From NCBI GenBank assembly GCA_963796055.1, contig CAWCKH010000004.1, positions 672,001-736,000 of the forward strand: a stretch of 64,000 nucleotides of DNA, read 5' to 3'. This DNA comes from an uncultured delta proteobacterium (GTDB taxonomy: Bacteria; Myxococcota; Myxococcia; Myxococcales; Myxococcaceae). A program made the translations under genes and the position numbers. Shown in pieces: positions 1 through 64,000 of this stretch (position 1 is the stretch's first letter; every line of letters begins with the position of its first letter). The notes beneath the pieces were generated by a model. It saw nothing but the letters and a program-made list of their open reading frames with translations, was not told the origin of the DNA and did no database searches.

Positions 1-4
1 CAGC

Positions 5-379
5 GTGGCCGACGCCGACGGGACGCTCCGTCGAACCCGGACCCTCCAGCTCGAGGCCTCGAGCATCCTGCTGGCGGTGGATGCGCTTCCCGGTGGTGGC
101 TGGGTGGTCGGCGGCAGCGATGGATGGGCACAGAACCCCTCCGGTCTCAGCATCCTGTCCTTCGGGACCAAGCTCCTGGCCGAGCTCCCCACCCTGGACG
201 CAGACCCGGCCCGGATTGCGCTGCCCGCCGGGCCGCGACACAACGAGATCCGGACGGTCCTCGGCGGCGCGACCGTCCTCTGGTTCGGGGGGCACGAGGA
301 CGGGCCGGTGATGCACACCGGCGATGGGGACCTCTCGGCGATCCACGCCACCGGCGTCGTCGGGTTCGTGCCCCGCTGA
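5..379 (+). CDS. Hypothetical protein, probably the C-terminal part of a gene starting before the window
   Basis: Open frame from the window edge with GC3-rich codons and beta-strand-like composition; TGA at 377-379, convergent with the next gene. Confidence 0.6.
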   Translation: MADADGTLRRTRTLQLEASSILLAVDALPGGGWVVGGSDGWAQNPSGLSILSFGTKLLAELPTLDADPARIALPAGPRHNEIRTVLGGATVLWFGGHEDGPVMHTGDGDLSAIHATGVVGFVPR

Positions 380-385
380 AGGCCT

Positions 386-3157
386 TCACTCTCCCAGCGA
401 GCGGGCGTAGGCGGTGCGGAGCCCGTCGTCGGACAGCGCCCGCGCGGCCTCCGAGAGCAGCGCCTGCATCCGCTCGGCCCGCGCCTGCACCCGTGGGTCC
501 GGATGGCCCGACCAGCGCAGGGGGTCGTACTCCGCCGACAGGCGGGCGAACGCCCGCGCCACCTCGTCGGTCCCGGCGTTCCGGGGCAGCCCGAGCACGG
601 TGAAGTAATCGGCGTCTTCCACCTGCGCCCAGCGGGTCTCGAGCCGTGCCGCGGCCACCTCGACGGTCTCCGCCCGGGCTTCCTCCTGAGAGGGGGCCTG
701 GAGCTCGATCCACCCCAGCGCAAGGGCCACCGCCACCGCCTTGCGGCCCGCGTCGCGCGAGACCCCGAGCGTGAGCAGCAGCTGCTGCACGGTGCGCTGG
801 CCGTCGATCGACTCGAGCAACCGGCGCTCCCGGTCACCCAGACCGAGCGCCTGCGCGTCCAGCCGCCGGAGCAGCTTCGGCACCGCCCGGAGCGAGGGGA
901 CCAGCCGGTCCACCTCGTCGGCAGGGAGCCCGCGCCGGACGCCCTCGGCCGCCAGCGCCGACAGCGGGCGCACCGCGGCCCGCCTTCCCTCGGGCGGCGG
1001 CGTGTCCGCGCTCAGCCGGTAGAACGACACCGGCTCGGAGAACGCCTCCAGCGCCCGCGCCTCGGTCACCCGCTGCAGGAAGGGTACCAGCTCGGCGTCG
1101 GTCATCAGCTTCCGGCGGACCAGCTCCTCGGTCACCTCACTCTCCGCCAGCCGGAGAATGCGCAGCTCACGCTCCGCGGCCCGGTCCAGCAGCCCGTCCC
1201 GGAGCGCGTGGTCCAGGAGCGATTCCGTCGACACGGTGCTCGCCGCCGCGGCCAGAGCTCCTTCCTCGAGCCAGAGGACCCGCAGCGCATCGGCCGCCCG
1301 GAGCTCGAGGCGCGCGGTGGCCCGGCCACCCTCGAGCCGGAAGAGGAGCGCCGCCAGCTCCTCGAGCGTGACCCGACCCGCATCGGCCACCGCCCACCGT
1401 GCCCGCTCCACGGCCCGGCGCGCGGCCTCCGCCGCCTCTGCCTCGGCCTGGGCACGTGCCGCGGCGATCCGGCGCTCCTCGTCGGCCCGGGCGCGGGTCT
1501 CGGCGTCCTGGCGCACCTGCTCGGTCTCGGCCCGCGCCCGCTCGAGATCCTCGCGGAGCTGCGCTGCTTCCTCCGCCGCGGCGCGGGTGACCTCCTCGGC
1601 CTCGGCCCGGGCCGCCGACTGCTGCGCGATCCGGATCTCCGCCTCCGCCATTCGCCCGCGCCCCTGGTCGAGCTCCTCGCGCAGCCGGCGGATCTCCGTC
1701 TTCACCTCCAGCAGCTCGCGGCGCAGCGCATCCGCCTGTGCGCGCTCGGTCTGCAGCCACGCCTCGGCCTGCCGGCGCGCCTCGGCCGAGGCTCGCTCCT
1801 CCGCCGCCAGCCGCTCCGCCAGCTCGGCCGCCTCGCGCTCCAGGAGCTGGTTGGCCTCGGAGAGCGCACCGCCGGCGGCCGAGGCCTCGGAGGCCACCGT
1901 CCGCAGCTGCTCCAGCTCCGCCGTCTGCGCCCTGAGCGCCGCGGCGAGCTGGTCCAGCTCCGCCTGTGCGCGCGCCTCGATCGCCAGCCGGGCGTTGGTC
2001 TCGGCCTCGGCGCGCGCCTCCGCCTCACGCAGGGTGGCGGCCAGCAGCTCGGCCTCGGCGGCGCCGGTGGCCTGTGCCGAGGCGATCGCCTCGTGAGCGT
2101 CGGAAGACCGGCGCCGCTCCTCCTCCAGCACCTGCTCGAGCTCGGACCGAGCGGTCTCCGCCGCGGCGTGCGCGGTCCGGGCGGCCTCGGCTTCCGCCCG
2201 CGCCGCCTGGGTGTCGGCGCGCGCCGCCTCGACCTGGGCTCGCGATTCCTCGGCGTCGACCCGCGCGGCCAGCGCCGCCGCCGAGGCCTCTCGCGCGTCG
2301 TGGGCCCGGCTCTCCGCGAGCGCCTCGGCCTCGGCCCGCAGCCGCTGAGCCTCCTCCATGGCCTGCTGGGCGGCGCGTGCCTGGTCCTCGCGGGCGCGGG
2401 CCTCGGAGGCGATGTCCTCGAGCAGCGCCGAGGCGCCGGAGGCATCCCGACCCAGCGGAGACAGCCGGTCGTCGGTGGTGGCGCTCCAGGCTCCGGCGGC
2501 CACGGCCAGCATCGGGGCGGTGTGCTCCAGATCCGGATGGACACCGGGGAGGAGCTGGCCCGGCTCCTCGGCCGCGTGGAGCATCTCCTCGTCAGCCCCG
2601 GGTTCCAGCTCGGGCTCCGGCTCGCCCTCGAGCAGCGGGCCCGCGTCGAAGGCCTCGAGATGGTCGGGCGGGAGCGGCGGCTCGGGCGCCGGCTCGTCCA
2701 GCTGCAGCGGCCCGGTCGGGGGGTCCCAGTCCAGGTCCAGCGTCTCGGGGCCGGCATCGAGCGGGATGGGCCCGGCCGTCCCGAAGACGTCGGTCAGCGG
2801 CTCGTCGCTCAGAGGCTCCGCCGCCAGCGCCTCGTCCACCGCCCGGAGCAGGGTCTCGGACCGGAAGGGAGTCGGCAGGACCGGACCCTGGTGGCCCTCC
2901 ACCATCCGGCCGAGGAGCAGGATGCGGAGCCGGGCGGTCTCGGGCCGGGTGGCCAGCTCGTGCAGCAGCGCCGCGCCGCGGCCGTTCTCCACCCCGGGCG
3001 CGAGGAGCACCAGCGCCGGCTGCAAGGTGGCGGCGGCGGTCAGCGCGTCGGCGGTCGAGGTGGCGAGCTCCACCGCATGCCCGGCGCGGACCAGCGTCCG
3101 GCGCACGAGCGCGATGGTGGCCAGGTCGTCGTGGACGAGGAGGAGCGTGGACGCCAC
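386..3157 (-). CDS. Atypical receiver domain + long coiled coil + DUF4388-like region + C-terminal DnaJ-like (J) domain protein
   Basis: GTG at 3157 gives VASTLLLVHDDLATIALVRRTL (REC beta1/alpha1); then an acidic Pro linker, an Ala/Glu/Arg heptad-rich region, and C-terminal DYFTVLGLPRNAGTDEVARAFARLSAEYDP...ALSDDGLRTAY (J-domain pattern). Confidence 0.8.
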   Translation of the reverse strand: MASTLLLVHDDLATIALVRRTLVRAGHAVELATSTADALTAAATLQPALVLLAPGVENGRGAALLHELATRPETARLRILLLGRMVEGHQGPVLPTPFRSETLLRAVDEALAAEPLSDEPLTDVFGTAGPIPLDAGPETLDLDWDPPTGPLQLDEPAPEPPLPPDHLEAFDAGPLLEGEPEPELEPGADEEMLHAAEEPGQLLPGVHPDLEHTAPMLAVAAGAWSATTDDRLSPLGRDASGASALLEDIASEARAREDQARAAQQAMEEAQRLRAEAEALAESRAHDAREASAAALAARVDAEESRAQVEAARADTQAARAEAEAARTAHAAAETARSELEQVLEEERRRSSDAHEAIASAQATGAAEAELLAATLREAEARAEAETNARLAIEARAQAELDQLAAALRAQTAELEQLRTVASEASAAGGALSEANQLLEREAAELAERLAAEERASAEARRQAEAWLQTERAQADALRRELLEVKTEIRRLREELDQGRGRMAEAEIRIAQQSAARAEAEEVTRAAAEEAAQLREDLERARAETEQVRQDAETRARADEERRIAAARAQAEAEAAEAARRAVERARWAVADAGRVTLEELAALLFRLEGGRATARLELRAADALRVLWLEEGALAAAASTVSTESLLDHALRDGLLDRAAERELRILRLAESEVTEELVRRKLMTDAELVPFLQRVTEARALEAFSEPVSFYRLSADTPPPEGRRAAVRPLSALAAEGVRRGLPADEVDRLVPSLRAVPKLLRRLDAQALGLGDRERRLLESIDGQRTVQQLLLTLGVSRDAGRKAVAVALALGWIELQAPSQEEARAETVEVAAARLETRWAQVEDADYFTVLGLPRNAGTDEVARAFARLSAEYDPLRWSGHPDPRVQARAERMQALLSEAARALSDDGLRTAYARSLGE

Positions 3158-3176
3158 GGGCTGTCGGAGGAGCAGC

Positions 3177-5408
3177 CTACAGCATCGCCCCCGGGTCCAC
3201 GTCCAGGACCACCCGGACGGCAGCGGGGAGCACGTCGAGATCCCGCTCCAGCTGGTCCAGCACCGGCCCGAGCAGGGCGTGCCGGGGCGCCTTGAGCAGC
3301 AGCTGCCACCGGCTCTTGCCCCGGAGGCGCGGCAGGGGCGCCGGGGCCGGGCCCAGCAGCCGCACCCCCGTCTCCGGCCCCGGGAGGAGCACGGCCACCC
3401 GGTCGCCCAGCTTGCGAGCCACCCGGGCGGTCTCTCCTGCGTCCTCCCCCTCGATGCGCACTGCGACCAGCCGGCTGAACGGGGGCCAGGCCAGCGCCTC
3501 GCGCCAAGCGAGCTCGTGCTCGGCGAAGCCCTCGTAATCGTGCGCCGGCACGCGGGCCACGGCGTCGGCCTCGGGGTTCCAGGTCTGGACGAGCACCCGC
3601 CCCGGCTCCTGGCCACGGCCAGCCCGTCCCGAGACCTGGGTCACCAGCTGGAAGGTCCGCTCCGCGGCCCGGAAGTCCGGAAGGAGGAGGCCGGTGTCGG
3701 CCGAGACGACACAGACCAGCGTCACCCCGGGGAAGTCGTGGCCCTTGGCCACCATCTGAGTGCCGACCAGCACGTCCAGCTCGCCGCGGGCGAAGCGGGA
3801 GAGGAGGTCGGTCAGCCGCTCGGCGGTGGTGGCCGCATCCCGGTCCAGCCGCGCCACCCGCGCCCCCGGGAAGCGCTCGGCCACCTCGGCCTCGATGCGC
3901 TCGGTCCCCGAGCCCACCGGCACCAGCGGTCCGCCGCATGCCGGGCACTTCTCGGGAACCGGCCGGCTCTCGCCGCAGTAGTGGCACTGGAGGTTGTGCG
4001 CGCGGAGGTGAAAGGTGAGCGAGACGTCGCAGCGGCTGCAGGGCACGCCCTGGCCGCACGCCTCGCACACCAGCGCCGCCGAGTGGCCGCGGCGATTGAG
4101 GAAGAGGATGGCCTGCTGCCCGCGGCCGAGTGCCTCGCCGAGCGCGTCCACCAGCGGCGGCGAGAGCGCGGGTGCCTTTTCCGGAAGACCGGTCGGCCTG
4201 GGGCGAACACGGCGTAGGTCCACCAGCTCCACCCGGGGCATCGGGCGGTCGTCCACGCGGGAGGGGAGCCGGAGGTGGCGGTAGCGCCCGCGCCGGGCGT
4301 TCTCCAGCGTCTCCAGCGAGGGCGTGGCCGAACCGAGCACCACCGTGGCCCCGGCCTGCTTGGCGCGGACGACGGCCAGATCGCGCGCCTGGTAGCGGAG
4401 CTTCTCGTCCTGCTTGAACGATGGGTCGTGCTCCTCGTCGACCACCAGGAGCGCCAGGTCCCGAACGGGGGCGAACACCGCCGAGCGCACGCCGACGGCC
4501 AGCCGCACCGTGCCGGAGCGAAGCCCCTTCCAGTGGAGGAGGCGCTCACGGTCGCGCAGCCCGCTGTGCAGCACCGCCACCGCGCTGCCGAATCGGCTCC
4601 GGAAGCGGCCGACCAGCTGGGGGGTCAGCGCGATCTCCGGCACCAGCACCAGCGCTCCCCCGCCCCGGGCGAGCGCGTGCTCGGCGGCTCTCAGGTAAAC
4701 CTCGGTCTTGCCGCTCCCGGTCACACCCTGAAGGAGGAACGGCTGGAAACCGCCGGCGTCGAGCGCACCCTCCAGCTCGGCGAGCGCCGCCGCCTGCGCC
4801 TCGGTGAGCCGTTCCGGCCGCACCTGCCCGAGCCCCTCGGCGACGGTGGGCTCGACGGCGCGCTCCTCAATCTGGACGTAGCCCCGCTCCACCAGCCGCT
4901 GCACCGCCGCGCGGGCGCCCGGGACGGCGCGGCCCAGCTCGTCGAGCTCCGCACGGCCCCCCACCGCGAGGAGGTAACCGAGCGCCGCCGCCTGCGCCGG
5001 CGCACGCTTCAGCGCGTCGAGCGAGGGCACGCCGACCACCACCACCGTCCGCACCACCTCCGGGCTCGGCTCCGGTCCCTCGGAGGGGTCCGCCAGGCCG
5101 GGCGGCAGCGCGGCCCGGAGCGCCTCCCCGAGCGGGTGGCGGTAGTACGTGGCGGCGAACTCCACCAGCGCCAGCACGTCGTCGGGGAGCGCGGGCGTGT
5201 CCTCGAGCAGCGCCGAGACGGGCTTGAGCACCCCCCCTCCGTCGGGCGGGCGTCCGGGGCCGAGGTAAAAGCCGAGCGCCCGCCCACGGCCGAACGGGAC
5301 CAGGATGCGTTGCCCCCGGTGCAGCCGTCCCTCCAGCTCCGGCGGGACGAGGTAGGTGAAGGGCCCCTTCACCGGGCGCCCCACCGCCACCGAGGCGAGC
5401 TGCTCCAA
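3177..5408 (-). CDS. priA: Primosomal protein N' (replication restart helicase)
   Basis: LLQGVTGSGKTEVYL Walker A, VVDEEHDPSFKQ, LGSATPSLE, ILFLNRRG, four CxxC zinc motifs, GTQMVAKGHDFP, QVSGRAGR. Confidence 0.97.
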   Translation of the reverse strand: MEQLASVAVGRPVKGPFTYLVPPELEGRLHRGQRILVPFGRGRALGFYLGPGRPPDGGGVLKPVSALLEDTPALPDDVLALVEFAATYYRHPLGEALRAALPPGLADPSEGPEPSPEVVRTVVVVGVPSLDALKRAPAQAAALGYLLAVGGRAELDELGRAVPGARAAVQRLVERGYVQIEERAVEPTVAEGLGQVRPERLTEAQAAALAELEGALDAGGFQPFLLQGVTGSGKTEVYLRAAEHALARGGGALVLVPEIALTPQLVGRFRSRFGSAVAVLHSGLRDRERLLHWKGLRSGTVRLAVGVRSAVFAPVRDLALLVVDEEHDPSFKQDEKLRYQARDLAVVRAKQAGATVVLGSATPSLETLENARRGRYRHLRLPSRVDDRPMPRVELVDLRRVRPRPTGLPEKAPALSPPLVDALGEALGRGQQAILFLNRRGHSAALVCEACGQGVPCSRCDVSLTFHLRAHNLQCHYCGESRPVPEKCPACGGPLVPVGSGTERIEAEVAERFPGARVARLDRDAATTAERLTDLLSRFARGELDVLVGTQMVAKGHDFPGVTLVCVVSADTGLLLPDFRAAERTFQLVTQVSGRAGRGQEPGRVLVQTWNPEADAVARVPAHDYEGFAEHELAWREALAWPPFSRLVAVRIEGEDAGETARVARKLGDRVAVLLPGPETGVRLLGPAPAPLPRLRGKSRWQLLLKAPRHALLGPVLDQLERDLDVLPAAVRVVLDVDPGAML

Positions 5409-5423
5409 CGGGCCGCCCGCCCC

Positions 5424-6149
5424 TCAGAAGAGGCGGTCCGGGACGTTCGCCCTGGGGTCGCCGGAGAGGGTGGTGAACCGGACCTGCCGCTCGCCGTCGC
5501 GCGAGACCTCGATGGCGCGGGGGAACCAGTCGCCCGCCGGCGAGTTGTAGTCCACGAAGCGCACGTCCCAGCGAGTCCCACCCTCGGTCCAGCGGATGCG
5601 GGCCGGGAGCCAGCTGTCCTTGAACACCCAGAACTGGGAGTCGGTGTCCTTGGGCCCGCCGACCACGTACGCCACGTGTCCGCCGAACCGGGCCAGCCAC
5701 GCATTGCCGACGTTGACCCCTCGCTTTCGAAGGTGGGCCTCGAGCTCGGAGCGCCCGTCCCCCGCGCTCCGCGCCCCGAACAGCGCGCACGTCTCGCCCA
5801 GGCCCATGCCGAGCGCGGAAACGGCCGCGCCCTCGGTCTTCAGCTGCCCGCCGGACTGCACCACGGCGAGCTTCCCGGTCTCCGGGCCGCTCACCTCCAG
5901 CCGGCACCGGCCGGGGAGCCGCAGGTAGACCCGCGCGTCGGACTGCAGCTCGCCGCCCTGTCCCCCGGCCTCGGTGGTGGCGGCGCCGGAGAGGACGAGC
6001 GTGCCCTCCACCCGCGCGCTGCTGATGCGCTGCTCGTCCCTGCCAGTCAGGAGATGCCGGAAGATGGCGCCAGGGGCGGGAACGTAGGCCAGGGCAGTCC
6101 GGACGGCGGCCAGAGCGAGCAGGAGGATGGGCAGACGGAGGCGGCGCAC
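5424..6149 (-). CDS. Exported hypothetical protein (possibly LolA-like fold)
   Basis: Signal peptide VRRLRLPILLLALAAVRTALA followed by a beta-rich body (FWVFKDSWLPARI, DWFPRAIEV); start chosen at GTG 6149. Confidence 0.65.
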   Translation of the reverse strand: MRRLRLPILLLALAAVRTALAYVPAPGAIFRHLLTGRDEQRISSARVEGTLVLSGAATTEAGGQGGELQSDARVYLRLPGRCRLEVSGPETGKLAVVQSGGQLKTEGAAVSALGMGLGETCALFGARSAGDGRSELEAHLRKRGVNVGNAWLARFGGHVAYVVGGPKDTDSQFWVFKDSWLPARIRWTEGGTRWDVRFVDYNSPAGDWFPRAIEVSRDGERQVRFTTLSGDPRANVPDRLF

Positions 6150-6202
6150 GGGGGGCGAGGACTGTACACGAGCTGTCTGCACGGGCTAGAGCCCCGGATG
6201 CC

Positions 6203-6577
6203 ATGCCCACGCTCGCTCTCCTCGTCGGCGTCGTGCTGGTGGCGATCGGCCTCGGGGCGTACGTCGGCACCGGCGCCCACGCCCCCACCGCGCTCATCCC
6301 TGCTGGCCTCGGCGTCCTCATCGCCGTGGCCGGCCTGATCGCTCGGAACCCCCGGCTGCGGATGCATGCCATGCACGCCGCGGTCCTCGTCGCGCTGCTC
6401 GGCGTCCTGGGCTGCATCCCCGGCGTGCTCCGGCTCCCCGCGCTCCTGGGCGGAACCGCCGAGCGGCCGGTGGCGGTCGTCACCCAGCTCATCACCTTCG
6501 CGGTCTGTCTCGCCTTCGTGGTGAGCGCGGTCCGCTCCTTCATCGAGGCGCGCCGGAGTCGCGCGAGCGCCGGCTAG
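6203..6577 (+). CDS. Small membrane protein (about 4 TM helices)
   Basis: Four hydrophobic segments; TALIPA and MHAMH motifs. Confidence 0.8.
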   Translation: MPTLALLVGVVLVAIGLGAYVGTGAHAPTALIPAGLGVLIAVAGLIARNPRLRMHAMHAAVLVALLGVLGCIPGVLRLPALLGGTAERPVAVVTQLITFAVCLAFVVSAVRSFIEARRSRASAG

Positions 6578-6590
6578 GGAGAGACGTTCG

Positions 6591-7574
6591 ATGGCACTGG
6601 CAGTCCGGCTGAGGAAGCAGGGAGGTCCCGAGGTGATGGTCCTGGAGGACGTCCCGGTGCCGCCTCCGGGGCCCGGTGAGGCGAGCCTGCGGCAGTCCGC
6701 GGTGGGCCTGAACTTCATCGACGTGTACCAGCGCAACGGCCACTACCCCCTCCAGCTACCAAGCGGGCTCGGTCAGGAGGCCGCGGGGGTGGTCACCGCG
6801 GTGGGGACCGGGGTGACGACGGTGCGGGTGGGCGAGCGAGTGGCGTATGCCGGCGCCCCGCTGGGTGCGTACGCCGAGGCACGCAACTACCCGGCGGACC
6901 GGCTGGTGCCGGTTCCCGAGGGCGTCTCGGACGAGGTGGCCGCCGCCTCGGTGCTGAAGGGGCTCACCGCCTGGTACCTGGTGCGCCGCACCTACAAGGT
7001 GGCGCGCGGCCAGACGGTGCTGGTGCACGCCGCGGCGGGCGGGGTCGGGCTCATCCTCTGCCAGTGGCTTCGCCACCTGGGAGCGACGGTCATCGGCACC
7101 GTGGGGAGCGAGCAGAAGGTCCAGCTCGCCCGCGAGGCCGGGTGCAGCCACCCGCTGGTCATCGACGGGAGCAACCGGCGCGAGCTCCCGGCGAAGGTCA
7201 AGGAGCTCACCGGCGGAGCGAAGGTGCCGGTGGTGTACGACTCGATCGGCAAGGACACCTTCGACGTCTCGCTGGAGTGCCTCGCGCCCCTCGGGCTGAT
7301 GGTGCTCTTCGGCGCCTCGAGCGGGCCCGTGGCACCGTTCGACCTGCAGCGGCTCGCGGGCGGCGGCTCGCTCTACGTGACCCGCCCCACGATCGGGACG
7401 TACGTCGCCAGGCGCGAGGATCTCCTGTCCGGCGCGCGTGAGCTGTTCGACCTGGTGGCCCGCGGGGTGATCACCATCCACGTGAACCAGCGCTACCCCT
7501 TGCGCGAGGTGGGGCGGGCACACATGGACCTGGAAGCGCGGAAGACGACCGGCTCGACGGTGCTGTTGCCCTGA
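6591..7574 (+). CDS. qor: NADPH:quinone oxidoreductase (zeta-crystallin/MDR family)
   Basis: GLNFIDVYQRNGHYP, HAAAGGVG nucleotide-binding motif, VVYDSIGKDTF, GSLYVTRP, KTTGSTVL. Confidence 0.93.
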   Translation: MALAVRLRKQGGPEVMVLEDVPVPPPGPGEASLRQSAVGLNFIDVYQRNGHYPLQLPSGLGQEAAGVVTAVGTGVTTVRVGERVAYAGAPLGAYAEARNYPADRLVPVPEGVSDEVAAASVLKGLTAWYLVRRTYKVARGQTVLVHAAAGGVGLILCQWLRHLGATVIGTVGSEQKVQLAREAGCSHPLVIDGSNRRELPAKVKELTGGAKVPVVYDSIGKDTFDVSLECLAPLGLMVLFGASSGPVAPFDLQRLAGGGSLYVTRPTIGTYVARREDLLSGARELFDLVARGVITIHVNQRYPLREVGRAHMDLEARKTTGSTVLLP

Positions 7575-7595
7575 GGACGTAGCCTCGCGCCGCGA

Positions 7596-8429
7596 ATGAC
7601 CCGTCTCCTCCTCCTCACCTCGCTGCTGCTCGCCCGTCCGCTGCTCGCCGCCGCGCCGCCCCTGGACTTCGACGCCGCCCGCGGCGCCCGCGAGGTGGGG
7701 ATGGGCGGCACCTTCCGCGAGCTGGGCATCGGCGCGAACGCGGCCGACGGCAACCCGGCGGCGATGGCGCTCTTCCAGGCGTACCAGCTGGAGTTCGCCG
7801 GCGGCTACGACTGGAAGGCCAAGGGCTGGTACGCCGCGGGCTGGGCGCGCGACAGCACCAACCCCGACCTGTCGGGGGCGTACAGCCTCCATTACATCTC
7901 CAACGAGTACGGCGGGGCGAACGTGGGCCAGTGGGCCCACGCGCTCTCCATCGCCACGCGGCTCGGCGACAAGGTGGCCGTCGGGCTCGGCACGCGCTGG
8001 CTCATCCAGAGCGCGCCGAAGATCAACGCCGCGAGCCTCAACGTCGGCGTCTCCATCCAGATCATCCGCCAGCTGACCCTGGGCTTTGCCGGCTACAACC
8101 TGATCGACACCCGCCACCCCGAGCTGTCGCGCAGCTTCGAGGTGGGGTTCGGGCTGCTCCTCGGTCCGGTGCGCCTGGCGACCGAGGTGCGGAGCGACAT
8201 CGGCCGGGGGCCGCTGCATCCCACCTGGAACAGCGGGCTCGAGCTCTTCCTGGGCCGGAGCTTCGCCCTGCGCGGGGGATGGGAGTGGCGCGAGGCGGTG
8301 GAGCAGAACTTCGTCAGCGCGGGCATCGGCTTCGTGTTCGACAATGCCGGGCTGGACATCGGCTGGCGGCACGGGCTCGCCGGGGCAGGCGACCTCATCG
8401 TGGGCGGTCTGCGGATCCAGCTGCAGTGA
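7596..8429 (+). CDS. Outer-membrane beta-barrel protein (PorV/FadL-like)
   Basis: Signal peptide, GAREVGMGG...NPAAMA N-terminal motif, alternating amphipathic strands, C-terminal GLRIQLQ. Confidence 0.7.
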   Translation: MTRLLLLTSLLLARPLLAAAPPLDFDAARGAREVGMGGTFRELGIGANAADGNPAAMALFQAYQLEFAGGYDWKAKGWYAAGWARDSTNPDLSGAYSLHYISNEYGGANVGQWAHALSIATRLGDKVAVGLGTRWLIQSAPKINAASLNVGVSIQIIRQLTLGFAGYNLIDTRHPELSRSFEVGFGLLLGPVRLATEVRSDIGRGPLHPTWNSGLELFLGRSFALRGGWEWREAVEQNFVSAGIGFVFDNAGLDIGWRHGLAGAGDLIVGGLRIQLQ

Positions 8430-9339
8430 GCAGCTCGGAGGCGTCGTCCTCGGGGGTGACCTCGAGGGCGGCGAACCAGAGCGCGAGGTCCTCCGGGAGC
8501 GGGGCCACCAGCCGCAGCGGAGCACCGGTGCGCGGGTGAGGGAGCACCAGCACGTGCGCATGCAGCAGCGAGCGGTCGATCTGCCGACCCTGCAGGTGCG
8601 ATGGCCCGCCGTAGAGCCGGTCCCCGGCGATCGGCGATCCGAGCGCGGCGAGGTGGGCGCGGATCTGGTGCGTCCGGCCGGTGCGCGGCCAGACGGTGGC
8701 GAGCGCCAGCTCCGGCGTCCCCCCGAGCCGCCGGAAGCGCGTCTCGGCCTGCAGGCCGTCGCCGGGCCGTGCCGCCCACCGTCCGGGACGCGTCCGGTCA
8801 CGCGTGAGGCGCAGGGTGCACGTGCCCTCCGGTGGCAGTCCGGGACCGGTGACCGCGAGGTACTGCTTGCGCGCCGCCCCGGTGCGAAAGCTCGCCGCGA
8901 GCGCCGAGGTGGCGGCGGGCGACTTGCCGAACACCGTCACCCCGCTCGTGTCCCGATCCAGCCGGTGGACGAGGCCCGCCTCGCGGCCCAGGTACCCGGA
9001 GGCGAGGGTGAGGAGGCTGCTGACCCCGCCCGGCGTGGGCTGCGCGGGCAGACCGGGCGGCTTGTCCACCGCGAGCAGCTGGCGATCCTCGTGGAGGACG
9101 CGAAGCGGGGCGGCGGCGAGCAGGGGGGCCGTGGAGGCGCGCCCCGCTTCCTCCAGCACCACCAGGATGGGGCAGTCCGCCGGGACGCCCGCGGCCGGAT
9201 CGCGCTGCCGCCGTCCGCGGACGTACACCGCGCCGCGCGCGACGAGGGTCCGCGCCTCGTCCAGCGTGCAGCCCAGTCCTGCGGCGACGCCTCCGGCGAG
9301 TGGACCGGCGGCGCGGGTCTGGAACGCCCGCCGCTTCAC
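8395..9339 (-). CDS. RluA-family pseudouridine synthase
   Basis: VDKPPGL, VHRLDRDTSG (catalytic Asp), TGRTHQIRAHL, PIAGDRLYG, LLHA. Confidence 0.93.
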   Translation of the reverse strand: MKRRAFQTRAAGPLAGGVAAGLGCTLDEARTLVARGAVYVRGRRQRDPAAGVPADCPILVVLEEAGRASTAPLLAAAPLRVLHEDRQLLAVDKPPGLPAQPTPGGVSSLLTLASGYLGREAGLVHRLDRDTSGVTVFGKSPAATSALAASFRTGAARKQYLAVTGPGLPPEGTCTLRLTRDRTRPGRWAARPGDGLQAETRFRRLGGTPELALATVWPRTGRTHQIRAHLAALGSPIAGDRLYGGPSHLQGRQIDRSLLHAHVLVLPHPRTGAPLRLVAPLPEDLALWFAALEVTPEDDASELLTAAGSADRPR

Positions 9340-9401
9340 GTGCGAGGTGTCCCGAGTCGTGCCTTGACCGTTGAATCAACCTCCTGGCAGCGTGACCGCC
9401 C

Positions 9402-10211
9402 ATGACCACCTTGGCGAGGGCGGTGCAGGAGGCCCGCGGCGCCCGGAGCACCGCCATGCCGGCCGGGCACCGCGCCATCTTCGACTGGGCGCTCCACGGG
9501 GAGCAGGGTGCGCTCTATGCCGCGTGTCAGGTGACCGAGGCGGTGCCGTGGCTGGACGCCAAGCTCTACGGCAGCAGCCAGGTGGTGGACGAGGGGCGGC
9601 ACGTCGAGGTGTTCCACGGCTACCTCACCCGGAAGCTGGAGAAGCTCTACGAGATCAACGACAACCTCTACACCATCGTCGACGCGCTGATGACTGACTC
9701 CCGCTGGGACATGAAGTTCCTCGGGATGCAGATCATGATCGAGGGGCTGGCGCTGGGGGCGTTCGGCACCTTCCGGCAGGTCACCGGCGAGCCCCTGTTG
9801 AAAAGCCTCCTCACCTACGTCATCACCGACGAGGCGCGGCACGTCCACTTCGGCGTGCTGGCGCTCGACGAATGGATTCAGCAGCTGAGCGACCGGGAAC
9901 GGAGGGAGCGCGAGGACTGGGCGTTCGAGGTCTCCCTGCTGCTCCGCAACCGCTTCCTGGCATGGGAATTCTACGAGGAACACTGGGCGCACGCCTTCAC
10001 CCGCGCGGAGTGGGAACGGCTGAGCGTGGGCAGCAAGCTGATGGGTGCGTTCCGGCAGACGATGTTCAAGCGCATCGTCCCCAATCTGAAACGCATTGGA
10101 CTGCTCTCCGACCGGATCCGTCCCCGGTACGACGCCCTGGGCCTGCTGGCGTACGAGAATGGCCGCGCCGCGCCGGAGCTGACCGCGACCGACCTTCTCG
10201 AGGACCGCTAG
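9402..10211 (+). CDS. Ferritin-like diiron protein (AurF/diiron oxygenase-like)
   Basis: LHGEQGAL, DEGRH, IEGLA and DEARH form the E...ExxH...E...ExxH diiron ligand set. Confidence 0.85.
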   Translation: MTTLARAVQEARGARSTAMPAGHRAIFDWALHGEQGALYAACQVTEAVPWLDAKLYGSSQVVDEGRHVEVFHGYLTRKLEKLYEINDNLYTIVDALMTDSRWDMKFLGMQIMIEGLALGAFGTFRQVTGEPLLKSLLTYVITDEARHVHFGVLALDEWIQQLSDRERREREDWAFEVSLLLRNRFLAWEFYEEHWAHAFTRAEWERLSVGSKLMGAFRQTMFKRIVPNLKRIGLLSDRIRPRYDALGLLAYENGRAAPELTATDLLEDR

Positions 10212-10230
10212 CGGCGCGAGATTCCCTCCC

Positions 10231-11706
10231 ATGGCATCTCTGAACGCGCTCCGCGTCGAAGCCGAGGCGTGGCTGGAGGAGCTGGGGCGCGCCCGGGCCC
10301 AGGCGGCGCCGGGAGTGGCGCAGCTCGGGGCGGTGGACCAGAGCCACCGCGAGGTGGTCTCGGCCGACACCGCGCGGGCGGTGGGAGCACTGCTCGCCTC
10401 GAGCCGGGTACCGGCACCGGAGCTGCCGCGGCTGAGGATGCTGGTGCGCTTCCTCGAGGACGCCTCGCTGGAGGCCGCGGCGCGCGAGGGCCGCACGGCG
10501 CTCGAGGTGTCGCGGTGGCGGAGCGCGCCCGAGAGCGGGCTGGAGCTGCCGCTGGCCGAGGCCGAGGCGGAGCTCCCCCGGGCGGAGGAGCGCCTCGCCC
10601 GCCTGCAGTGTGAGGCGGCGGTGGACCGCGGCTGGGAGGCTCTGCTCCCTAGAGCCCAGCGGGTGCAAGGGGCGTTGACCGAGGGGGCAAACGCGCTGGG
10701 AGCGCCCAGCCTCCCGGTGCTGGTCGACGCACGGCGGGACCCGGCCTGGACGGCACTCGACACCGCAGGGTTCCTTCGCACCACCGAGGACGCCTACCGC
10801 GACGTGCTGGGCTGGGCACTGGGAAAGGTGGCGCCGCGGCTCGCCCCGCTCCCACGGGGGGACGCGACGCTCGGCGACCTGGACCGGGTGCGTGCGCTGC
10901 CTGGCTACCCGGGGGCGCTGGAGGCGGCGGACGAGGCGCTCCGCGCGTGGGTGGAACGGCTGCCGGACGTGGAGGAGCGTGCGCGCCACCTCCGCACGCG
11001 GATGGTGCCCCCGGCGGCCGCCCGGGCCATCGCGGTGGACGTTCCCGAGCAGATCGAGCTCCTGCTCCCGGCGGTGACGGACGGGGCCGAGGCTCCGGCG
11101 CGCTTCTTCTGGACTGGCTGCGCGCTGCACCTCGCCTCGGTCGAGTCCGACGCTCCGGTGGAGCACCGGTGGATGGGGGATCGCGCCGTGGTGGCCGCCT
11201 CGGGCTGGCTGGTGCGCGGGCTGCTCTGGCACGAGCGCTGGCTGCGTGAAGTGCTCGGGCTGGGGCGGGCCACCGCGCGGGAAGTGGCACGGATGGAGGC
11301 GCTGGTGGCGCTGGGGACGCTCCGGGCCGAGGCGGCGCTCGACCCTCACCGCCGGGCGATGGCCAGCGCGGGTCCGACCCTGCAGCGACTCGGAGGCGCG
11401 GCCGAGGCGGTCGCGGCAGCGCTGAGCGTCCAAGTGGGCCGGGGCCGCGCCCTGGGGATGGTCGCGGACCTGGACGTCACCCGGCGACGGCTCCGTGCCG
11501 CGGCGCTCGCCAGCTGCCTGTGGGCGGAGGCGGACCGGCGGTTCGACGCGGACGAGTTCCGGAACCCGGTGGCGGCGCGGTGGCTCGTCGCCCTCTGGAG
11601 CCGGGGGGCGCCCGAGGCGCCGGAGCAGATGGCACCGGCGCTCTGCGCGAGCCCGCTCGGATTCGAGCGCCTCGGGGCCGAGCTGGTGGCGGTGCTCGGC
11701 GCCTGA
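10231..11706 (+). CDS. Hypothetical protein, distantly zincin/M3-peptidase-like, lacking HExxH
   Basis: Long GC3-rich ORF; RAIAVDVPEQIELL...FFWTGCALHLA...WMGDRAV...RRFDADEFRNP pattern recalls M3-like proteins. Confidence 0.6.
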   Translation: MASLNALRVEAEAWLEELGRARAQAAPGVAQLGAVDQSHREVVSADTARAVGALLASSRVPAPELPRLRMLVRFLEDASLEAAAREGRTALEVSRWRSAPESGLELPLAEAEAELPRAEERLARLQCEAAVDRGWEALLPRAQRVQGALTEGANALGAPSLPVLVDARRDPAWTALDTAGFLRTTEDAYRDVLGWALGKVAPRLAPLPRGDATLGDLDRVRALPGYPGALEAADEALRAWVERLPDVEERARHLRTRMVPPAAARAIAVDVPEQIELLLPAVTDGAEAPARFFWTGCALHLASVESDAPVEHRWMGDRAVVAASGWLVRGLLWHERWLREVLGLGRATAREVARMEALVALGTLRAEAALDPHRRAMASAGPTLQRLGGAAEAVAAALSVQVGRGRALGMVADLDVTRRRLRAAALASCLWAEADRRFDADEFRNPVAARWLVALWSRGAPEAPEQMAPALCASPLGFERLGAELVAVLGA

Positions 11707-11720
11707 GGTCCAGGCTCAGC

Positions 11721-12002
11721 TCAGCGGCGGCCGCGAAGGGCGCGGACGATCTTCGACTTCGCGGGCGAAGGCATCCGCGGGACACGGGCCCGGGCCTGCC
11801 GGGCGAGCTGGAGCTCGAGGAGGAGCAGCTCGTCGGCGAGCTCGCTCCCCTCCGTTGCGATGCGGGCCAGCGGGGCATCGGCCCGGACGCCCACGCCGTG
11901 GAGCATGCGGATCGCGCGCTCCTCGTCCGGAGTCAGGTGGCGGTCCTGCGTGCGCAGCGCCTCCCTGACGGCTCCGGACTGCTTCTTCGGCGTGCGCTCC
12001 AT
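11721..12002 (-). CDS. Small basic protein with a sigma70 region-4-like segment
   Basis: GAGGAG RBS before the ATG; LTPDEERAIRMLHG resembles sigma region 4.1 LTPREEKVLRMRFG; C-terminal KSKIVRALRGRR. Confidence 0.7.
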   Translation of the reverse strand: MERTPKKQSGAVREALRTQDRHLTPDEERAIRMLHGVGVRADAPLARIATEGSELADELLLLELQLARQARARVPRMPSPAKSKIVRALRGRR

Positions 12003-12153
12003 GGCTCCTCGTCCAGTGTCTCACCTCTGAACGGGCGTCCAGAGGAGCCGCTTCAGAACCGCGGCGTTCCGATACCTTACGGGCAGGTCCGGGGAGATCA
12101 ACTTTTCGAGCGTCAGCGGAGAGGAGAGGCCGAAAACCCGAGCCGGACCGGGC

Positions 12154-13170
12154 CTATCCGGAGGTGTCGTCGTCCACCTCGGCCTCCACGCCGGCGTCGG
12201 CGCTGCCCTTTCGCTGGATGCCGAACCGGTCGAGCGCATCGGCGATGCCTTCGGGCTTGTCGGCGTCGGCGAGATGCCCCTCGGGAGGCTGGATGGCGAC
12301 GGGCTTGCCCACGTCCTTGATGCGCTCGTCGAGCACCACGTGGAGCTGTGCCAGAGCCACGCCCTTCTCGCCGGCAACGCCCAGGGTGCCGTCGAGGTGA
12401 GCGCGGAGGACGACCGCGGTAGCCGCGTCGACCACCACCTCCCCGGTGAGCTTCCTCGGCTGTCGCTGCTCCATGAACCGCTGACGACGGGCGGTGTCGT
12501 CGTCGAGACCGCTGCGGGCGTGGGCGAGCGGGGGCGGCGTCTCCCCCCTGGCGGACTTCACCTGGGCCGGGGCGTCGGCGAGGCGCAGGGTGTAGCGCAC
12601 CGCCGGGCGCCCCTCGATCGAGGTGGGTCCAGCGAGCGCGAGCTCGAGCCGGCCCTGGAAGAGGCCGTCCAGCTGCTGCAGCGCACCGGCGGTCTCATCG
12701 CGGGTGCGCTCGGCCATGCCCCGGTCTCGCAGGCGGAGCCGGTACTTGCCGTACTTGCTGCGGGCGAAGACCTGGCCCCGGGCGCGGACGACCTCCAGTC
12801 CCTGGTCGCGGCTGTTGTCGATGCGGGCGTGGAAGTCTCCGGCGACGCCACCCGCGGCGGACTCGAGGAGCCGGGTCTCGGTGAGCTTCACCGTGTCCTT
12901 CCCCGCGGTCCAGGTGAAGGAGACCTCGGCGCTGAAGCGGTGGGGCCCCAGGCGCTCGGTCACCTCGGCGGGCCCCATGTCCACCACCCGGTGCGCGAGC
13001 TTGGGGTCCGAGCCCAGCTTCTGGGCGTCGAGGCTCTCCTTGGCCGAGGCGACCACCGCCGGCGGAGCCTCCGGCGAGAAGATGCGCTCCTTGGCAGCGC
13101 GGTCGACCGGTTCAGTGCAGGCGGCGAGCAGCGCCAGCGCTGCGGGGAGGAGACGGGAAGAGTGCAGCAC
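12154..13170 (-). CDS. Hypothetical lipoprotein
   Basis: GTG 13170 start gives VLHSSRLLPAALALLAAC (lipobox LAAC) then TEPVDRAAKERIFSPE. Confidence 0.75.
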   Translation of the reverse strand: MLHSSRLLPAALALLAACTEPVDRAAKERIFSPEAPPAVVASAKESLDAQKLGSDPKLAHRVVDMGPAEVTERLGPHRFSAEVSFTWTAGKDTVKLTETRLLESAAGGVAGDFHARIDNSRDQGLEVVRARGQVFARSKYGKYRLRLRDRGMAERTRDETAGALQQLDGLFQGRLELALAGPTSIEGRPAVRYTLRLADAPAQVKSARGETPPPLAHARSGLDDDTARRQRFMEQRQPRKLTGEVVVDAATAVVLRAHLDGTLGVAGEKGVALAQLHVVLDERIKDVGKPVAIQPPEGHLADADKPEGIADALDRFGIQRKGSADAGVEAEVDDDTSG

Positions 13171-13237
13171 GGAACGGACGGACCCTAGCACGGGACTTCC
13201 GCCCGGAACCTGGACGTGGTGAGAAGCCACCCGCACC

Positions 13238-13957
13238 GTGCAGAACCTCCGCGACAAGCTGCTCAAGGCCGGCCTGGTCACGGCCGAGCAGGCAGAAGAA
13301 GCCGAGAGGACCCCCGAGCCGCCGCCGCGCCCCGAGCGGCGCCGGGAGCGACCGGACCGCCCGTCACCCGCGCCCGGGAAGTCGGGCGGACCGTGGATGG
13401 TGGTCCGGCCACAGCCGCTGGGCGCCATCCCCAAGCTGCCGCCGCTGCCGGGAAGCAAGGCCTCGCAGCGGCTGGAGGCGAAGCGCCAGCTGGAGCGCGA
13501 CCGCCAGCTCCGTGAGCGGGTGCTCACCGCGCAGGTACCGCTCGAGCCGGGCGAGCGGACGTTTTATTTCGTCACCCGGAAGAACCGTCTCCGGCGGCTC
13601 GAGCTGGCCGACGCGCAGGCCGAGGCGCTGGAGCAGGGCCGGCTGGCGGTGGTGGAACGGCCCGATCCGGCCCAGCTGGAGCACGCGCTGGTGCCGGCGG
13701 AGCTCGCCCTGGCGCTGGTCGCCGAGTTCCCGAAGGCGGTGCGCTTCCTGAACGCACCCGGCTCACCAGTGGGTTTCCTCAGCGACGAGGAGGTCAAGGC
13801 GCGCGCCGCGGCCGAGGCCGCCGAGACCCCCGAGGAGCGGGCCGCGGCCGACGCGCCCCAGAGCGAGGAGCAGCGGGCCGAGGAGGCCGCCGACGCCGCC
13901 GAGGCGGAAGGGCCGGTCGAGTCAGCTGCGGCCCGGCCGTCGAGCGAGCCGCCCTGA
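13238..13957 (+). CDS. DUF2058/YaiL-like hypothetical protein
   Basis: MQNLRDKLLKAGLV N-terminal motif; FYFVTRKNRLRRL; acidic low-complexity tail. Confidence 0.75.
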   Translation: MQNLRDKLLKAGLVTAEQAEEAERTPEPPPRPERRRERPDRPSPAPGKSGGPWMVVRPQPLGAIPKLPPLPGSKASQRLEAKRQLERDRQLRERVLTAQVPLEPGERTFYFVTRKNRLRRLELADAQAEALEQGRLAVVERPDPAQLEHALVPAELALALVAEFPKAVRFLNAPGSPVGFLSDEEVKARAAAEAAETPEERAAADAPQSEEQRAEEAADAAEAEGPVESAAARPSSEPP

Positions 13958-14056
13958 GGCCCGGGCGGCCGGGACGCAGCGCAGGGGGCCGGTTCCCCCC
14001 GTCCGACATCGAGCGCAGGATTCGAGGCGCCGTCACGCGGCGGCGGTGACAGCTCC

Positions 14057-14743
14057 ATGGGCATGGTCGGGAACGACTGGACAGCGGCCCTCGAGGTGAG
14101 CGGGCACGGAGTCATTCGCGGGCTCCTGGGGGCGCCCGAGTGCGTTGCCATCGCGGCGTTGTACGACGAGCCGGCCCGCTTCCGCTCCAGGGTGGTGATG
14201 GCCAAGCACGGCTTCGGCCGGGGCGAGTACCAGTACTTCGCCCATCCCCTGCCCGAGCGCGTGTCGACGCTCCGCCGGTCGCTCTACGAGGCGCTGGTCC
14301 CGGCGGCCAACCGCTGGGCGGAGGCGCTCGGCAAGCCGAGCCGCTACCCGGACACGCTGGAGAAGTACCTGGACCGCTGCCATGCCGCGGGCCAGACCCG
14401 GCCCACGCCGCTGCTGCTCCGGTACGTCCCGGGCGACTTCAACTGCCTGCACCAGGACCTCTACGGGCCGGCGGCGTTCCCCTTCCAGGTGGCGGTCCTC
14501 CTCAGCAGGCCCGAGGCGGACTTCACAGGCGGGGAGCTCGTGCTCACCCAGCAACGCCCGCGGATGCAGTCGCGGGTGGACGTGGTGCCGCTGGCGCAGG
14601 GAGACGCCGTCGCCTTCGCGGTGAACGAGCGGCCGGTCCAGGGGACGCGCGGAGTGTACCGGGTGCGCATGCGCCACGGGGTCAGCGAGGTGCGCACCGG
14701 TCGCCGCCACACGCTGGGGATCATCTTCCACGACGCCACCTGA
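14057..14743 (+). CDS. 2OG-Fe(II) oxygenase (DUF2086-type)
   Basis: HGFGRGEYQYF, NCLHQDLYG (HxD), FTGGELVLTQQRPRMQSR, MRHGVS, RHTLGIIFHDA; start uncertain. Confidence 0.9.
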   Translation: MGMVGNDWTAALEVSGHGVIRGLLGAPECVAIAALYDEPARFRSRVVMAKHGFGRGEYQYFAHPLPERVSTLRRSLYEALVPAANRWAEALGKPSRYPDTLEKYLDRCHAAGQTRPTPLLLRYVPGDFNCLHQDLYGPAAFPFQVAVLLSRPEADFTGGELVLTQQRPRMQSRVDVVPLAQGDAVAFAVNERPVQGTRGVYRVRMRHGVSEVRTGRRHTLGIIFHDAT

Positions 14744-14907
14744 GCGCGGCGGCGTCCGGCGGTCCCGGGCGCCGCTCATCGCCTGCGCCGCGGCGGCCAT
14801 CGTCCTCGCCGCCGGGCTGCTCCTGGGCACCCGGGCACGGACCAGGGCACGACGGCCCGTCGAGGGGGCATGAACGCGGGCCGCGGCCGTTGACCCCGGG
14901 GCCGCGG

Positions 14908-15378
14908 TCAGTGGCGAGGAGCGGCGACCGCCTCGATCTCGACCAGGAGATCGTCGCGGACGAGGCCCTTCACCTCGACCAGGGTGCTCGCGGGGCGCGG
15001 CCCCTCCCCAAGGAACTGCTCGCGAACCTCGCGGTACACGGCGATCTGGCTCGCATCCCGCACGTACCAGTTGAGCTTCACCACGTCGGCGAAGGTCGCC
15101 CCGGCCGACTCGAGCGCGATCTTCAGATTGCGGAACACCTGCTCGGTCTGCGCCCGGACGTCACCGGGACCCACGACGTTGCCCTTCGCGTCGAAGGCGA
15201 CCTGTCCGGCGACGTACACCATCCGCCCGGCGGGCACGTCGACCACGTGGGTGTAGCCGCGCGGGGGCGCGAGCCCGGGCGGATTGGAGAAGGTCGACGC
15301 TGGCATGGTGGATCCTCCGGGGTGTGCGCAGGCGATGGAGAGAACGGCGAGGAGCGAGGGCGTCAGCAGGGAGCGCAT
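14908..15378 (-). CDS. Rid (RidA/YjgF/UK114) family protein; alternative start at ATG 15306
   Basis: GYTHVV, VYVAGQV, AQTEQVFRNL, DVVKLN, PASTLVEV, LLVEIEAVA. Confidence 0.88.
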   Translation of the reverse strand: MRSLLTPSLLAVLSIACAHPGGSTMPASTFSNPPGLAPPRGYTHVVDVPAGRMVYVAGQVAFDAKGNVVGPGDVRAQTEQVFRNLKIALESAGATFADVVKLNWYVRDASQIAVYREVREQFLGEGPRPASTLVEVKGLVRDDLLVEIEAVAAPRH

Positions 15379-15470
15379 CGGTCTCGGGTGGGGAACGGCA
15401 GGATTGTGCGCCCGGGCGCTCGGGCTCGCACGGCGACGCAGGGAGCTGGCCTCGCCGGGATGGGAGTGGG

Positions 15471-16688
15471 TCAGAGGCGATCGACGACGGGGAAGTCGAA
15501 CGAGACCAGCTCGCCATACTTGAGACCTGTGCCGGTGTTCATGAGGACAATCTGTTCCTCGCGGTCGATCGCTCCGCTGGCCACAAGCTTCTTGATGCCG
15601 GCCCAGACCGCGCCACCCTCGGGCGCGGCGAAGACACCCTCGCTGGCGGCGATCTCCCGCATCCCGTCGAGCGCCTCGTCGTCGGTGACGGTGAGGGCGG
15701 TGCCACCCGAGCGGCGAATCAGGTCCAGCATGATGGAGTCGGCGACGGCCGCCGGAACGCGAAGGCCACTGATGCGGGTGTGGGCATCGGCGACGGCCGG
15801 CGCGTGGTCGAGCCCCTGCTGGAAGGCCCGGACGATGGGAGCGCAGCCCTCGGTCTGGACGGCGATCATCCGTGGACGCCGGGAGTCGATCCATCCGAGC
15901 TGCTCCAGCTCCTCGAGCGCCTTCCAGATCCCGACCAGGCCGGTGCCGCCCCCCGTGGGGTAGACGATGACGTCGGGCACCTTCCAGCCGAGCTGCTCGA
16001 CCAGCTCCAGGCCCATCGTCTTCTTCCCCTCGGCGCGGTAGGGCTCCTTGAGCGTCGAGAGATCGAACCAGCCCTCCTCGGCGGCACGCTTCCGCACCCA
16101 GGCACCGCAGTCGCTGATCAGCCCCCGGACGAGCACCACCTCCGCGCCGGCCACGCCGGACTCCTTCTTGTTCAGCTCCGGCGCATCGACCGGCATGTAG
16201 ACGTGGGCCTTCAGCCCGGCCCGGGCCGCATAGGCGGCAAGAGCGCCGCCCGCGTTCCCTGCCGTCGGGAGCGCGACCTCATGCGCGCCGAGCTCGCCGG
16301 CCCGGGACACCGCCGCCGAGATGCCGCGCGCCTTGAAGGAGCCGGTGGGATTGCTGCCCTCGTCCTTGAGGAGCAGCCGTTTCAGCCCGGCGCGGGCCCC
16401 GAGCCGCGGCACGGGAAGGAGCGGCGAGTCCCCTTCCCCGAGCGAGACGATGTGTCGGGCATCCCGGACCGGCAGCAGCTCGCGCCAGCGCCACATGCCG
16501 CGGGGGCGAGCGGCGACCGACTCCGGAGAGAGGGTCCGGGCAGCGCGCCGGAGGTCGTAGCGGGCGAGGAGCACCTTGCCGCAGTCCGGACAGAGGTTCT
16601 GAAGACGGTCGGCGTCGTGCTCCTGCCCGCACGCGCTGCACTGGAGGTGGGTGAGCGTGCTGCCCGTGTCGGAGCTCGACCTGGCCAT
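15471..16688 (-). CDS. thrC: Threonine synthase (PLP-dependent, fold type II)
   Basis: N-terminal CxxC...CxxC, SLGEGDSPL, KDEGSNPTGSFKARG (PLP Lys), PTAGNAG, YPTGGGTG, NTGTGLKY. Confidence 0.9.
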   Translation of the reverse strand: MARSSSDTGSTLTHLQCSACGQEHDADRLQNLCPDCGKVLLARYDLRRAARTLSPESVAARPRGMWRWRELLPVRDARHIVSLGEGDSPLLPVPRLGARAGLKRLLLKDEGSNPTGSFKARGISAAVSRAGELGAHEVALPTAGNAGGALAAYAARAGLKAHVYMPVDAPELNKKESGVAGAEVVLVRGLISDCGAWVRKRAAEEGWFDLSTLKEPYRAEGKKTMGLELVEQLGWKVPDVIVYPTGGGTGLVGIWKALEELEQLGWIDSRRPRMIAVQTEGCAPIVRAFQQGLDHAPAVADAHTRISGLRVPAAVADSIMLDLIRRSGGTALTVTDDEALDGMREIAASEGVFAAPEGGAVWAGIKKLVASGAIDREEQIVLMNTGTGLKYGELVSFDFPVVDRL

Positions 16689-16738
16689 CGGCGGCACCGT
16701 AGCCGACAGCCTTCGAGCGCCGCCAACGTCGCCGCTCC

Positions 16739-17917
16739 TCACCCGAAGGCGTCGATCCCGGTGATCGCCTTGCCCAGCACCAGGGTGTGCACCTCGTGCG
16801 TGCCCTCGTAGGTGAGCACCGACTCGAGGTTCAACGCATGCCGCAGCGGGGGGAAGTCGTCGGTGATGCCGTTCGCCCCGAGGATGGTCCGTGCCGAGCG
16901 CGCGATCTCCAGCGCCGACCGCACGTTGGCCCGCTTCGCCAGCGACACCAGCACCGGGCTCGCTTGTCCCTCGTCCTTGAGGCGCATCAGCCGGAGTCCG
17001 AGCAGCTGCGCCTGGACGATGCGCTCCAGCATGTCCGCGAGCTTCTCCTGGGTGAGCTGGAACGAGCCGATGGGCCGGTCGAACTGCCGCCGCTGCAGCG
17101 CATAGCTCCGCGCCGCCTCGAAGCAGGCGATGGCCGCCCCCGTCACCGCGAAGGCGATGCCCGCCCGCGCATTGTTCAGGCAGCTCAGAGGCCCGCGCAG
17201 CCCCTGGACGCCCGGAAGCACGTTCCGGTCCGGGACACGCACCTCGGTGAACGACAGCTCGGCGGTCCACGACGCCCGGAGCGACAGCTTCCCGGGAATC
17301 TCCCTGGCCACGAAACCCGGCATCCCCTTCTCCACCAGGAAGCCGCGCACCGACTCCGGGCCGCCTTCGCCGGTCTTGGCCCACACCACCGCGACGTCGG
17401 CCACCGTCCCGTTGGTGATCCACGCCTTGCTTCCGTCGAGCACCCAGCCGTCGCCGTCGCGCACGGCCCCGGTCCGCATGCTGCCCGGATCCGAGCCCGC
17501 CTCCGGCTCGGTCAGCCCGAAGCAGCCGATGCACGCACCGCGCGCCATCGCCGGGAGGAAGCGCTGCTTCTGCTCCTCCGAGCCCCAGGCGTGGAGGGGG
17601 TACATCACCAGCGAGCCCTGCACCGAGGCGAAGCTCCGCAGCCCCGAGTCGCCGCGCTCCAGCTCTTGCAGCCCGAGCCCGTAGGCCACATTGCTCACCC
17701 CGGCGCAGCCGTACCCGGACAGGTTCGCCCCGAGGACGCCCAGCTCCCCCAGCCGCGGGACGAGCTGGGCGGGGAATGTCCCCTCGCGGAAGTGCCGCCC
17801 GATGACCGGAAGCACCTCCGTGTCCACCACCCGGGCCACCGAATCGCGCACCGCCCGCTCGTCCGCCGACAGCGCGTCGTCCAGCCGGTACAGCGCCTCG
17901 ACCCCGCTCCGCTCCAC
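16739..17917 (-). CDS. Acyl-CoA dehydrogenase (glutaryl-CoA dehydrogenase-like)
   Basis: GAGGAG RBS before the GTG; ELERGDSGLRSFASVQGSLVMYP, GCFGLTEPEAGSDP, KAWITNG, RRQFDRPI, LESVLTYEGTHEVH. Confidence 0.92.
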   Translation of the reverse strand: MERSGVEALYRLDDALSADERAVRDSVARVVDTEVLPVIGRHFREGTFPAQLVPRLGELGVLGANLSGYGCAGVSNVAYGLGLQELERGDSGLRSFASVQGSLVMYPLHAWGSEEQKQRFLPAMARGACIGCFGLTEPEAGSDPGSMRTGAVRDGDGWVLDGSKAWITNGTVADVAVVWAKTGEGGPESVRGFLVEKGMPGFVAREIPGKLSLRASWTAELSFTEVRVPDRNVLPGVQGLRGPLSCLNNARAGIAFAVTGAAIACFEAARSYALQRRQFDRPIGSFQLTQEKLADMLERIVQAQLLGLRLMRLKDEGQASPVLVSLAKRANVRSALEIARSARTILGANGITDDFPPLRHALNLESVLTYEGTHEVHTLVLGKAITGIDAFG

Positions 17918-17934
17918 GTCGCCTCCTCGCACCG

Positions 17935-19002
17935 CTACAGCGGCAACACGCCCTCGACCTGCTGGAGCAGCTGGAGCCGCCGGGCCATCACCGGGCTCGA
18001 GCCGTCCTCGAGCGCGGCCGTTTCTTGCAGCACCCGCTCGAGCGGGAAGCGCTTCACCGAACCGTCCGAGGTGGCCACGCCGCCGGGGAGCGGCGCGTTC
18101 CAGGCCACCATCTCGTCGGTCGCGCCCTCGAGGAGGCCAATCACCGCGCCGAACGCGAGCCGGGCCGAGACCATCCGGTCGAGGAAGCTCGGATGGCCGC
18201 CGCGCACCACGTGACCCAGGACCACCGCCCGGACCTCCACCTGTCCCAGCTTCTCCTCCACCCGCCGGACCAGCCGGGTGCAGGGGATCTCCACGCCCTC
18301 GGCCTTGATGATCAGCACTCGCCGCTTCCCCCGGGCGAAGCCCTGCGCCACCACCGAGGCCACCGCCTGGACGATGGTCTCCTCGTCCCGCTTCTGCTCG
18401 CGGAACAGCACCGCGTCTGCGCCCACCGCCACCGCCGAGGCCATCGCCAGGTAGCCGCACGCCCGCCCCATCACCTCCACCACGAAGGCCCGGTGGTGCG
18501 CCCGGGCGGTGTCGTCCACGTGGTCGCACGCCTCGACGATGGTGTTGAGCGCGGTGTCGGTCCCGATCGCCAGCGCGGTGCACCCGATGTCGTTGTCGAT
18601 GGACGCGGGAACGCCCATCACCCGGACGCCATGCTCGCGGGCGAGCGCGTGGGCGCCGGTCAGCGAACCGTTCCCGCCGATGACCACCAGGCCGTCCACC
18701 CCGGCAGCCCGGAGCGCCTCGACCGCGCGCGCCCGCCCCGCCGGCTCCCGAAAGCGGGCGCTCCGCGCCGAGCCGATCACCGTCCCGCCCTGGCCACCGA
18801 GCACGTCGAGACCCGACTCGCCCAGGAGCACGCACGGACCGGGGACCACCTCCACCATCCGTCCGTCGATGAGCCCCTCGTACCCGTCACGCACCCCCAG
18901 CAGCCGCACGCCCCGCGCCGCGCAGGTCTTCGCCGCCGCCCGGAGCGCCGCGTTCATCCCCGGGCTGTCCCCGCCCGAGGTGAGGAGGGCCAGAGTCTTC
19001 AC
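17935..19002 (-). CDS. pfkA: ATP-dependent 6-phosphofructokinase
   Basis: LTSGGDSPGMNAA, GGTVIGSAR, IGGNGS, PASIDNDI, VEVMGR, LGHVVRGG. Confidence 0.95.
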   Translation of the reverse strand: MKTLALLTSGGDSPGMNAALRAAAKTCAARGVRLLGVRDGYEGLIDGRMVEVVPGPCVLLGESGLDVLGGQGGTVIGSARSARFREPAGRARAVEALRAAGVDGLVVIGGNGSLTGAHALAREHGVRVMGVPASIDNDIGCTALAIGTDTALNTIVEACDHVDDTARAHHRAFVVEVMGRACGYLAMASAVAVGADAVLFREQKRDEETIVQAVASVVAQGFARGKRRVLIIKAEGVEIPCTRLVRRVEEKLGQVEVRAVVLGHVVRGGHPSFLDRMVSARLAFGAVIGLLEGATDEMVAWNAPLPGGVATSDGSVKRFPLERVLQETAALEDGSSPVMARRLQLLQQVEGVLPL

Positions 19003-19388
19003 CCGGGCGCTCCCTTCTCGGCGACGTGGCTGCCCCGGTGCGCGCGCCGATGGAGGAGCAGCGCGCCCCCCAGCACCGCCGCGGCCAGGAAGTAGGCGAA
19101 CGGGAGGTACCGCTTCCCGAGGTGCAGCTTCTCGAGGCCCTCGGCGATGAGCACCCCCATGCCCAGCAGCTCGGCGGCGATCTCCGCGGCAGGAGGCTGC
19201 GCCCCGGGCTGCAGCCGCTCCCAGCCCACCAGCCCCAGCAGCAGCACCGCCGCCACTCCGGCCACCCAGGGGAGCGCCCCACCACCCTGCTCCTCGGTCA
19301 GGGCCAGGTAGACGAGGTTGAGCCCGGCGAAGGCGTGGCTCACCGCCTGAAACCGCCGGACCCGCCTGCGCGCCTGGCTGTGCAGCAT
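18999..19388 (-). CDS. Small membrane protein
   Basis: Four hydrophobic segments; stop overlaps the pfkA start (GTGA). Confidence 0.7.
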   Translation of the reverse strand: MLHSQARRRVRRFQAVSHAFAGLNLVYLALTEEQGGGALPWVAGVAAVLLLGLVGWERLQPGAQPPAAEIAAELLGMGVLIAEGLEKLHLGKRYLPFAYFLAAAVLGGALLLHRRAHRGSHVAEKGAPG

Positions 19389-19454
19389 GGCTCGACGGCG
19401 GACTCTGCCACGCTCCCGCAGCCGGCGCTGCTCCGGTTAGGGTGCCGCCTCACC

Positions 19455-20231
19455 ATGAGCGACTTCCGGCAACGAGGCGCGGTGGTCACCGGAGCGAACC
19501 GCGGCATCGGCAAGTCCATCGCCCTCGCCTTCCTCCGCGGGGGCTGGCCGGTGCTGGCGCTGGCCCGGAGCGCCGAGAGCCTGGACGCGCTGCGACGGGA
19601 GGCCGGGGACCTCGCCGCTCGCCTCCGACCGATGGCCTGCGACCTGTCGGATCACGCTCAGCTCGAGGGCGCGGCCCAGGCGCTCTCCGACGCGGCTCCG
19701 GTCCCCGCGGTGCTGGTGAACAACGCCGGGATCTCGCTCTCCGCGCCGCTCCAGAAGACGAGCACCGAGGAGCTCCAGCGCGTGCTCCAGGTCAACGCCG
19801 TCGCGCCCTACGTCCTCTGCCGGGCGCTCATCCCCAGGATGGCCGAGGTGGGCGGCGGCCGGGTCATCAACGTCGGGTCCATCGCCTCGTTGAAGGGCAT
19901 CCGCTACACGTCCGCGTACTGCGCGAGCAAGCACGCCCTCCTCGGGCTCACCCGCGCGCTCGCCATCGAATGGGGGCGGAAGGCGGTCACGGTGAACGCG
20001 GTCTGCCCGGGATGGACCGAGACCGACATGTTCACCCGGGCGCTCGAGGCAGTGGTCGACAAGACGGGTCGCAGCCGCGAGCAGGCACGCGAGGCCGTCC
20101 TGGCCAACAACCCGATGGGCCGACCGGTGCAGCCCGACGAGGTCGCAGCCCTCGTTCTGTATCTCTCATCCCCGGCAGCAGCAGGCCTGACGGGCGCCGC
20201 ACTGGCCGTGGATTGTGGTGAGGCTGCCTGA
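19455..20231 (+). CDS. Short-chain dehydrogenase/reductase (3-hydroxybutyrate DH-like)
   Basis: VTGANRGIG, NNAG, YCASKHA (YxxxK), VNAVCPGWTETDM. Confidence 0.92.
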   Translation: MSDFRQRGAVVTGANRGIGKSIALAFLRGGWPVLALARSAESLDALRREAGDLAARLRPMACDLSDHAQLEGAAQALSDAAPVPAVLVNNAGISLSAPLQKTSTEELQRVLQVNAVAPYVLCRALIPRMAEVGGGRVINVGSIASLKGIRYTSAYCASKHALLGLTRALAIEWGRKAVTVNAVCPGWTETDMFTRALEAVVDKTGRSREQAREAVLANNPMGRPVQPDEVAALVLYLSSPAAAGLTGAALAVDCGEAA

Positions 20232-20304
20232 GCGGCTCTTAGTCCCTGTTGCACCAACTACCCACGAGCGCTAATACCAGGCGTCCTCCGAATGAGGGTG
20301 CCTC

Positions 20305-21198
20305 ATGCAACTCGAGTCGCTCAAGATGTTCTGCGACGTCGTCGAGACCGGCTCCTTCTCGCGCGCCGCCCAGCTGAACCACGTCACCCAGTCCGCGGTG
20401 AGCCAGCAGATCCGCGCGCTGGAGAATCGCTACGAGCAGAAGCTCCTCAGCCGCAGCGCACGGCAGGTCACGCCCACGCCCGCGGGTGAGCGGCTCTTCC
20501 GCGGCTGCAAGGAAATTCTCGCTCGCTTCGGCGAGGTGGAGCAGGAGATCCGCGAGCAGTCGGCGGAGATCGCCGGCACCTGCACCGTGTCCACCATCTA
20601 CTCGGTGGGCCTTCACGAGCTGCAGAACATCCAGAAGGGGCTGCTGAAGACGCACCCCAAGGTGAACATGCGGCTGATCTACCGCCGCAGCGATCAGGTC
20701 TACGACGACGTCATCCTCGGTGCAGCCGAGATTGGCGTCGTCGCCTACCCCCAGCCCCGGGCCGGCGTGGACGTGATTCCCTTCCGCGACGACAAGCTGG
20801 CGGTGGTCTGTTCCCCCAGCCACCCCCTGGCGAGCAAGGCGAAGGTCTCGCTGACCGCGCTGGCCGATACGCCCTTCATCGCCTACGACCGTGAGGCTCC
20901 CACCCGGAAGGCGCTGGACCGGCTGTTCCGGGAGAAGGGCGTGGAGATCGAGCCGGTGATGGAGATGGACAACGTGGAGACCATCAAGCGCGCCGTGGAG
21001 ATGGGCGTCGGGGTGTCCATCCTCCCCTCGGCCACCGTTCAGCACGAGATCGCGCAGGGCACGCTGGTCGCGCGCCCCTTCGCCGAGGGCAGCTTCGCGC
21101 GCCCCATCGGCCTGCTGGTGCGGAAGGGCAAGTACCTCGACCGCGCGTCGCAGGCGGTGCTGGACGCCTTCAAGGAAGCGGCTGCCGCCGAAGAATAG
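20305..21198 (+). CDS. LysR-family transcriptional regulator
   Basis: GSFSRAAQLNHVTQSAVSQQIRALE HTH; MDNVETIKRAVEMGVGVSILP substrate-binding domain. Confidence 0.95.
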   Translation: MQLESLKMFCDVVETGSFSRAAQLNHVTQSAVSQQIRALENRYEQKLLSRSARQVTPTPAGERLFRGCKEILARFGEVEQEIREQSAEIAGTCTVSTIYSVGLHELQNIQKGLLKTHPKVNMRLIYRRSDQVYDDVILGAAEIGVVAYPQPRAGVDVIPFRDDKLAVVCSPSHPLASKAKVSLTALADTPFIAYDREAPTRKALDRLFREKGVEIEPVMEMDNVETIKRAVEMGVGVSILPSATVQHEIAQGTLVARPFAEGSFARPIGLLVRKGKYLDRASQAVLDAFKEAAAAEE

Positions 21199-21362
21199 GT
21201 CAGGGCGGCCGCGCTCGAGATCCGCGGCATCGGGTCCAGCGGCCCGCAGTCGTCGAGGTCAGGGCGGCCGCAACGCAGTGGTCAGGGCGGCCGCGCTCGA
21301 GATCCGCGGCATCGGGTCCAGCGGCCCGCAGTCGTCGAGGTCAGGGCGGTCAGGGCGGCCGC
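21199..21362. repeat. Intergenic tandem repeat, two 82-bp units built around GTCAGGGCGGCCGC
   Basis: 14-mer at 21199, 21258, 21281 and 21349 (partial at 21340); identical 45-nt spacer at 21213-21257 and 21295-21339. Confidence 0.92.
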
Positions 21363-21383
21363 GGTCGGGCGACGGAGCGAGGG

Positions 21384-22178
21384 CTAGTTGTTGCCGGCGC
21401 CGTGCTGCTTCATCATCTCCTCGAGCTGCTTCTTCTGCTCGGGGGTCATGTTCTCCATCGCCTTTCGCATCTGGTCGCGCATCTGCTGACGCTGATCGGC
21501 GCTCATCCCCCCCTCGCCCGTCTTTACCTCGGTGTAGCCGGAGGGGATGGCGAAGGCGGAATCGGGAATCGGCTGCTCCTTCACCTCGGTGATCTCCCAG
21601 GTCACGGTGTGGTCGGGCTTGTCCTTCTCCCGGTGAATGAACTTGATCGGGAGTCCGCCCAGCCCCTCCTTCTTGAGCGCGCCCCACCAGCTCTGGCTCT
21701 TGCTGGTACCGGTCCAGGCCTTGGCCATGTCCGCCTGGGAGACGAGGTTCATGTCGATCCACATCTCGCTCTCGTCCGTGCTGCCGGCCTTGGTGACGAG
21801 CACGTGCTCGGTGGTTCGTCCGGCGATCTTCTCCTTCCCCAGCCGCTTGACGGTGTACTTCTTGGCCTCGGCGGGCTCGGCGGCGTCCTCCTTCTCCTTG
21901 CTGGTGTCGACCCGGGTGTACGTCTTCCGCTCGGGGTAGAGGATGTAGGTCACGCCCGGCTCGGCGGCCCGGGTGATGACCACCTGCTTCCCCGTCCCGA
22001 AGACTCCGCTGGACTCCATCCGGGTGCTGATGCCCTTCACCTGGATGGTCCCGGTGGCGGAGAGCGGCTTGCCGTCGGGCATCTTCTGGGGACTGCTCAT
22101 CTTGTTCGTCAGGACTCCTTCGAACGCGAGCGCGGGAACGGCGGCCAGGCAGAACGCAGCGACGAGCGCGCGGGTCAT
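21384..22178 (-). CDS. Exported DUF4412-like protein
   Basis: AAGGAG RBS, signal peptide MTRALVAAFCLAAVPALA, LGKEKIAGRTTEH, IPDSAFAIPSGYTEV, C-terminal MTPEQKKQLEEMMK. Confidence 0.82.
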   Translation of the reverse strand: MTRALVAAFCLAAVPALAFEGVLTNKMSSPQKMPDGKPLSATGTIQVKGISTRMESSGVFGTGKQVVITRAAEPGVTYILYPERKTYTRVDTSKEKEDAAEPAEAKKYTVKRLGKEKIAGRTTEHVLVTKAGSTDESEMWIDMNLVSQADMAKAWTGTSKSQSWWGALKKEGLGGLPIKFIHREKDKPDHTVTWEITEVKEQPIPDSAFAIPSGYTEVKTGEGGMSADQRQQMRDQMRKAMENMTPEQKKQLEEMMKQHGAGNN

Positions 22179-22206
22179 GGGCATCTCCTTGGGATGGGCG
22201 GGCATA

Positions 22207-23526
22207 TCACGCCAGTCGCCGGAGCCGGGCCGCGTAGAACCCGTCCATCCCCTCCGGGCCCGGTAACGTTCGCAGCGCCCCCTGGACCAGGGGCCAGCCG
22301 AGCCGCTCGGCGACCGCGGGCGTCTCCATGGTGAAATCCGGGTGACTGCGGAGGAAGAGGTCCACTTGGTCCTGCCCTTCCTCGGGCTCGGTGCTGCAGA
22401 CCGCGTAGACCAGCAGCCCACCGGGGGGCACCACCTCCTGGCAGCGCTCGAGGATGCGGCGCTGGAGCGTGGCGAGGCGCGCCAGGTCCGGCTCCTCGCG
22501 CCGCCAGCGCAGCTCGGGGTGGCGCCGCAGCGTGCCCAGCCCGGTGCACGGCGCGTCGAGCAGCACCGCGTCCACCCGGCCGATGGACTCCGGGAAGGGG
22601 TCGGTCGCGTCGTGGGCCAGCACCTCGATGCGATCGTCCAGCCGGAGCCGCCGTGCCTCGGAGCGAATCCTCTCCAGCTTCGCCACGTAGAGGTCCACCG
22701 CCAGCACCGGGTGACTCTCGCCCAGGTGACAGGCCTTTCCGCCCGGCGCGGCGCAGGCGTCGAGCACCCGCGCCCCCTCGGGGATGGCGGCGTACAGGCC
22801 CACCAGCTGCGCCGCCTCGTCCTGCACCTGGAACCGGCCCTCGGCGTACCCCACCAGGTCCTCCACCGGCCCGGGCGAGGGCAACCGGAAGCCGACCGGG
22901 GAGCGCACGGTCCGCATCGCCTGGAGCCCCGCCTCGGCGAACAGCGCCCCCAGCGCCTCGGGCGTCCCGAGACGGGTGTTGGTGCGGACGGTCACCGGCG
23001 GCGACTCGTTGTTCGCCACCAGCATCGCCTCGGCGCCCTCCCGGCCATAGCGCCGGAGCCACCGCTCGACCAGCCAGCGCGGGTGGCTGTCGCGGACCGA
23101 GAGGTGCTCGGCGAGATCGGAGACCGGGGGCAGCGGGATGGACTCCAGCCCGGCGACCTTCCGCAGCACCGCGTTGACGAAGCCCGCGGCGCGCGACAGT
23201 CCGAGCTGCTTCAGCCCTTCCACGGTCTCGGACACCGCCGCCCGGCGGGGTACCCGGGAGAAGAAGATCTGGTAGGCGCCGATGCGCAGCGCGCCCAGCA
23301 CCCGGTCCTCGAGCGCGGCCAGCTTCCGATCCGAGAAGCCGGCGATCACCCGGTCCAGCCCGAGACGCCGCCGGCTGGCTCCGTAGCAGAGCTCGGTGAC
23401 CAGCGCCGCATCGCGCGGGTCCCGGAGCGGCGATTCGGCGAGCCGCTGGTCCAGCACCACGTTCAGGTAGGCGTCGGTGGCCTCCACCCGGGCCAGCACC
23501 TCGATCGCCACCGCCCGGGCGTTCAT
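22207..23526 (-). CDS. rsmB: 16S rRNA m5C967 methyltransferase
   Basis: NusB-like N-terminus (FVNAVLR), FQVQDEAAQL, LDACAAPGGK, LLDAPCTGLGTLRRHPE, YAVCS, DGFYAARL. Confidence 0.95.
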   Translation of the reverse strand: MNARAVAIEVLARVEATDAYLNVVLDQRLAESPLRDPRDAALVTELCYGASRRRLGLDRVIAGFSDRKLAALEDRVLGALRIGAYQIFFSRVPRRAAVSETVEGLKQLGLSRAAGFVNAVLRKVAGLESIPLPPVSDLAEHLSVRDSHPRWLVERWLRRYGREGAEAMLVANNESPPVTVRTNTRLGTPEALGALFAEAGLQAMRTVRSPVGFRLPSPGPVEDLVGYAEGRFQVQDEAAQLVGLYAAIPEGARVLDACAAPGGKACHLGESHPVLAVDLYVAKLERIRSEARRLRLDDRIEVLAHDATDPFPESIGRVDAVLLDAPCTGLGTLRRHPELRWRREEPDLARLATLQRRILERCQEVVPPGGLLVYAVCSTEPEEGQDQVDLFLRSHPDFTMETPAVAERLGWPLVQGALRTLPGPEGMDGFYAARLRRLA

Positions 23527-24410
23527 TCCAGCGCCGCCATCCACTCCACCAGCTGGTGGTCGCTGAGCGCGGCCCTGGGCTGCACGGCGAGAAAGAGGGC
23601 CTGCAGCACCTCCTCCAGCTGATCGCGCTGCCCGGCCTCCACCGCCGCGCCCCGCTGGAGCGCGACCCACTCTCCGCGGGCCCAGGTGGCGAGGCCCGAG
23701 GGAGTGAGGCGGCCGGCGAGCCGGTCGGCGATGCGGGCCCGCACCTCGGCGCGGGTGAGGCCGCTGCCGGGCCGCCGCGTCCCGGGCGTTGGCTCCGCCG
23801 CGGCCCGACCCAGCGTCTTGCCTGGACGGGCCGGCGCCGCCGCCGGGGGTGTGGCCGGAGCGGGACGCACCAGGGCCCGCGGCGCACCGGCGCTGGCTGG
23901 CTCGGCGTCGGCCTTCACCGAGCGCGACCGCGCCGCCTCGGGCGCCCGGCCCAGCGTCTTCCGGGTCCGCGCGGCCAGCGCCCGGCTCGCGGCGCGCGAC
24001 AGCCGCTCGAGGGCCTCGAGGTATGCCTCGGCCCCCGTGCCCGCGACGTGCGCGGCGCACACGTCCTTGAGGAGCGACCGGCGCTGGACGGCGGCGCGGC
24101 CCTTCGCCGGGGCGAGCAGCACCTCCACCACCGGCATCCGCGAGGCGGACACCGCGGCCCGGAGGACGTGCGAGCCGGGCGCCAGGGGACCCGGGTTCAG
24201 CACCACGCCCTCGGCCCAGGCGCGCTGCTCCCACAGCGCATCCACCAGAGCGCCCTCGTGGTTGGTCTGCACCGTCCGGAGCACGTGCCCCAGCGCCCGC
24301 GCCTTCTCCGCCAGCCGGCGGTCCACCTCGGACAGGCTCACTCCCGGCGGGTCCCCCTCGCGCTGCCCGAGGAACTGGAGCGTCGGTCCGTGGAGCACGA
24401 GCACGTTCAT
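23523..24410 (-). CDS. aroQ: Type II 3-dehydroquinase-like protein with degenerate active site and C-terminal extension
   Basis: MNVLVLHGP..LGQRE, QTNHEGALVD, VVLNPG, PVVEV, RRSLL, G..AYLEAL; ATGA overlaps with fmt and rsmB. Confidence 0.75.
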   Translation of the reverse strand: MNVLVLHGPTLQFLGQREGDPPGVSLSEVDRRLAEKARALGHVLRTVQTNHEGALVDALWEQRAWAEGVVLNPGPLAPGSHVLRAAVSASRMPVVEVLLAPAKGRAAVQRRSLLKDVCAAHVAGTGAEAYLEALERLSRAASRALAARTRKTLGRAPEAARSRSVKADAEPASAGAPRALVRPAPATPPAAAPARPGKTLGRAAAEPTPGTRRPGSGLTRAEVRARIADRLAGRLTPSGLATWARGEWVALQRGAAVEAGQRDQLEEVLQALFLAVQPRAALSDHQLVEWMAALE

Positions 24411-25369
24411 GGCACCACTCCTCCGAATGGACGCTCGCCCTGGCGCAAGGGGTGTCCGCTCAGGAACTCCGCGGCCGTCATCCGCCGCTTGCCCTCGGGC
24501 TGCACCTCGAGCAGCCCAAGCGCCCCCTCCCCGCATGCCACGTCCAGCGTCCCGTGCGCGGCGAGCACGGTGCCGGGCGGCCCGGCGCCGGGCACCACCT
24601 CGGCGCGCCACACCTTGAGGAGCGCCGGCCCGAGCTGGCACCAGGCACCGGGCCAGGGCACGAAGGCGCGCACCCGCCGCTCCAGCTCGACCGCGGGCCT
24701 GGTCCAGTCGAGCCGCCCGTCCTCCTTCTCCACCAGCCGGGCGATGGTCACCCCGTCGGTCGGCTGGGGACGGGGGTCCAGCGCGCCGGCGAGGAAGCGG
24801 GGCAGCTCGTCCCGCACCAGGGCGCCCCCGAGCTCGGAGAGCCGGAGGTGCAGCGACTCGGAGGTGTCGTCGGGGAGGATGGGTGTCCTGCGCACCGCGA
24901 GCACCGGTCCGGTGTCCAGCCCCGCCTCCATCTGCATCAGGCACACCCCCGTCTCGGTGTCCCCCGAGGCGATGGCCCACTGGATGGGGGCGGCGCCTCG
25001 CCAGCGCGGCAAGAGCGAGGCGTGCACGTTCACGCACCCCAGCCGCGGCGCGGAGAGGACGTCCACCGGGAGGATGCGCCCGTACGCCGCCACCACCGCC
25101 ACGTCGAGCTGCATCGCCCGGAGCCGGTCGCCGAAGTCGGTCCCCTTGAGCCTGGGGGGCTGGAGTACGGAAAGGTCGGCCTTCTCCGCCTCGGCCTTCA
25201 CCGCCGACGGCGTGACGTGCTGCCCCCGCCCGCGCGGGCGGTCGGGCTGCGTGACCACCGCCACCACGTTGCCCACCACCTGGCAGGCACGGAGGGCGGG
25301 CACGGCGAAGGGCGGGGTGCCGAAGAAGGCGATGCGCGCCCGTCCACCCTCCGCACCCCGCTCAGCCAT
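24407..25369 (-). CDS. fmt: Methionyl-tRNA formyltransferase
   Basis: FFGTPPFAV, VVTQPDRPRGRG, VVAAYGRIL, NVHASLLPRWRGAAPIQWAI, MEAGLDTG, VQPEGKRRM. Confidence 0.97.
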   Translation of the reverse strand: MAERGAEGGRARIAFFGTPPFAVPALRACQVVGNVVAVVTQPDRPRGRGQHVTPSAVKAEAEKADLSVLQPPRLKGTDFGDRLRAMQLDVAVVAAYGRILPVDVLSAPRLGCVNVHASLLPRWRGAAPIQWAIASGDTETGVCLMQMEAGLDTGPVLAVRRTPILPDDTSESLHLRLSELGGALVRDELPRFLAGALDPRPQPTDGVTIARLVEKEDGRLDWTRPAVELERRVRAFVPWPGAWCQLGPALLKVWRAEVVPGAGPPGTVLAAHGTLDVACGEGALGLLEVQPEGKRRMTAAEFLSGHPLRQGERPFGGVVP

Positions 25370-25925
25370 CGTCGGGTCCGTGGAGCCGGGCGCGCTTCTC
25401 CGCGACCAGGGCGGTGAGGGTGGCCCGTCCTCCGGCGGCGTTCCCGGTGGCCAGCGCCGACTCGAGCGCGGTGAGCTCCTCGTGCTCGCGCCGGCGGAGG
25501 GTGTCCACCGTGGCGTGGAACTCGGCGAAGACGTCCCGCAGCTCGTCGTGGCTGCGGAGCGGCCGCCAGCGGGGGAAGCCTCCCTCGGCGAGCCGCCGGA
25601 GCTGGCCGCGGAGCACCCGCATCGGGCCCGCCACCCGGTGGGAGACCAGGAGCCCCACCAGCGACAGCACCAGGGACATCACCAGCGCCATGAACCCGGT
25701 GAGCACCAGCACCGTGGTCTCGGTGCCCTGGAGGGTGGCCTGCGACTCGGGCCCGAGCGTCTCGCGCGCCTGGTGCAGCGCCAGCCACACCGCCCCGCCG
25801 AAGGCGGCACAGAGCGACGCGCCGCCCAGCGCGAGCCCCACCGCGTATTTCAGCTGGAAGCGGCGGTCGACCAGGACCTGGCGTCGGGTGTAGGCCTCGG
25901 GGCTCACGGAGAAGTTCGTCCGCAC
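25362..25925 (-). CDS. Two-TM membrane protein with HAMP domain
   Basis: RRQVLVDRRFQLKY, two TM helices, SHRVAGPM...LRSHDEL HAMP pattern; start approximate. Confidence 0.78.
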   Translation of the reverse strand: MRTNFSVSPEAYTRRQVLVDRRFQLKYAVGLALGGASLCAAFGGAVWLALHQARETLGPESQATLQGTETTVLVLTGFMALVMSLVLSLVGLLVSHRVAGPMRVLRGQLRRLAEGGFPRWRPLRSHDELRDVFAEFHATVDTLRRREHEELTALESALATGNAAGGRATLTALVAEKRARLHGPDDG

Positions 25926-26050
25926 TCTACCCTCGCTCGCGCCCGGACCACGCCGCTGACGCGCAGCCCCTCGCGCTGGATTGGAAAGCAGCCGGGCGAT
26001 TGGCGTAAAACCCGGGGAACTTTTTACGGACAGCACCCCGGAGGGGACGG

Positions 26051-27652
26051 ATGGGACGCACCGCAACTGCGGTCGCACTGGCGCTCTCGTTGGGCCTCCT
26101 CGCCGTCGGTTGCAGCAAGGATCCGAGCACACCCGGGTACTGGGAGGACCAGCTCGATGCCGCCCAGCGGCCGAGCGAGAAGGTCCGGGTCCTGGAGACG
26201 CTCCGCTCCAGCAAGCGCCTCGACAAGCGCTTCGCGCCGATGCTGAACGCGCGGCTGGCCTCGGAGAAGAGCCCGGAGACCCGGGCGGTCATCGCCCGCG
26301 CGCTCGGGGAGCTGAAGGACCCCTCCAGCGTGGACCCCCTGACCGCGGCGCTCGACGTCAACACCGCCGACGGCGCCACCTCGCGGATGAACGCCGCCAT
26401 CGCCCAGGCGCTGGGGGACATCAAGGACCCGCGGGGGGCCACGGCGCTCATCGCCCTGCTCCGCAGCCGCGACGACTACGTCCGCCAGGACGCCATCGCC
26501 GCGCTGGGCGAGATCCGGGCCCAGGCCGCGGTCCCGACCCTGGTGGAGCTGGCCCTCGACGACAAGAGCCCCCCGGCCGTGAACCGTCGGGCCATCGTCG
26601 CGCTCGGCGAGGTGGGGGACCCGCGCGCCATCCCCACCCTGCTCAAGGCAATGTTCAAGCAGCGCGGGAACGCCGTCTTCGCCCAGGAGGCGAGCTACTC
26701 GCTGTTCCAGATCGGCAAGCCCGCCGCCGACGCGCTCACCGTGGTGCTCGAGGGGAAGGACCGCGACCTGTCCGCCTGGGCCCGCGCCAACGACGTGGGG
26801 GAGGCGGTGGTTCTGGTGAGGGCCGCCGAGTCGCTGGGCGACTTCCGGGCTCCCGGCGCCGAGCCGGCGCTGGTGAAGCAGCTCTCGTACCGGACTTCGG
26901 CCCCCGAGCAGACGCTCTACGCCCGGATGGCCGCGGCGAGCACGCTGGGGAAGATGCACTCCTCCGAGGGGCGGAAGACCCTGGAGACGATGCTCGACGA
27001 GTCCGAGCCGCTGGCCCGCGCCGAGTACGCCCGGGCGCTGGTGCTGATCGGCGGCCGCGACGCGGTGCCGGCCCTGCAGCGCTCGGCAGGCCACGGCCCG
27101 TGGGAGGCGCGGCAGTACGCCATCGGGGCGCTGGGGATGCTCGGCGACGAGCGGGACCAGCCGGCGATGGACCGCATCGCGGCCGACGAGCCCAAGGCCA
27201 CCGCCGCCGACTGCAAGCGCTACGGCTGCAACCTCCCGGTGGAGGAGGTGGCGGCGAACCGGCTGAAGACGGTGAAAGTCTTCCAGGCCCCGCTGAGGGC
27301 CGCCGCCCAGTGCAAGGCGGCGATGGACTGCTGGGCCAGCAAGCTCGGCGACGCCGAGGGCCCGGTGCGTCAACGGGCAGCGCTGGAGCTGGGGCGGATG
27401 GGCAAGCCCGAGGCGGTGAAGCCGCTCGGCGAGCACCTCGCGGACAAGGAGCCCGAGACCCGCGCCGCGGTGCTCCAGGCGCTGATGTGGCTGGTGCAGG
27501 GCAATTCGGGTGCTGCCCGGCAGCTGGTGCCGCTGCTCCCCAGGCTCGAGCAGCAGGCCTCGGCGGACCGCGGCCGGCAGGACTACGCGGCGACGAACGA
27601 GCAGCTCCGCCGCCTCATCACCGAGGTGCGTCGCCGGGGCGAGCAAGCCTGA
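26051..27652 (+). CDS. HEAT-repeat lipoprotein
   Basis: Lipobox LAVGC; repeated R..A..ALGE/D..DPRA HEAT motifs. Confidence 0.88.
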   Translation: MGRTATAVALALSLGLLAVGCSKDPSTPGYWEDQLDAAQRPSEKVRVLETLRSSKRLDKRFAPMLNARLASEKSPETRAVIARALGELKDPSSVDPLTAALDVNTADGATSRMNAAIAQALGDIKDPRGATALIALLRSRDDYVRQDAIAALGEIRAQAAVPTLVELALDDKSPPAVNRRAIVALGEVGDPRAIPTLLKAMFKQRGNAVFAQEASYSLFQIGKPAADALTVVLEGKDRDLSAWARANDVGEAVVLVRAAESLGDFRAPGAEPALVKQLSYRTSAPEQTLYARMAAASTLGKMHSSEGRKTLETMLDESEPLARAEYARALVLIGGRDAVPALQRSAGHGPWEARQYAIGALGMLGDERDQPAMDRIAADEPKATAADCKRYGCNLPVEEVAANRLKTVKVFQAPLRAAAQCKAAMDCWASKLGDAEGPVRQRAALELGRMGKPEAVKPLGEHLADKEPETRAAVLQALMWLVQGNSGAARQLVPLLPRLEQQASADRGRQDYAATNEQLRRLITEVRRRGEQA

Positions 27653-28982
27653 CCGCCGCGTCGCCCACCTTGGCCGGCAGCGCAGGACGGCGCGCCCCCT
27701 GAAATGCGCTGGGCAGGATGCTGAACGGCAGCACCTTGGCCAGGGCGGCGAGGAGCAGCAGCCCACCCGGGGCGGCGAAGATGGCCAGCGCAGGGATGGC
27801 CTTGGCCACGTCGATGAGCTCGAGCCGCATCCGCCGTCGCTCGTCGGAGGTGAGCGACTGGCCGATGGCCAGCTTCCCGACGAACACTCCGAGCTCGCCC
27901 ATCATCCGCACCTCGAGCAGCAGCGCCTTGACGTTGTCGTCGAGCGAGCGCTGCATGCTGCTCACCCACTCCTCCCCCAGCGAGGCGGCATTGTCGGTCA
28001 CCCGGAAGACGTCCAGCAGATGTCTGTTCTCGGCGTAGAACTCGGCCACCTCGCCCTCGATCTCCAGCAGCGTGTCCGGGGAGATGCGCAGCGCCCGTGC
28101 CAGGGCGCGCAGAAACGCCAGCTCGCCCGGTGACCGCCGCCCTTCCACCAGCGAGGCGAGCACGGTCTGCTGGAGGATGAACCGCCGCAGCGGGAGGCTC
28201 CGCACCGGGCGGACCAGGGCGTCGAGGTCCGGCCGCTCGCGAAAGACCTGCTTCACCCGGGCCCGGAGCAACGGGCCGACTGGCTTCGGGAGGCCGAGCG
28301 AGTCCACCTGGCGGAGGATGGCCCGCCGGGCGGCAGGGGTGGGCGACCGCTCGGCGCAGGCGAGCGCGGTCAGCACCTCGACCAGGAGCGCCTTCTGCCG
28401 TGCCGCCACCGCGAGCCGGCGGCGGGCCTGCTCCAGAGCGAGCGAGGTGTGGAGCCAGGCGGCGAGCGCGAGGTGGGCAAAGAGCTGCGCGTCGACGTAG
28501 GCCGCCCCGTTGTGGAGGAGGAGCCCGTAGAGCGGGTCTGCCCCGAGCGACATGGCCCGGTCCTCGAGGAGGGCCTCCAGCCGGGCCACGCTCCGCGGGG
28601 GCAGTGCCCCGGTGGCGCGGAGGGCGGTCTGGAGCGTCTCCGCCAGGCGGAGGTGCCCGCTCCAGGCGGCAAAGAGGATGGTGAGCCGCTCCACGCGGCG
28701 CTCGGGGCCGAGCCCGGAGATGTCGGCCAGGTCCAGCGCCAGCCGCACCAGGGTGCGCAGCACGGCGAGCGACAGCTGCTCCTCGCGCGTCATCCCCGCC
28801 GGGTGGTCGACCTTCTCTGGCGTCCCGTAGAGCAGGCCGCTGTCGTGGAGCACCGTCCGGACATGCGCCCGGGCACGGGCGCGGGGGCTGGTGCCGGGGG
28901 CGCGCGCGTCGACCAGCGGCTCGTGCTTCGCCAGCTCCTGTTCCAGGAGCGCCGTGAACCACCCCGACTGACCGAAGCTCAT
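27618..28982 (-). CDS. Hypothetical protein with TerB-like and C-terminal LETM1-like regions
   Basis: GGAG RBS before the ATG; EGRRSPGELAFLRALARAL; DVAKAIPALAIFAAPGGLLLL...ILPSAF. Confidence 0.7.
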   Translation of the reverse strand: MSFGQSGWFTALLEQELAKHEPLVDARAPGTSPRARARAHVRTVLHDSGLLYGTPEKVDHPAGMTREEQLSLAVLRTLVRLALDLADISGLGPERRVERLTILFAAWSGHLRLAETLQTALRATGALPPRSVARLEALLEDRAMSLGADPLYGLLLHNGAAYVDAQLFAHLALAAWLHTSLALEQARRRLAVAARQKALLVEVLTALACAERSPTPAARRAILRQVDSLGLPKPVGPLLRARVKQVFRERPDLDALVRPVRSLPLRRFILQQTVLASLVEGRRSPGELAFLRALARALRISPDTLLEIEGEVAEFYAENRHLLDVFRVTDNAASLGEEWVSSMQRSLDDNVKALLLEVRMMGELGVFVGKLAIGQSLTSDERRRMRLELIDVAKAIPALAIFAAPGGLLLLAALAKVLPFSILPSAFQGARRPALPAKVGDAAVRLARPGDAPR

Positions 28983-29092
28983 GTCTCCTGCGTCCGCCCC
29001 TCGGGAATTGCTCTAACCCCCGGGAGGCGAACAGTTCAAGTCGACAGCGAGGAGCACGGAGGGACGGGCCCGCCCGGTCACCGACCCCGGGA

Positions 29093-30166
<1,074 letters not shown>

Positions 30167-30201
30167 GGGGTGCCTGGACCTCGCTCCGAGCTCAGTAGAT
30201 G

Positions 30202-30219
30202 ACTGAACGCTGTTTCAGT
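30202..30219 (-). promoter_or_regulatory. Probable LexA (SOS) box upstream of recA
   Basis: Imperfect palindrome ACTGAA-CGCTGT-TTCAGT; the minus strand reads CTGAAACAGCGTTCAG, close to the Myxococcus LexA consensus CTRHAMRYBYGTTCAGS; about 36 nt before the recA ATG. Confidence 0.72.
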
Positions 30220-30237
30220 ATGCCCGACGGCGATTTC

Positions 30238-30891
30238 CTAGTCGACCCCCCTGACACCCTTTGGCCAGATGAAGCGCGCGGTGACCAGGCCCGCCACTCC
30301 GGGGAGCACCGTCGCCACCCCGTACCGGAACCCCAGGACGCAGGCCAGCACGCCCAGGGCGAACACCGCTCGGCGGGCCCAGCTCCGCAGCGATGGCCGG
30401 ATGGCCCCGGCGACGGTCACCCCCTCCAGCGCCAGCACCGAGGCGAGCCCGATGCCGGTGGGCGGCTCGGACACGCCCCAGAGCGACAGGCACAGCGCCA
30501 CGGTCATCACCAGGACGGCGAGCCCGCGGCGGTCGGTCGCCTCGGAGGGGCGCTCGGCCCGCCAGTGGGCCAGGTCCTCCGGGGACACCTCGAGCGCGTA
30601 GGGGTAGCCGAGCGCAAGCAGCCGCTCCACGGCGACCGCCCGCGCCGAGCTCCCGTCGGAGGCGTGAAGCGTCGCCAGCTGGCCCGAGGCGAGGAGCTGG
30701 AGCAGCCGATCCGCGGTGGTCCGGGGGTTGCCCAGATCCAGCTGGGCCAGCCGGTCCACGAAGGCGCGGCGTGCGCCCTCATCCGCGCCCGGCGCCCGGG
30801 CGCTGGCCAGCGCGTGCCCGAGCGGGTCCTGTCCCACCGGCTCGAGCTCCCCGAGCGGACCGGGGGGGATGTGTGCCTGTTGGCGTTCCAC
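30238..30891 (-). CDS. Hypothetical membrane protein
   Basis: AAGGAG upstream; AVERLLALGYPYALEVSPEDL motif followed by about 4 TM segments; start approximate. Confidence 0.65.
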   Translation of the reverse strand: MERQQAHIPPGPLGELEPVGQDPLGHALASARAPGADEGARRAFVDRLAQLDLGNPRTTADRLLQLLASGQLATLHASDGSSARAVAVERLLALGYPYALEVSPEDLAHWRAERPSEATDRRGLAVLVMTVALCLSLWGVSEPPTGIGLASVLALEGVTVAGAIRPSLRSWARRAVFALGVLACVLGFRYGVATVLPGVAGLVTARFIWPKGVRGVD

Positions 30892-31000
30892 GTCCGACAG
30901 GACTCTCCTTACCAGGGGGGCCACGCCGGGGCCACGCGGCCGCCGCCCGGGCGTCAGCCCGCAACCGCCGGGCCTGCGCCCGTGTTCACATCCAGTGCCC

Positions 31001-31603
31001 GTGGACGAACGAACGGACGAGGACGCGGCCCTGATGCTGCGGGTGGCGGCGGGTGACACCGCCGCCTTCGCAGCGCTCTACGACCGGCACCACCGGTCGG
31101 TGGCGCGCTTCGCCCATCGCTTGGTCCAGGACGCCGGGAAGGCAGAGGAGCTGACGCAGGACATCTTCGTGAAGCTGTATCGACATGCAGGCCGCTATCG
31201 GCGCACCGCGCGCTTCAAGACCTTCCTCTTCAGGGTGGCGGCCAACCACTGTCTGAACGAGGTCCGCCGAGGGGAGTACCGGGTGCGACACGTGCCCGAG
31301 CAGGGCGAGGAGGGCAAGGCAGTGGAGCTGGCCGCACCGGAGGCCCACGCCCCGGACCGGGCCGTCGAGGGGCGGGAGCTGGAGGCGACGGTGGCGGCGG
31401 CGCTCCAGCAGCTGAGCGAGCGCGAGCGGACCGCCTTCGCGCTCTGCCGGTTCGAGGGGATGGCGTACCGCGACATCGCCGAGGTGCTCTCGGCGAGCGA
31501 GGCTGCGGTGAAGAGTCTCATCCACCGCGCGACCCTCTCGGTCGCCCTGGCGGTGGAGGCATGGCAGGCAGGGGCCAGCGGCCCCGCGAGGAGCGAGGCA
31601 TGA
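31001..31603 (+). CDS. ECF RNA polymerase sigma factor
   Basis: GDTAAFAALY, AEELTQDIF, FKTFLFRVAANHCLN, GMAYRDIAEVL..SEAAVKSLIHRA. Confidence 0.93.
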   Translation: MDERTDEDAALMLRVAAGDTAAFAALYDRHHRSVARFAHRLVQDAGKAEELTQDIFVKLYRHAGRYRRTARFKTFLFRVAANHCLNEVRRGEYRVRHVPEQGEEGKAVELAAPEAHAPDRAVEGRELEATVAAALQQLSERERTAFALCRFEGMAYRDIAEVLSASEAAVKSLIHRATLSVALAVEAWQAGASGPARSEA

Positions 31604-32076
31604 GCTGCACCGTGGAAGAAGAGCTGACCGCATACGTGGACGGCGAGCTGTCCGCCGTCGAGGCGGCGCGGGTGCGGGGCCACCTGACCTCCTGTCCCGA
31701 TTGCCGGGCGACGGAGGCCCTGCTCCGGCGGACTCTGACCGAGCTGGCCACGCTGCCGGCCTTCGAGCCGTCGCCGGGGCTCCGCCGCCGGGTGCTGGCC
31801 GAGGTCGACGCGCTCCCCCCGCGGTGGACCGAGCGGGTGCGTGGCTGGTTCCGACCCGGCGTGCTGGCCCCGGCAGGGCTGGTGCTGGCGACGGCGGTGG
31901 TGGTCGCGGTAGTGGTGGGCCAGCGCGCGGTGACGGCGCGGGCCGAGCAGCGCACCGAGCTGGCGGTGGCCGAGCACTACGAGCTGCTCAGCGACTACGA
32001 GGTGGTGGGGCTCTCCCCGGACGACCTCGAGGTGGTGGAGCAGCTCGACCAGCTGCAGAAGGAGGGCCGGCCATGA
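31600..32076 (+). CDS. Zinc-finger (zf-HC2) transmembrane anti-sigma factor
   Basis: LTAYVDGEL...HLTSCPDC (HxxxCxxC) plus one TM helix; ATGA overlap with the sigma gene. Confidence 0.9.
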   Translation: MSCTVEEELTAYVDGELSAVEAARVRGHLTSCPDCRATEALLRRTLTELATLPAFEPSPGLRRRVLAEVDALPPRWTERVRGWFRPGVLAPAGLVLATAVVVAVVVGQRAVTARAEQRTELAVAEHYELLSDYEVVGLSPDDLEVVEQLDQLQKEGRP

Positions 32077-32564
32077 GGACCTGGCTGCTGAGCCTGGCGC
32101 TGCTCTCTGCCGGGCCCGCCTGGTCCCAGGCGGAAACCTCGCCCGAGGATCCGGGGGCGCGGTTCGACCGGATGAGCGAGCAGGAGAAGGCGCAGCTCCG
32201 CGAGCGGCTCCGGCAGTTCAAGGCGCTCCCGCTGGACGAGCAGCTCCGCGTCCAGGCGAACGTCGCGCGCTGGCGGGCGCTCCCGCCCGAGGAGAAGGAG
32301 CGGGTGCGGCAGAACCTCCACGCCTTCCAGCAGCTGTCGCCCGACGAGCGGCAGAAGCTGCTCACCCAGTGGCGCGAGTTCCAGAAGCTGACCCCCGAGC
32401 AGCGGCAGGACCTGCGCCAGCAGATGCGAGAGTACCTCCGTGCCAATCCCGAGCGCCGGCGGCAGATGCTGGAGAACCTCCGCGAGTGGCGGTCGATGTC
32501 CCGGGAGCAGCGGGAGCTGATGCGGCAGCGGCTCCGGGAGATGCGGGAGAGGCGGGGAAAGTGA
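32073..32564 (+). CDS. DUF3106-like exported helical repeat protein
   Basis: Signal peptide; repeated (W/F)xxL(P/S/T)PE(E/Q)(K/R) units; ATGA coupling. Confidence 0.85.
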   Translation: MRTWLLSLALLSAGPAWSQAETSPEDPGARFDRMSEQEKAQLRERLRQFKALPLDEQLRVQANVARWRALPPEEKERVRQNLHAFQQLSPDERQKLLTQWREFQKLTPEQRQDLRQQMREYLRANPERRRQMLENLREWRSMSREQRELMRQRLREMRERRGK

Positions 32565-32776
32565 CGGGACTGCTCGCGGTCCTGCTCCTCCTCTCCGTCG
32601 ACGCTGGCACCCCCGGAGCTCCCGATGGAGGCATCGGCCGGCCGACGGCGCCGGCGAGGACCGCCGAGGACGAGGAGATCATCCAGAACCTCGACCTGCT
32701 GGAGCACCTCACCGAGGGGCAGGCGCTGGAGATGATGCTCGACCTCGAGGCGGCGCGGACGAAGACGGATCGCTGA
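32561..32776 (+). CDS. Small exported protein ending the ECF operon
   Basis: GTGA overlap; hydrophobic N-terminus then EDEEIIQNLDLLE. Confidence 0.65.
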   Translation: MTGLLAVLLLLSVDAGTPGAPDGGIGRPTAPARTAEDEEIIQNLDLLEHLTEGQALEMMLDLEAARTKTDR

Positions 32777-32872
32777 GCGGAACGATCAGCCAGGTCAGCG
32801 TGCGGTGACCCGGGCCATCCCGGCGCGGGCATCCTCGAGCGCCGCGGCGAGGAGCTCGGCGTCCGTCCGGAG

Positions 32873-33337
32873 CTAGGGACCCCCGCAGCTGTGCGAGTTC
32901 GGTCCGCATTCGAGCCCGGAGCAGCACGGGGTGGGGTCGCAGGACTGTCCCAGCTGGGCGCAGGACACCGCGGCCAGGGCGCGTGGGGCGGTGATGAGGA
33001 GGATCGCCGGGATGGCTGCCAGTCCCAGCTGGCGGATCACCCGGCGCCGGGAAAGCGGCGGCTGCGGCCGGGGAACGGGCCTCTCGAGGAGCCGTGCCTT
33101 CCCCAGACGCTCTACGGTGAGACGGACCACCTCGGGGAGCAGCGGGATGCCCTCCTCGGCCAGCGCCTGCCAGATGGCGGTCACCTCGCGCGTCCCATCG
33201 CAAAGCATCCAGATCCGCGCCGCCCGGCCGTCCAGGCACAGCGCCCGGTGGTGCAGCTCGTCGTAGAGCAGCGTCTCGCCCTCGACGTCTTGCCGGAGCA
33301 GGCCGGTGAGGCGTCGCTCTGGACGAAAGCGCGTCAC
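32873..33337 (-). CDS. PqqD/RRE-fold protein fused to a twin-Arg-like leader and a 6-Cys knottin-like C-terminal peptide
   Basis: GTG overlaps the upstream stop (GTGA); LLRQDVEGETLLYD...LCLDGRAARIWMLCDGTREVTAI...LERLGKARLL-type RRE pattern; SRRRVIR...APRALAA; CAQLGQSCDPTPCCSGLECGPNSHSC. Confidence 0.85.
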   Translation of the reverse strand: MTRFRPERRLTGLLRQDVEGETLLYDELHHRALCLDGRAARIWMLCDGTREVTAIWQALAEEGIPLLPEVVRLTVERLGKARLLERPVPRPQPPLSRRRVIRQLGLAAIPAILLITAPRALAAVSCAQLGQSCDPTPCCSGLECGPNSHSCGGP

Positions 33338-36300
33338 CCGCTCGCCCTCCAGCGCCTCCCACCTCGCGCCCGCCGGGCGAGGATCAGGAGGACGAGCCCG
33401 AAGAGCGCCGCCGCGCTCCCCGGAGCGCCCGCGACGGAGCAACCGGTGGACGCAGGTGGCGGCGCCGCCTGCGGCTTCACCACCAGCCGCGCGCTCGGAT
33501 CGCCGAAGAGGTGCCAGGTCCGGCGCAGGTCCGGGTCGGTCACCGCTGACAGGGCACGCCGGGTCGACTCGCCGAGCGTGGCTCCCTCCACCAGGCCACC
33601 GACCAGCACCCGGTGCAGCCGGGCCTGCTGCGAGGAGACCACCATCCCCGACGAGCTCCAGGTCCCCCATGCGCCTCCCTCGGCGCCCAGCAGGGCCTCC
33701 GACAGGCTCTGCCGGTAGAGGTCGTGGAAGAAGCCGGTGAGGCAGGTCATCTGGACGATGAGCCCGGTCTTGCCGCCGTTCACCAGCGCCGCGGCATCGT
33801 CGCTGGACAGCAGATGCCCGTCCCAGAACGACTCCGCGCCGTGCCCCAGGTAGCTGACCAGCGCCGGGCCCCGGTCGAGGGCGACCAGGATGCGCTCGTG
33901 CACCTCGGCGTCGGTCCCGTCGGCGCGGCGTACCACCTCGGTGGTCCAGCCATCGGTGAGCGGTCGCACCTGGCCCAGGGCCTCGCTGAAGTCGGAGACA
34001 TCGTCGCGGTCGGTGATGTGCAGCACCGTCGCCGCGGGGGCGAGCTGCCGCCGGGCGAGGATCTTCTGCACCATCCGCGAGGCATCCTTCGCCGTTCTCG
34101 CCGGCAGGCGGCCCACCGCCAGGGCGGGCTCTCCCGAGCCGTCGAGGTCCGCCAGCGAACCGTCGGAGGCGGTCTCGAGGAACTGGGTCTGCACCAGCAT
34201 CGTGGGGACCCGGTCCTGCCCGGTTCCCAGGTAGTCCTTGGGGTCGAACGATGCGCTGCCCACCAGGAGCAGGAAACGAGGCTGGCGGGTCCATCGCTGC
34301 AGCGCCTCGCGCACCAGCGCCCGGATGGCCTCCGGGTCCTTCTCCCCGGTGGCGAACTCGTCGTAGACGTCGGCCACGTCGATCACCGCCACCTCGAGCC
34401 CCTCGGCCCGTCGCGCCGCCACCAGCGGCTCGAGGGCGGCGGCGAGGCCGGGCTCGGTGACGATCACCAGATCCGCGCCGGGTCCGGAGCGCCAGGTGCT
34501 GGGCACGTTGGGGACCACGGCCTGGGGAGCGCGCACGTCCCCCTCGCGCACCGCGAGCAGCATCCGCTCCCCCTGGGCGGGCGCCGTCACCCATGGCTGG
34601 CCTCCCGGGTCGGTCTCCACCGGCAGCTCGCCGACCCGCAGCGGATCGGTGACGTCGAAGACGTGGGTGTCGGCCGGCAGGAAGCCGTCGAGCTTCGCCC
34701 GGCGACCTCCCTCCAGGGTGAAGCGCAGCGCTCCGGTGCCGGCGGCGATGTGGCGTAGGTAGCTGATGCGCAGCGCCACCTCGAGTGCGACGCCTCCAGT
34801 GTCGAGCGACCGCAGCTCGACCTGGTTGTCGCCCTCCTGGAGAAGTCCGGGCGGGAGGGCGAAGGTGTGCCGGAAGAGGCTCTGGCCCACGCCCTCGGCA
34901 ATCCCCAGCCAGGTCCGGTTGAAGCTCACTCCGACGCTGTGCGAGCCATCGGTGACTCCCTGCAGCTCGACCTCCAGCTGGGTCGAGCCCTGGTTCGCTG
35001 CCACTCCCTCGACGCGGAAGAACCGGGGCTGGGTCGCGGTGTCGAGCACCAGCGGCCCGAAGAACTTCTCGGCGCTCCCGTTCCGGAGGGCCGCGAAGTA
35101 GACCAGATGGTCCTGGATGAGGAGCGTCTCCGGATACAGGGAGGCCTGGCCGGAGGGGGCGGTCACCAGCAGGGTGGGAAGGGTGCTCCCCGGTCCCATC
35201 GCCGCCGTGAGCCAGTAGACTGCGGTTCTCGTCGAACGGGTTTCCAGGCCGAGGCCGTAGAACTCCACCGCGTCGCCCGGCTCGAGCGTGGACCCGGCAG
35301 CGCGCACGCGAAGCGGGATGCTCTCCGCGGCGCGCCAGAGCGACAGCTGCTGCACCGGGGTGCCGAGGGGGATGCCGGCGGCGGCGAGCTGCTCGGCGGA
35401 CACCCGGTACCAGCCCTCGTCGCGGACCACCAGCTTCGCCGCGGGGGCGGCGGCGAGCTTCGCTTGCCGGTCTCGATCGACGAAAGCCCGCGGCGCCACC
35501 GCCCGCGGAAAGCGGGGCGCACGTTCCATCCGCGCCGCCCCCGCCCCGAGCGCCAGCGCCTCGGCGGCGCGATCCAGCCGCGCGGTCTGCGTTCCGCTCC
35601 GGACCGCCTCATTCCGGGGCAGCGGCTCGACGACCTCCGACCAGGTGCTCCGGCCCTGCAGGTCGATCGCCTCGAGCAGGTAGGACGCTCCCGGAGGAGC
35701 CTGCGCGCTCTCCCAGGAATACCCCCGGGCGTCGGGAACCCGTGCCCGCGTCCGGAGCGCCGGACCCTCGAGCAATCCGGGGGTCAGCAGCGTCCTGCGC
35801 CCGCGCCACAGCTGCCACACCCGGTACCCGATGATCCGGAGCTCGTCCGCACCTCGCCAGGAGAGGCGGACCCCGTCGGGCCCGACCGAGCCCTGCGTCG
35901 CCATGAAGCGGACGGCATTGGGGTCCACCGGGCTGAGGGCCAGGGCCAGATAGGCCCAGTTGCCCCCCGCCGCCGGCGTCCAGCTCAGGGTGTTGGTCCC
36001 GGTGCCCGCGGCGGCCACGCTGGAGGCGCCACCGCGCAGCGTGCCGGCGGCGAGGTTCCAGGTGGCGGTCTGCCCGGTGCCGGGAGCCAGCGGCGGCGCG
36101 GCCGGTGCAGCCAGCGCGTCGAGGACGATCTGCCCCGCGGCGGAGAGGACGCCGAGGCTCACCGTCCCACCGGTACCGGCCCCGCTCACCGGGACGGTGG
36201 TCGGGTCGCGCTGGTTGATGCCGGTGAACGACTCCGAGCCGGCGACGATGTTCGCCACCGCACTGGTGGTGACGGTGACCGTCGCCGTGCCCGGCGCGGG

Positions 36301-38859
36301 CTGCTTGAGGCCGAAGAACGACACCCGGGTGTTCCCCTGGGCCGCGGTGCCGAGCTGGGTGAGGGGCACGCCTCCGTAGCTGACCGAGGAGACCGCCGCC
36401 ACGCCGTCGTTGGACACCCCCACCACCAGGAAGCGATCGTTGCCGCTGGCCACGGTGTGCGGCCAGCTGGCCGTGCTCTGTCCGGAGACGGCCACCGAGC
36501 CGACCTGGCAGGCGTCCCCCACTCCGTCGGAGTTGGAGTCGGTCTGCGCGGGGTTGAACACCGCGGGACAGTTGTCACCGCCGTTGGGCACCCCGTCGTT
36601 GTCCGCGTCGGGGGCAAAGGTGGCGGTCACGGTCTGGGTGGCGCTGGCCACGATGTTGTGGCTCTGCCCCCCGGAGTCCGACCAGCTCTGGAAGACGTGG
36701 GGGATGCCCTGGAGGTAGGCCGGCGAGGCCGCGCCGATGGAGTTGGTGGTGCCCTGGATCACCGTCCGGGTGAAGGGAGCGACCGCCGTCTCCGGTCCCA
36801 GGGTGAGCAGCGCCCCGGGGGGGACGGAGTCGACGGTGAGCAGGACCGTCTTCGGCTGGAGGTTGACCGAGGTCTGCCGGGTGAGCCCCCCGGAGTCGGT
36901 CACCGAGAGAATGACCTCGAGGTACGACGGGTAGTCGTGCTCGGGCCCGGGGAAGCTGGCCGAGGCCACCCCGTCGAAGTGGGCCCAGTCGTGGGTGTGG
37001 CAGCTGCCACCCGGGCAATGGTGGATGACCACGTCCCAGTGGAGCGCGGAGGCCGGCAGTGCCCCGTCCTCGGCGTCGGTGGCGTGACCGGAGAAGGTGA
37101 TGCTGTCGCCGACCGCCCAGGTGAGGGAAGGCGACGGCGTGTCGATGACCGGGAGGGGAGGGGTGTTGTCGACGTCGATGGTGACCGAGGCGGTGTCGAA
37201 GGCCCCGAAGGCATCGGTCACCCGGACCGAGGCGGGGTGTGAGCCTGCGCCATAGGTGAACGAGGCAGTGGGCGCGTCCGGCGCGTCGGTGAACAGGCCG
37301 TTGCCGTCCAGGTCCCAGGCGAAGCTGAGCGGCGCCGTGCCGGTGGATGCGGAGGCATCGAAGGCGACGGTGAGCGGCGATGTCCCGCTGGTGGGCGTGG
37401 CGGTGAGGCTGGCCACCGGGGCCCCGTACTGGATCCGCCAGATCCTCCCGCCCACGATGTCGGCAAAGTAGATGTCCCCTCCCGGACCGGCCTGGACGTC
37501 GACGGGGTACGAGGCGTTGCTGGTGAAGACCTGGATCTGGGCGGGATCCGGCAGCCCGTTGGGTCCGGGCAGCATGGCCCAGATGCAGCGCACCGAATAG
37601 TCGGCGAAGAAGAGCGCGTCCCGGAACTGCGGCGGGTACGCGCTGCCCTCGTAGAAGGCCAGCCCGGAGATGGAGGCGCTGCCGCTGGTGCAGACCCCGG
37701 TGTCCCAGCCGGGGGCGCGTCCGTGCTGGTAGGCGTACCAGGGAAAGTCGAGCCTGGTGGGGAAGAAGGTTCCCCCGTCGAAGGGGCCGAGGGGAATCCC
37801 GCCGTCCAGGTTGGTCCCGGTTCCGGCGTCCATCTTGTACATCGCGGTGCAGAAGGGAAAGACGTTGTAACCGCTCTCCTTCTCGATGTTTTCCCAGCAG
37901 GGCCAGCCGAAGTTCGTCACCGGGGACTGGTGGGCGTCCGGGAGGCGGTGGATCTCCTCCCACTTGTTCCAGCCCACGTTGCCGATCCACAGTTCGCTGG
38001 TGCCGGGGCGCATCGTCATCCGGAAGGGATTGCGCAGTCCCACCGCGACGACGCGGTCCGCCGCGGGAAGCCGATTGAACAGCGGGTTGTCGGGGGGCGC
38101 CGTGCCGTCCAGCGGGTCGAGCCGGAGGAGGCTGCCGGAGAAGGTCATCGAGTCCGACGGGGTGAGGAGGTCCTGCGAGCGCAGCGCCCCTCCCTGTCCC
38201 TGCGGATCGCCGCAGGGGTTCCCGGCGTCGGCGGCGAAGGAGTCCCCCTGGTCGGCGAAGACGTAGCTCGCTCCGTCCCCGGCGGAGAGGTACAGCATCC
38301 CGTCCGCCCCGAAGACCAGATCGCCGATCGAGTGACTGGCGTATTGCTGGCACCACTGCCTCTCGATCAGCGGCTGCTCGGGGCCCACCAGCTGGTTGCT
38401 GGCGTCGACGTTCAGCCGCGACAGCCGACCGGTGATGAAGCAGTAGCCGCCGTTGACCCCGCCGGTGCAGGAGCTGCCGTCGTTGGGGTACGTCCCGCCA
38501 TCCGGCGCCTGGGCGGCGGAGTAGAGGATGTAGACGTAGGGGATGGCCGGGAACGCCGGATGGATGGCGAGCCCGAGGAGCCCACGATCGCCTCCGTTGA
38601 ACACCTTGTCGCGGATGTCCAGCACCACATCGGGCGTGGAGTCGGTGAGACCATCGAAGACCTTGAGCACGCCCTTGCGCTCGGCGACGAAGACTCGCCC
38701 GTCGGGGGCGAAGCGGAAGGCGACCGGATTGTCCAGCCCGCTGAAGATGCTCGTCTGGCTGAAGTTGGGCGAGTAGAGCTGCGCCCGGGCCAGGCCGGCG
38801 AGCAGCGCGACGGCAAGCGCGACCGAGCAGCGCAGTCGCAGACCTCGCCGTCCACCCAT
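33334..38859 (-). CDS. Large secreted multidomain protein: glucose/sorbosone (PQQ-type) dehydrogenase propeller + PKD/Ig + TSP3 repeat + C25 (gingipain-like) cysteine peptidase + MYXO-CTERM-like anchor
   Basis: Signal peptide ending LARA; DRGLLGLAIHP, GMLYLSAGDG, GLRNPFR; FAWDLDGNG; DADNDGVPNGGDNCPAVFNPAQTDSNSDGVGDAC; EGWYRV, VYDEF, AVGRLP, YLGHG, MTCLTGFF, LFGDP; GCSVAG + TM + RRARGGRR. Confidence 0.9.
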   Translation of the reverse strand: MGGRRGLRLRCSVALAVALLAGLARAQLYSPNFSQTSIFSGLDNPVAFRFAPDGRVFVAERKGVLKVFDGLTDSTPDVVLDIRDKVFNGGDRGLLGLAIHPAFPAIPYVYILYSAAQAPDGGTYPNDGSSCTGGVNGGYCFITGRLSRLNVDASNQLVGPEQPLIERQWCQQYASHSIGDLVFGADGMLYLSAGDGASYVFADQGDSFAADAGNPCGDPQGQGGALRSQDLLTPSDSMTFSGSLLRLDPLDGTAPPDNPLFNRLPAADRVVAVGLRNPFRMTMRPGTSELWIGNVGWNKWEEIHRLPDAHQSPVTNFGWPCWENIEKESGYNVFPFCTAMYKMDAGTGTNLDGGIPLGPFDGGTFFPTRLDFPWYAYQHGRAPGWDTGVCTSGSASISGLAFYEGSAYPPQFRDALFFADYSVRCIWAMLPGPNGLPDPAQIQVFTSNASYPVDVQAGPGGDIYFADIVGGRIWRIQYGAPVASLTATPTSGTSPLTVAFDASASTGTAPLSFAWDLDGNGLFTDAPDAPTASFTYGAGSHPASVRVTDAFGAFDTASVTIDVDNTPPLPVIDTPSPSLTWAVGDSITFSGHATDAEDGALPASALHWDVVIHHCPGGSCHTHDWAHFDGVASASFPGPEHDYPSYLEVILSVTDSGGLTRQTSVNLQPKTVLLTVDSVPPGALLTLGPETAVAPFTRTVIQGTTNSIGAASPAYLQGIPHVFQSWSDSGGQSHNIVASATQTVTATFAPDADNDGVPNGGDNCPAVFNPAQTDSNSDGVGDACQVGSVAVSGQSTASWPHTVASGNDRFLVVGVSNDGVAAVSSVSYGGVPLTQLGTAAQGNTRVSFFGLKQPAPGTATVTVTTSAVANIVAGSESFTGINQRDPTTVPVSGAGTGGTVSLGVLSAAGQIVLDALAAPAAPPLAPGTGQTATWNLAAGTLRGGASSVAAAGTGTNTLSWTPAAGGNWAYLALALSPVDPNAVRFMATQGSVGPDGVRLSWRGADELRIIGYRVWQLWRGRRTLLTPGLLEGPALRTRARVPDARGYSWESAQAPPGASYLLEAIDLQGRSTWSEVVEPLPRNEAVRSGTQTARLDRAAEALALGAGAARMERAPRFPRAVAPRAFVDRDRQAKLAAAPAAKLVVRDEGWYRVSAEQLAAAGIPLGTPVQQLSLWRAAESIPLRVRAAGSTLEPGDAVEFYGLGLETRSTRTAVYWLTAAMGPGSTLPTLLVTAPSGQASLYPETLLIQDHLVYFAALRNGSAEKFFGPLVLDTATQPRFFRVEGVAANQGSTQLEVELQGVTDGSHSVGVSFNRTWLGIAEGVGQSLFRHTFALPPGLLQEGDNQVELRSLDTGGVALEVALRISYLRHIAAGTGALRFTLEGGRRAKLDGFLPADTHVFDVTDPLRVGELPVETDPGGQPWVTAPAQGERMLLAVREGDVRAPQAVVPNVPSTWRSGPGADLVIVTEPGLAAALEPLVAARRAEGLEVAVIDVADVYDEFATGEKDPEAIRALVREALQRWTRQPRFLLLVGSASFDPKDYLGTGQDRVPTMLVQTQFLETASDGSLADLDGSGEPALAVGRLPARTAKDASRMVQKILARRQLAPAATVLHITDRDDVSDFSEALGQVRPLTDGWTTEVVRRADGTDAEVHERILVALDRGPALVSYLGHGAESFWDGHLLSSDDAAALVNGGKTGLIVQMTCLTGFFHDLYRQSLSEALLGAEGGAWGTWSSSGMVVSSQQARLHRVLVGGLVEGATLGESTRRALSAVTDPDLRRTWHLFGDPSARLVVKPQAAPPPASTGCSVAGAPGSAAALFGLVLLILARRARGGRRWRASG

Positions 38860-38959
38860 CGGGAGCACCCCCGAACGGCGAGTAGTTCTCTGCTCGCAAC
38901 GCCGCTGCAAGTGGGTCTCTCACGACCCGACGCATTGCCCACGGTCAGAGCCACGGGGT

Positions 38960-39340
38960 GACCTCTCGTCGGACGCGCCCTCGCTGAGGACCTCCCGCGA
39001 GAGCTGCTCGATGCCGCCTCCGGTCCTCTCCAGCACCTCGGCCAGCCGCTCCACCACCGCGTCGAGAAGTCCGGTGAGGACCTTGAGAGGTGTCGTGCTC
39101 GGCCGGCTTCGCGTCGGGCCGGGCGGCGAACACCTGGAACGCGACCGGGTTCGCGTAGCGCACGGTCACCAGCCGCTCGGGGGTGAGGATGAAGCTCACC
39201 GCCGTGCTCTGGGGCTGTGGGGTGTCGGACCGGACGAGAAAGCGTCGCGGTCATGAACAGCACGTCCTTCTCCTGGTAGAGGCGGCTCGACGGCTCCAGG
39301 GCCTCCATCTCGTCGCGGGTGGGGATCTCCTGGCCGATAG
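38960..39340 (-). pseudogene. corA: Frameshifted internal fragment of a CorA magnesium transporter
   Basis: Joining three frames gives IPTRDEMEALEPSSRLYQEKDVLFMTATL/LVRSDTPQPQSTAVSFILTPERLVTVRY.../KVLTGLLDAVVERLAEVLE; shifts near 39240 and 39085; no N-terminus and no GMN/TM end. Confidence 0.8.
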
Positions 39341-39467
39341 GCGAAGCGCTGTCAGCCAAGAGTACGTGCTTCTTGCACTTTCTCTCTGCTTCCATGACTG
39401 CATCGCATGGACACTAGAATCCAATCCGGCCGCGGAGCTGCTGGCAGACTGTTAGGATTGCCGCACT

Positions 39468-41432
39468 GTGTCAGAGACCACCAACGTCTTCCGCGCCGAA
39501 CCCGACCCGGAGTGGCGAACGCGCTGGGCGCGGCTGCTCACCACCCCGGAGCAGGCAGTTCGTGCGCTCCGGCCGGGTCGCCGGATCCTCATCGGTTCCG
39601 GGGCTGCCGAGCCCACCCGGCTAGTGCAGGCGATGGTGGACGCCGCCTGGCAGCTCTCGGACAACGAGCTGGTCCATCTGCTGACGCTCGGGCCCGCGCC
39701 ATACACCGCGGCCGCCTGCGAGGGCCGGTTCCGGCACAACGCCTTCTTCATCGGGGCCAACGTCCGGGAGGCGGTCCAGGACGGGCGCGCGGACTTCACC
39801 CCGGTGTTCCTCTCGGAGATCCCCCATCTGTTGAAGTCCAGCCGGCTGCCCGTGGACGCGGCGCTCATCCAGGTGAGCCCGCCCGATGCGCACGGGATGG
39901 TGTCGCTCGGGGTGTCGGTGGACATCGTCCGGGCGGCGGTCGACTCGGCGCGGCTCATCCTCGCCGAGGTGAACCCGCGCATGCCGCGCACCCCCGGGGA
40001 CACGCTGCTCGACATTCGCCGGTGCAAGCACATCGTCGCGGTGGATACCCCGCTCCCCGAGCGCGAGCCGGCGGTGCGGGACGGGGTGAGCCACGCCATC
40101 GGCGAGCTGGTCGCCGACCTGGTGCCGGACGCGGCCACGCTGCAGATCGGCATCGGCGAGGTCCCGGCCGCGGTGCTGTCCTCGCTGAAGAACCACCACG
40201 ACCTCGGCATCCACACCGAGATGCTCTCCGACGGGGTGATGGAGCTGGCGAAGCTCGGGGTGGTCAACGGCCTGCGCAAGACGCTCGCCCCGGGGAAGAT
40301 GGTCGCCAGCTTCCTGATGGGTACCCGGGCGCTCTACCAATGGGCGCACGAGAACCCGGACCTCGAGCTCCGGGCCAGCGACTGGGTCAACGACCCCTAC
40401 GTCATCTCCCAGAACGTCCGGATGGTGTCGATCAACACTGCGCTCGCCGTGGACCTCACCGGTCAGGTCGCGGCCGACACGCTCGACGGCGGCTTCTACT
40501 CGGGCATCGGGGGCCAGGTGGACTTCATCCGGGGCGCCTCCCGGAGCTACGGGGGCCGGGCGCTCATCGTCCTGCCCTCGCTCGCCCGGGGCGACACGGT
40601 GAGCCGCATCCACCCCATCCTTCCCGAGGGCTCGGCGGTGGTGACCAGCCGCGGCGACGTGCGCTTCGTGGTCACCGAGTACGGGGTTGCCGACCTCTGG
40701 GGCAAGTCGGTGCGCGAGCGCGCGCTGGCCCTGACCGCCATCGCCCATCCGGACCACCGGGCCGAGCTCCTCGCCGCCGCCAAGCAGCGGCGATGGGTGT
40801 TCCAGGATCAGGCGGTGCCCAGGCCGCCGCTCGACGTCCGCTGCTGGGAGGAGAAGCTCCGGGACGGCCGGGAGATCCGCGTGCGCGCCGCCCGGCTGAC
40901 CGACGAGGGGAAGGTGCAGGAGCTGCTCTACGGCCTGTCGCCGGAGTCGGTCTACTCGCGCTACCACCACCTCCGCACCCGTTACCCGCGCGACGAGATC
41001 CAGGCGCTGCTCGACGCCGACCCGCAGCGCGGCTGCGCCTTCGTCGCCGAGCTGCCGGAGGACGGCACCCTCATCGGCCTCACCCGCTACGACCTCGATC
41101 CGGTCAGCGGCATCGGCGAGCTGGGCATCGTCATCGCCGACGCCTGGCAGCGGAAGGGCGTGGGCAGCGCGCTGATGCGGCGGATGGTCGAGGTGGGCAA
41201 GGCGCACGGGCTGAAGGGCCTCAGGGCCGACGTGCTGGCGGTGAACTCGGCGATGATCGCCCTGCTCCGCGACGTGGGCGCCGACGAGGTCCCGCCCCCG
41301 GACGGCGGGGTGGTGGACGTGGAGTTCCGGTTCAAGGAGTTCCAGGCTCCAGCCGCACCCGCCGCCGCGCCGGGCCCGGCCGAGCCGGTGCCGGTCAGTG
41401 GCCGGCCGCCTCGGCCACAGCCGGTGACCTGA
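39468..41432 (+). CDS. Acetyl-CoA hydrolase/4-hydroxybutyrate CoA-transferase fused to a C-terminal GNAT domain
   Basis: IGSGAAEP, FFIGANVR, LQIGIG, GIHTEM, VDLTGQV, SGIGGQVDFIRGA, VVTEYGVADL; C-terminal IADAWQRKGVGSALM...N..M. Confidence 0.92.
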   Translation: MSETTNVFRAEPDPEWRTRWARLLTTPEQAVRALRPGRRILIGSGAAEPTRLVQAMVDAAWQLSDNELVHLLTLGPAPYTAAACEGRFRHNAFFIGANVREAVQDGRADFTPVFLSEIPHLLKSSRLPVDAALIQVSPPDAHGMVSLGVSVDIVRAAVDSARLILAEVNPRMPRTPGDTLLDIRRCKHIVAVDTPLPEREPAVRDGVSHAIGELVADLVPDAATLQIGIGEVPAAVLSSLKNHHDLGIHTEMLSDGVMELAKLGVVNGLRKTLAPGKMVASFLMGTRALYQWAHENPDLELRASDWVNDPYVISQNVRMVSINTALAVDLTGQVAADTLDGGFYSGIGGQVDFIRGASRSYGGRALIVLPSLARGDTVSRIHPILPEGSAVVTSRGDVRFVVTEYGVADLWGKSVRERALALTAIAHPDHRAELLAAAKQRRWVFQDQAVPRPPLDVRCWEEKLRDGREIRVRAARLTDEGKVQELLYGLSPESVYSRYHHLRTRYPRDEIQALLDADPQRGCAFVAELPEDGTLIGLTRYDLDPVSGIGELGIVIADAWQRKGVGSALMRRMVEVGKAHGLKGLRADVLAVNSAMIALLRDVGADEVPPPDGGVVDVEFRFKEFQAPAAPAAAPGPAEPVPVSGRPPRPQPVT

Positions 41433-41606
41433 CCTCCGCCGGGGCAGTGGGGTGGACACCACAGGCGTCCGGCGCCCGACGCCGCCCGGGTGGGAAGCGT
41501 TGGGCAGGCGCGGCGGCGTGAATGCCGCACGTTCCGCGTGCGTTCCCGAGTGGTGATCTACCCGCCTGTTGCTGGAGGGGGTCGTCCCGCTAGCCTAGGA
41601 GGCGCC

Positions 41607-43628
41607 TTGCGTCCTCTCGTCCTGCTCGCGTTGGTCTCGGCGTCGTCGCTCGCCGCACCGTCGTTCTCCACCGAAGCCGCCGGCACGCTGGGACGCCCGG
41701 ACCTGGCGTCCTCCAGCCGCATCCACACCCTGGTGCAGCTCGATGGCAGGCGGGTGGTGGCCATCGACGCCGCGGGCTTCGCGCGGCTCTGGGACGTGGC
41801 CGACTGGCAGCAGCTCGGCGTGGCCTCGCCCGGGACGCGGGCGAACATCGGTCCCGGCGGTCTCGCGCTTCCTGGTGAGCGAGGCGGATGTCTCCTCGCG
41901 CCCCCGCTGGCGACCACGCGGGACGGGCGGCTGGTCACCGCCGAAGGGCTCGCGCTCCGGGTCTGCGACCCCACCGGGCAGCGGCCGCCGCGCGATCTCC
42001 CCGTCCCTGGGGTGGACGGGACCACGGCCCTTGCGACCGCTTCCGACGGCTCGGCAGCGTTCCGGGCGACGCCCGAGGGCGACGTGGAGCTCATCCCGTT
42101 CGAGGGTGGTCAGCTGAGCCGCTTCCACGCGCAGGACGGGCGCATCCTCACGCTGCAGCCCACCACCGACGGGCGCCTTCTCACCGCGGGGGAGGACGGC
42201 ACCGTTCGCGGCTACGACCGGCACGGCGGAAGCTTCCGGCTCGACGTGCTCCGAGGGCGCGGGCGGCCGTGCGAGGGCGAGTCGCTGCGCGCGCTCACCT
42301 TCTCCGACGACGGCACGCTGGCGCTGGTCTCGGCGGTGACCGGGGGCGAGGAGTGCGAGGAGGCGCGGACCTCCGGGGCGCTCCGGCTCATCGAGCTGCC
42401 CACCGGGCGCATCCGCTGGGAGATCCGCCCGGTACAGGTGACCGCCGCCCTGTTCGCCGCCGACGGCTCGGTGCTGGTCGCCGCCGCCGGTCAGGTGCAT
42501 GACCGGGTGGACCCGATCTCCACGACCCTGGTCCGGCTCGATGTCCGGAACGGGGCCCCCACCGCGCCACCGGCCGGGCACCGGGCCCAGGTCACCGCGC
42601 TGCGCTTCTCGTCGGACGGGGCGCGGCTCGCCTCGGGAGACGCGACCGGCGTCTGGTCGGTGTGGGACGTGGGCACGCGGGCGCAGCGGGTGTCTGCCGC
42701 GGTGCCCGGAGGTGCCCTGGTGGATCTCCGCTTCACCCCCGGCTCGGAGACGCTGGTCTCGCAGCACGAGGACGACTCGGTCCGGACCTGGCGCCTGGCC
42801 GACGGCGCGGCGGGACTGGTGCTGGTCCCGCCTCCGGCGCCCGACCCCGTGCGCTCGACGCCCGCCTGCGCCTCGGCCCAGGCACAGGTGGCGGAGCTGA
42901 TGCGCCCGGCGGCCGACAGTGTGCTCGGGGTGCGTGACCCGTCGGCCTGGACCGGGCTGCAGACGGTGCCGGAGCTGGTGCTCTCGTCCGACGGCGAGAA
43001 CGTGCTGGCGCCGGTGGCCGAGGAGTCCTGCGTGAGCCTGCTCCGCAGTGGCTGCTCAATCGGCTGCAGCCGCCACTACCATCTGGAGCGGGTGGCGGTG
43101 CGCACCGGGCGGAGGGTGCAGACCTTGCCGGTGGACCAGGAGCTGCTCGGCGGCTGTGTCCCGCCGGGTGGCGCCTTCGTCACCCGGGGCGAGCGCGGGG
43201 GCATCCAGCTCCGCGACGCCGATGGCGAGCCGCTGGCGCGGGCGGGGAGCAAGCTGGGCAAGGTGATGGCTTGCGAGGCGACGCCGGACGGCAAGCGGAT
43301 GCTGCTCGCCTCGTCGAAGCTGCTCGGGTTCTGGGAGGTGGGCCGGCCGACGATGCGCGACGCGGTGCCGCGCCGGGCGCGGACCGGTGGACCGGTGGCG
43401 CTGTCTCCGCGCGGGGACGTGAGCGTGGACGCGGACGGGCCGGAGCTGCGGCTCCGGGCGTGGCCGTCGGGCGCGGTGGCGGGGCGGCTCTCGCTCGCGC
43501 TGCAGGACGACTTCCCGACCTCGGCGACGTTCTCGCCGGATGGGCGGATGCTGGCGGTGGGGACGGCCCGCGGGGTGATTCACCTCATCCGCATCGGCGG
43601 CCCGATGGTCACCGCCCGCCGCCCGTAG
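41607..43628 (+). CDS. Secreted WD40-repeat beta-propeller protein
   Basis: AGGAGG before TTG 41607, signal peptide, GHRAQVTALRFSSDGARLASGD..VWD, FSPDGRMLAVG. Confidence 0.8.
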   Translation: MRPLVLLALVSASSLAAPSFSTEAAGTLGRPDLASSSRIHTLVQLDGRRVVAIDAAGFARLWDVADWQQLGVASPGTRANIGPGGLALPGERGGCLLAPPLATTRDGRLVTAEGLALRVCDPTGQRPPRDLPVPGVDGTTALATASDGSAAFRATPEGDVELIPFEGGQLSRFHAQDGRILTLQPTTDGRLLTAGEDGTVRGYDRHGGSFRLDVLRGRGRPCEGESLRALTFSDDGTLALVSAVTGGEECEEARTSGALRLIELPTGRIRWEIRPVQVTAALFAADGSVLVAAAGQVHDRVDPISTTLVRLDVRNGAPTAPPAGHRAQVTALRFSSDGARLASGDATGVWSVWDVGTRAQRVSAAVPGGALVDLRFTPGSETLVSQHEDDSVRTWRLADGAAGLVLVPPPAPDPVRSTPACASAQAQVAELMRPAADSVLGVRDPSAWTGLQTVPELVLSSDGENVLAPVAEESCVSLLRSGCSIGCSRHYHLERVAVRTGRRVQTLPVDQELLGGCVPPGGAFVTRGERGGIQLRDADGEPLARAGSKLGKVMACEATPDGKRMLLASSKLLGFWEVGRPTMRDAVPRRARTGGPVALSPRGDVSVDADGPELRLRAWPSGAVAGRLSLALQDDFPTSATFSPDGRMLAVGTARGVIHLIRIGGPMVTARRP

Positions 43629-43637
43629 ACCGCTCCG

Positions 43638-44126
43638 GTGAGGGCAGTGGGCTCGCTCTCCCCGTCACGCGACCGGGTCCGCCGCAGCGTGCTCCGGATT
43701 CTGGGAGAGAACGTCCTCTGCGCGGTCTCGACCGTGGGCGCCGGCGGCCGGGCCCACGTCCACATCTGCTATTTCGCCTTCTCCACCGACCTGCGGCTGT
43801 TCTTCATCTCCGATCCTCGATCGCGGCACGCGGCCAATCTTCGCCTTCGCCGTTCGGCGGCGGTCGCCGTCTTCTCCTCGACGCAGACCTGGGGCGGACC
43901 GGACCGGGGCGTACAGCTCTTCGGGACCTGTACCCGGGTTTCGCCGCCCGCCACCAAAGCGGGGTGGCGGGTCTATCAGGAGCGCTTCCCGGACTCGGCG
44001 ACGCACCGTTCGGCCCGGAGGCTCGCGCTCTACCAGTTCCGGACGCGCCGGCTGGCGCTGCTGGACGAGCGGGAATTCGGGGACGGGGTGCTGGTCCAGC
44101 TCTCCGCGGAAGGCCTGCGGGGGTGA
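43638..44126 (+). CDS. Pyridoxamine 5'-phosphate oxidase-like FMN-binding split-barrel protein
   Basis: LCAVST, YFAF, LFFISDPRSRHAANL, RGVQLFG; start uncertain. Confidence 0.72.
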   Translation: MRAVGSLSPSRDRVRRSVLRILGENVLCAVSTVGAGGRAHVHICYFAFSTDLRLFFISDPRSRHAANLRLRRSAAVAVFSSTQTWGGPDRGVQLFGTCTRVSPPATKAGWRVYQERFPDSATHRSARRLALYQFRTRRLALLDEREFGDGVLVQLSAEGLRG

Positions 44127-44127
44127 A

Positions 44128-45963
44128 TCACTCCACCGTCACGCTCTTCGCCAGATTCCGCGGCTGGTCCACGTCCGTCCCCCGCAGGTCGGCCACGTGG
44201 TACGCGAGCAGCTGCAGTGGCACCGCGGTGACGATCGGCCCGAGCAGCGCCGAGCTCGCCGGAAGTCGGATGACGTCGTCGGCGAGCGAGGCCACGGCGG
44301 TGTCGTCCTCGTCCACCACCGCGATGACCTTTCCGCCGCGCGCCCGGACCTCCTCCACGTTACCCACGATCTTCTCGTAGGGCACGCGCGGCTCACGCGG
44401 GGCGAGCACCACCACCGGCATCTTCTCGTCGATGAGCGCGATGGGACCGTGCTTCATCTCGCCCCCGGCGTAACCTTCGGCGTGGATGTACGAGATCTCC
44501 TTCAGCTTCAGCGCGCCCTCCAGCGCCACCGGGTACATCGGCCCGCGGCCGAGGAAGAGGAAATCCTGCGCGGCCTGGTACGTCCGGGCGATGTGCTTGA
44601 CCGCGCCCTCGCAATGGAGCGCCTCCTCCACGCGCTTGGGGATCTCGGTGAGGTGGGTGAGCAGCTCCTGCGCCGGTCCCACGTCCAGCGTCCCCCGGAG
44701 CCGCCCCAGCTTCACCGCCAAGAGATAGAGCGCCGCGAGCTGGGTGGTGAACGCCTTGGTCGAGGCGACACCGATCTCCGGACCGGCGTTGGTCAACACC
44801 GTGAGATCCGCCTCACGGGTCATCGCGCTGCCCACCACGTTGCACAGCGCGACCGTCCGCGCGCCCCGGGCCTTCGCCTCGCGGAGCGCGCACAGCGTGT
44901 CCAGCGTCTCGCCCGACTGGCTGATCGCCACGGCCAGCTGCCCTGGGTCGATGAGCGGGTCGCGATAGCGAAACTCCGAGGCCAGCTCCACGTCCACCGG
45001 GATGCGGGCCAGCGACTCGATCATCGCCCGGCCGGCCAGCCCGGAGTGCCAGGACGTGCCGCAGGCCAGCAAGGTGATCCGGGACAGCGCCTTCACGTCC
45101 TCCGGCCCCAGCGTCCAGCCCTCGAAGAAGACGTCGCCCTCGGAGAGGAGCACCCGGCCGCGCAGCGTGTCCGCCAGCGCCCGCGGCTGCTCCCAGATCT
45201 CCTTGTGCATGAAGTGCTTGTGGCCGCCCTTCTCCGCCATCATCGGCGTCCAGTCGATGCGGCGGGTCGGCCGGTTCACCGCCCGGCCCTCGCGGTCGAA
45301 CACGTCGACCCGGGTGCGGCTCAGCACCGCCAGGTCTCCCTCCTCGAGGAACACCATGTCCCGGGTGTGCTCGAGCAGCGCCGGCACGTCGCTGGCCACG
45401 AAGTTCTGGCCCTCGGACAGGCCCACCACCATCGGCGAGCTGTCCTTGGTGGCGACGATCCTTTCCGGATCCCTGGCCCACACCACCGCCAGCCCGTAGG
45501 TGCCCTTCACCTGCCCCACGGCCCCGCGGACCGCCTCGGGCAGGTCCTTGCCCTCGCGGAGCTGGGCGGCGATGAGGTGCGCGAACACCTCGGTGTCGGT
45601 CTCGCTGGCGAAGACATGGCCCCGTGCGCGGAGCATCGCCTTCAGCTCGAGGTGGTTCTCGATGATGCCGTTGTGCACCACCGCCACCCCGTCATAGGTG
45701 TGCGGGTGCGCGTTCTCGTCGGTGGGACGCCCGTGGGTCGCCCAGCGCGTGTGGCCGATGCCCAGCGTCCCCGAGGGAGGCTCGGCCCCGATCCGCAGCT
45801 CGAGGTTCTTCAGCTTCCCGGTGGCCCGGACCACGGTCAGCTTCCCGCCGTTCACCACCGCCAGACCCGCCGAGTCGTACCCGCGATACTCGAGCTTCTT
45901 CAGGCCGGAGACCAGGATGGGCGCGGACTGCTGCTCCCCGATGTAGCCGACGATGCCGCACAT
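44128..45963 (-). CDS. glmS: Glutamine--fructose-6-phosphate aminotransferase
   Basis: MCGIVG, LEYRGYDSAG, GHTRWATHG, SQSGET, GPEIGVASTK, EGALKLKEISYIHAEG, DQPRNLAKSVTVE. Confidence 0.99.
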   Translation of the reverse strand: MCGIVGYIGEQQSAPILVSGLKKLEYRGYDSAGLAVVNGGKLTVVRATGKLKNLELRIGAEPPSGTLGIGHTRWATHGRPTDENAHPHTYDGVAVVHNGIIENHLELKAMLRARGHVFASETDTEVFAHLIAAQLREGKDLPEAVRGAVGQVKGTYGLAVVWARDPERIVATKDSSPMVVGLSEGQNFVASDVPALLEHTRDMVFLEEGDLAVLSRTRVDVFDREGRAVNRPTRRIDWTPMMAEKGGHKHFMHKEIWEQPRALADTLRGRVLLSEGDVFFEGWTLGPEDVKALSRITLLACGTSWHSGLAGRAMIESLARIPVDVELASEFRYRDPLIDPGQLAVAISQSGETLDTLCALREAKARGARTVALCNVVGSAMTREADLTVLTNAGPEIGVASTKAFTTQLAALYLLAVKLGRLRGTLDVGPAQELLTHLTEIPKRVEEALHCEGAVKHIARTYQAAQDFLFLGRGPMYPVALEGALKLKEISYIHAEGYAGGEMKHGPIALIDEKMPVVVLAPREPRVPYEKIVGNVEEVRARGGKVIAVVDEDDTAVASLADDVIRLPASSALLGPIVTAVPLQLLAYHVADLRGTDVDQPRNLAKSVTVE

Positions 45964-46070
45964 GTGTTCGTTCGTTCCTCCGGCCCGTCAGCGTGTCGCC
46001 CGGTCCCCCTGGAGAGCGGAAGCTGGGCCCGGGAGCCGCGGCCGACAAGCCTCCCGCACGGCCCCGGACA

Positions 46071-47468
46071 CTAGCGCCGTCCGGGCGACTTGGCGCGACG
46101 GCGGCTCGGCCAGCCCTCCTTCACGATTCGAGGAGCACGGGAGATGACCAGGGTGTCAGGCGGGACATCCTCGGTGACGGTGGTGCCGGCGCCGACGTAG
46201 CTCCCTTCGCCCACTTTCACCGGCGCGACCAGCTGGCTGTCCGACCCGATGAACACGCCATCACCGATCTCGGTGAGGTGCTTGGCGAACCCGTCGTAGT
46301 TGCAGGTGATCGTCCCGGCGCCGACGTTCACCTTCGCCCCGATGACGCTGTCCCCGAGGTAGCAGTGGTGGTGCGCCTTGGTGCCCGGTCCGATGCGGAC
46401 CTTCTTGGTCTCGGCGAAGTTCCCCAGCTCGACCGCCTCGGCCAGCTCGGTGCCCGGCCGCATCCGGGCGAAGGGACCGATGAGGCAACGCGCGCCGATC
46501 TTCGAGTCGGTCGCCACCGAGTACGGAAGGACGGTCGTGGCGTCGCCCACCTCGGTCGAGGTGAACACCGAGCCTTGCCCCAGCGTCACCCCACGCCCGA
46601 TGCGCGTCTTGCCGCGGAGCGAGACGTTCGGCTCGATGACCGTGTCCGGTCCGATGGTCACCTCCGGCTCGATGGTGACCGAGTCCGGGTCGTCGATGGT
46701 GACCCCGGCGCGCATGTGCTCGAGGTTGACGCGCTGGCGGAGCACGCGTGCGCAGGCGGCGAGGTCGGCCCGGTCGTTGACTCCGGCGGTGTCCTCGAAG
46801 TCCGCGCTGACCGAGCCCACCTCGCCCCGCTGGGCGGCGAGCGCGACCAGGTCGGTCAGGTAGTACTCGCCCTGGGCGTTCGCCGGCCTCAGCTGCGCCA
46901 GGCCCTCGCGGAGGAACGCGGCGTCGATGGCGTACACGCCCGCGTTCACCTCGCGGATGGACTGCTGGTCCGCAGTGCAGTCCTTCTCCTCGACGATGCC
47001 GCTGATGCGTCCGGAGACGCGAAGCACGCGGCCGTAGCCGTTCGGGTCGGGGGCCACCGTGCTCACCAGCGCCAGCGGCGCGGTCCCCCGGCGGAAGGCG
47101 TCGACCAGCGCGCGGAGCGTTGATTCCCGGAGCAGCGGCGTGTCGCCGTAGAGGACGAGCACCGGCCCGCTGACGCCGTCGAGGACGCCGAGCGCCGTCC
47201 GGACCGCATCGGCGGTTCCCCGCTGGTCGAGCTGGGTGGCGAACCGGAGCGGCTGGCCCGGAAAGCGCATCTCGAGGGTGGTGCGCACCTGCTCCCCCTG
47301 GTGACCCACCACGGCCACCACCGGATTGCAGCCGAGCGCCAGTGCGCGGCCCACTGGCCACGCGGCCAGTGGTTGGCCGAGGACGGGGTGCAGCACCTTC
47401 GCCGTCTCGGACTTCATGCGGGTCCCCTTCCCCGCGCACAGCACCACCGCCGCCAGGTGTTCGCTCAT
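46071..47468 (-). CDS. glmU: Bifunctional UDP-GlcNAc pyrophosphorylase/glucosamine-1-P acetyltransferase
   Basis: [37 protein letters not shown], hexapeptide repeats, [11 protein letters not shown]. Confidence 0.98.
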
Positions 47469-47634
47469 CGTGGCCAGGCAGATTGCAAGGCGGCTGCCGC
47501 GGGCGTCAAACGCCGCGTGCCTCCTCACAGCGTGAGGAAGACGTTCAGCTTGACCAGGAACACGTCCTCCCCTGGCTCCACCAGCGCGCGGCGGAGCTGA
47601 GGCGGCGGCTGCCGTCCCCGCACCCTGGCACGCC

Positions 47635-47967
47635 TCACCGCGGGGCCCGGGCGCCGCGGACCAGGAGGCGCGCGGCACGGAACGCCTGAAGCGCCTCGGG
47701 GTCTCGCCGGGCATCGCGGAGCAGCCGCGCGCGCTGGCGGAGCACGCAGGCCAGCGGCACCTTGAGCTCGCGCGGGAGTCCGGCCAGCGGCGCCTCACCG
47801 AAGAGGCACAGTGCCCCGGCGTCCATCCCGGTGAGCCGCCCGGTGATGGCGTCGATCTGCTTTAGCGCCTCGTCGCGACGTCCCTCCCGCCGCAGGCGCA
47901 GCACCGCCGCCAGCAACTCGGCCAGCTGGCGCACCAGGCGCATGATCACGTCGCGTTCGGTCAGCAT
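47635..47967 (-). CDS. Small helical hypothetical protein
   Basis: [24 protein letters not shown]-terminal motif; divergent from the mod operon. Confidence 0.65.
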
Positions 47968-48030
47968 CCGCGCCAGCAGGATGCAGCAAGTCGTGGGTGG
48001 GTGGGGAGTCCCTGGTACCGAGGTGGTACC

Positions 48031-48072
48031 GAGGTGTTTGACACCTCGAAAGTCAAGTGGACTTGACACGGG
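48031..48072 (+). promoter_or_regulatory. 42-bp promoter/operator element, copy 1, upstream of the molybdate regulator
   Basis: GAGGTGTTTGACACCTCGAAAGTCAAGTGGACTTGACACGGG contains two palindromes and TTGACA; 40/42 identical to 50629-50670. Confidence 0.8.
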
Positions 48073-48098
48073 CTTCCCCCGGGGTCGAGTCTCGGTCG

Positions 48099-49133
48099 AT
48101 GGCTGCGCGCGTCCCGAGCGCACTGCGTGAACGGCGGATGCTGCATGGCTGGTCGCAGGACCAGCTGGCCCGGGCGGCAGGAGTGAGCCGTCAGGCGCTC
48201 AACGCGCTCGAGCGTGGACACGCCCAGCCGTCGGTCGAGACCGCGCTGGCGCTCGCCACGCTTCTCGGGACCAGCGTCGAGCAGCTCTTCGGCCGGGGCC
48301 GCGAGGCGCCGGTCCCCCTCCCTGCTCGGGCGGGCCCGCCCGGGACCCGGTTGCTCCTGGCCGAGGTGGCAGGCCGGGTGCAATGCCATGCCCTGGACCC
48401 CAGCTCGGGCGAGCCCGCCGATGCGCTGGTCGAGGACGCGCGCCTCCCGCCAGCACTGCTCGAGCCGGAGCGCTGGCGACGCACGCTCCTGGTCGCCGGA
48501 TGCGACCCGGCGCTCCGGATGCTCGCGGTGCGCTCTGGCAACGCGCGCTGGCTGAGCGTCGGGACCGGTCGGGCGGTGGACCTGCTCGTTCACCGTCGGG
48601 TGCACGTCGTGGGCGTCCACTCCCTTACCGAGCGCGACCGGCGACGGGTCCGCGGCACCCTGCTGGTCCACCTCGCCACCTGGCCTCTCGGACTTGCCCT
48701 GCGCCGCGGGAATCCCCGCGGCATCCGCGGCATCGTCGATCTCGGTCGCCCCGACGTCCGGCTTGTCAACCGGGAGCGCGGCGCCTCGGCCCGGGTGCTC
48801 CTCGACCGGCTCCTCGCCGACGTGGGGCTCTCGCCCGCGGCGGTACGCGGGTACGCGGACGAGGTCCAGGGACACGAGGCGGTCGCCCAGGCGGTGGCGC
48901 TCGGGGCAGCGGACGTCGGGCTCACCACGCAGGCGGCAGCCGCCGCGCACGGGCTGGAGCTCCGGCAGCTCTCCGAGGAGAGCTTCAACCTCGTCGTGAG
49001 ACCCGACGAGCTGGCCCGGCCCGGGGTGCAGGGCCTTCTGGTCACCGCTCGCACCCCGGGATTCCGTCGTGACGTGGGGGCCCTGCCGGGGTACGGGACC
49101 GCTCGCTCCGGGCAGCCGGTGGGCCTGACGTGA
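48099..49133 (+). CDS. XRE-family HTH regulator with C-terminal molybdate-binding PBP-like domain
   Basis: [65 protein letters not shown]. Confidence 0.88.
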
Positions 49134-49939
49134 GTGGGCGTGGAGGGACCAGCCTGCTCCGGATGGTCCCAGCAACGGCAGCACTGCTGATGGTCGGGGT
49201 GCTGGCCATCCCGCTGCTGGCGCTGCTGCTCTCCACCGCCCCGGGTGAGCTCCTGGATGGGCTCCGGCACCCGCTCGCGCTCTCCGCGCTCCGGCTCAGC
49301 CTCTTCACCACGTCGGTGAGCCTCGGGCTGACGCTTCTCCTCGGAACGCCACTGGCCTGGTGGATGGCGCGACACCCCGGCCCTGTCGAGCGCGCCGCCT
49401 CCATCGTGGTGCAGCTCCCCATCGTCGTGCCACCCGCGGTGTCGGGCCTGGCCCTGCTGCTGGCGTTCGGCCGCCGGGGCCTCCTCGGGCCACTCCTGGA
49501 CCGCGCGGGCTGGGCGCTGCCCTTCACCACCGCGGCCGTGGTGCTGGCCGAGCTCTTCGTCTCGGCGCCGTTCTACGTCCAGTCGGCGGCGGCGGCGTTC
49601 AGGCGGCTTGACGAGGACCTCCTGTGGGCGGCCCGGAGCCTCGGGGCTGGTCCGGCGCGCCGCTTCTTCCAGGTGGCGCTCCCGCTCAGCCGACCGGGCG
49701 TGGTCACCGGCGCGGCCCTGAGCTGGGCCCGCGCCCTGGGTGAGTTCGGGGCGACCCTGATGTTCGCCGGCAACCTCCAGGGCCGCACCCAGACCCTGCC
49801 GCTGGCGATCTACACCGCGCTGGAGACCGACCTCCGACCGGCCAAGGCGCTCAGCGTGGTGATGGTGATGGTGGCGCTCGCGGTGCTGGGGGTGCTCGGC
49901 CGGGGCACGGTGCTCGAGGCGGTCCGTGCTCGACCTTGA
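49130..49939 (+). CDS. modB: Molybdate ABC transporter permease
   Basis: [54 protein letters not shown]. Confidence 0.93.
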
Positions 49940-50639
49940 GCTCGAGGTAGCACGCGACGGCTTCGTGCTCGAGGCCACGCTGTCGCTCGGCCGCGGCCCC
50001 ACCGTTCTCGTCGGGCCCAACGGGGCGGGAAAGAGTACCTTGCTCCGGGCCATCCTCGGCGCGGTCCCGGTGCGGCGCGGGCGCATCGGGCTCGAGGGGC
50101 GAACGCTGCTCGACACCGCGCGCGGCGTGTCGCTGCCCAGCGAGGAGCGACGGGTCGGCTGGGTCCCCCAGGAGTACGCGCTCTTTCCGCACCTCACGGT
50201 GCTGGAGAACGTCACGTTCGGCAGCCCCGGCCCGGCCGGTCGCGCCCGGGCCGCCCTTGTGCTGGACCAGCTCGGACTGGGTCCCCTGGCTCCACGGCGC
50301 CCGGGCGCGCTCTCGGGCGGCGAGCGCCAGAAGGTCGCCCTCGCCCGGGCACTGGCCGCCGAGCCGCGCGCGCTGCTCCTCGACGAGCCCCTCGCCGCGC
50401 TCGACGCCGACACCCGGGAGACGACCCGCGGGCTCCTCGCCGACACGCTCCGCCGCCTGGCCATTCCCTCCCTGGTCGTCACCCACGAGATGCGCGACGT
50501 GCTGGCCCTCGGGGGACCGGTGGTGCTGCTCGAGGCGGGCCGGGTGCGCTCCGTCGGCGCCCTGGAGGGGTTCCGCGCGGCGCCTCCCACCGAGTTCGCG
50601 CGAACACTCGCCGCGAGGGGTCATGACAGAGGTGTTTGA
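49926..50639 (+). CDS. modC: Molybdate ABC transporter ATP-binding protein
   Basis: [34 protein letters not shown]. Confidence 0.9.
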
Positions 50640-50670
50640 CACCTTGGAAGTCAAGTGGACTTGACACGGG
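50629..50670 (+). promoter_or_regulatory. 42-bp promoter/operator element, copy 2, upstream of modA and overlapping the modC stop
   Basis: GAGGTGTTTGACACCTTGGAAGTCAAGTGGACTTGACACGGG. Confidence 0.8.
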
Positions 50671-50696
50671 GGTCCCCGCGTCGTCAGGTCCCGTCC

Positions 50697-51500
50697 GTGC
50701 GCGCGCCCGGCCTGGTCGTTGCTCTGGTGGTGCTCCTCGTCGGCGGCGGGCCGGCCCGGGCCGGGGACGGCGGGCGGTCGCAGAGAGCGGCCCTCGGCGT
50801 GTTCGCCGCCGCCTCGCTCCGCGACGTGTTCGGGACGCTGGGGGCCACCTTCGAGCAGGCGCATCCCGGCGTCCAAGTGCGGTTCAACTTCGCCGGGAGT
50901 CAGGAGCTGCGCACGCAGATCGAGCACGGCGCCCCGGCGGACGTGTTCGCCTCCGCGGACACCCGGCACATGGACGCCGCGCGCGCCGCAGGGCTGGTCG
51001 AGGCGCCGACGCTTCTCGCCACCAACGCCCCCGTCATCGTCGTGCCCGCCGACAACCCGGGCAAGGTGGGAGGGCTCGCCGACCTGGCGAAGGTGAAGCG
51101 GCTGGTCCTCGGCGCGCCCGAGGTGCCCATCGGCGCTTACACCTTGCAGATCCTCGAGGCCGCCCGTGCGCGCTTCGGCGCCGAGTTCCCGGACCGGGTG
51201 CAGAGCCGGGTGGTGAGCCGGGAGCTGAACGTCCGGCAGGTGCTGACCAAGGTCGTGCTCGGCGAGGCCGACGCCGGGGTGGTGTACCGGACCGACGCGC
51301 GCAACGCCGGTGACCGGGTCCGGGTGGTGGAGATTCCCCCCGAGGTGAACGTGGTGGCCCAGTACCCCATCGCGGTAGTGACCCGGTCACCACACCCGGA
51401 GCTGGCCCGGCAGTGGATCGCGCTGGTGACCGGAGCCGAGGGGCAGGCCGTGCTCGCCAGGGCGGGCTTCGGATCGCCGGCGCCCTCCGCGCGCAGGTGA
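50697..51500 (+). CDS. modA: Molybdate ABC transporter substrate-binding protein
   Basis: Signal peptide, VFAAASL, FAGSQEL, GAPADVFASA, VPIGAY, NVRQVL, GEADAGVVY.TD. Confidence 0.94.
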   Translation: MRAPGLVVALVVLLVGGGPARAGDGGRSQRAALGVFAAASLRDVFGTLGATFEQAHPGVQVRFNFAGSQELRTQIEHGAPADVFASADTRHMDAARAAGLVEAPTLLATNAPVIVVPADNPGKVGGLADLAKVKRLVLGAPEVPIGAYTLQILEAARARFGAEFPDRVQSRVVSRELNVRQVLTKVVLGEADAGVVYRTDARNAGDRVRVVEIPPEVNVVAQYPIAVVTRSPHPELARQWIALVTGAEGQAVLARAGFGSPAPSARR

Positions 51501-51586
51501 GCGTCGACCGGCGCCGCGCACGGGCAAGCCCGGCCCGACTTCCGCTTGCGCCATGGCGGGCGCACGGCGATGACAGTGGCGCACCG

Positions 51587-53299
51587 ATGAAGACCCGAGC
51601 CCTCGTCCTGTCGCTGCTCGTCTTGCTCGTCGCGCCCGCCCGGGCGGCCCGCCCGTATCGCGGGGGGGTCGTCGCCAGCGCCTACCCGCAGGCCGCCGAG
51701 GCCGCGCTGCAGATGCTCGACCGCGGCGGAAACGCGGTGGATGCTGCCGTCGCCGCCGCCTTCGCCGCCGGGGTGGTGGGCCCGTACCACAATGGACTGG
51801 CCGGCGGCGGTTTCGCCCTGCTCGCGCTGCAGGGCAAGGACACGCTGGCGCTCGACTTTCGCGAGGTCGCCCCCGCCGCGGCCACCCGCGACATGTACCT
51901 CCGCGAGGGGAAGCCCGTGCCCGGGCTGTCCACCGACGGCGCGCTCTCGGTCGCGGTCCCCAACGCGGTCAATGGATACCTGGCGCTGCTGGAGAAGGCC
52001 GGCTCGCTCCCGCGCTCGGTGGTGCTCGCCCCGGCCATCCGCCTGGCCCGGGAGGGTTTCATCGTCACCCCGAAGTACCACCAGCTGGCGAGACCACGGC
52101 TCGACTGCCTGCGAGGAGACACCGAGGCCTCGCGCATCTTCCTCCGGCCGGGCCCCGACGGACGCCCCGACGTCCCCCCGCTCGGAACGCGCCTCCGCCA
52201 GCGGGATCTCGCCCGCACCCTGGAGCGCATCTCGGCCGCCGGCGCCGCCGCTGTCCGGAGCGGCCCCATCGTGCGCGCCATCGTGCACACGGTCCGCGGT
52301 GGGGGCGGCATCCTCACCGAGGAAGACCTTGCCCGGATCAGGCCCCGGTGGCGCACACCGCTCTGGGGCTCCTACCGCGGCCATCGCATCGCCACCTTCC
52401 CTCCCCCGAGTGGGGGCGGCGTCATCCTGCTCGAGACGCTCAGCCTGCTCGAGCGGCTGCGGCCCCAGGGATACCAGCGCCGCGCACCGGAGGACCTGCA
52501 CCTCTACGTGGAGGCGCTCCGTCGGGCCTACGCCGACCGGGCCCGGTTCGTCGCCGATCCGGAGCAGGCGGAGGTTCCACTCGACCGCCTCCTGTCGGCC
52601 GAGCACCTCGCCGAGCTCGCGGCGAGCATCGACCCGGGAAGGGCCACCGCCTCGTCCTCGCTCCCGGGCGCGGCCACCACGGCCTCCCACCCCTCCGGGG
52701 CGAAGAACACCACCGAGATCTCCATCCTCGACCGCTCCGGGAACGCGGTCGCCCTCACCACCACCGTCAACAACGCGTTCGGGAGCTGCCTGGTGGCCCG
52801 GGGCACTGGCCTGCTCCTCAACAACGAGATGGACGACTTCTCCGTCCAGCCGGGGGTCCCGAACATCTATGGCCTGGTCTACGGCGAGTCCAACGGCATC
52901 GCACCAGGGAGGATCCCGGTCTCGTCGATGACCCCCACGCTGGTCTTCCAGAAGGAGCGCCCGGGGCGGGTGCTGCTCGCCGTCGGAGCCTCCGGCGGCG
53001 CGTACATCCCCACCGGCGTCGTCCAGGTGGTGACCAACCTCCTCGACGCCCGGATGAACCTCCCCATGGCGGTGGCCGCCGGACGCGTCCACCACCAGTG
53101 GCTGCCCGACGTGGTCACCATCAACCCCGACTCGCTCGACACCTTGACCCGGAAGGCGCTCGAGGCGATGGGCCACACCTTCAAGGTGACGGACTCCCCG
53201 CTCGCCGACGTGGAGGCGGTGATGGAGGACCCGGCCTCGGGTTTGCGCACCGCCGCCTCCGACCCCCGGAACGAGGGGACCCCGCTCGGACAGCCCTAG
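51587..53299 (+). CDS. ggt: Gamma-glutamyltransferase
   Basis: Signal peptide, GGNAVDAA, GGGF, DFREVAP, PPPSGGG, NTTEISILD autocleavage Thr, LLNNEMDDF, SSMTPT, RVHHQWLP, SDPR. Confidence 0.95.
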   Translation: MKTRALVLSLLVLLVAPARAARPYRGGVVASAYPQAAEAALQMLDRGGNAVDAAVAAAFAAGVVGPYHNGLAGGGFALLALQGKDTLALDFREVAPAAATRDMYLREGKPVPGLSTDGALSVAVPNAVNGYLALLEKAGSLPRSVVLAPAIRLAREGFIVTPKYHQLARPRLDCLRGDTEASRIFLRPGPDGRPDVPPLGTRLRQRDLARTLERISAAGAAAVRSGPIVRAIVHTVRGGGGILTEEDLARIRPRWRTPLWGSYRGHRIATFPPPSGGGVILLETLSLLERLRPQGYQRRAPEDLHLYVEALRRAYADRARFVADPEQAEVPLDRLLSAEHLAELAASIDPGRATASSSLPGAATTASHPSGAKNTTEISILDRSGNAVALTTTVNNAFGSCLVARGTGLLLNNEMDDFSVQPGVPNIYGLVYGESNGIAPGRIPVSSMTPTLVFQKERPGRVLLAVGASGGAYIPTGVVQVVTNLLDARMNLPMAVAAGRVHHQWLPDVVTINPDSLDTLTRKALEAMGHTFKVTDSPLADVEAVMEDPASGLRTAASDPRNEGTPLGQP

Positions 53300-53721
53300 A
53301 CGGAGGGTTCACCGGAGGCGCCGGGCAGGAGCGCCGGGCCCGAGTGCGCCAGGGCCATTCGCCATCCGGTTCCGGTCCGCACGCAGACGTCGGTGAAGAA
53401 GGCCGCGTCGTCCACCTCGACCCCGGTGGGCAACCGGACGCGCGCCCGCTGCAAGCCGGTGAGAACCCCCACCCCGCCCACCACCCGTGCCCGGAGATGC
53501 AGCGCCGAGAGCTCGAGGATCTCCCCCGGGATCTCCACCGCGGCCCGGAGGAAGTCCTCCCGATGGGTCTCGGTCCCGTCCGACCCCAGCAGCACGAACC
53601 CCTCGGTCACCAGCGCACCCAGGCCCAACGAATCCCGGCGCCGGATGGCATCCATCACCGCGTCCTCGAGCGCGAGCAGGGCGCGCTCGTCAGGCGTCAG
53701 CGACGCCAGCGGGTGCTCCAC
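53296..53721 (-). CDS. NTF2-like (DUF4440/SnoaL) protein
   Basis: AIRRRD..L..L....F....DG, FTDVCV, WRMALAH. Confidence 0.75.
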   Translation of the reverse strand: MEHPLASLTPDERALLALEDAVMDAIRRRDSLGLGALVTEGFVLLGSDGTETHREDFLRAAVEIPGEILELSALHLRARVVGGVGVLTGLQRARVRLPTGVEVDDAAFFTDVCVRTGTGWRMALAHSGPALLPGASGEPSV

Positions 53722-53723
53722 GG

Positions 53724-54254
53724 TCAGCCCTTCCTCCGGGTGTAGATGCCCTCGAAGAGAATCGTCCAGTTCCGCCCGTCGTCCGACGACTGCTCCCAGC
53801 GCTGCCGGATGCGGTCTCCCTCGAGCTTCTGCCACACGATGCGGTTCAGCATGCTGCTCCCGCGCGGTCCCGAGCGACGCCCGCTGAGGACCATCTTGCC
53901 GTCCTTGAACTCGCCGTCCAGCACCAGCACCATCCCCAGGTCGTCGACGAACGTCTGAGTCCAGCGGCCCGCCGGGCTGTCGTAGCTGGTCAGCGAGCTG
54001 CCCTGGCTGCCGTCGGTGGCGGTCCAGCTCTCGCGAAGGGCGCAACCTTCGAGGATCTTCTCCACCTTGTTCTCTCCGGCCGGAGTGCCCTTCGGCGTCT
54101 GGACCTCCCACTCGCCCACCCAGAAGTCGAACTGGCGGTACGCCGCGCTCGAGCAGGGCGGACCCTTGGCGGTGGCCGCGGTGAAGGCCCGCTTCTTCTC
54201 GGCCGGGGCGGACAGGGGGACGAGGACCGCGAGCAGCAACGGCAGGACGCGCAT
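53724..54254 (-). CDS. Exported DUF1579-like beta-barrel protein
   Basis: GGAGG upstream, signal peptide, CSSAAYRQFDFWVGEWEV, GCALRESW, WEQSSDDG..W...FEGIY. Confidence 0.8.
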   Translation of the reverse strand: MRVLPLLLAVLVPLSAPAEKKRAFTAATAKGPPCSSAAYRQFDFWVGEWEVQTPKGTPAGENKVEKILEGCALRESWTATDGSQGSSLTSYDSPAGRWTQTFVDDLGMVLVLDGEFKDGKMVLSGRRSGPRGSSMLNRIVWQKLEGDRIRQRWEQSSDDGRNWTILFEGIYTRRKG

Positions 54255-54318
54255 CACCCCGAACCTCCCTCCCGGAGGCAGAATAGACGTCACCGGGCCA
54301 CCTGTCTCGGCAGCCGAC

Positions 54319-55083
54319 GTGCTCTTCGACGCCCATCTCCACCCCGAGACGTTGTCCGACCTCGACCTCGAGTCGCTCCGCGCATTCGGCGTCGAGCGTG
54401 CGGTGGTGCTGGGACATCACTTTCCCGAGCCCACCTCGCGGGGCCTGCGCGCCCACTTTCGCGACCTCCTGGAGGTACAGCTCCCGCGTCTGGAGCGGGT
54501 CGGCATCCGCGGGTACGTCGCCCTCGGCGTTCACCCCCGGGCCATCCCACGCCGCGGTTTGCACGACGTGCTCGCCACCCTCCCCTCTCTGTTCCGGGGC
54601 GGCCGGGTGGTGGCGCTCGGCGAGATCGGCTTCCACCGCGGCGGGCCGGACGAGGAGGAGGCCCTGGTCGAGCAGCTTGAGCTCGCCCGCCGCCTCTCGC
54701 TGCGGGTCGTCCTGCACACTCCTGCGCTGGACAAGGAGCGGTGGACGCGGCGATTGCTGGCCCTGTTGCGCCAGCACGGGCCCGAGCCCGGGCGGGTGCT
54801 GGTGGATCACGCGAGCGCCCGCACCGTGCCCCTCATCCTCGCCCGTGGGCACTGGGCGGGGCTGACGGTCAACGTCGGCGAGCTCACCGCCGACCGCGCG
54901 GTGCAGCTGGTGCGCAGGCTCGGAAGCCGGCGGCTCACGCTGGGGAGTGATGCCGGGGATCGCCCGGGAGACTTGCTGGGGTTGCCGCGCGCAGTGCACC
55001 TGCTCGAGCGCGCCGGGCTGGGCCGGGCGCTCGTCTCGCGCCTGGCGTTCCGGAACGCGCGACGGTTCTTCGGCGTGGACTGA
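54319..55083 (+). CDS. TatD-family metallohydrolase
   Basis: FDAHLH, LGVHP, ALGEIG, VLHTP, LVDH, LGSD; start approximate. Confidence 0.85.
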   Translation: MLFDAHLHPETLSDLDLESLRAFGVERAVVLGHHFPEPTSRGLRAHFRDLLEVQLPRLERVGIRGYVALGVHPRAIPRRGLHDVLATLPSLFRGGRVVALGEIGFHRGGPDEEEALVEQLELARRLSLRVVLHTPALDKERWTRRLLALLRQHGPEPGRVLVDHASARTVPLILARGHWAGLTVNVGELTADRAVQLVRRLGSRRLTLGSDAGDRPGDLLGLPRAVHLLERAGLGRALVSRLAFRNARRFFGVD

Positions 55084-55109
55084 AGACGGTGCGAGGGGCT
55101 GGCGCTCCG

Positions 55110-55358
55110 TCAGTGGACGGAGGCGACGACCTCGCTCGGCACACCGACGTCTGCGAGCGCGATGCGGGGCTGCTCACGCGCTTCGTCCAGCTCGAGCGCG
55201 CTGCCGAACTCGGCTGCGTCGAGGAGCCGCTGGGTGCGATCGTCGAGCTCCACCGCGACGAGTATCGAGAGCCCGGTGCCGCTGACCTCGCACTGTTGGT
55301 AGCGCGCCCAGCGACCATCGCCCAGCTTCACCAGCTCTCCGATGTCGGCCAAGGGCAT
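55110..55358 (-). CDS. Small hypothetical protein
   Basis: GGAGG next to the ATG; protein-like GELVKLGDGRWARYQQC..ILVAVELD. Confidence 0.55.
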   Translation of the reverse strand: MPLADIGELVKLGDGRWARYQQCEVSGTGLSILVAVELDDRTQRLLDAAEFGSALELDEAREQPRIALADVGVPSEVVASVH

Positions 55359-55585
55359 CCTCCGGACCGCGAAGTGGGTACACTGTAAGCAGCGCGCCTG
55401 ACCCCCGGCAAGCCCGTCTGGTAAACGGCGTGCAACCCGTTGGAATCACTGATCTGACCTGGGCCTGTGACCCCGGACCGGAGGGCTGTCCCACCCGCCA
55501 CCGGGTCAACCTGTCAACGGGACGCACTGTGAACCCGTGCATGCCCCTGCGGCCCCTGACGCGCGTGGGCCGCAGGGATGACGCG

Positions 55586-56488
55586 TCAGGACTTGGGGCG
55601 GATCTCGGTGCCGACGAGCTGCTCGAAAACGGTGATGACCGCGCCGATGTCCTGCTCGCCCTTTCCCGCGGCGCGCGCCAGCTCGTAGCACTGCCGGACG
55701 ATGGCCGCGACCGGCGTGGGCACGCGGTTGGACGCGGCGCTGTCGAGGAACAGGCCCAGGTCCTTGTCCATCAGGTCGATGGCGAAATGGGTCTCGAAGT
55801 CGCGGCGCAGCAGCGCGTTGCCCTTGAAATCGAAGTACGGCGAGCGGAAGCCGGAGGCCTGGACCACCTCGAGCACCCTGGCCGGGTCCACGCCCGCCTT
55901 GGTCGCGAGCAGCATGCCCTCGCCGAGGCTCTGCAGCATCGAGGCGATGAGCGCGTTCCCTGCGAGCTTCACCTGGCTACCCGCGCCCACCGGCCCGCAG
56001 TGGACCCACTTCTCGCCCACGGCGCGAAAGACTGGCTCGGCGCGCGCGAGGGCCTCGGGCGTCCCCCCGGCCATGATCAGCAGCGTCCCCTTCTCCGCGC
56101 CGGTCTTGCTCCCGGTGACCGGCGCCTCGACGAAGTCCACGCCCAGGGCCCGGGCGCGCTGCGCGAGGCTCCGCGCCTGGTCCGGGCCGATGGTGCTGAA
56201 GTCGATGAGCAGCTGCCCGCGGCGGGCCGCGGAGAGGAGCCCGTCCTTTCCCGCCACCACCTCCTCGAGCGCGGCCGGCGTCGCCACGCAGGTGCAGGCG
56301 ATGTCCACGCTGGCCATCAGCTGGGCCGGCGTGTCTGCCACCTTCGCTCCCAGCGGCTCGAGCGCGGCCCCACGCGCACGCGTACGGTTCCACACCGTGA
56401 CCTGGAACCCCTTGCTGGCGAGGTTCTTCGCCATCCCCGACCCCATCAACCCGAGCCCGAGAAACCCAACCCGTTGCCCACTGGCCAT
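55586..56488 (-). CDS. NAD(P)-dependent beta-hydroxyacid dehydrogenase (3-hydroxyisobutyrate DH family)
   Basis: GFLGLGLMG, WNRT, IDFSTI, EAPVTGS, GSQVKLAGN, KDL. Confidence 0.92.
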   Translation of the reverse strand: MASGQRVGFLGLGLMGSGMAKNLASKGFQVTVWNRTRARGAALEPLGAKVADTPAQLMASVDIACTCVATPAALEEVVAGKDGLLSAARRGQLLIDFSTIGPDQARSLAQRARALGVDFVEAPVTGSKTGAEKGTLLIMAGGTPEALARAEPVFRAVGEKWVHCGPVGAGSQVKLAGNALIASMLQSLGEGMLLATKAGVDPARVLEVVQASGFRSPYFDFKGNALLRRDFETHFAIDLMDKDLGLFLDSAASNRVPTPVAAIVRQCYELARAAGKGEQDIGAVITVFEQLVGTEIRPKS

Positions 56489-56538
56489 CTGTCGCTCCTC
56501 GTTCGGCGAAAGGACGAGGAACTGACTATGGTAGGGAC

Positions 56539-56769
56539 GTGAAGTTTCCAAGCCTCCTCCGGCCGGTCCGCGAGCGTTTGCTGGCTCCGCTGCGACACCC
56601 GGATCAGGCCGAGCGCCTGCTGGTGGAGACCTTCCGCACCCTGGGCACGCTCTGCACCCGCCTGGCAGACATGGTGGAGTCCCAGCGGCTGACGCGCGCC
56701 GGGTACCACGGGCAGGGTCGCTTCCTCGAGCGACTCGAGCGGCCGGCGCCCCCCTCCAAGCCGGAGTGA
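56539..56769 (+). CDS. Small hypothetical protein
   Basis: Short ORF with GC3-biased codons upstream of the ECF sigma gene. Confidence 0.5.
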   Translation: MKFPSLLRPVRERLLAPLRHPDQAERLLVETFRTLGTLCTRLADMVESQRLTRAGYHGQGRFLERLERPAPPSKPE

Positions 56770-56868
56770 GCAGCCCGCAGCCCCCCGGGAAGATTCCCGA
56801 CCCCCGTCCGACTCCTGTTCACCGTAGGCCGATGCACGGCCTCCGGCGCCTGGGGGCGAGCGGAACCC

Positions 56869-57453
56869 ATGGGTCTTGGGCTCGAGGAACGGAGCGCGGC
56901 AGATGCGCGGATCCGCAGGGCAGCGCGGGCGGGCGATCAGGACAGGGCGCTCCGGGTCCTGATGGAGGCATACGGAACGCAGCTGTTCGCGGTGTGCATG
57001 CGGTTCATCCCCGACCGGGCGCTCGCCGAGGACGTGCACCAGACCTGCTTCGTGCAGGCGTACCAGTCGCTCCACCGGGTGCTGGAACGGGAGTCGATCG
57101 CCGCCTGGCTGATGGCCATCGCCAGGAACCGCTGTCTGGATGCGCTGAAGATCCACCGCCGGCGCCGGCGCTGGCAGGTGCCCCACGCCAGCCTGCCGGA
57201 GGTCCCCGACGCGCGGTCCAGCGCCGAGGACGAGGTGCACCGCTCCTCGCTCGTCCAGCGTTTGCGCCATGCGCTGGACGTGCTCTCGACCGAGGCCCGA
57301 CGGGCGGTGGAGCTGCGCTACGGGGAGATGCTCTCCTACGAGGAGATGGCCGAGCTCTGCGGGGCGCGCCCCGGCACGCTGCAGATGCGCGTGACCCGGG
57401 CGATGCCCCTCCTCCGGCGCTCGCTCGAGGCGCGGGGCATCACCGGCTTCTGA
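56869..57453 (+). CDS. ECF RNA polymerase sigma factor
   Basis: AEDVHQTCF, WLMAIARNRCLD, LSYEEMAELCG..PGTLQMRVTRA. Confidence 0.88.
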   Translation: MGLGLEERSAADARIRRAARAGDQDRALRVLMEAYGTQLFAVCMRFIPDRALAEDVHQTCFVQAYQSLHRVLERESIAAWLMAIARNRCLDALKIHRRRRRWQVPHASLPEVPDARSSAEDEVHRSSLVQRLRHALDVLSTEARRAVELRYGEMLSYEEMAELCGARPGTLQMRVTRAMPLLRRSLEARGITGF

Positions 57454-57474
57454 GCAGCGTACGCCCGCCGGAGA

Positions 57475-58269
57475 TCACTTGAGGATGGATTTCAGGAAGC
57501 GGCGCGTGGCGTCGTTGGCGTCCTGCGCCGCGGGCGGGTTGTAGCGACCACCGGTCGGGTTGGCGAAGGCGTGCTCCGCGTCGTAGCTGCGAAACTCGTG
57601 CTTGATGCCGGCGTCCTTCAGCGCCAGGTCGAAGGCCGCCACCTTCTCCGGGGTGATCCCCTGGTCGCGCTTGGCCCAGATGCCGAGCACCGGCCCGCGG
57701 AGCTTCCGGAGGAGGCTCACCTCGGTCACCGGCGCCCCGTAGTAGATGACCGTCGCCGCGACCTTCTCCGGACTGGCGAGCGACGCGTTCAGGCTCTGCC
57801 CGCCGCCCATGCACCAGCCCAGGGTGGCGATCTTCTTCCCGGGCGCGGCCTGCGCCAGCCACGCGATCCCGGCGACCTCCACCTCGGTGGCCCTCTTCTG
57901 GTCCAGCGCGCCGGCGAGCTTCCGGGCCTCGTCGTCGGAGGTGGCCACCGCTCCGCCGTAGAGGTCCACCGCAGCGACCAGATACCCCTGCGTGGCGTAG
58001 CGATCCGCCTCCGCCTTCACCCAGTCGTTCAGCCCCCACCACTCGTGGAGGATCAGCAGGCCGCCGCGCGGCGTCCCCTTCGGCCGCGCCACGTAAGCGA
58101 TGGCCGTCTTCCCATCGGGCAACGACAGCTCCACGGACTTTCCCTTCGGCGTGGGCGGCCTGGGGTCCACCGGGTGGTGCTCCTGCGCCGGGGCCTGGGG
58201 CGGCGGCTCCACCGCGAGTGCCGCACCCGCGACGAGCATCGAGAGCACCTGGGCTGCGCGGAACGACAC
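57475..58269 (-). CDS. Exported dienelactone hydrolase family protein
   Basis: HEWWGLN, GYL..AVDLY, GWCMGG nucleophile Cys, YYG, HAFANP. Confidence 0.92.
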   Translation of the reverse strand: MSFRAAQVLSMLVAGAALAVEPPPQAPAQEHHPVDPRPPTPKGKSVELSLPDGKTAIAYVARPKGTPRGGLLILHEWWGLNDWVKAEADRYATQGYLVAAVDLYGGAVATSDDEARKLAGALDQKRATEVEVAGIAWLAQAAPGKKIATLGWCMGGGQSLNASLASPEKVAATVIYYGAPVTEVSLLRKLRGPVLGIWAKRDQGITPEKVAAFDLALKDAGIKHEFRSYDAEHAFANPTGGRYNPPAAQDANDATRRFLKSILK

Positions 58270-58399
58270 TGTCCTACCTCCTCGGCGCCGCGGAAGTGGT
58301 CGATCTTCCTAGCACTGCTCGCATCCACTGGGGAAAGAGGCAAGTTGCCGCCTGACCGGGGGAGGTACCATCTTCACGCGCGGCGCCGAAACGCCCCCC

Positions 58400-58780
58400 A
58401 TGTCCTTCGTCCTGGTCGTCGACGACGACGCGAGCCATCGCACCCTGATCTGCGATCTCCTCGAGGAGATGGGCTACCGCACACGAAGCGCGGGCAACGG
58501 GCGCGAGGCGCTGGACGTGCTCGAGGAGGAGATGCCGCAGGCGGTGCTCCTCGACCTGCGCATGCCGGTGATGAGCGGGTGGGGCCTGCTCGAGGCGCTG
58601 AAGAAGCTGCCGCGCGCCCGCGGGCTGCCGATCATCATCATCTCGGCCTACGGCTTCGAGTGGGAGGCCGAGCTGGTCGGCGCGAGCGGCTACGTCAGCA
58701 AGCCCGTGGACCTCGATCGGGTGCGCGAGACCGTCAGCCGCATCCTCGGGCCACCGCCCGAGCCGCAGGTGCTCCACTAA
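58400..58780 (+). CDS. Single-domain response regulator
   Basis: VLVVDDD, LLDLRMPVMSG, IIISA, KP. Confidence 0.93.
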   Translation: MSFVLVVDDDASHRTLICDLLEEMGYRTRSAGNGREALDVLEEEMPQAVLLDLRMPVMSGWGLLEALKKLPRARGLPIIIISAYGFEWEAELVGASGYVSKPVDLDRVRETVSRILGPPPEPQVLH

Positions 58781-59108
58781 GTCAGGGCGGCCGCAGCCAA
58801 GGTCCGGGTCAAGGGGTCCTCGGGCGCTAGAGTCGGCGAGCTCAGGGCGGCCGCAGTCAGTCAGTCAGGGCGGCCGCAGCCAAGGTCCGGGTCAAGGGGT
58901 CCTCGGGCGCTAGAGTCGGCGAGCTCAGGGCGGCCGCAGTCAGTCAGTCAGGGCGGCCGCAGCCAAGGTCCGGGTCAAGGGGTCCTCGGGCGCTATGGTC
59001 GGCGAGCTCAGGGCGGCCGCAGTCAGTCAGTCAGGCGGCCGCAGCCAAGGTCCGGGTCAAGGGGTCCTCGGGCGCTATCGTCGGCGAGCTCCAGGCGGCC
59101 GCAGTCAG
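58781..59108. repeat. Intergenic tandem array of four ~83-bp units built around (G/C)TCAGGGCGGCCGC
   Basis: Units start at 58781, 58864, 58947 and 59030; each is 14-mer + 46 nt + 14-mer + AGTCAGTCA; the last two units carry small changes. Confidence 0.95.
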
Positions 59109-59126
59109 CTCTGCCCTGCGGGCTCG

Positions 59127-59573
59127 TTACTGCCTGGGGTGGTTGCTCTTCGGAGCGCCGTGGCCCTCGCCGCCCTCGCCGGTGGGCGGCTCCAGGGCCA
59201 TGTTCCACGGCTCCACCGGCAGGTTCGGTCCCGAGGTCCAGGTGTTCATCGCCCAGCCGGTCTCCGGGGCGACGGTCTGCCCGAAATTCCAGTCCGCGCG
59301 GGTGCCCAGCAGCGTGACCGGAGGCTGGGCCCGGGTGGTCAGCGGCGAGGTCTCGCCCTGCACGGTCCCGGGGACGATCTCCTCCGGGCTCTTCGGCTCG
59401 CGCGCGAGGCCCCACGAGGCGCTGACGTACCAGTCCCCGAAGCGGCCCGCCGTGCCGAGGCTGGTGGTGTCGGGCTTGTCGGACAGCGGACCGTGCTCAT
59501 GGGAGCACCCGACCGGGAAGGTGCCGAAGACGAGCGCGAAGCCAGCGACCAGGGGACGGGGCAGAAGGGGCAT
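59127..59573 (-). CDS. Hypothetical protein, possibly a lipoprotein
   Basis: Hydrophobic N-terminus ending PVGC; Trp/Pro-rich body. Confidence 0.55.
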   Translation of the reverse strand: MPLLPRPLVAGFALVFGTFPVGCSHEHGPLSDKPDTTSLGTAGRFGDWYVSASWGLAREPKSPEEIVPGTVQGETSPLTTRAQPPVTLLGTRADWNFGQTVAPETGWAMNTWTSGPNLPVEPWNMALEPPTGEGGEGHGAPKSNHPRQ

Positions 59574-59887
59574 ACGGCCGGGGGGCCTTAGCACAAACGG
59601 CCACGGCCGGAATGCCCGACGATGGCCGCTGATGAACTTCCGCTGAACGCCGGTCTAGCGGCGGTCTGGCGGCCGGTGCCGCTGCTGCCCGTGGTCCCGG
59701 TCTCGCCGGAGCCGCCCGAGCCGCTGCCCATCGAGCCCGACCCCGAGGTGCCGCTGCCCGTCGTCCCGGTGCCCGAGCCGTACGTGGAGCCCGAGCCGGA
59801 CGCGCTGCTGCCGGTGCTCCCGGTCGAGTCGGCAGCTTATCGGCCCTCCAAGAATCTCGGATCGCGAGGCAGACTCCATCCATCTCC

Positions 59888-60787
59888 GTGCGCGTTTTTC
59901 ATTCGGACCACCACGTCGTGCCGCTCCCGCCGGGCCACCGGTTCCCCATGGGCAAGTATTCGCTCCTCCGGGAGGGGCTGCTCGCCTCGGGTGTTCTCCA
60001 GGCAGACGAGCTGGTTCCGGCGGAGCCGGTGGACGTCGCGTCGCTGCTCCGGGTCCACACGCCGCGCTGGGTGCAGGCGATGCTCGAGAACCGGCTCACC
60101 GAGGCCGAGCAGCGGCGGCTCGGCTTCCCCTGGAGCCGCGAGCTGGTGCTGCGCTCGCGGGCCGCGGTGGGCGGCACGTGCGCGGCGGCGGAGCGCGCGC
60201 TGGTGGAAGGAATCGGCGGGAACCTCGCCGGAGGCACCCACCATGCGTTTCCGGACCACGGCGAGGGCTACTGCGTCTTCAACGACATCGCGGTGAGCAT
60301 CCGCGCGCTCCAGGCATCCGGAAGCATCCGTCGGGCGCTGGTGGTCGACCTCGACGTGCACCAGGGAAACGGCACCGCCGCGGTGTTCGAGGACGACCCG
60401 GACGTCTTCACCTTCAGCATGCACGGCGAGCGCAACTTCCCGTTCCGCAAGCAGCGCTCGAGCCTGGACCTCGGGTTGCCCGACGGGGCGGGTGACGAGG
60501 TCTACCTCGACGTGCTCGCCCGCCACCTGCCTCGCGTCATCGAGGTGGCGCGGCCGGATCTCCTCTACTACCAGGCCGGGGTCGACCCGCTCGCCGAGGA
60601 CACGCTGGGGCGGCTGTCGCTCACCCACGCCGGACTCGAGGCGCGGGACAGCTTCGTCCTCGAGGCTGCGCGGCGCTCCGGCGTGCCGGTGGTGGTCACA
60701 CTGGGGGGCGGGTATGCCCGACCGCTCGAGGCGACGGTGCGCGCGCACATTGGCACCTATCGCGCCGCTCGGATGGTGTGGGGGTAA
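59888..60787 (+). CDS. Histone deacetylase-family (Zn-dependent) deacylase
   Basis: HRFPMGKY, GGTHHA, GYCVFND, DLDVHQGNG, FSMHG, YQAGVD, LGGGY. Confidence 0.95.
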   Translation: MRVFHSDHHVVPLPPGHRFPMGKYSLLREGLLASGVLQADELVPAEPVDVASLLRVHTPRWVQAMLENRLTEAEQRRLGFPWSRELVLRSRAAVGGTCAAAERALVEGIGGNLAGGTHHAFPDHGEGYCVFNDIAVSIRALQASGSIRRALVVDLDVHQGNGTAAVFEDDPDVFTFSMHGERNFPFRKQRSSLDLGLPDGAGDEVYLDVLARHLPRVIEVARPDLLYYQAGVDPLAEDTLGRLSLTHAGLEARDSFVLEAARRSGVPVVVTLGGGYARPLEATVRAHIGTYRAARMVWG

Positions 60788-60809
60788 GCTTCCGGACACG
60801 TCGCACCCG

Positions 60810-63701
60810 ATGGCCGAGCTCACTCCCGAGGTTCTGGCGACTCTCTTTGGCGAGAGTTCCGAGCCCGTCTTCGTCTACGCGCCGGTGCGCGAGGGCGGAC
60901 GGGTGGTGGATTTTCGTTACCTGTACGCCAACCCGACCGGGCTTCAGGTCTTGAGCTCGCAGGTCAGGGAGAAGCTCGGACAGGGGCTGCTCGCTGTCGC
61001 CCCCGACGCCGAGCGGTGGGGCCTGCTCGCCGCCTACACCCGGACGATGGAGACGGGCGAGCCGACCGACATCCGCGTCGACCAGGACAAGGGTCCGGTG
61101 AAGGGGTCGTTCCGCATCCACGCCAACCGGGCCGGAACGGCGCTGCTGATCCACCTGCGTGACGTGACCCGGGAGGCCGAGACCCAGGCCGCCCTGCAGA
61201 AGACGGAGGAGGAGCGCGACCAGACCGAGCTGCGTCGCGCCACGATCGAGTCGCTGCTGGCGCAGGCGCCCGCGGAGATGGCGTACCTGCGTGGACCCGA
61301 GCTGGTCTACCGGTTCGTGAACGACCGCTACCAGGCGCGACACCCGGGCCGCGAGTTCCTGGGCCGCCCGCTGACGGAGGTGCTCCCCGCCTGGCGGGAC
61401 AACCCGCTTCTCCTTGCGATGCGCGAGGTGTTCCGGACCGGCGTCCCCTACCGCGACCTCGAGCACCCGCTGGTGGTCGAGACACCGGCCGGCTCCGAGC
61501 GCCGCTGGTTCGACCTGGCCTTCCTTCCGGTCACCGGGGGCGACGGCGTGGTGGAGGGCGTGCTCTCCTTCGGCACCGACGTGACCGATCAGGTCTCGGC
61601 GCGGGCGCGGAGCGACGCCCTGGCCAGGGAGCGGATGGCGCTGGCCGACGAGCTCGAGGGCGAACGCCGAAGGCTGGCGGTGGGCGAGGAGCGCTTCCGC
61701 TCCATCGTCGAGACGCATGCCGACATGGTCTGGGTGGCGGACTGGAACGGCCACCTCCGCCACCCGGTCCCGACCTGGTGCGCGCTCACCGGGCAGAAGC
61801 CGGAGGAGATGCTGGGCCTGGGCTGGGTGGACGTCATCCACCCCGACGACCTGGAGCGCGTCTCGCACCAGTGGATCGAGGCCGTGAAGCAGCGGCAGCG
61901 CTTCGAGGCCGAGTTCCGGGTCCGCAAGGCCTCCGGGGGCTGGGCCACCGTGGCCTCCCGGGGCATCCCCCTGCTCCGCGACGACGGGCACATCCGGGAA
62001 TGGGTAGGCACCACCATCGACGTGACCACCCGTCACCGCGAGGAGGAAGCGCTGCGCATTCTCTCCGGCGGCGCGGCCGCGCTCTCCAACACCCTGGACT
62101 ACAAGGCCACGCTCCGCGCGGTGGGCGAGATGGCCATCCCCACCTTCGCCGACGTGTGCATCGTGGATCTCATGGACGAGTCGGGCGTGCTCCGCCGGGT
62201 GCTGGTCTCCGGGCACATCGAGGAGGAGGTGCTGCAGGAGTTCCGGCGGATGCCTCCCCGCACCGACCCGGACTCACCGGTGATGGAGGCGCTCCGGACC
62301 CGGCGCTCGGTGCTCCGCGAGAGGCTCCCCGCGGCGGTGAAGCTGGAGATGGCCGCCGATCCGGAGCGGCTCAGCCTCTTCGACCGGCTGAGCCCCACCT
62401 CGCTGGTCTGCGCGCCGCTGTCCGCGCGCGGCAGGACCCTGGGCGTGATCAGCTTCCTCACCGCCCGGAGCGGACGCCGGTTCGAGCGGCTCGACCTGGG
62501 GCTGGTGGAGGAGCTCGCCCGCCGGGCCGCGCTGGCCATGGACAACGCCGAGCTCTACCAGCGGGCCGAGGAGGCCAGCCGGGCCAAGGACGAGTTCCTG
62601 GCCACGGTGAGCCACGAGCTGCGGACGCCGCTGGCCTCCATCCTCGGCTGGACGCGCCTGCTCCGGCGCGGGGGGCTCAGCCCGGAGAAGCAGGCACGCG
62701 CGCTGGAGACGCTGGAGCGCAACGCCCGGGCCCAGACCCGGCTGGTGGAGGATCTGCTCGACGTGAGCCGCATCGTCTCCGGCAAGACCCGGCTCAACGT
62801 GGAGACCGCCGATCTGAAGGCCATCGTCGAGGCGGCGGTGGATTCCATCCGGCCCGGTGCCGACGGCCGCGGCGTGCAGCTGGATGCCTCGGTGCAGCCG
62901 TGCACCCTGGCCGGCGACCCGGAGCGGCTCCATCAGATCCTCTGGAACCTCCTCTCCAACGCGGTGAAGTTCACTCCGCGCGGAGGGCGGGTGTCGGTGT
63001 CGCTCGCGGTGCGTGACCGCACGGCCACCCTCACGGTGAGCGACACCGGCCAGGGCATCCGCTCCGACTTTCTTCCCCACGTCTTCGAGCGCTTCCGCCA
63101 GGCGGATGCGACCGCCACCCGCGCGCACGGCGGCCTCGGCCTGGGACTGGCCATCGTGCGGCATCTGGCCGAGCTGCACGGCGGCACGGTCGCCGCCAGC
63201 AGCACCGGCGAGGGCCAGGGCGCCACCTTCACCGTGCAGCTCCCGCTGGCCGCTGCCGCCCCGCTCGAGCGCTCGCTCGGCGAACCCGGCACGACGACGC
63301 AGCGGGTGAGCCTCTCCGGCCTGCGGCTGGTGGTGGTCGATGACGAGCCAGACACCCGGGAGATGGTGGCCTCCACGCTCGAGACGCATGGGGCCCAGGT
63401 CGTGGCGCTCGCCGACGCCGAGGACGCCCTCCGCTGGCTCGCCGGCAACCAGGCCGACCTCCTGGTCTCCGACGTGGCGATGCCGCGGATGGACGGCTGC
63501 GCGCTCATCCGGGAGATCCGCCGCACCGGTCCAGGCTCTGCCCGGACCATTCCCGCGGTGGCGCTCACCGCCTACGCCCGACCCGAGGATCGCCGCCGCG
63601 CGCTGGACGCCGGTTTCCAGGACTACTTGACGAAACCAGTGGAGCCGGAAGTGCTGGTGGCGCGGGTCGCCGCCCTGGTGAGGCCTCGCGCGGCGGCCTG
63701 A
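60810..63701 (+). CDS. Hybrid sensor histidine kinase (3x PAS, GAF, HisKA, HATPase, REC)
   Basis: PAS motifs (YANP, FVND, IHPDD), GAF, FLATVSHELRTPL H-box, NLLSNAVKFT, DTGQGI, GLGLGL, SDVAMPRMDG, KP. Confidence 0.95.
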   Translation: MAELTPEVLATLFGESSEPVFVYAPVREGGRVVDFRYLYANPTGLQVLSSQVREKLGQGLLAVAPDAERWGLLAAYTRTMETGEPTDIRVDQDKGPVKGSFRIHANRAGTALLIHLRDVTREAETQAALQKTEEERDQTELRRATIESLLAQAPAEMAYLRGPELVYRFVNDRYQARHPGREFLGRPLTEVLPAWRDNPLLLAMREVFRTGVPYRDLEHPLVVETPAGSERRWFDLAFLPVTGGDGVVEGVLSFGTDVTDQVSARARSDALARERMALADELEGERRRLAVGEERFRSIVETHADMVWVADWNGHLRHPVPTWCALTGQKPEEMLGLGWVDVIHPDDLERVSHQWIEAVKQRQRFEAEFRVRKASGGWATVASRGIPLLRDDGHIREWVGTTIDVTTRHREEEALRILSGGAAALSNTLDYKATLRAVGEMAIPTFADVCIVDLMDESGVLRRVLVSGHIEEEVLQEFRRMPPRTDPDSPVMEALRTRRSVLRERLPAAVKLEMAADPERLSLFDRLSPTSLVCAPLSARGRTLGVISFLTARSGRRFERLDLGLVEELARRAALAMDNAELYQRAEEASRAKDEFLATVSHELRTPLASILGWTRLLRRGGLSPEKQARALETLERNARAQTRLVEDLLDVSRIVSGKTRLNVETADLKAIVEAAVDSIRPGADGRGVQLDASVQPCTLAGDPERLHQILWNLLSNAVKFTPRGGRVSVSLAVRDRTATLTVSDTGQGIRSDFLPHVFERFRQADATATRAHGGLGLGLAIVRHLAELHGGTVAASSTGEGQGATFTVQLPLAAAAPLERSLGEPGTTTQRVSLSGLRLVVVDDEPDTREMVASTLETHGAQVVALADAEDALRWLAGNQADLLVSDVAMPRMDGCALIREIRRTGPGSARTIPAVALTAYARPEDRRRALDAGFQDYLTKPVEPEVLVARVAALVRPRAAA

Positions 63702-63838
63702 GGCAGGCGCGGCCCGGGACGTTCGCGCCGACTGCTCGGAGTGCGGGGGGTTAGGCCAGCGGGCCGTTCGCGCCTCTCCGGGGGGTGGGAGCCGTCAGCG
63801 GGCCGCAATACCATCCGACGTCAGGCCCCCTCGTGGAG

Positions 63839-64000
63839 ATGTCCGTGTCCCCCAGCGCCCCCGCCTCGCCGGACGCCGCGGCGACGCACCCGTCCACCCT
63901 CTGGCGGACCTTGCTCGAGGCCACCGCCGATGGCGTGCTGGTGGTGGGCGCACACGGGCGGATCCTCGCCACCAACCCGGCCTTCTGCCGGCTGTTCGCG
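63839..64000 (+). CDS. PAS-domain protein, N-terminal part (runs off the window)
   Basis: Own translation from ATG 63839: LLEATADGVLVVGAHGRILATNPAFCRLF, a classic PAS start. Confidence 0.75.
   Translation, partial: MSVSPSAPASPDAAATHPSTLWRTLLEATADGVLVVGAHGRILATNPAFCRLFA

Follow-up and report, generated by a model that had tools for sequence, protein, structure and literature searches.

Overlapping genes for a PorU-like C25 protein and an RRE-fused, six-Cys knottin precursor, and their association in three bacterial phyla

The gene pair and the C25 protein

The window (the whole 64,000-nucleotide stretch analyzed) carries two overlapping genes on its minus strand. The first (33334..38859) encodes a secreted protein of 1841 aa, built of a variable N-terminal passenger, a junction, an Ig-like domain, a PorU-like C25 module and a MYXO-CTERM-like anchor. 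The second (32873..33337) encodes a 154-aa precursor with an RRE, an internal twin-arginine signal and a six-Cys knottin core. The TGA of the C25 gene (33336-33334) overlaps the GTG start of the small gene (33337-33335), and a GGAGGG is located upstream of this GTG, at 33350-33345; re-reading of the sequence bore out the GTGA overlap at 33334-33337 that a first-pass annotation had described. A promoter and terminator scan found none. The four flanking genes scanned encode an ECF sigma factor, a zf-HC2 anti-sigma-type protein, a DUF3106 protein and an acetyl-CoA hydrolase/GNAT protein. No orthologue of the exact pair was found among 12 genus relatives, and four DNA sequencing runs yielded only short near-identical pieces that added nothing.

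The C25 protein starts with a predicted Sec signal peptide (residues 1-26, 38782..38859), read off the sequence by eye and ending in A-R-A. A GSDH-type beta-propeller passenger follows (37420..38736; Pfam match at residues 42-332, E 1.6e-29, reaching residue ~480), then a PKD domain under the Pfam cut-off (residues 484-560, 37180..37410; 18.7 vs. 23.5 bits) and thrombospondin type 3 repeats (residues 751-786, 36502..36609; TSP_3 profile match). The P-N-A-V junction (residues 980-983, 35911..35922) lies in a disordered linker and is, by its motif, a candidate for PorU-type cleavage (PMC11969387). Next to it is a seven-stranded Ig-like domain (residues ~985-1075, 35635..35907), conserved in fused C25 relatives. 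Structural alignment places PorU-like N-terminal beta domains at residues 1141-1460 (34480..35439), and the Peptidase_C25 catalytic domain (PF01364) spans residues 1465-1792 (33484..34467; E 2.3e-64, 218 bits vs. a cut-off of 23). The intact dyad reported earlier is where it was claimed to be, with His1673 encoded by CAC at 33843-33841 and Cys1706 by TGC at 33744-33742; it aligns to the dyads of PorU and RgpB and is invariant in 37/37 aligned modules. The protein ends in a MYXO-CTERM-like sorting signal (33361..33447; PMC11980579) that scores 16.9 bits with TIGR03901, under the cut-off of 20, and has the layout of a G-C motif, a hydrophobic transmembrane helix and an Arg-rich tail.

The C25 protein is built like the sortase PorU. 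Residues 155-823 of the C25 model align to residues 29-791 of PorU (PDB 6za2) over 567 residues at an rmsd of 5.9 A, N-terminal domains included, and Foldseek relates the C25 module to PorU with an E-value of 4.5e-32. The protein scores 158 bits on the PorU equivalog NF033707, under its cut-off of 420, and its catalytic domain, taken by itself, is closer to RgpB (Z 37.8) than to latent PorU (Z 21.7). PorU is a sortase with amino-acyl sugars as acceptors (PMC7468200), and its cleavage consensus is PT/GI, within a flexible linker (PMC11969387). The P-N-A-V junction and the Ig-like domain appear to resemble this cleavage signal. The motif P-[TSN]-[AGS]-[AVIL] occurred in 16/48 junction windows vs. 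5/419 control windows, and its strict form is absent from 32/48 C25 proteins. In Chloroflexota, the Ig-like domain also occurs as a free C-terminal domain of secreted proteins; in this genome it is confined to the four C25 proteins, and no free cargo protein bearing it was found. A search for SprA (type IX secretion) gave no match here, although control genomes gave none either. The PorU-like build, together with the junction and the Ig-like domain, suggests that the C25 protein may ligate its passenger to the knottin peptide.

The residue that precedes the invariant Phe1624, at what we take to be roughly the Asp163 position of RgpB, is Asp in this protein but varies among homologues. Since its placement as an Arg-selecting S1 Asp is unsure, it was left out of the specificity argument.

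The knottin precursor family and its kinase

The RRE (PqqD-like) domain occupies residues 1 to ~87 of the precursor (33077..33337), as delimited by profile and predicted structure. The 154-aa protein scores 22.6 bits with the PqqD profile (cut-off 23.4), and PF05402 is matched by 83/83 aligned relatives at E<=0.1. Its AlphaFold model (pLDDT 88.9) has the three-stranded sheet followed by three helices that defines the RRE fold, with the lasso RRE TbiB1 as the best structural match (probability 1.00, target TM 0.74-0.76, E ~1e-3), and the RRE/PqqD fold assigned in the first-pass annotation stands. The RRE is fused to a signal and a core in 354 parsed members. The closest relatives are four proteins with 69-78% identity, and the nearest ESM Atlas clusters are either without name or called 'PqqD family'. 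With TIGR03859, the PqqD of PQQ biosynthesis, the precursor reaches 18.2 bits, short of the equivalog cut-off of 46. A link to PQQ biosynthesis, considered from the co-occurrence of GSDH and PqqD, was rejected because C25 paralogues next to this precursor type carry other, unrelated passengers.

The segment earlier termed a leader (residues 96-123, 32969..33052) has the look of a Tat signal that ends in a signal-peptidase site and sits inside the chain, 95 residues from the N-terminus. It has the S-R-R-R-V-I-R segment, in agreement with [ST]-R-R-x-hydrophobic-hydrophobic, an uncharged h-region, a conserved P-x7-P strand (residues 110-118) and an Ala-x-Ala-type end. The RR pair is kept in 190/195 non-redundant relatives, the uncharged h-region in 311/354 members and the Ala-x-Ala-type signal peptidase end in 182/195 non-redundant members. 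TatC is present in this genome, and the TIGR01409 Tat profile was matched weakly, by only 5/83 members. From these sequence features, the precursor is likely exported by Tat and the knottin is probably released by signal peptidase I.

The knottin core (residues 123-154, 32876..32971) has six Cys spaced C-C-CC-C-C, the spacing and predicted fold of an inhibitor cystine knot. Over ~30 residues the precursor tail superposes on knottins at 1.1-1.6 A, although the E-values are weak; spacing and fold together confirm the earlier identification of the Cys-rich tail as a knottin. Cys counts in the family are even in 181 cases and odd in 3. Toxin Pfam families gave weak sequence matches to the cores (best E 8e-4), indicative of scaffold likeness only.

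Seven residues past Pro118 lies Ser125 (32963..32965), a candidate phosphorylation site. Ser or Thr occupies this one fixed position (P+7) in 179/195 members, against a background of 19%. The precursor model places a strand at residues 112-115. The pair Leu33 (RRE beta3)-Leu114 ranks 2 of all covarying pairs, and pairs between alpha3 and Ala117 rank 15 and 19; in both cases cis and trans contacts are not separable.

An HPr-kinase-like enzyme is the constant partner of the precursor family. Among 61 acidobacterial genomes, both occur in the same 37; genus relatives have the two together in the same 10/12, and the kinase accompanies the precursor in 6/6 Chloroflexota tested. With a kinase always present (37/37 in one sample, 10/10 in the genus), the minimal two-gene module proposed earlier is not supported. 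A whole-genome profile search gave no kinase or nucleotidyltransferase match inside the window. The genome's one HPr-kinase-like enzyme and two cognate nucleotidyltransferases are ~1.1 Mb away, and the absence of modifying enzymes noted in the first-pass annotation is therefore true only of the neighbourhood. Two further precursors lie beside nucleotidyltransferase and C25 genes away from the window. We propose that the window pair is a satellite copy of this precursor-C25 set, and it would be served in trans by the kinase of the main cluster.

Ser125 is likely the residue phosphorylated by this single kinase. According to PMC6993621, an HprK kinase and PsmN yield phospho-hexosylated Ser in pseudomycoidin; PsmN presumably belongs to PF14907, given its description as an uncharacterised NTP transferase. 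The characterised lasso kinases modify a C-terminal Ser, not an internal one (PMC8498205). The core of the window ends in Pro, and Ser is outside the family's eight commonest last residues. PF14907 was also considered as an obligate partner and rejected: genomes G081 and G098 gave no match to it at 1e-10, and it is widespread among genomes that lack the precursor.

The C25 link across genomes and its interpretation

The pairing of C25 with the knottin precursor occurs in three bacterial phyla, and the adjacency noted in the first-pass annotation is thus a recurrent one. C25 lies beside a precursor at 15/51 genome loci, with two C25 architectures. Among the 61 acidobacterial genomes, C25 was found in 29/37 with the precursor and in 3/24 without it. 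Compact cores make up 43/46 C25-linked precursors vs. 48/132 other precursors, and the paralog types of C25 and precursor are congruent, a congruence that cassette duplication alone can produce. Adjacency in three phyla, matching paralog types and compact cores show that the genomic link is real. C25 was not found, however, in 8/37 precursor-bearing acidobacterial genomes, including ones with 29 and 43 precursor matches, or in 4/5 distant genomes, and any role of C25 is therefore optional.

Several of these observations would suit the absence of a direct partnership, with the modified knottin acting alone (in defence, signalling or metal binding) and C25 drawn near because both are part of surface/exopolysaccharide islands that are duplicated and transferred as a whole. 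The precursor expands to 29 and 43 matches in genomes where C25 has none; of 29 genomes with both genes, only 7 keep them within 10 kb and 4 have them on one contig >40 kb apart; C25 occurs without a precursor in 3/24 genomes and, in another sample, in 5/28; and acidobacterial precursor loci also carry O-antigen-ligase-like, Wzc-like, Wza and DUF4214 genes. Proximity of this kind is harder to reconcile with adjacency across three phyla and two C25 architectures, with the tandem duplication of pairs in one genome (L015) and the satellite pair here, with the genome co-occurrence and with the almost uniformly compact C25-linked cores. We consider it a real but minority possibility.

The first-pass annotation had cast C25 as an Arg/Lys-specific maturase: two genes would suffice, with C25 cutting the knottin free of its RRE-leader at the cell surface. 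The intact, invariant dyad, the gene overlap and the genuine co-occurrence are compatible with such a role, as is Arg119, four residues ahead of the core. This Arg is shifted by two positions in the four closest relatives, though, and Arg/Lys is found at P+1..P+6, ahead of the core, in just 34/195 members, against the Ala-x-Ala-type end in 182/195. The same precursor design exists in genomes without a C25 match, and the RRE would remain cytoplasmic while C25 would be Sec-exported. Because the constant partner is the kinase, C25 was not found in 8/37 genomes and the kinase here is in trans, C25 is unlikely to be the maturase, and the self-sufficient two-gene version is highly improbable.

Knottins are a common protease-inhibitor scaffold. 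The core might then be a cognate inhibitor, as the first-pass annotation also suggested, or a latency factor that keeps the PorU-like C25 inactive during export, in the role that the propeptide has in gingipains; phosphorylation would tune how it binds. Translational coupling would provide matched amounts, the fused C25 proteins have no Propeptide_C25 match, and paralog types of both partners pair up. The cores, on the other side, have no conserved reactive-site residue beyond Cys and Gly; Chloroflexota C25s retain a propeptide and still adjoin a precursor; C25 genes outnumber precursors in some loci (4 vs. 3 in this genome); and most family members have no C25 nearby. An inhibitor role is accordingly rated as improbable.

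The reading that we prefer, and hold at about even confidence, is that the precursor is kinase-phosphorylated, exported by Tat and released by signal peptidase, and that the PorU-like C25 is a transpeptidase acting on its own passenger with the finished knottin as partner. The beta3/alpha3 cleft, where RREs usually bind peptides, is predicted to clamp the P110-P118 strand of the precursor's own signal, and Ser125 would thereby be held in place for the kinase. By analogy with lasso systems, phosphorylation of Ser125 might be followed by optional addition of a hexose by an NTP_transf_5 enzyme. After Tat export, cleavage after Ala122 or Ala123 would free the core, and its three disulfides would form outside the cytoplasm. 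The C25 protein is predicted to be surface-anchored and to use the finished knottin rather than make it; that it works with the finished peptide instead of cutting it out is likely. The weakest steps come last: C25 may separate the GSDH-PKD passenger from the Ig-like domain by a cut at P-N/A-V, and may pass the passenger to an amine acceptor, most plausibly the modified knottin through its small N-terminal residue.

Carried further, the preferred reading would amount to peptide-anchored surface display outside Bacteroidota, in which the PorU-like transpeptidase cuts off its own variable passenger at P-T/N-A-V and joins it to the N-terminal end of a knottin that is phospho-glycosylated and Tat-exported. 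A self-chaperoned ribosomal peptide would then stand in for the linking amino-acyl sugar that type IX secretion uses. We regard this extension as doubtful.

Significance and comparison with known systems

In a search of the freely accessible literature, we found no paper on the precursor-kinase family or on its C25 link: none joining PqqD with C25/gingipain, none that brought C25, PorU and sortases together with Chloroflexota, Myxococcota or other hosts outside Bacteroidota, and none on the combination of RRE, twin-arginine precursor, kinase and disulfide-rich core. The term 'C25' is absent from the main texts of both RRE-Finder papers and of the myxosortase preprint, whose supplements may list family members. 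The papers listed by further searches dealt only with lasso peptides, RRE tools and bufferins.

A design in which a single chain carries the RRE, the export signal and a disulfide-rich core, and in which one kinase serves up to dozens of cores, makes the family a large and readily mined source of bacterial knottin-like peptides; 4681 clusters match it at E<=1e-10, some part of them stand-alone RREs. Ser125 gives the orphan HPr-kinase-like family a candidate substrate residue, and NTP_transf_5 enzymes gain a second setting. The C25 link supplies a first concrete hypothesis for PorU-like proteins outside Bacteroidota, with a defined junction cut and a defined acceptor. If true, the ligation reading would mean a new form of surface-protein anchoring and a new protein ligase.

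The phospho/phosphoglyco-lasso set (paeninodin PadeK/B1; pseudomycoidin PsmK, PsmN), which acts on a Ser of a ribosomal peptide, shares the RRE, the HPr-kinase homologue and an NTP_transf_5-type nucleotidyltransferase, according to PMC6993621, PMC8498205 and PMC11912497. Here, in contrast, precursor and RRE form a single chain, with a Tat-type signal in place of the lasso leader. The conserved Ser lies close to the start of the core rather than at its C-terminus, the core is a disulfide knot, and among the recurring neighbours listed none stood out as a cyclase, B2 protease or ABC exporter. The HPr-rel-A cassette (TIGR04352 kinase, TIGR04353 PqqD family) has a related kinase (E 7.6e-18), and TIGR04353 is matched by 42/83 members, but the kinase here scores 64.6 bits against a TIGR04352 cut-off of 200, and here the RRE shares a chain with signal and core instead of standing alone. 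Bufferins likewise involve a Cys-containing precursor, cytoplasmic modification, general-pathway export and a signal peptidase cut; they use Sec, MNIO chemistry and a separate RRE partner with no protease partner (PMC11626156), whereas Tat and a kinase would take these roles here. Inhibitor cystine knot peptides resemble the core described here in C-C-CC-C-C spacing and in fold (rmsd 1.1-1.6 A); the core differs in being bacterial, RRE-led and likely phosphorylated.

On the protease side, RgpB/Kgp gingipains share the dyad and the fold of the catalytic domain (Z 35-38, rmsd 2.3-2.5 A), but the C25 protein lacks a propeptide match, has added PorU-type domains and has no conserved Arg/Lys site in its partner precursor. 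PorU itself has the same order of N-terminal beta domains and catalytic domain with the His/Cys dyad, and the upstream P-T/N-A-V-like junction and seven-stranded Ig-like domain recall its CTD signal. The C25 protein departs from PorU in its equivalog score (158/420), in the fusion in cis of passenger and signal-like domain, in a host outside Bacteroidota, and in ending in MYXO-CTERM, or in nothing in Acidobacteriota, instead of a CTD.

The window gene pair and the precursor family

The two minus-strand genes of the window, encoding a 1841-aa C25 protein (33334..38859) and a 154-aa precursor (32873..33337), overlap by GTGA at 33337-33334, as the first-pass annotation had described, and the window sequence has a ribosome-binding site 7 bases upstream of the small gene. 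The codons for the catalytic His and Cys were found where they had been placed, and the large protein was confirmed as a C25 peptidase (domain match E 2.3e-64). Its N-terminus reads as a Sec-type signal; beyond this come a GSDH propeller, domains of PKD and TSP3 type, the C25 domain and a MYXO-CTERM-like C-terminal tail scoring slightly under the cut-off. The predicted fold of the small protein bears out its assignment as an RRE (PqqD-like) protein, and the model places a helix (residues 97-104), a strand (112-115) and then a knottin beyond this domain. Its nearest relatives are Myxococcaceae records. Upstream of the C25 gene, two frames (38945-39395, minus strand) seem to resemble fragments of a CorA magnesium transporter, which would suggest that a decayed gene borders this satellite pair.

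Precursors were pooled from 34 close relatives, 74 genome loci, 80 metagenome loci and also the top 150 among 8178 cluster hits, giving 360 distinct full-length members, of which 354 were parsed and 195 were left at 60% identity. Kept across the family are the RRE, an S/T-R-R-x-hydrophobic-hydrophobic motif, an uncharged h-region and a proline pair eight residues apart (348/354 parsed). Counting residues after the second proline (Pro118 in the window), Ala is conserved at P+5, and Ser or Thr occupies P+7 (Ser125 in the window) in 179 of the 195 precursors (background 19%) and lies somewhere in P+6 to P+8 in 342/354. Past the P+7 region the sequence is wholly variable. The Cys number of the cores is even in 181 precursors vs odd in 3, knottin spacing was found in 123/195, and some other cores are Gly-rich, Ig-like or Thr-Pro repeats. 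Non-Cys cargo on the same RRE-Tat head (L048:9938-12487, L050:10004-11104, L053:9977-10678 and L039:9995-10534) includes IPT/TIG domains, a glycine-rich domain and Thr-Pro repeats.

Arg or Lys was present within P+1 to P+6 in only 34/195 precursors, which argues against C25 as the maturase of the precursor, a role proposed earlier and now very improbable. Nor was a leader specific to a protease borne out. Because the head is conserved, the cargo variable and Arg/Lys before the core rare, the aligned sequences look like an export signal to which exchangeable cargo is attached. TatC is encoded in G000, the source genome. Leu114 of the inter-proline strand covaried with Leu33 of RRE beta3 (rank 2 of all pairs, at an effective depth of 267, where single pairs are noisy), suggesting that the RRE may hold its own signal. 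In Chloroflexota and others, stand-alone RREs that have weaker matches to the kinase and to NTP_transf_5 in their vicinity (L055-L072) represent the unfused form of the cassette.

Kinase and nucleotidyltransferase partners

The constant partner of the precursor family is an HPr-kinase-like gene. Of the 51 genome loci that carry the fused form (L004-L054; another 23, with stand-alone RREs, were set aside), many are cut by contig ends; the kinase was found in 33, the NTP_transf_5 nucleotidyltransferase (PF14907) in 32 and C25 in 15. Counts over entire genomes were sharper. In a 61-genome sample of the family of G042 (Pyrinomonadaceae by locus title; at least 80% completeness requested), the same 37 genomes have both precursor and kinase and the same 24 have neither; G060, an unpublished genome, is among the 37 and among the 8 of these without C25. 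Both genes occur in 10/12 relatives in the genus of G000, and the kinase was not found in any of 28 genomes from other genera. The precursor was detected in 7/201 Chloroflexota genomes, and the kinase in 6/6 precursor-bearing ones tested. Counts are given instead of P values because kin are non-independent and the genomes mostly draft.

Two genomes of the G042 family sample, G098 and G081, have 43 and 29 precursor matches (loci L192-L211 and L225-L229, respectively) and one kinase each. The fetched copies have diverse Cys-rich cores, and neither genome gave a PF14907 match at 1e-10 or a C25 match. Each set is a one-enzyme, many-precursor peptide library.

On the same contig as the window, a second G000 cluster brings these genes together in the order kinase, opposite-strand RND operon, precursor, NTP_transf_5, C25, precursor, NTP_transf_5, C25, C25. 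The RND efflux operon (L001:7694-13275; G000:C4 about 1802.7-1808.3 kb) also flanks the precursor in several relatives. Two more PF14907 genes have no adjoining precursor (G000:C4:938136-938825 and G000:C3:695193-695657). Elsewhere, one kinase-precursor pair has a MauE-redoxin gene next to it (L036:7985-8968), and one precursor is immediately followed by a TIGR03032 gene (L212:6413-7597).

We propose that the precursor would be phosphorylated by the kinase, exported by Tat and cut by signal peptidase, with C25 not needed; taken together, these steps are probable. C25 is predicted to partner the finished peptide functionally, in the manner of a transpeptidase, and for the whole model, this role included, the chances are about even.

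C25 as a partial neighbour with a PorU-like module

The proposed neighbourhood link between C25 and precursor is real as a recurrent adjacency, but it is partial, with many precursor-bearing genomes lacking a C25 match. A C25 gene lies beside the precursor in 12/14 Myxococcaceae-type loci vs 3/37 other loci, and C25 is present in 29/37 precursor-bearing vs 3/24 precursor-free genomes of the 61-genome sample. By hand count, 7 of these 29 genomes have the two within 10 kb (9 places) and 4 have them >40 kb apart on one contig. C25 was found in 11/12 relatives in the genus of G000, in 5/28 genomes of other genera and in 2/5 tested Chloroflexota besides G045. Among five distant precursor-bearing genomes, four were without a C25 match, and the matches in the fifth were weak and partial. 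In G045 (Chloroflexota), 3/5 precursor matches have a C25 gene downstream of them, whose architecture is propeptide-bearing, unlike the fused type. That C25 and precursor share a neighbourhood without contact is rather unlikely.

At L015, an acidobacterial locus, tandem C25-precursor pairs agree with the window in gene order. The groups in a tree built from 37 C25 modules (a quick tree; the careful search is unfinished) match those in a tree of 46 precursors; the window pair is a separate lineage, and each of three precursor types in G000 adjoins its own C25 type. Compact cores were found in 43/46 C25-linked precursors vs 48/132 others, a set that includes short contigs and to which two genomes contribute many copies. 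Inhibition of C25 by the peptide we judge quite improbable. At acidobacterial loci L015, L027, L216, L218 and L221-L224, O-antigen-ligase-like, TPR, Wzc-like and DUF4214 genes lie around, and the C25s end at the catalytic domain, without an anchor.

The conserved part of fused C25 proteins is the last 830-860 residues, and the N-terminal passenger varies between paralogues. In the C25 model (pLDDT 86.8), the junction is disordered and leads into an Ig-like domain of seven strands; past a linker, also disordered, lie beta domains and, last, the catalytic domain. The best Foldseek match of the model was PorU, the C25-family sortase of type IX secretion (E 4.5e-32, 567 residues aligned); the modelled catalytic domain by itself best fits RgpB, an Arg-gingipain (Z 37.8). 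PorU cuts cargo in a flexible linker ahead of an Ig-like C-terminal domain, with the consensus PT/GI in Prevotella intermedia and a usually small +1 residue, and attaches the C-terminus formed by the cut to an amino-acyl sugar, with Ser, Gly or Ala as the amino acid (PMC11969387, PMC7468200). The window junction reads P-N-A-V; the strict junction pattern was present in 16/48 junctions vs 5/419 control windows, and P-[TSN] in 33/48.

Pfam gave no match for the Ig-like domain. The same domain is C-terminal in three secreted proteins of Chloroflexota (L212:7924-12079 and L053:16269-17294; E 2e-8 to 2e-7), 2/3 of which directly adjoin a stand-alone C25 without it. Two of the three have choice-of-anchor Q matches. 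This split vs fused pattern suggests that the Ig-like domain is a sorting signal and C25 its enzyme. In G000 the domain is confined to its four C25 proteins; therefore, action in cis on its own junction would be the simplest reading. The N-terminus of the peptide as acceptor in C25 transpeptidation is doubtful. The MYXO-CTERM-like tail would place the enzyme at the cell surface (PMC11980579). Around Acidobacteriaceae precursor genes (L035:438-12299, L049:3475-7898), secreted NHL-repeat and S53-type proteins were seen, several with a similar G-x-A-x-P-V-x-T-P-like ending, perhaps a C-terminal signal.

Comparison with known systems

No family model describes the precursor fusion or the C25 pairing, and the literature search (article supplements outside its scope) found no description of either. 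Each component of the precursor-kinase-C25 set has a known relative. In lasso systems, the kinase that phosphorylates a Ser is an HprK homologue, and addition of a hexose to that phosphate requires PsmN (PMC6993621, PMC8498205, PMC11912497). By analogy, Ser125 of the window precursor would be phosphorylated and might then receive a hexose. The known enzymes use a C-terminal Ser, whereas Ser125 is not C-terminal, a real difference.
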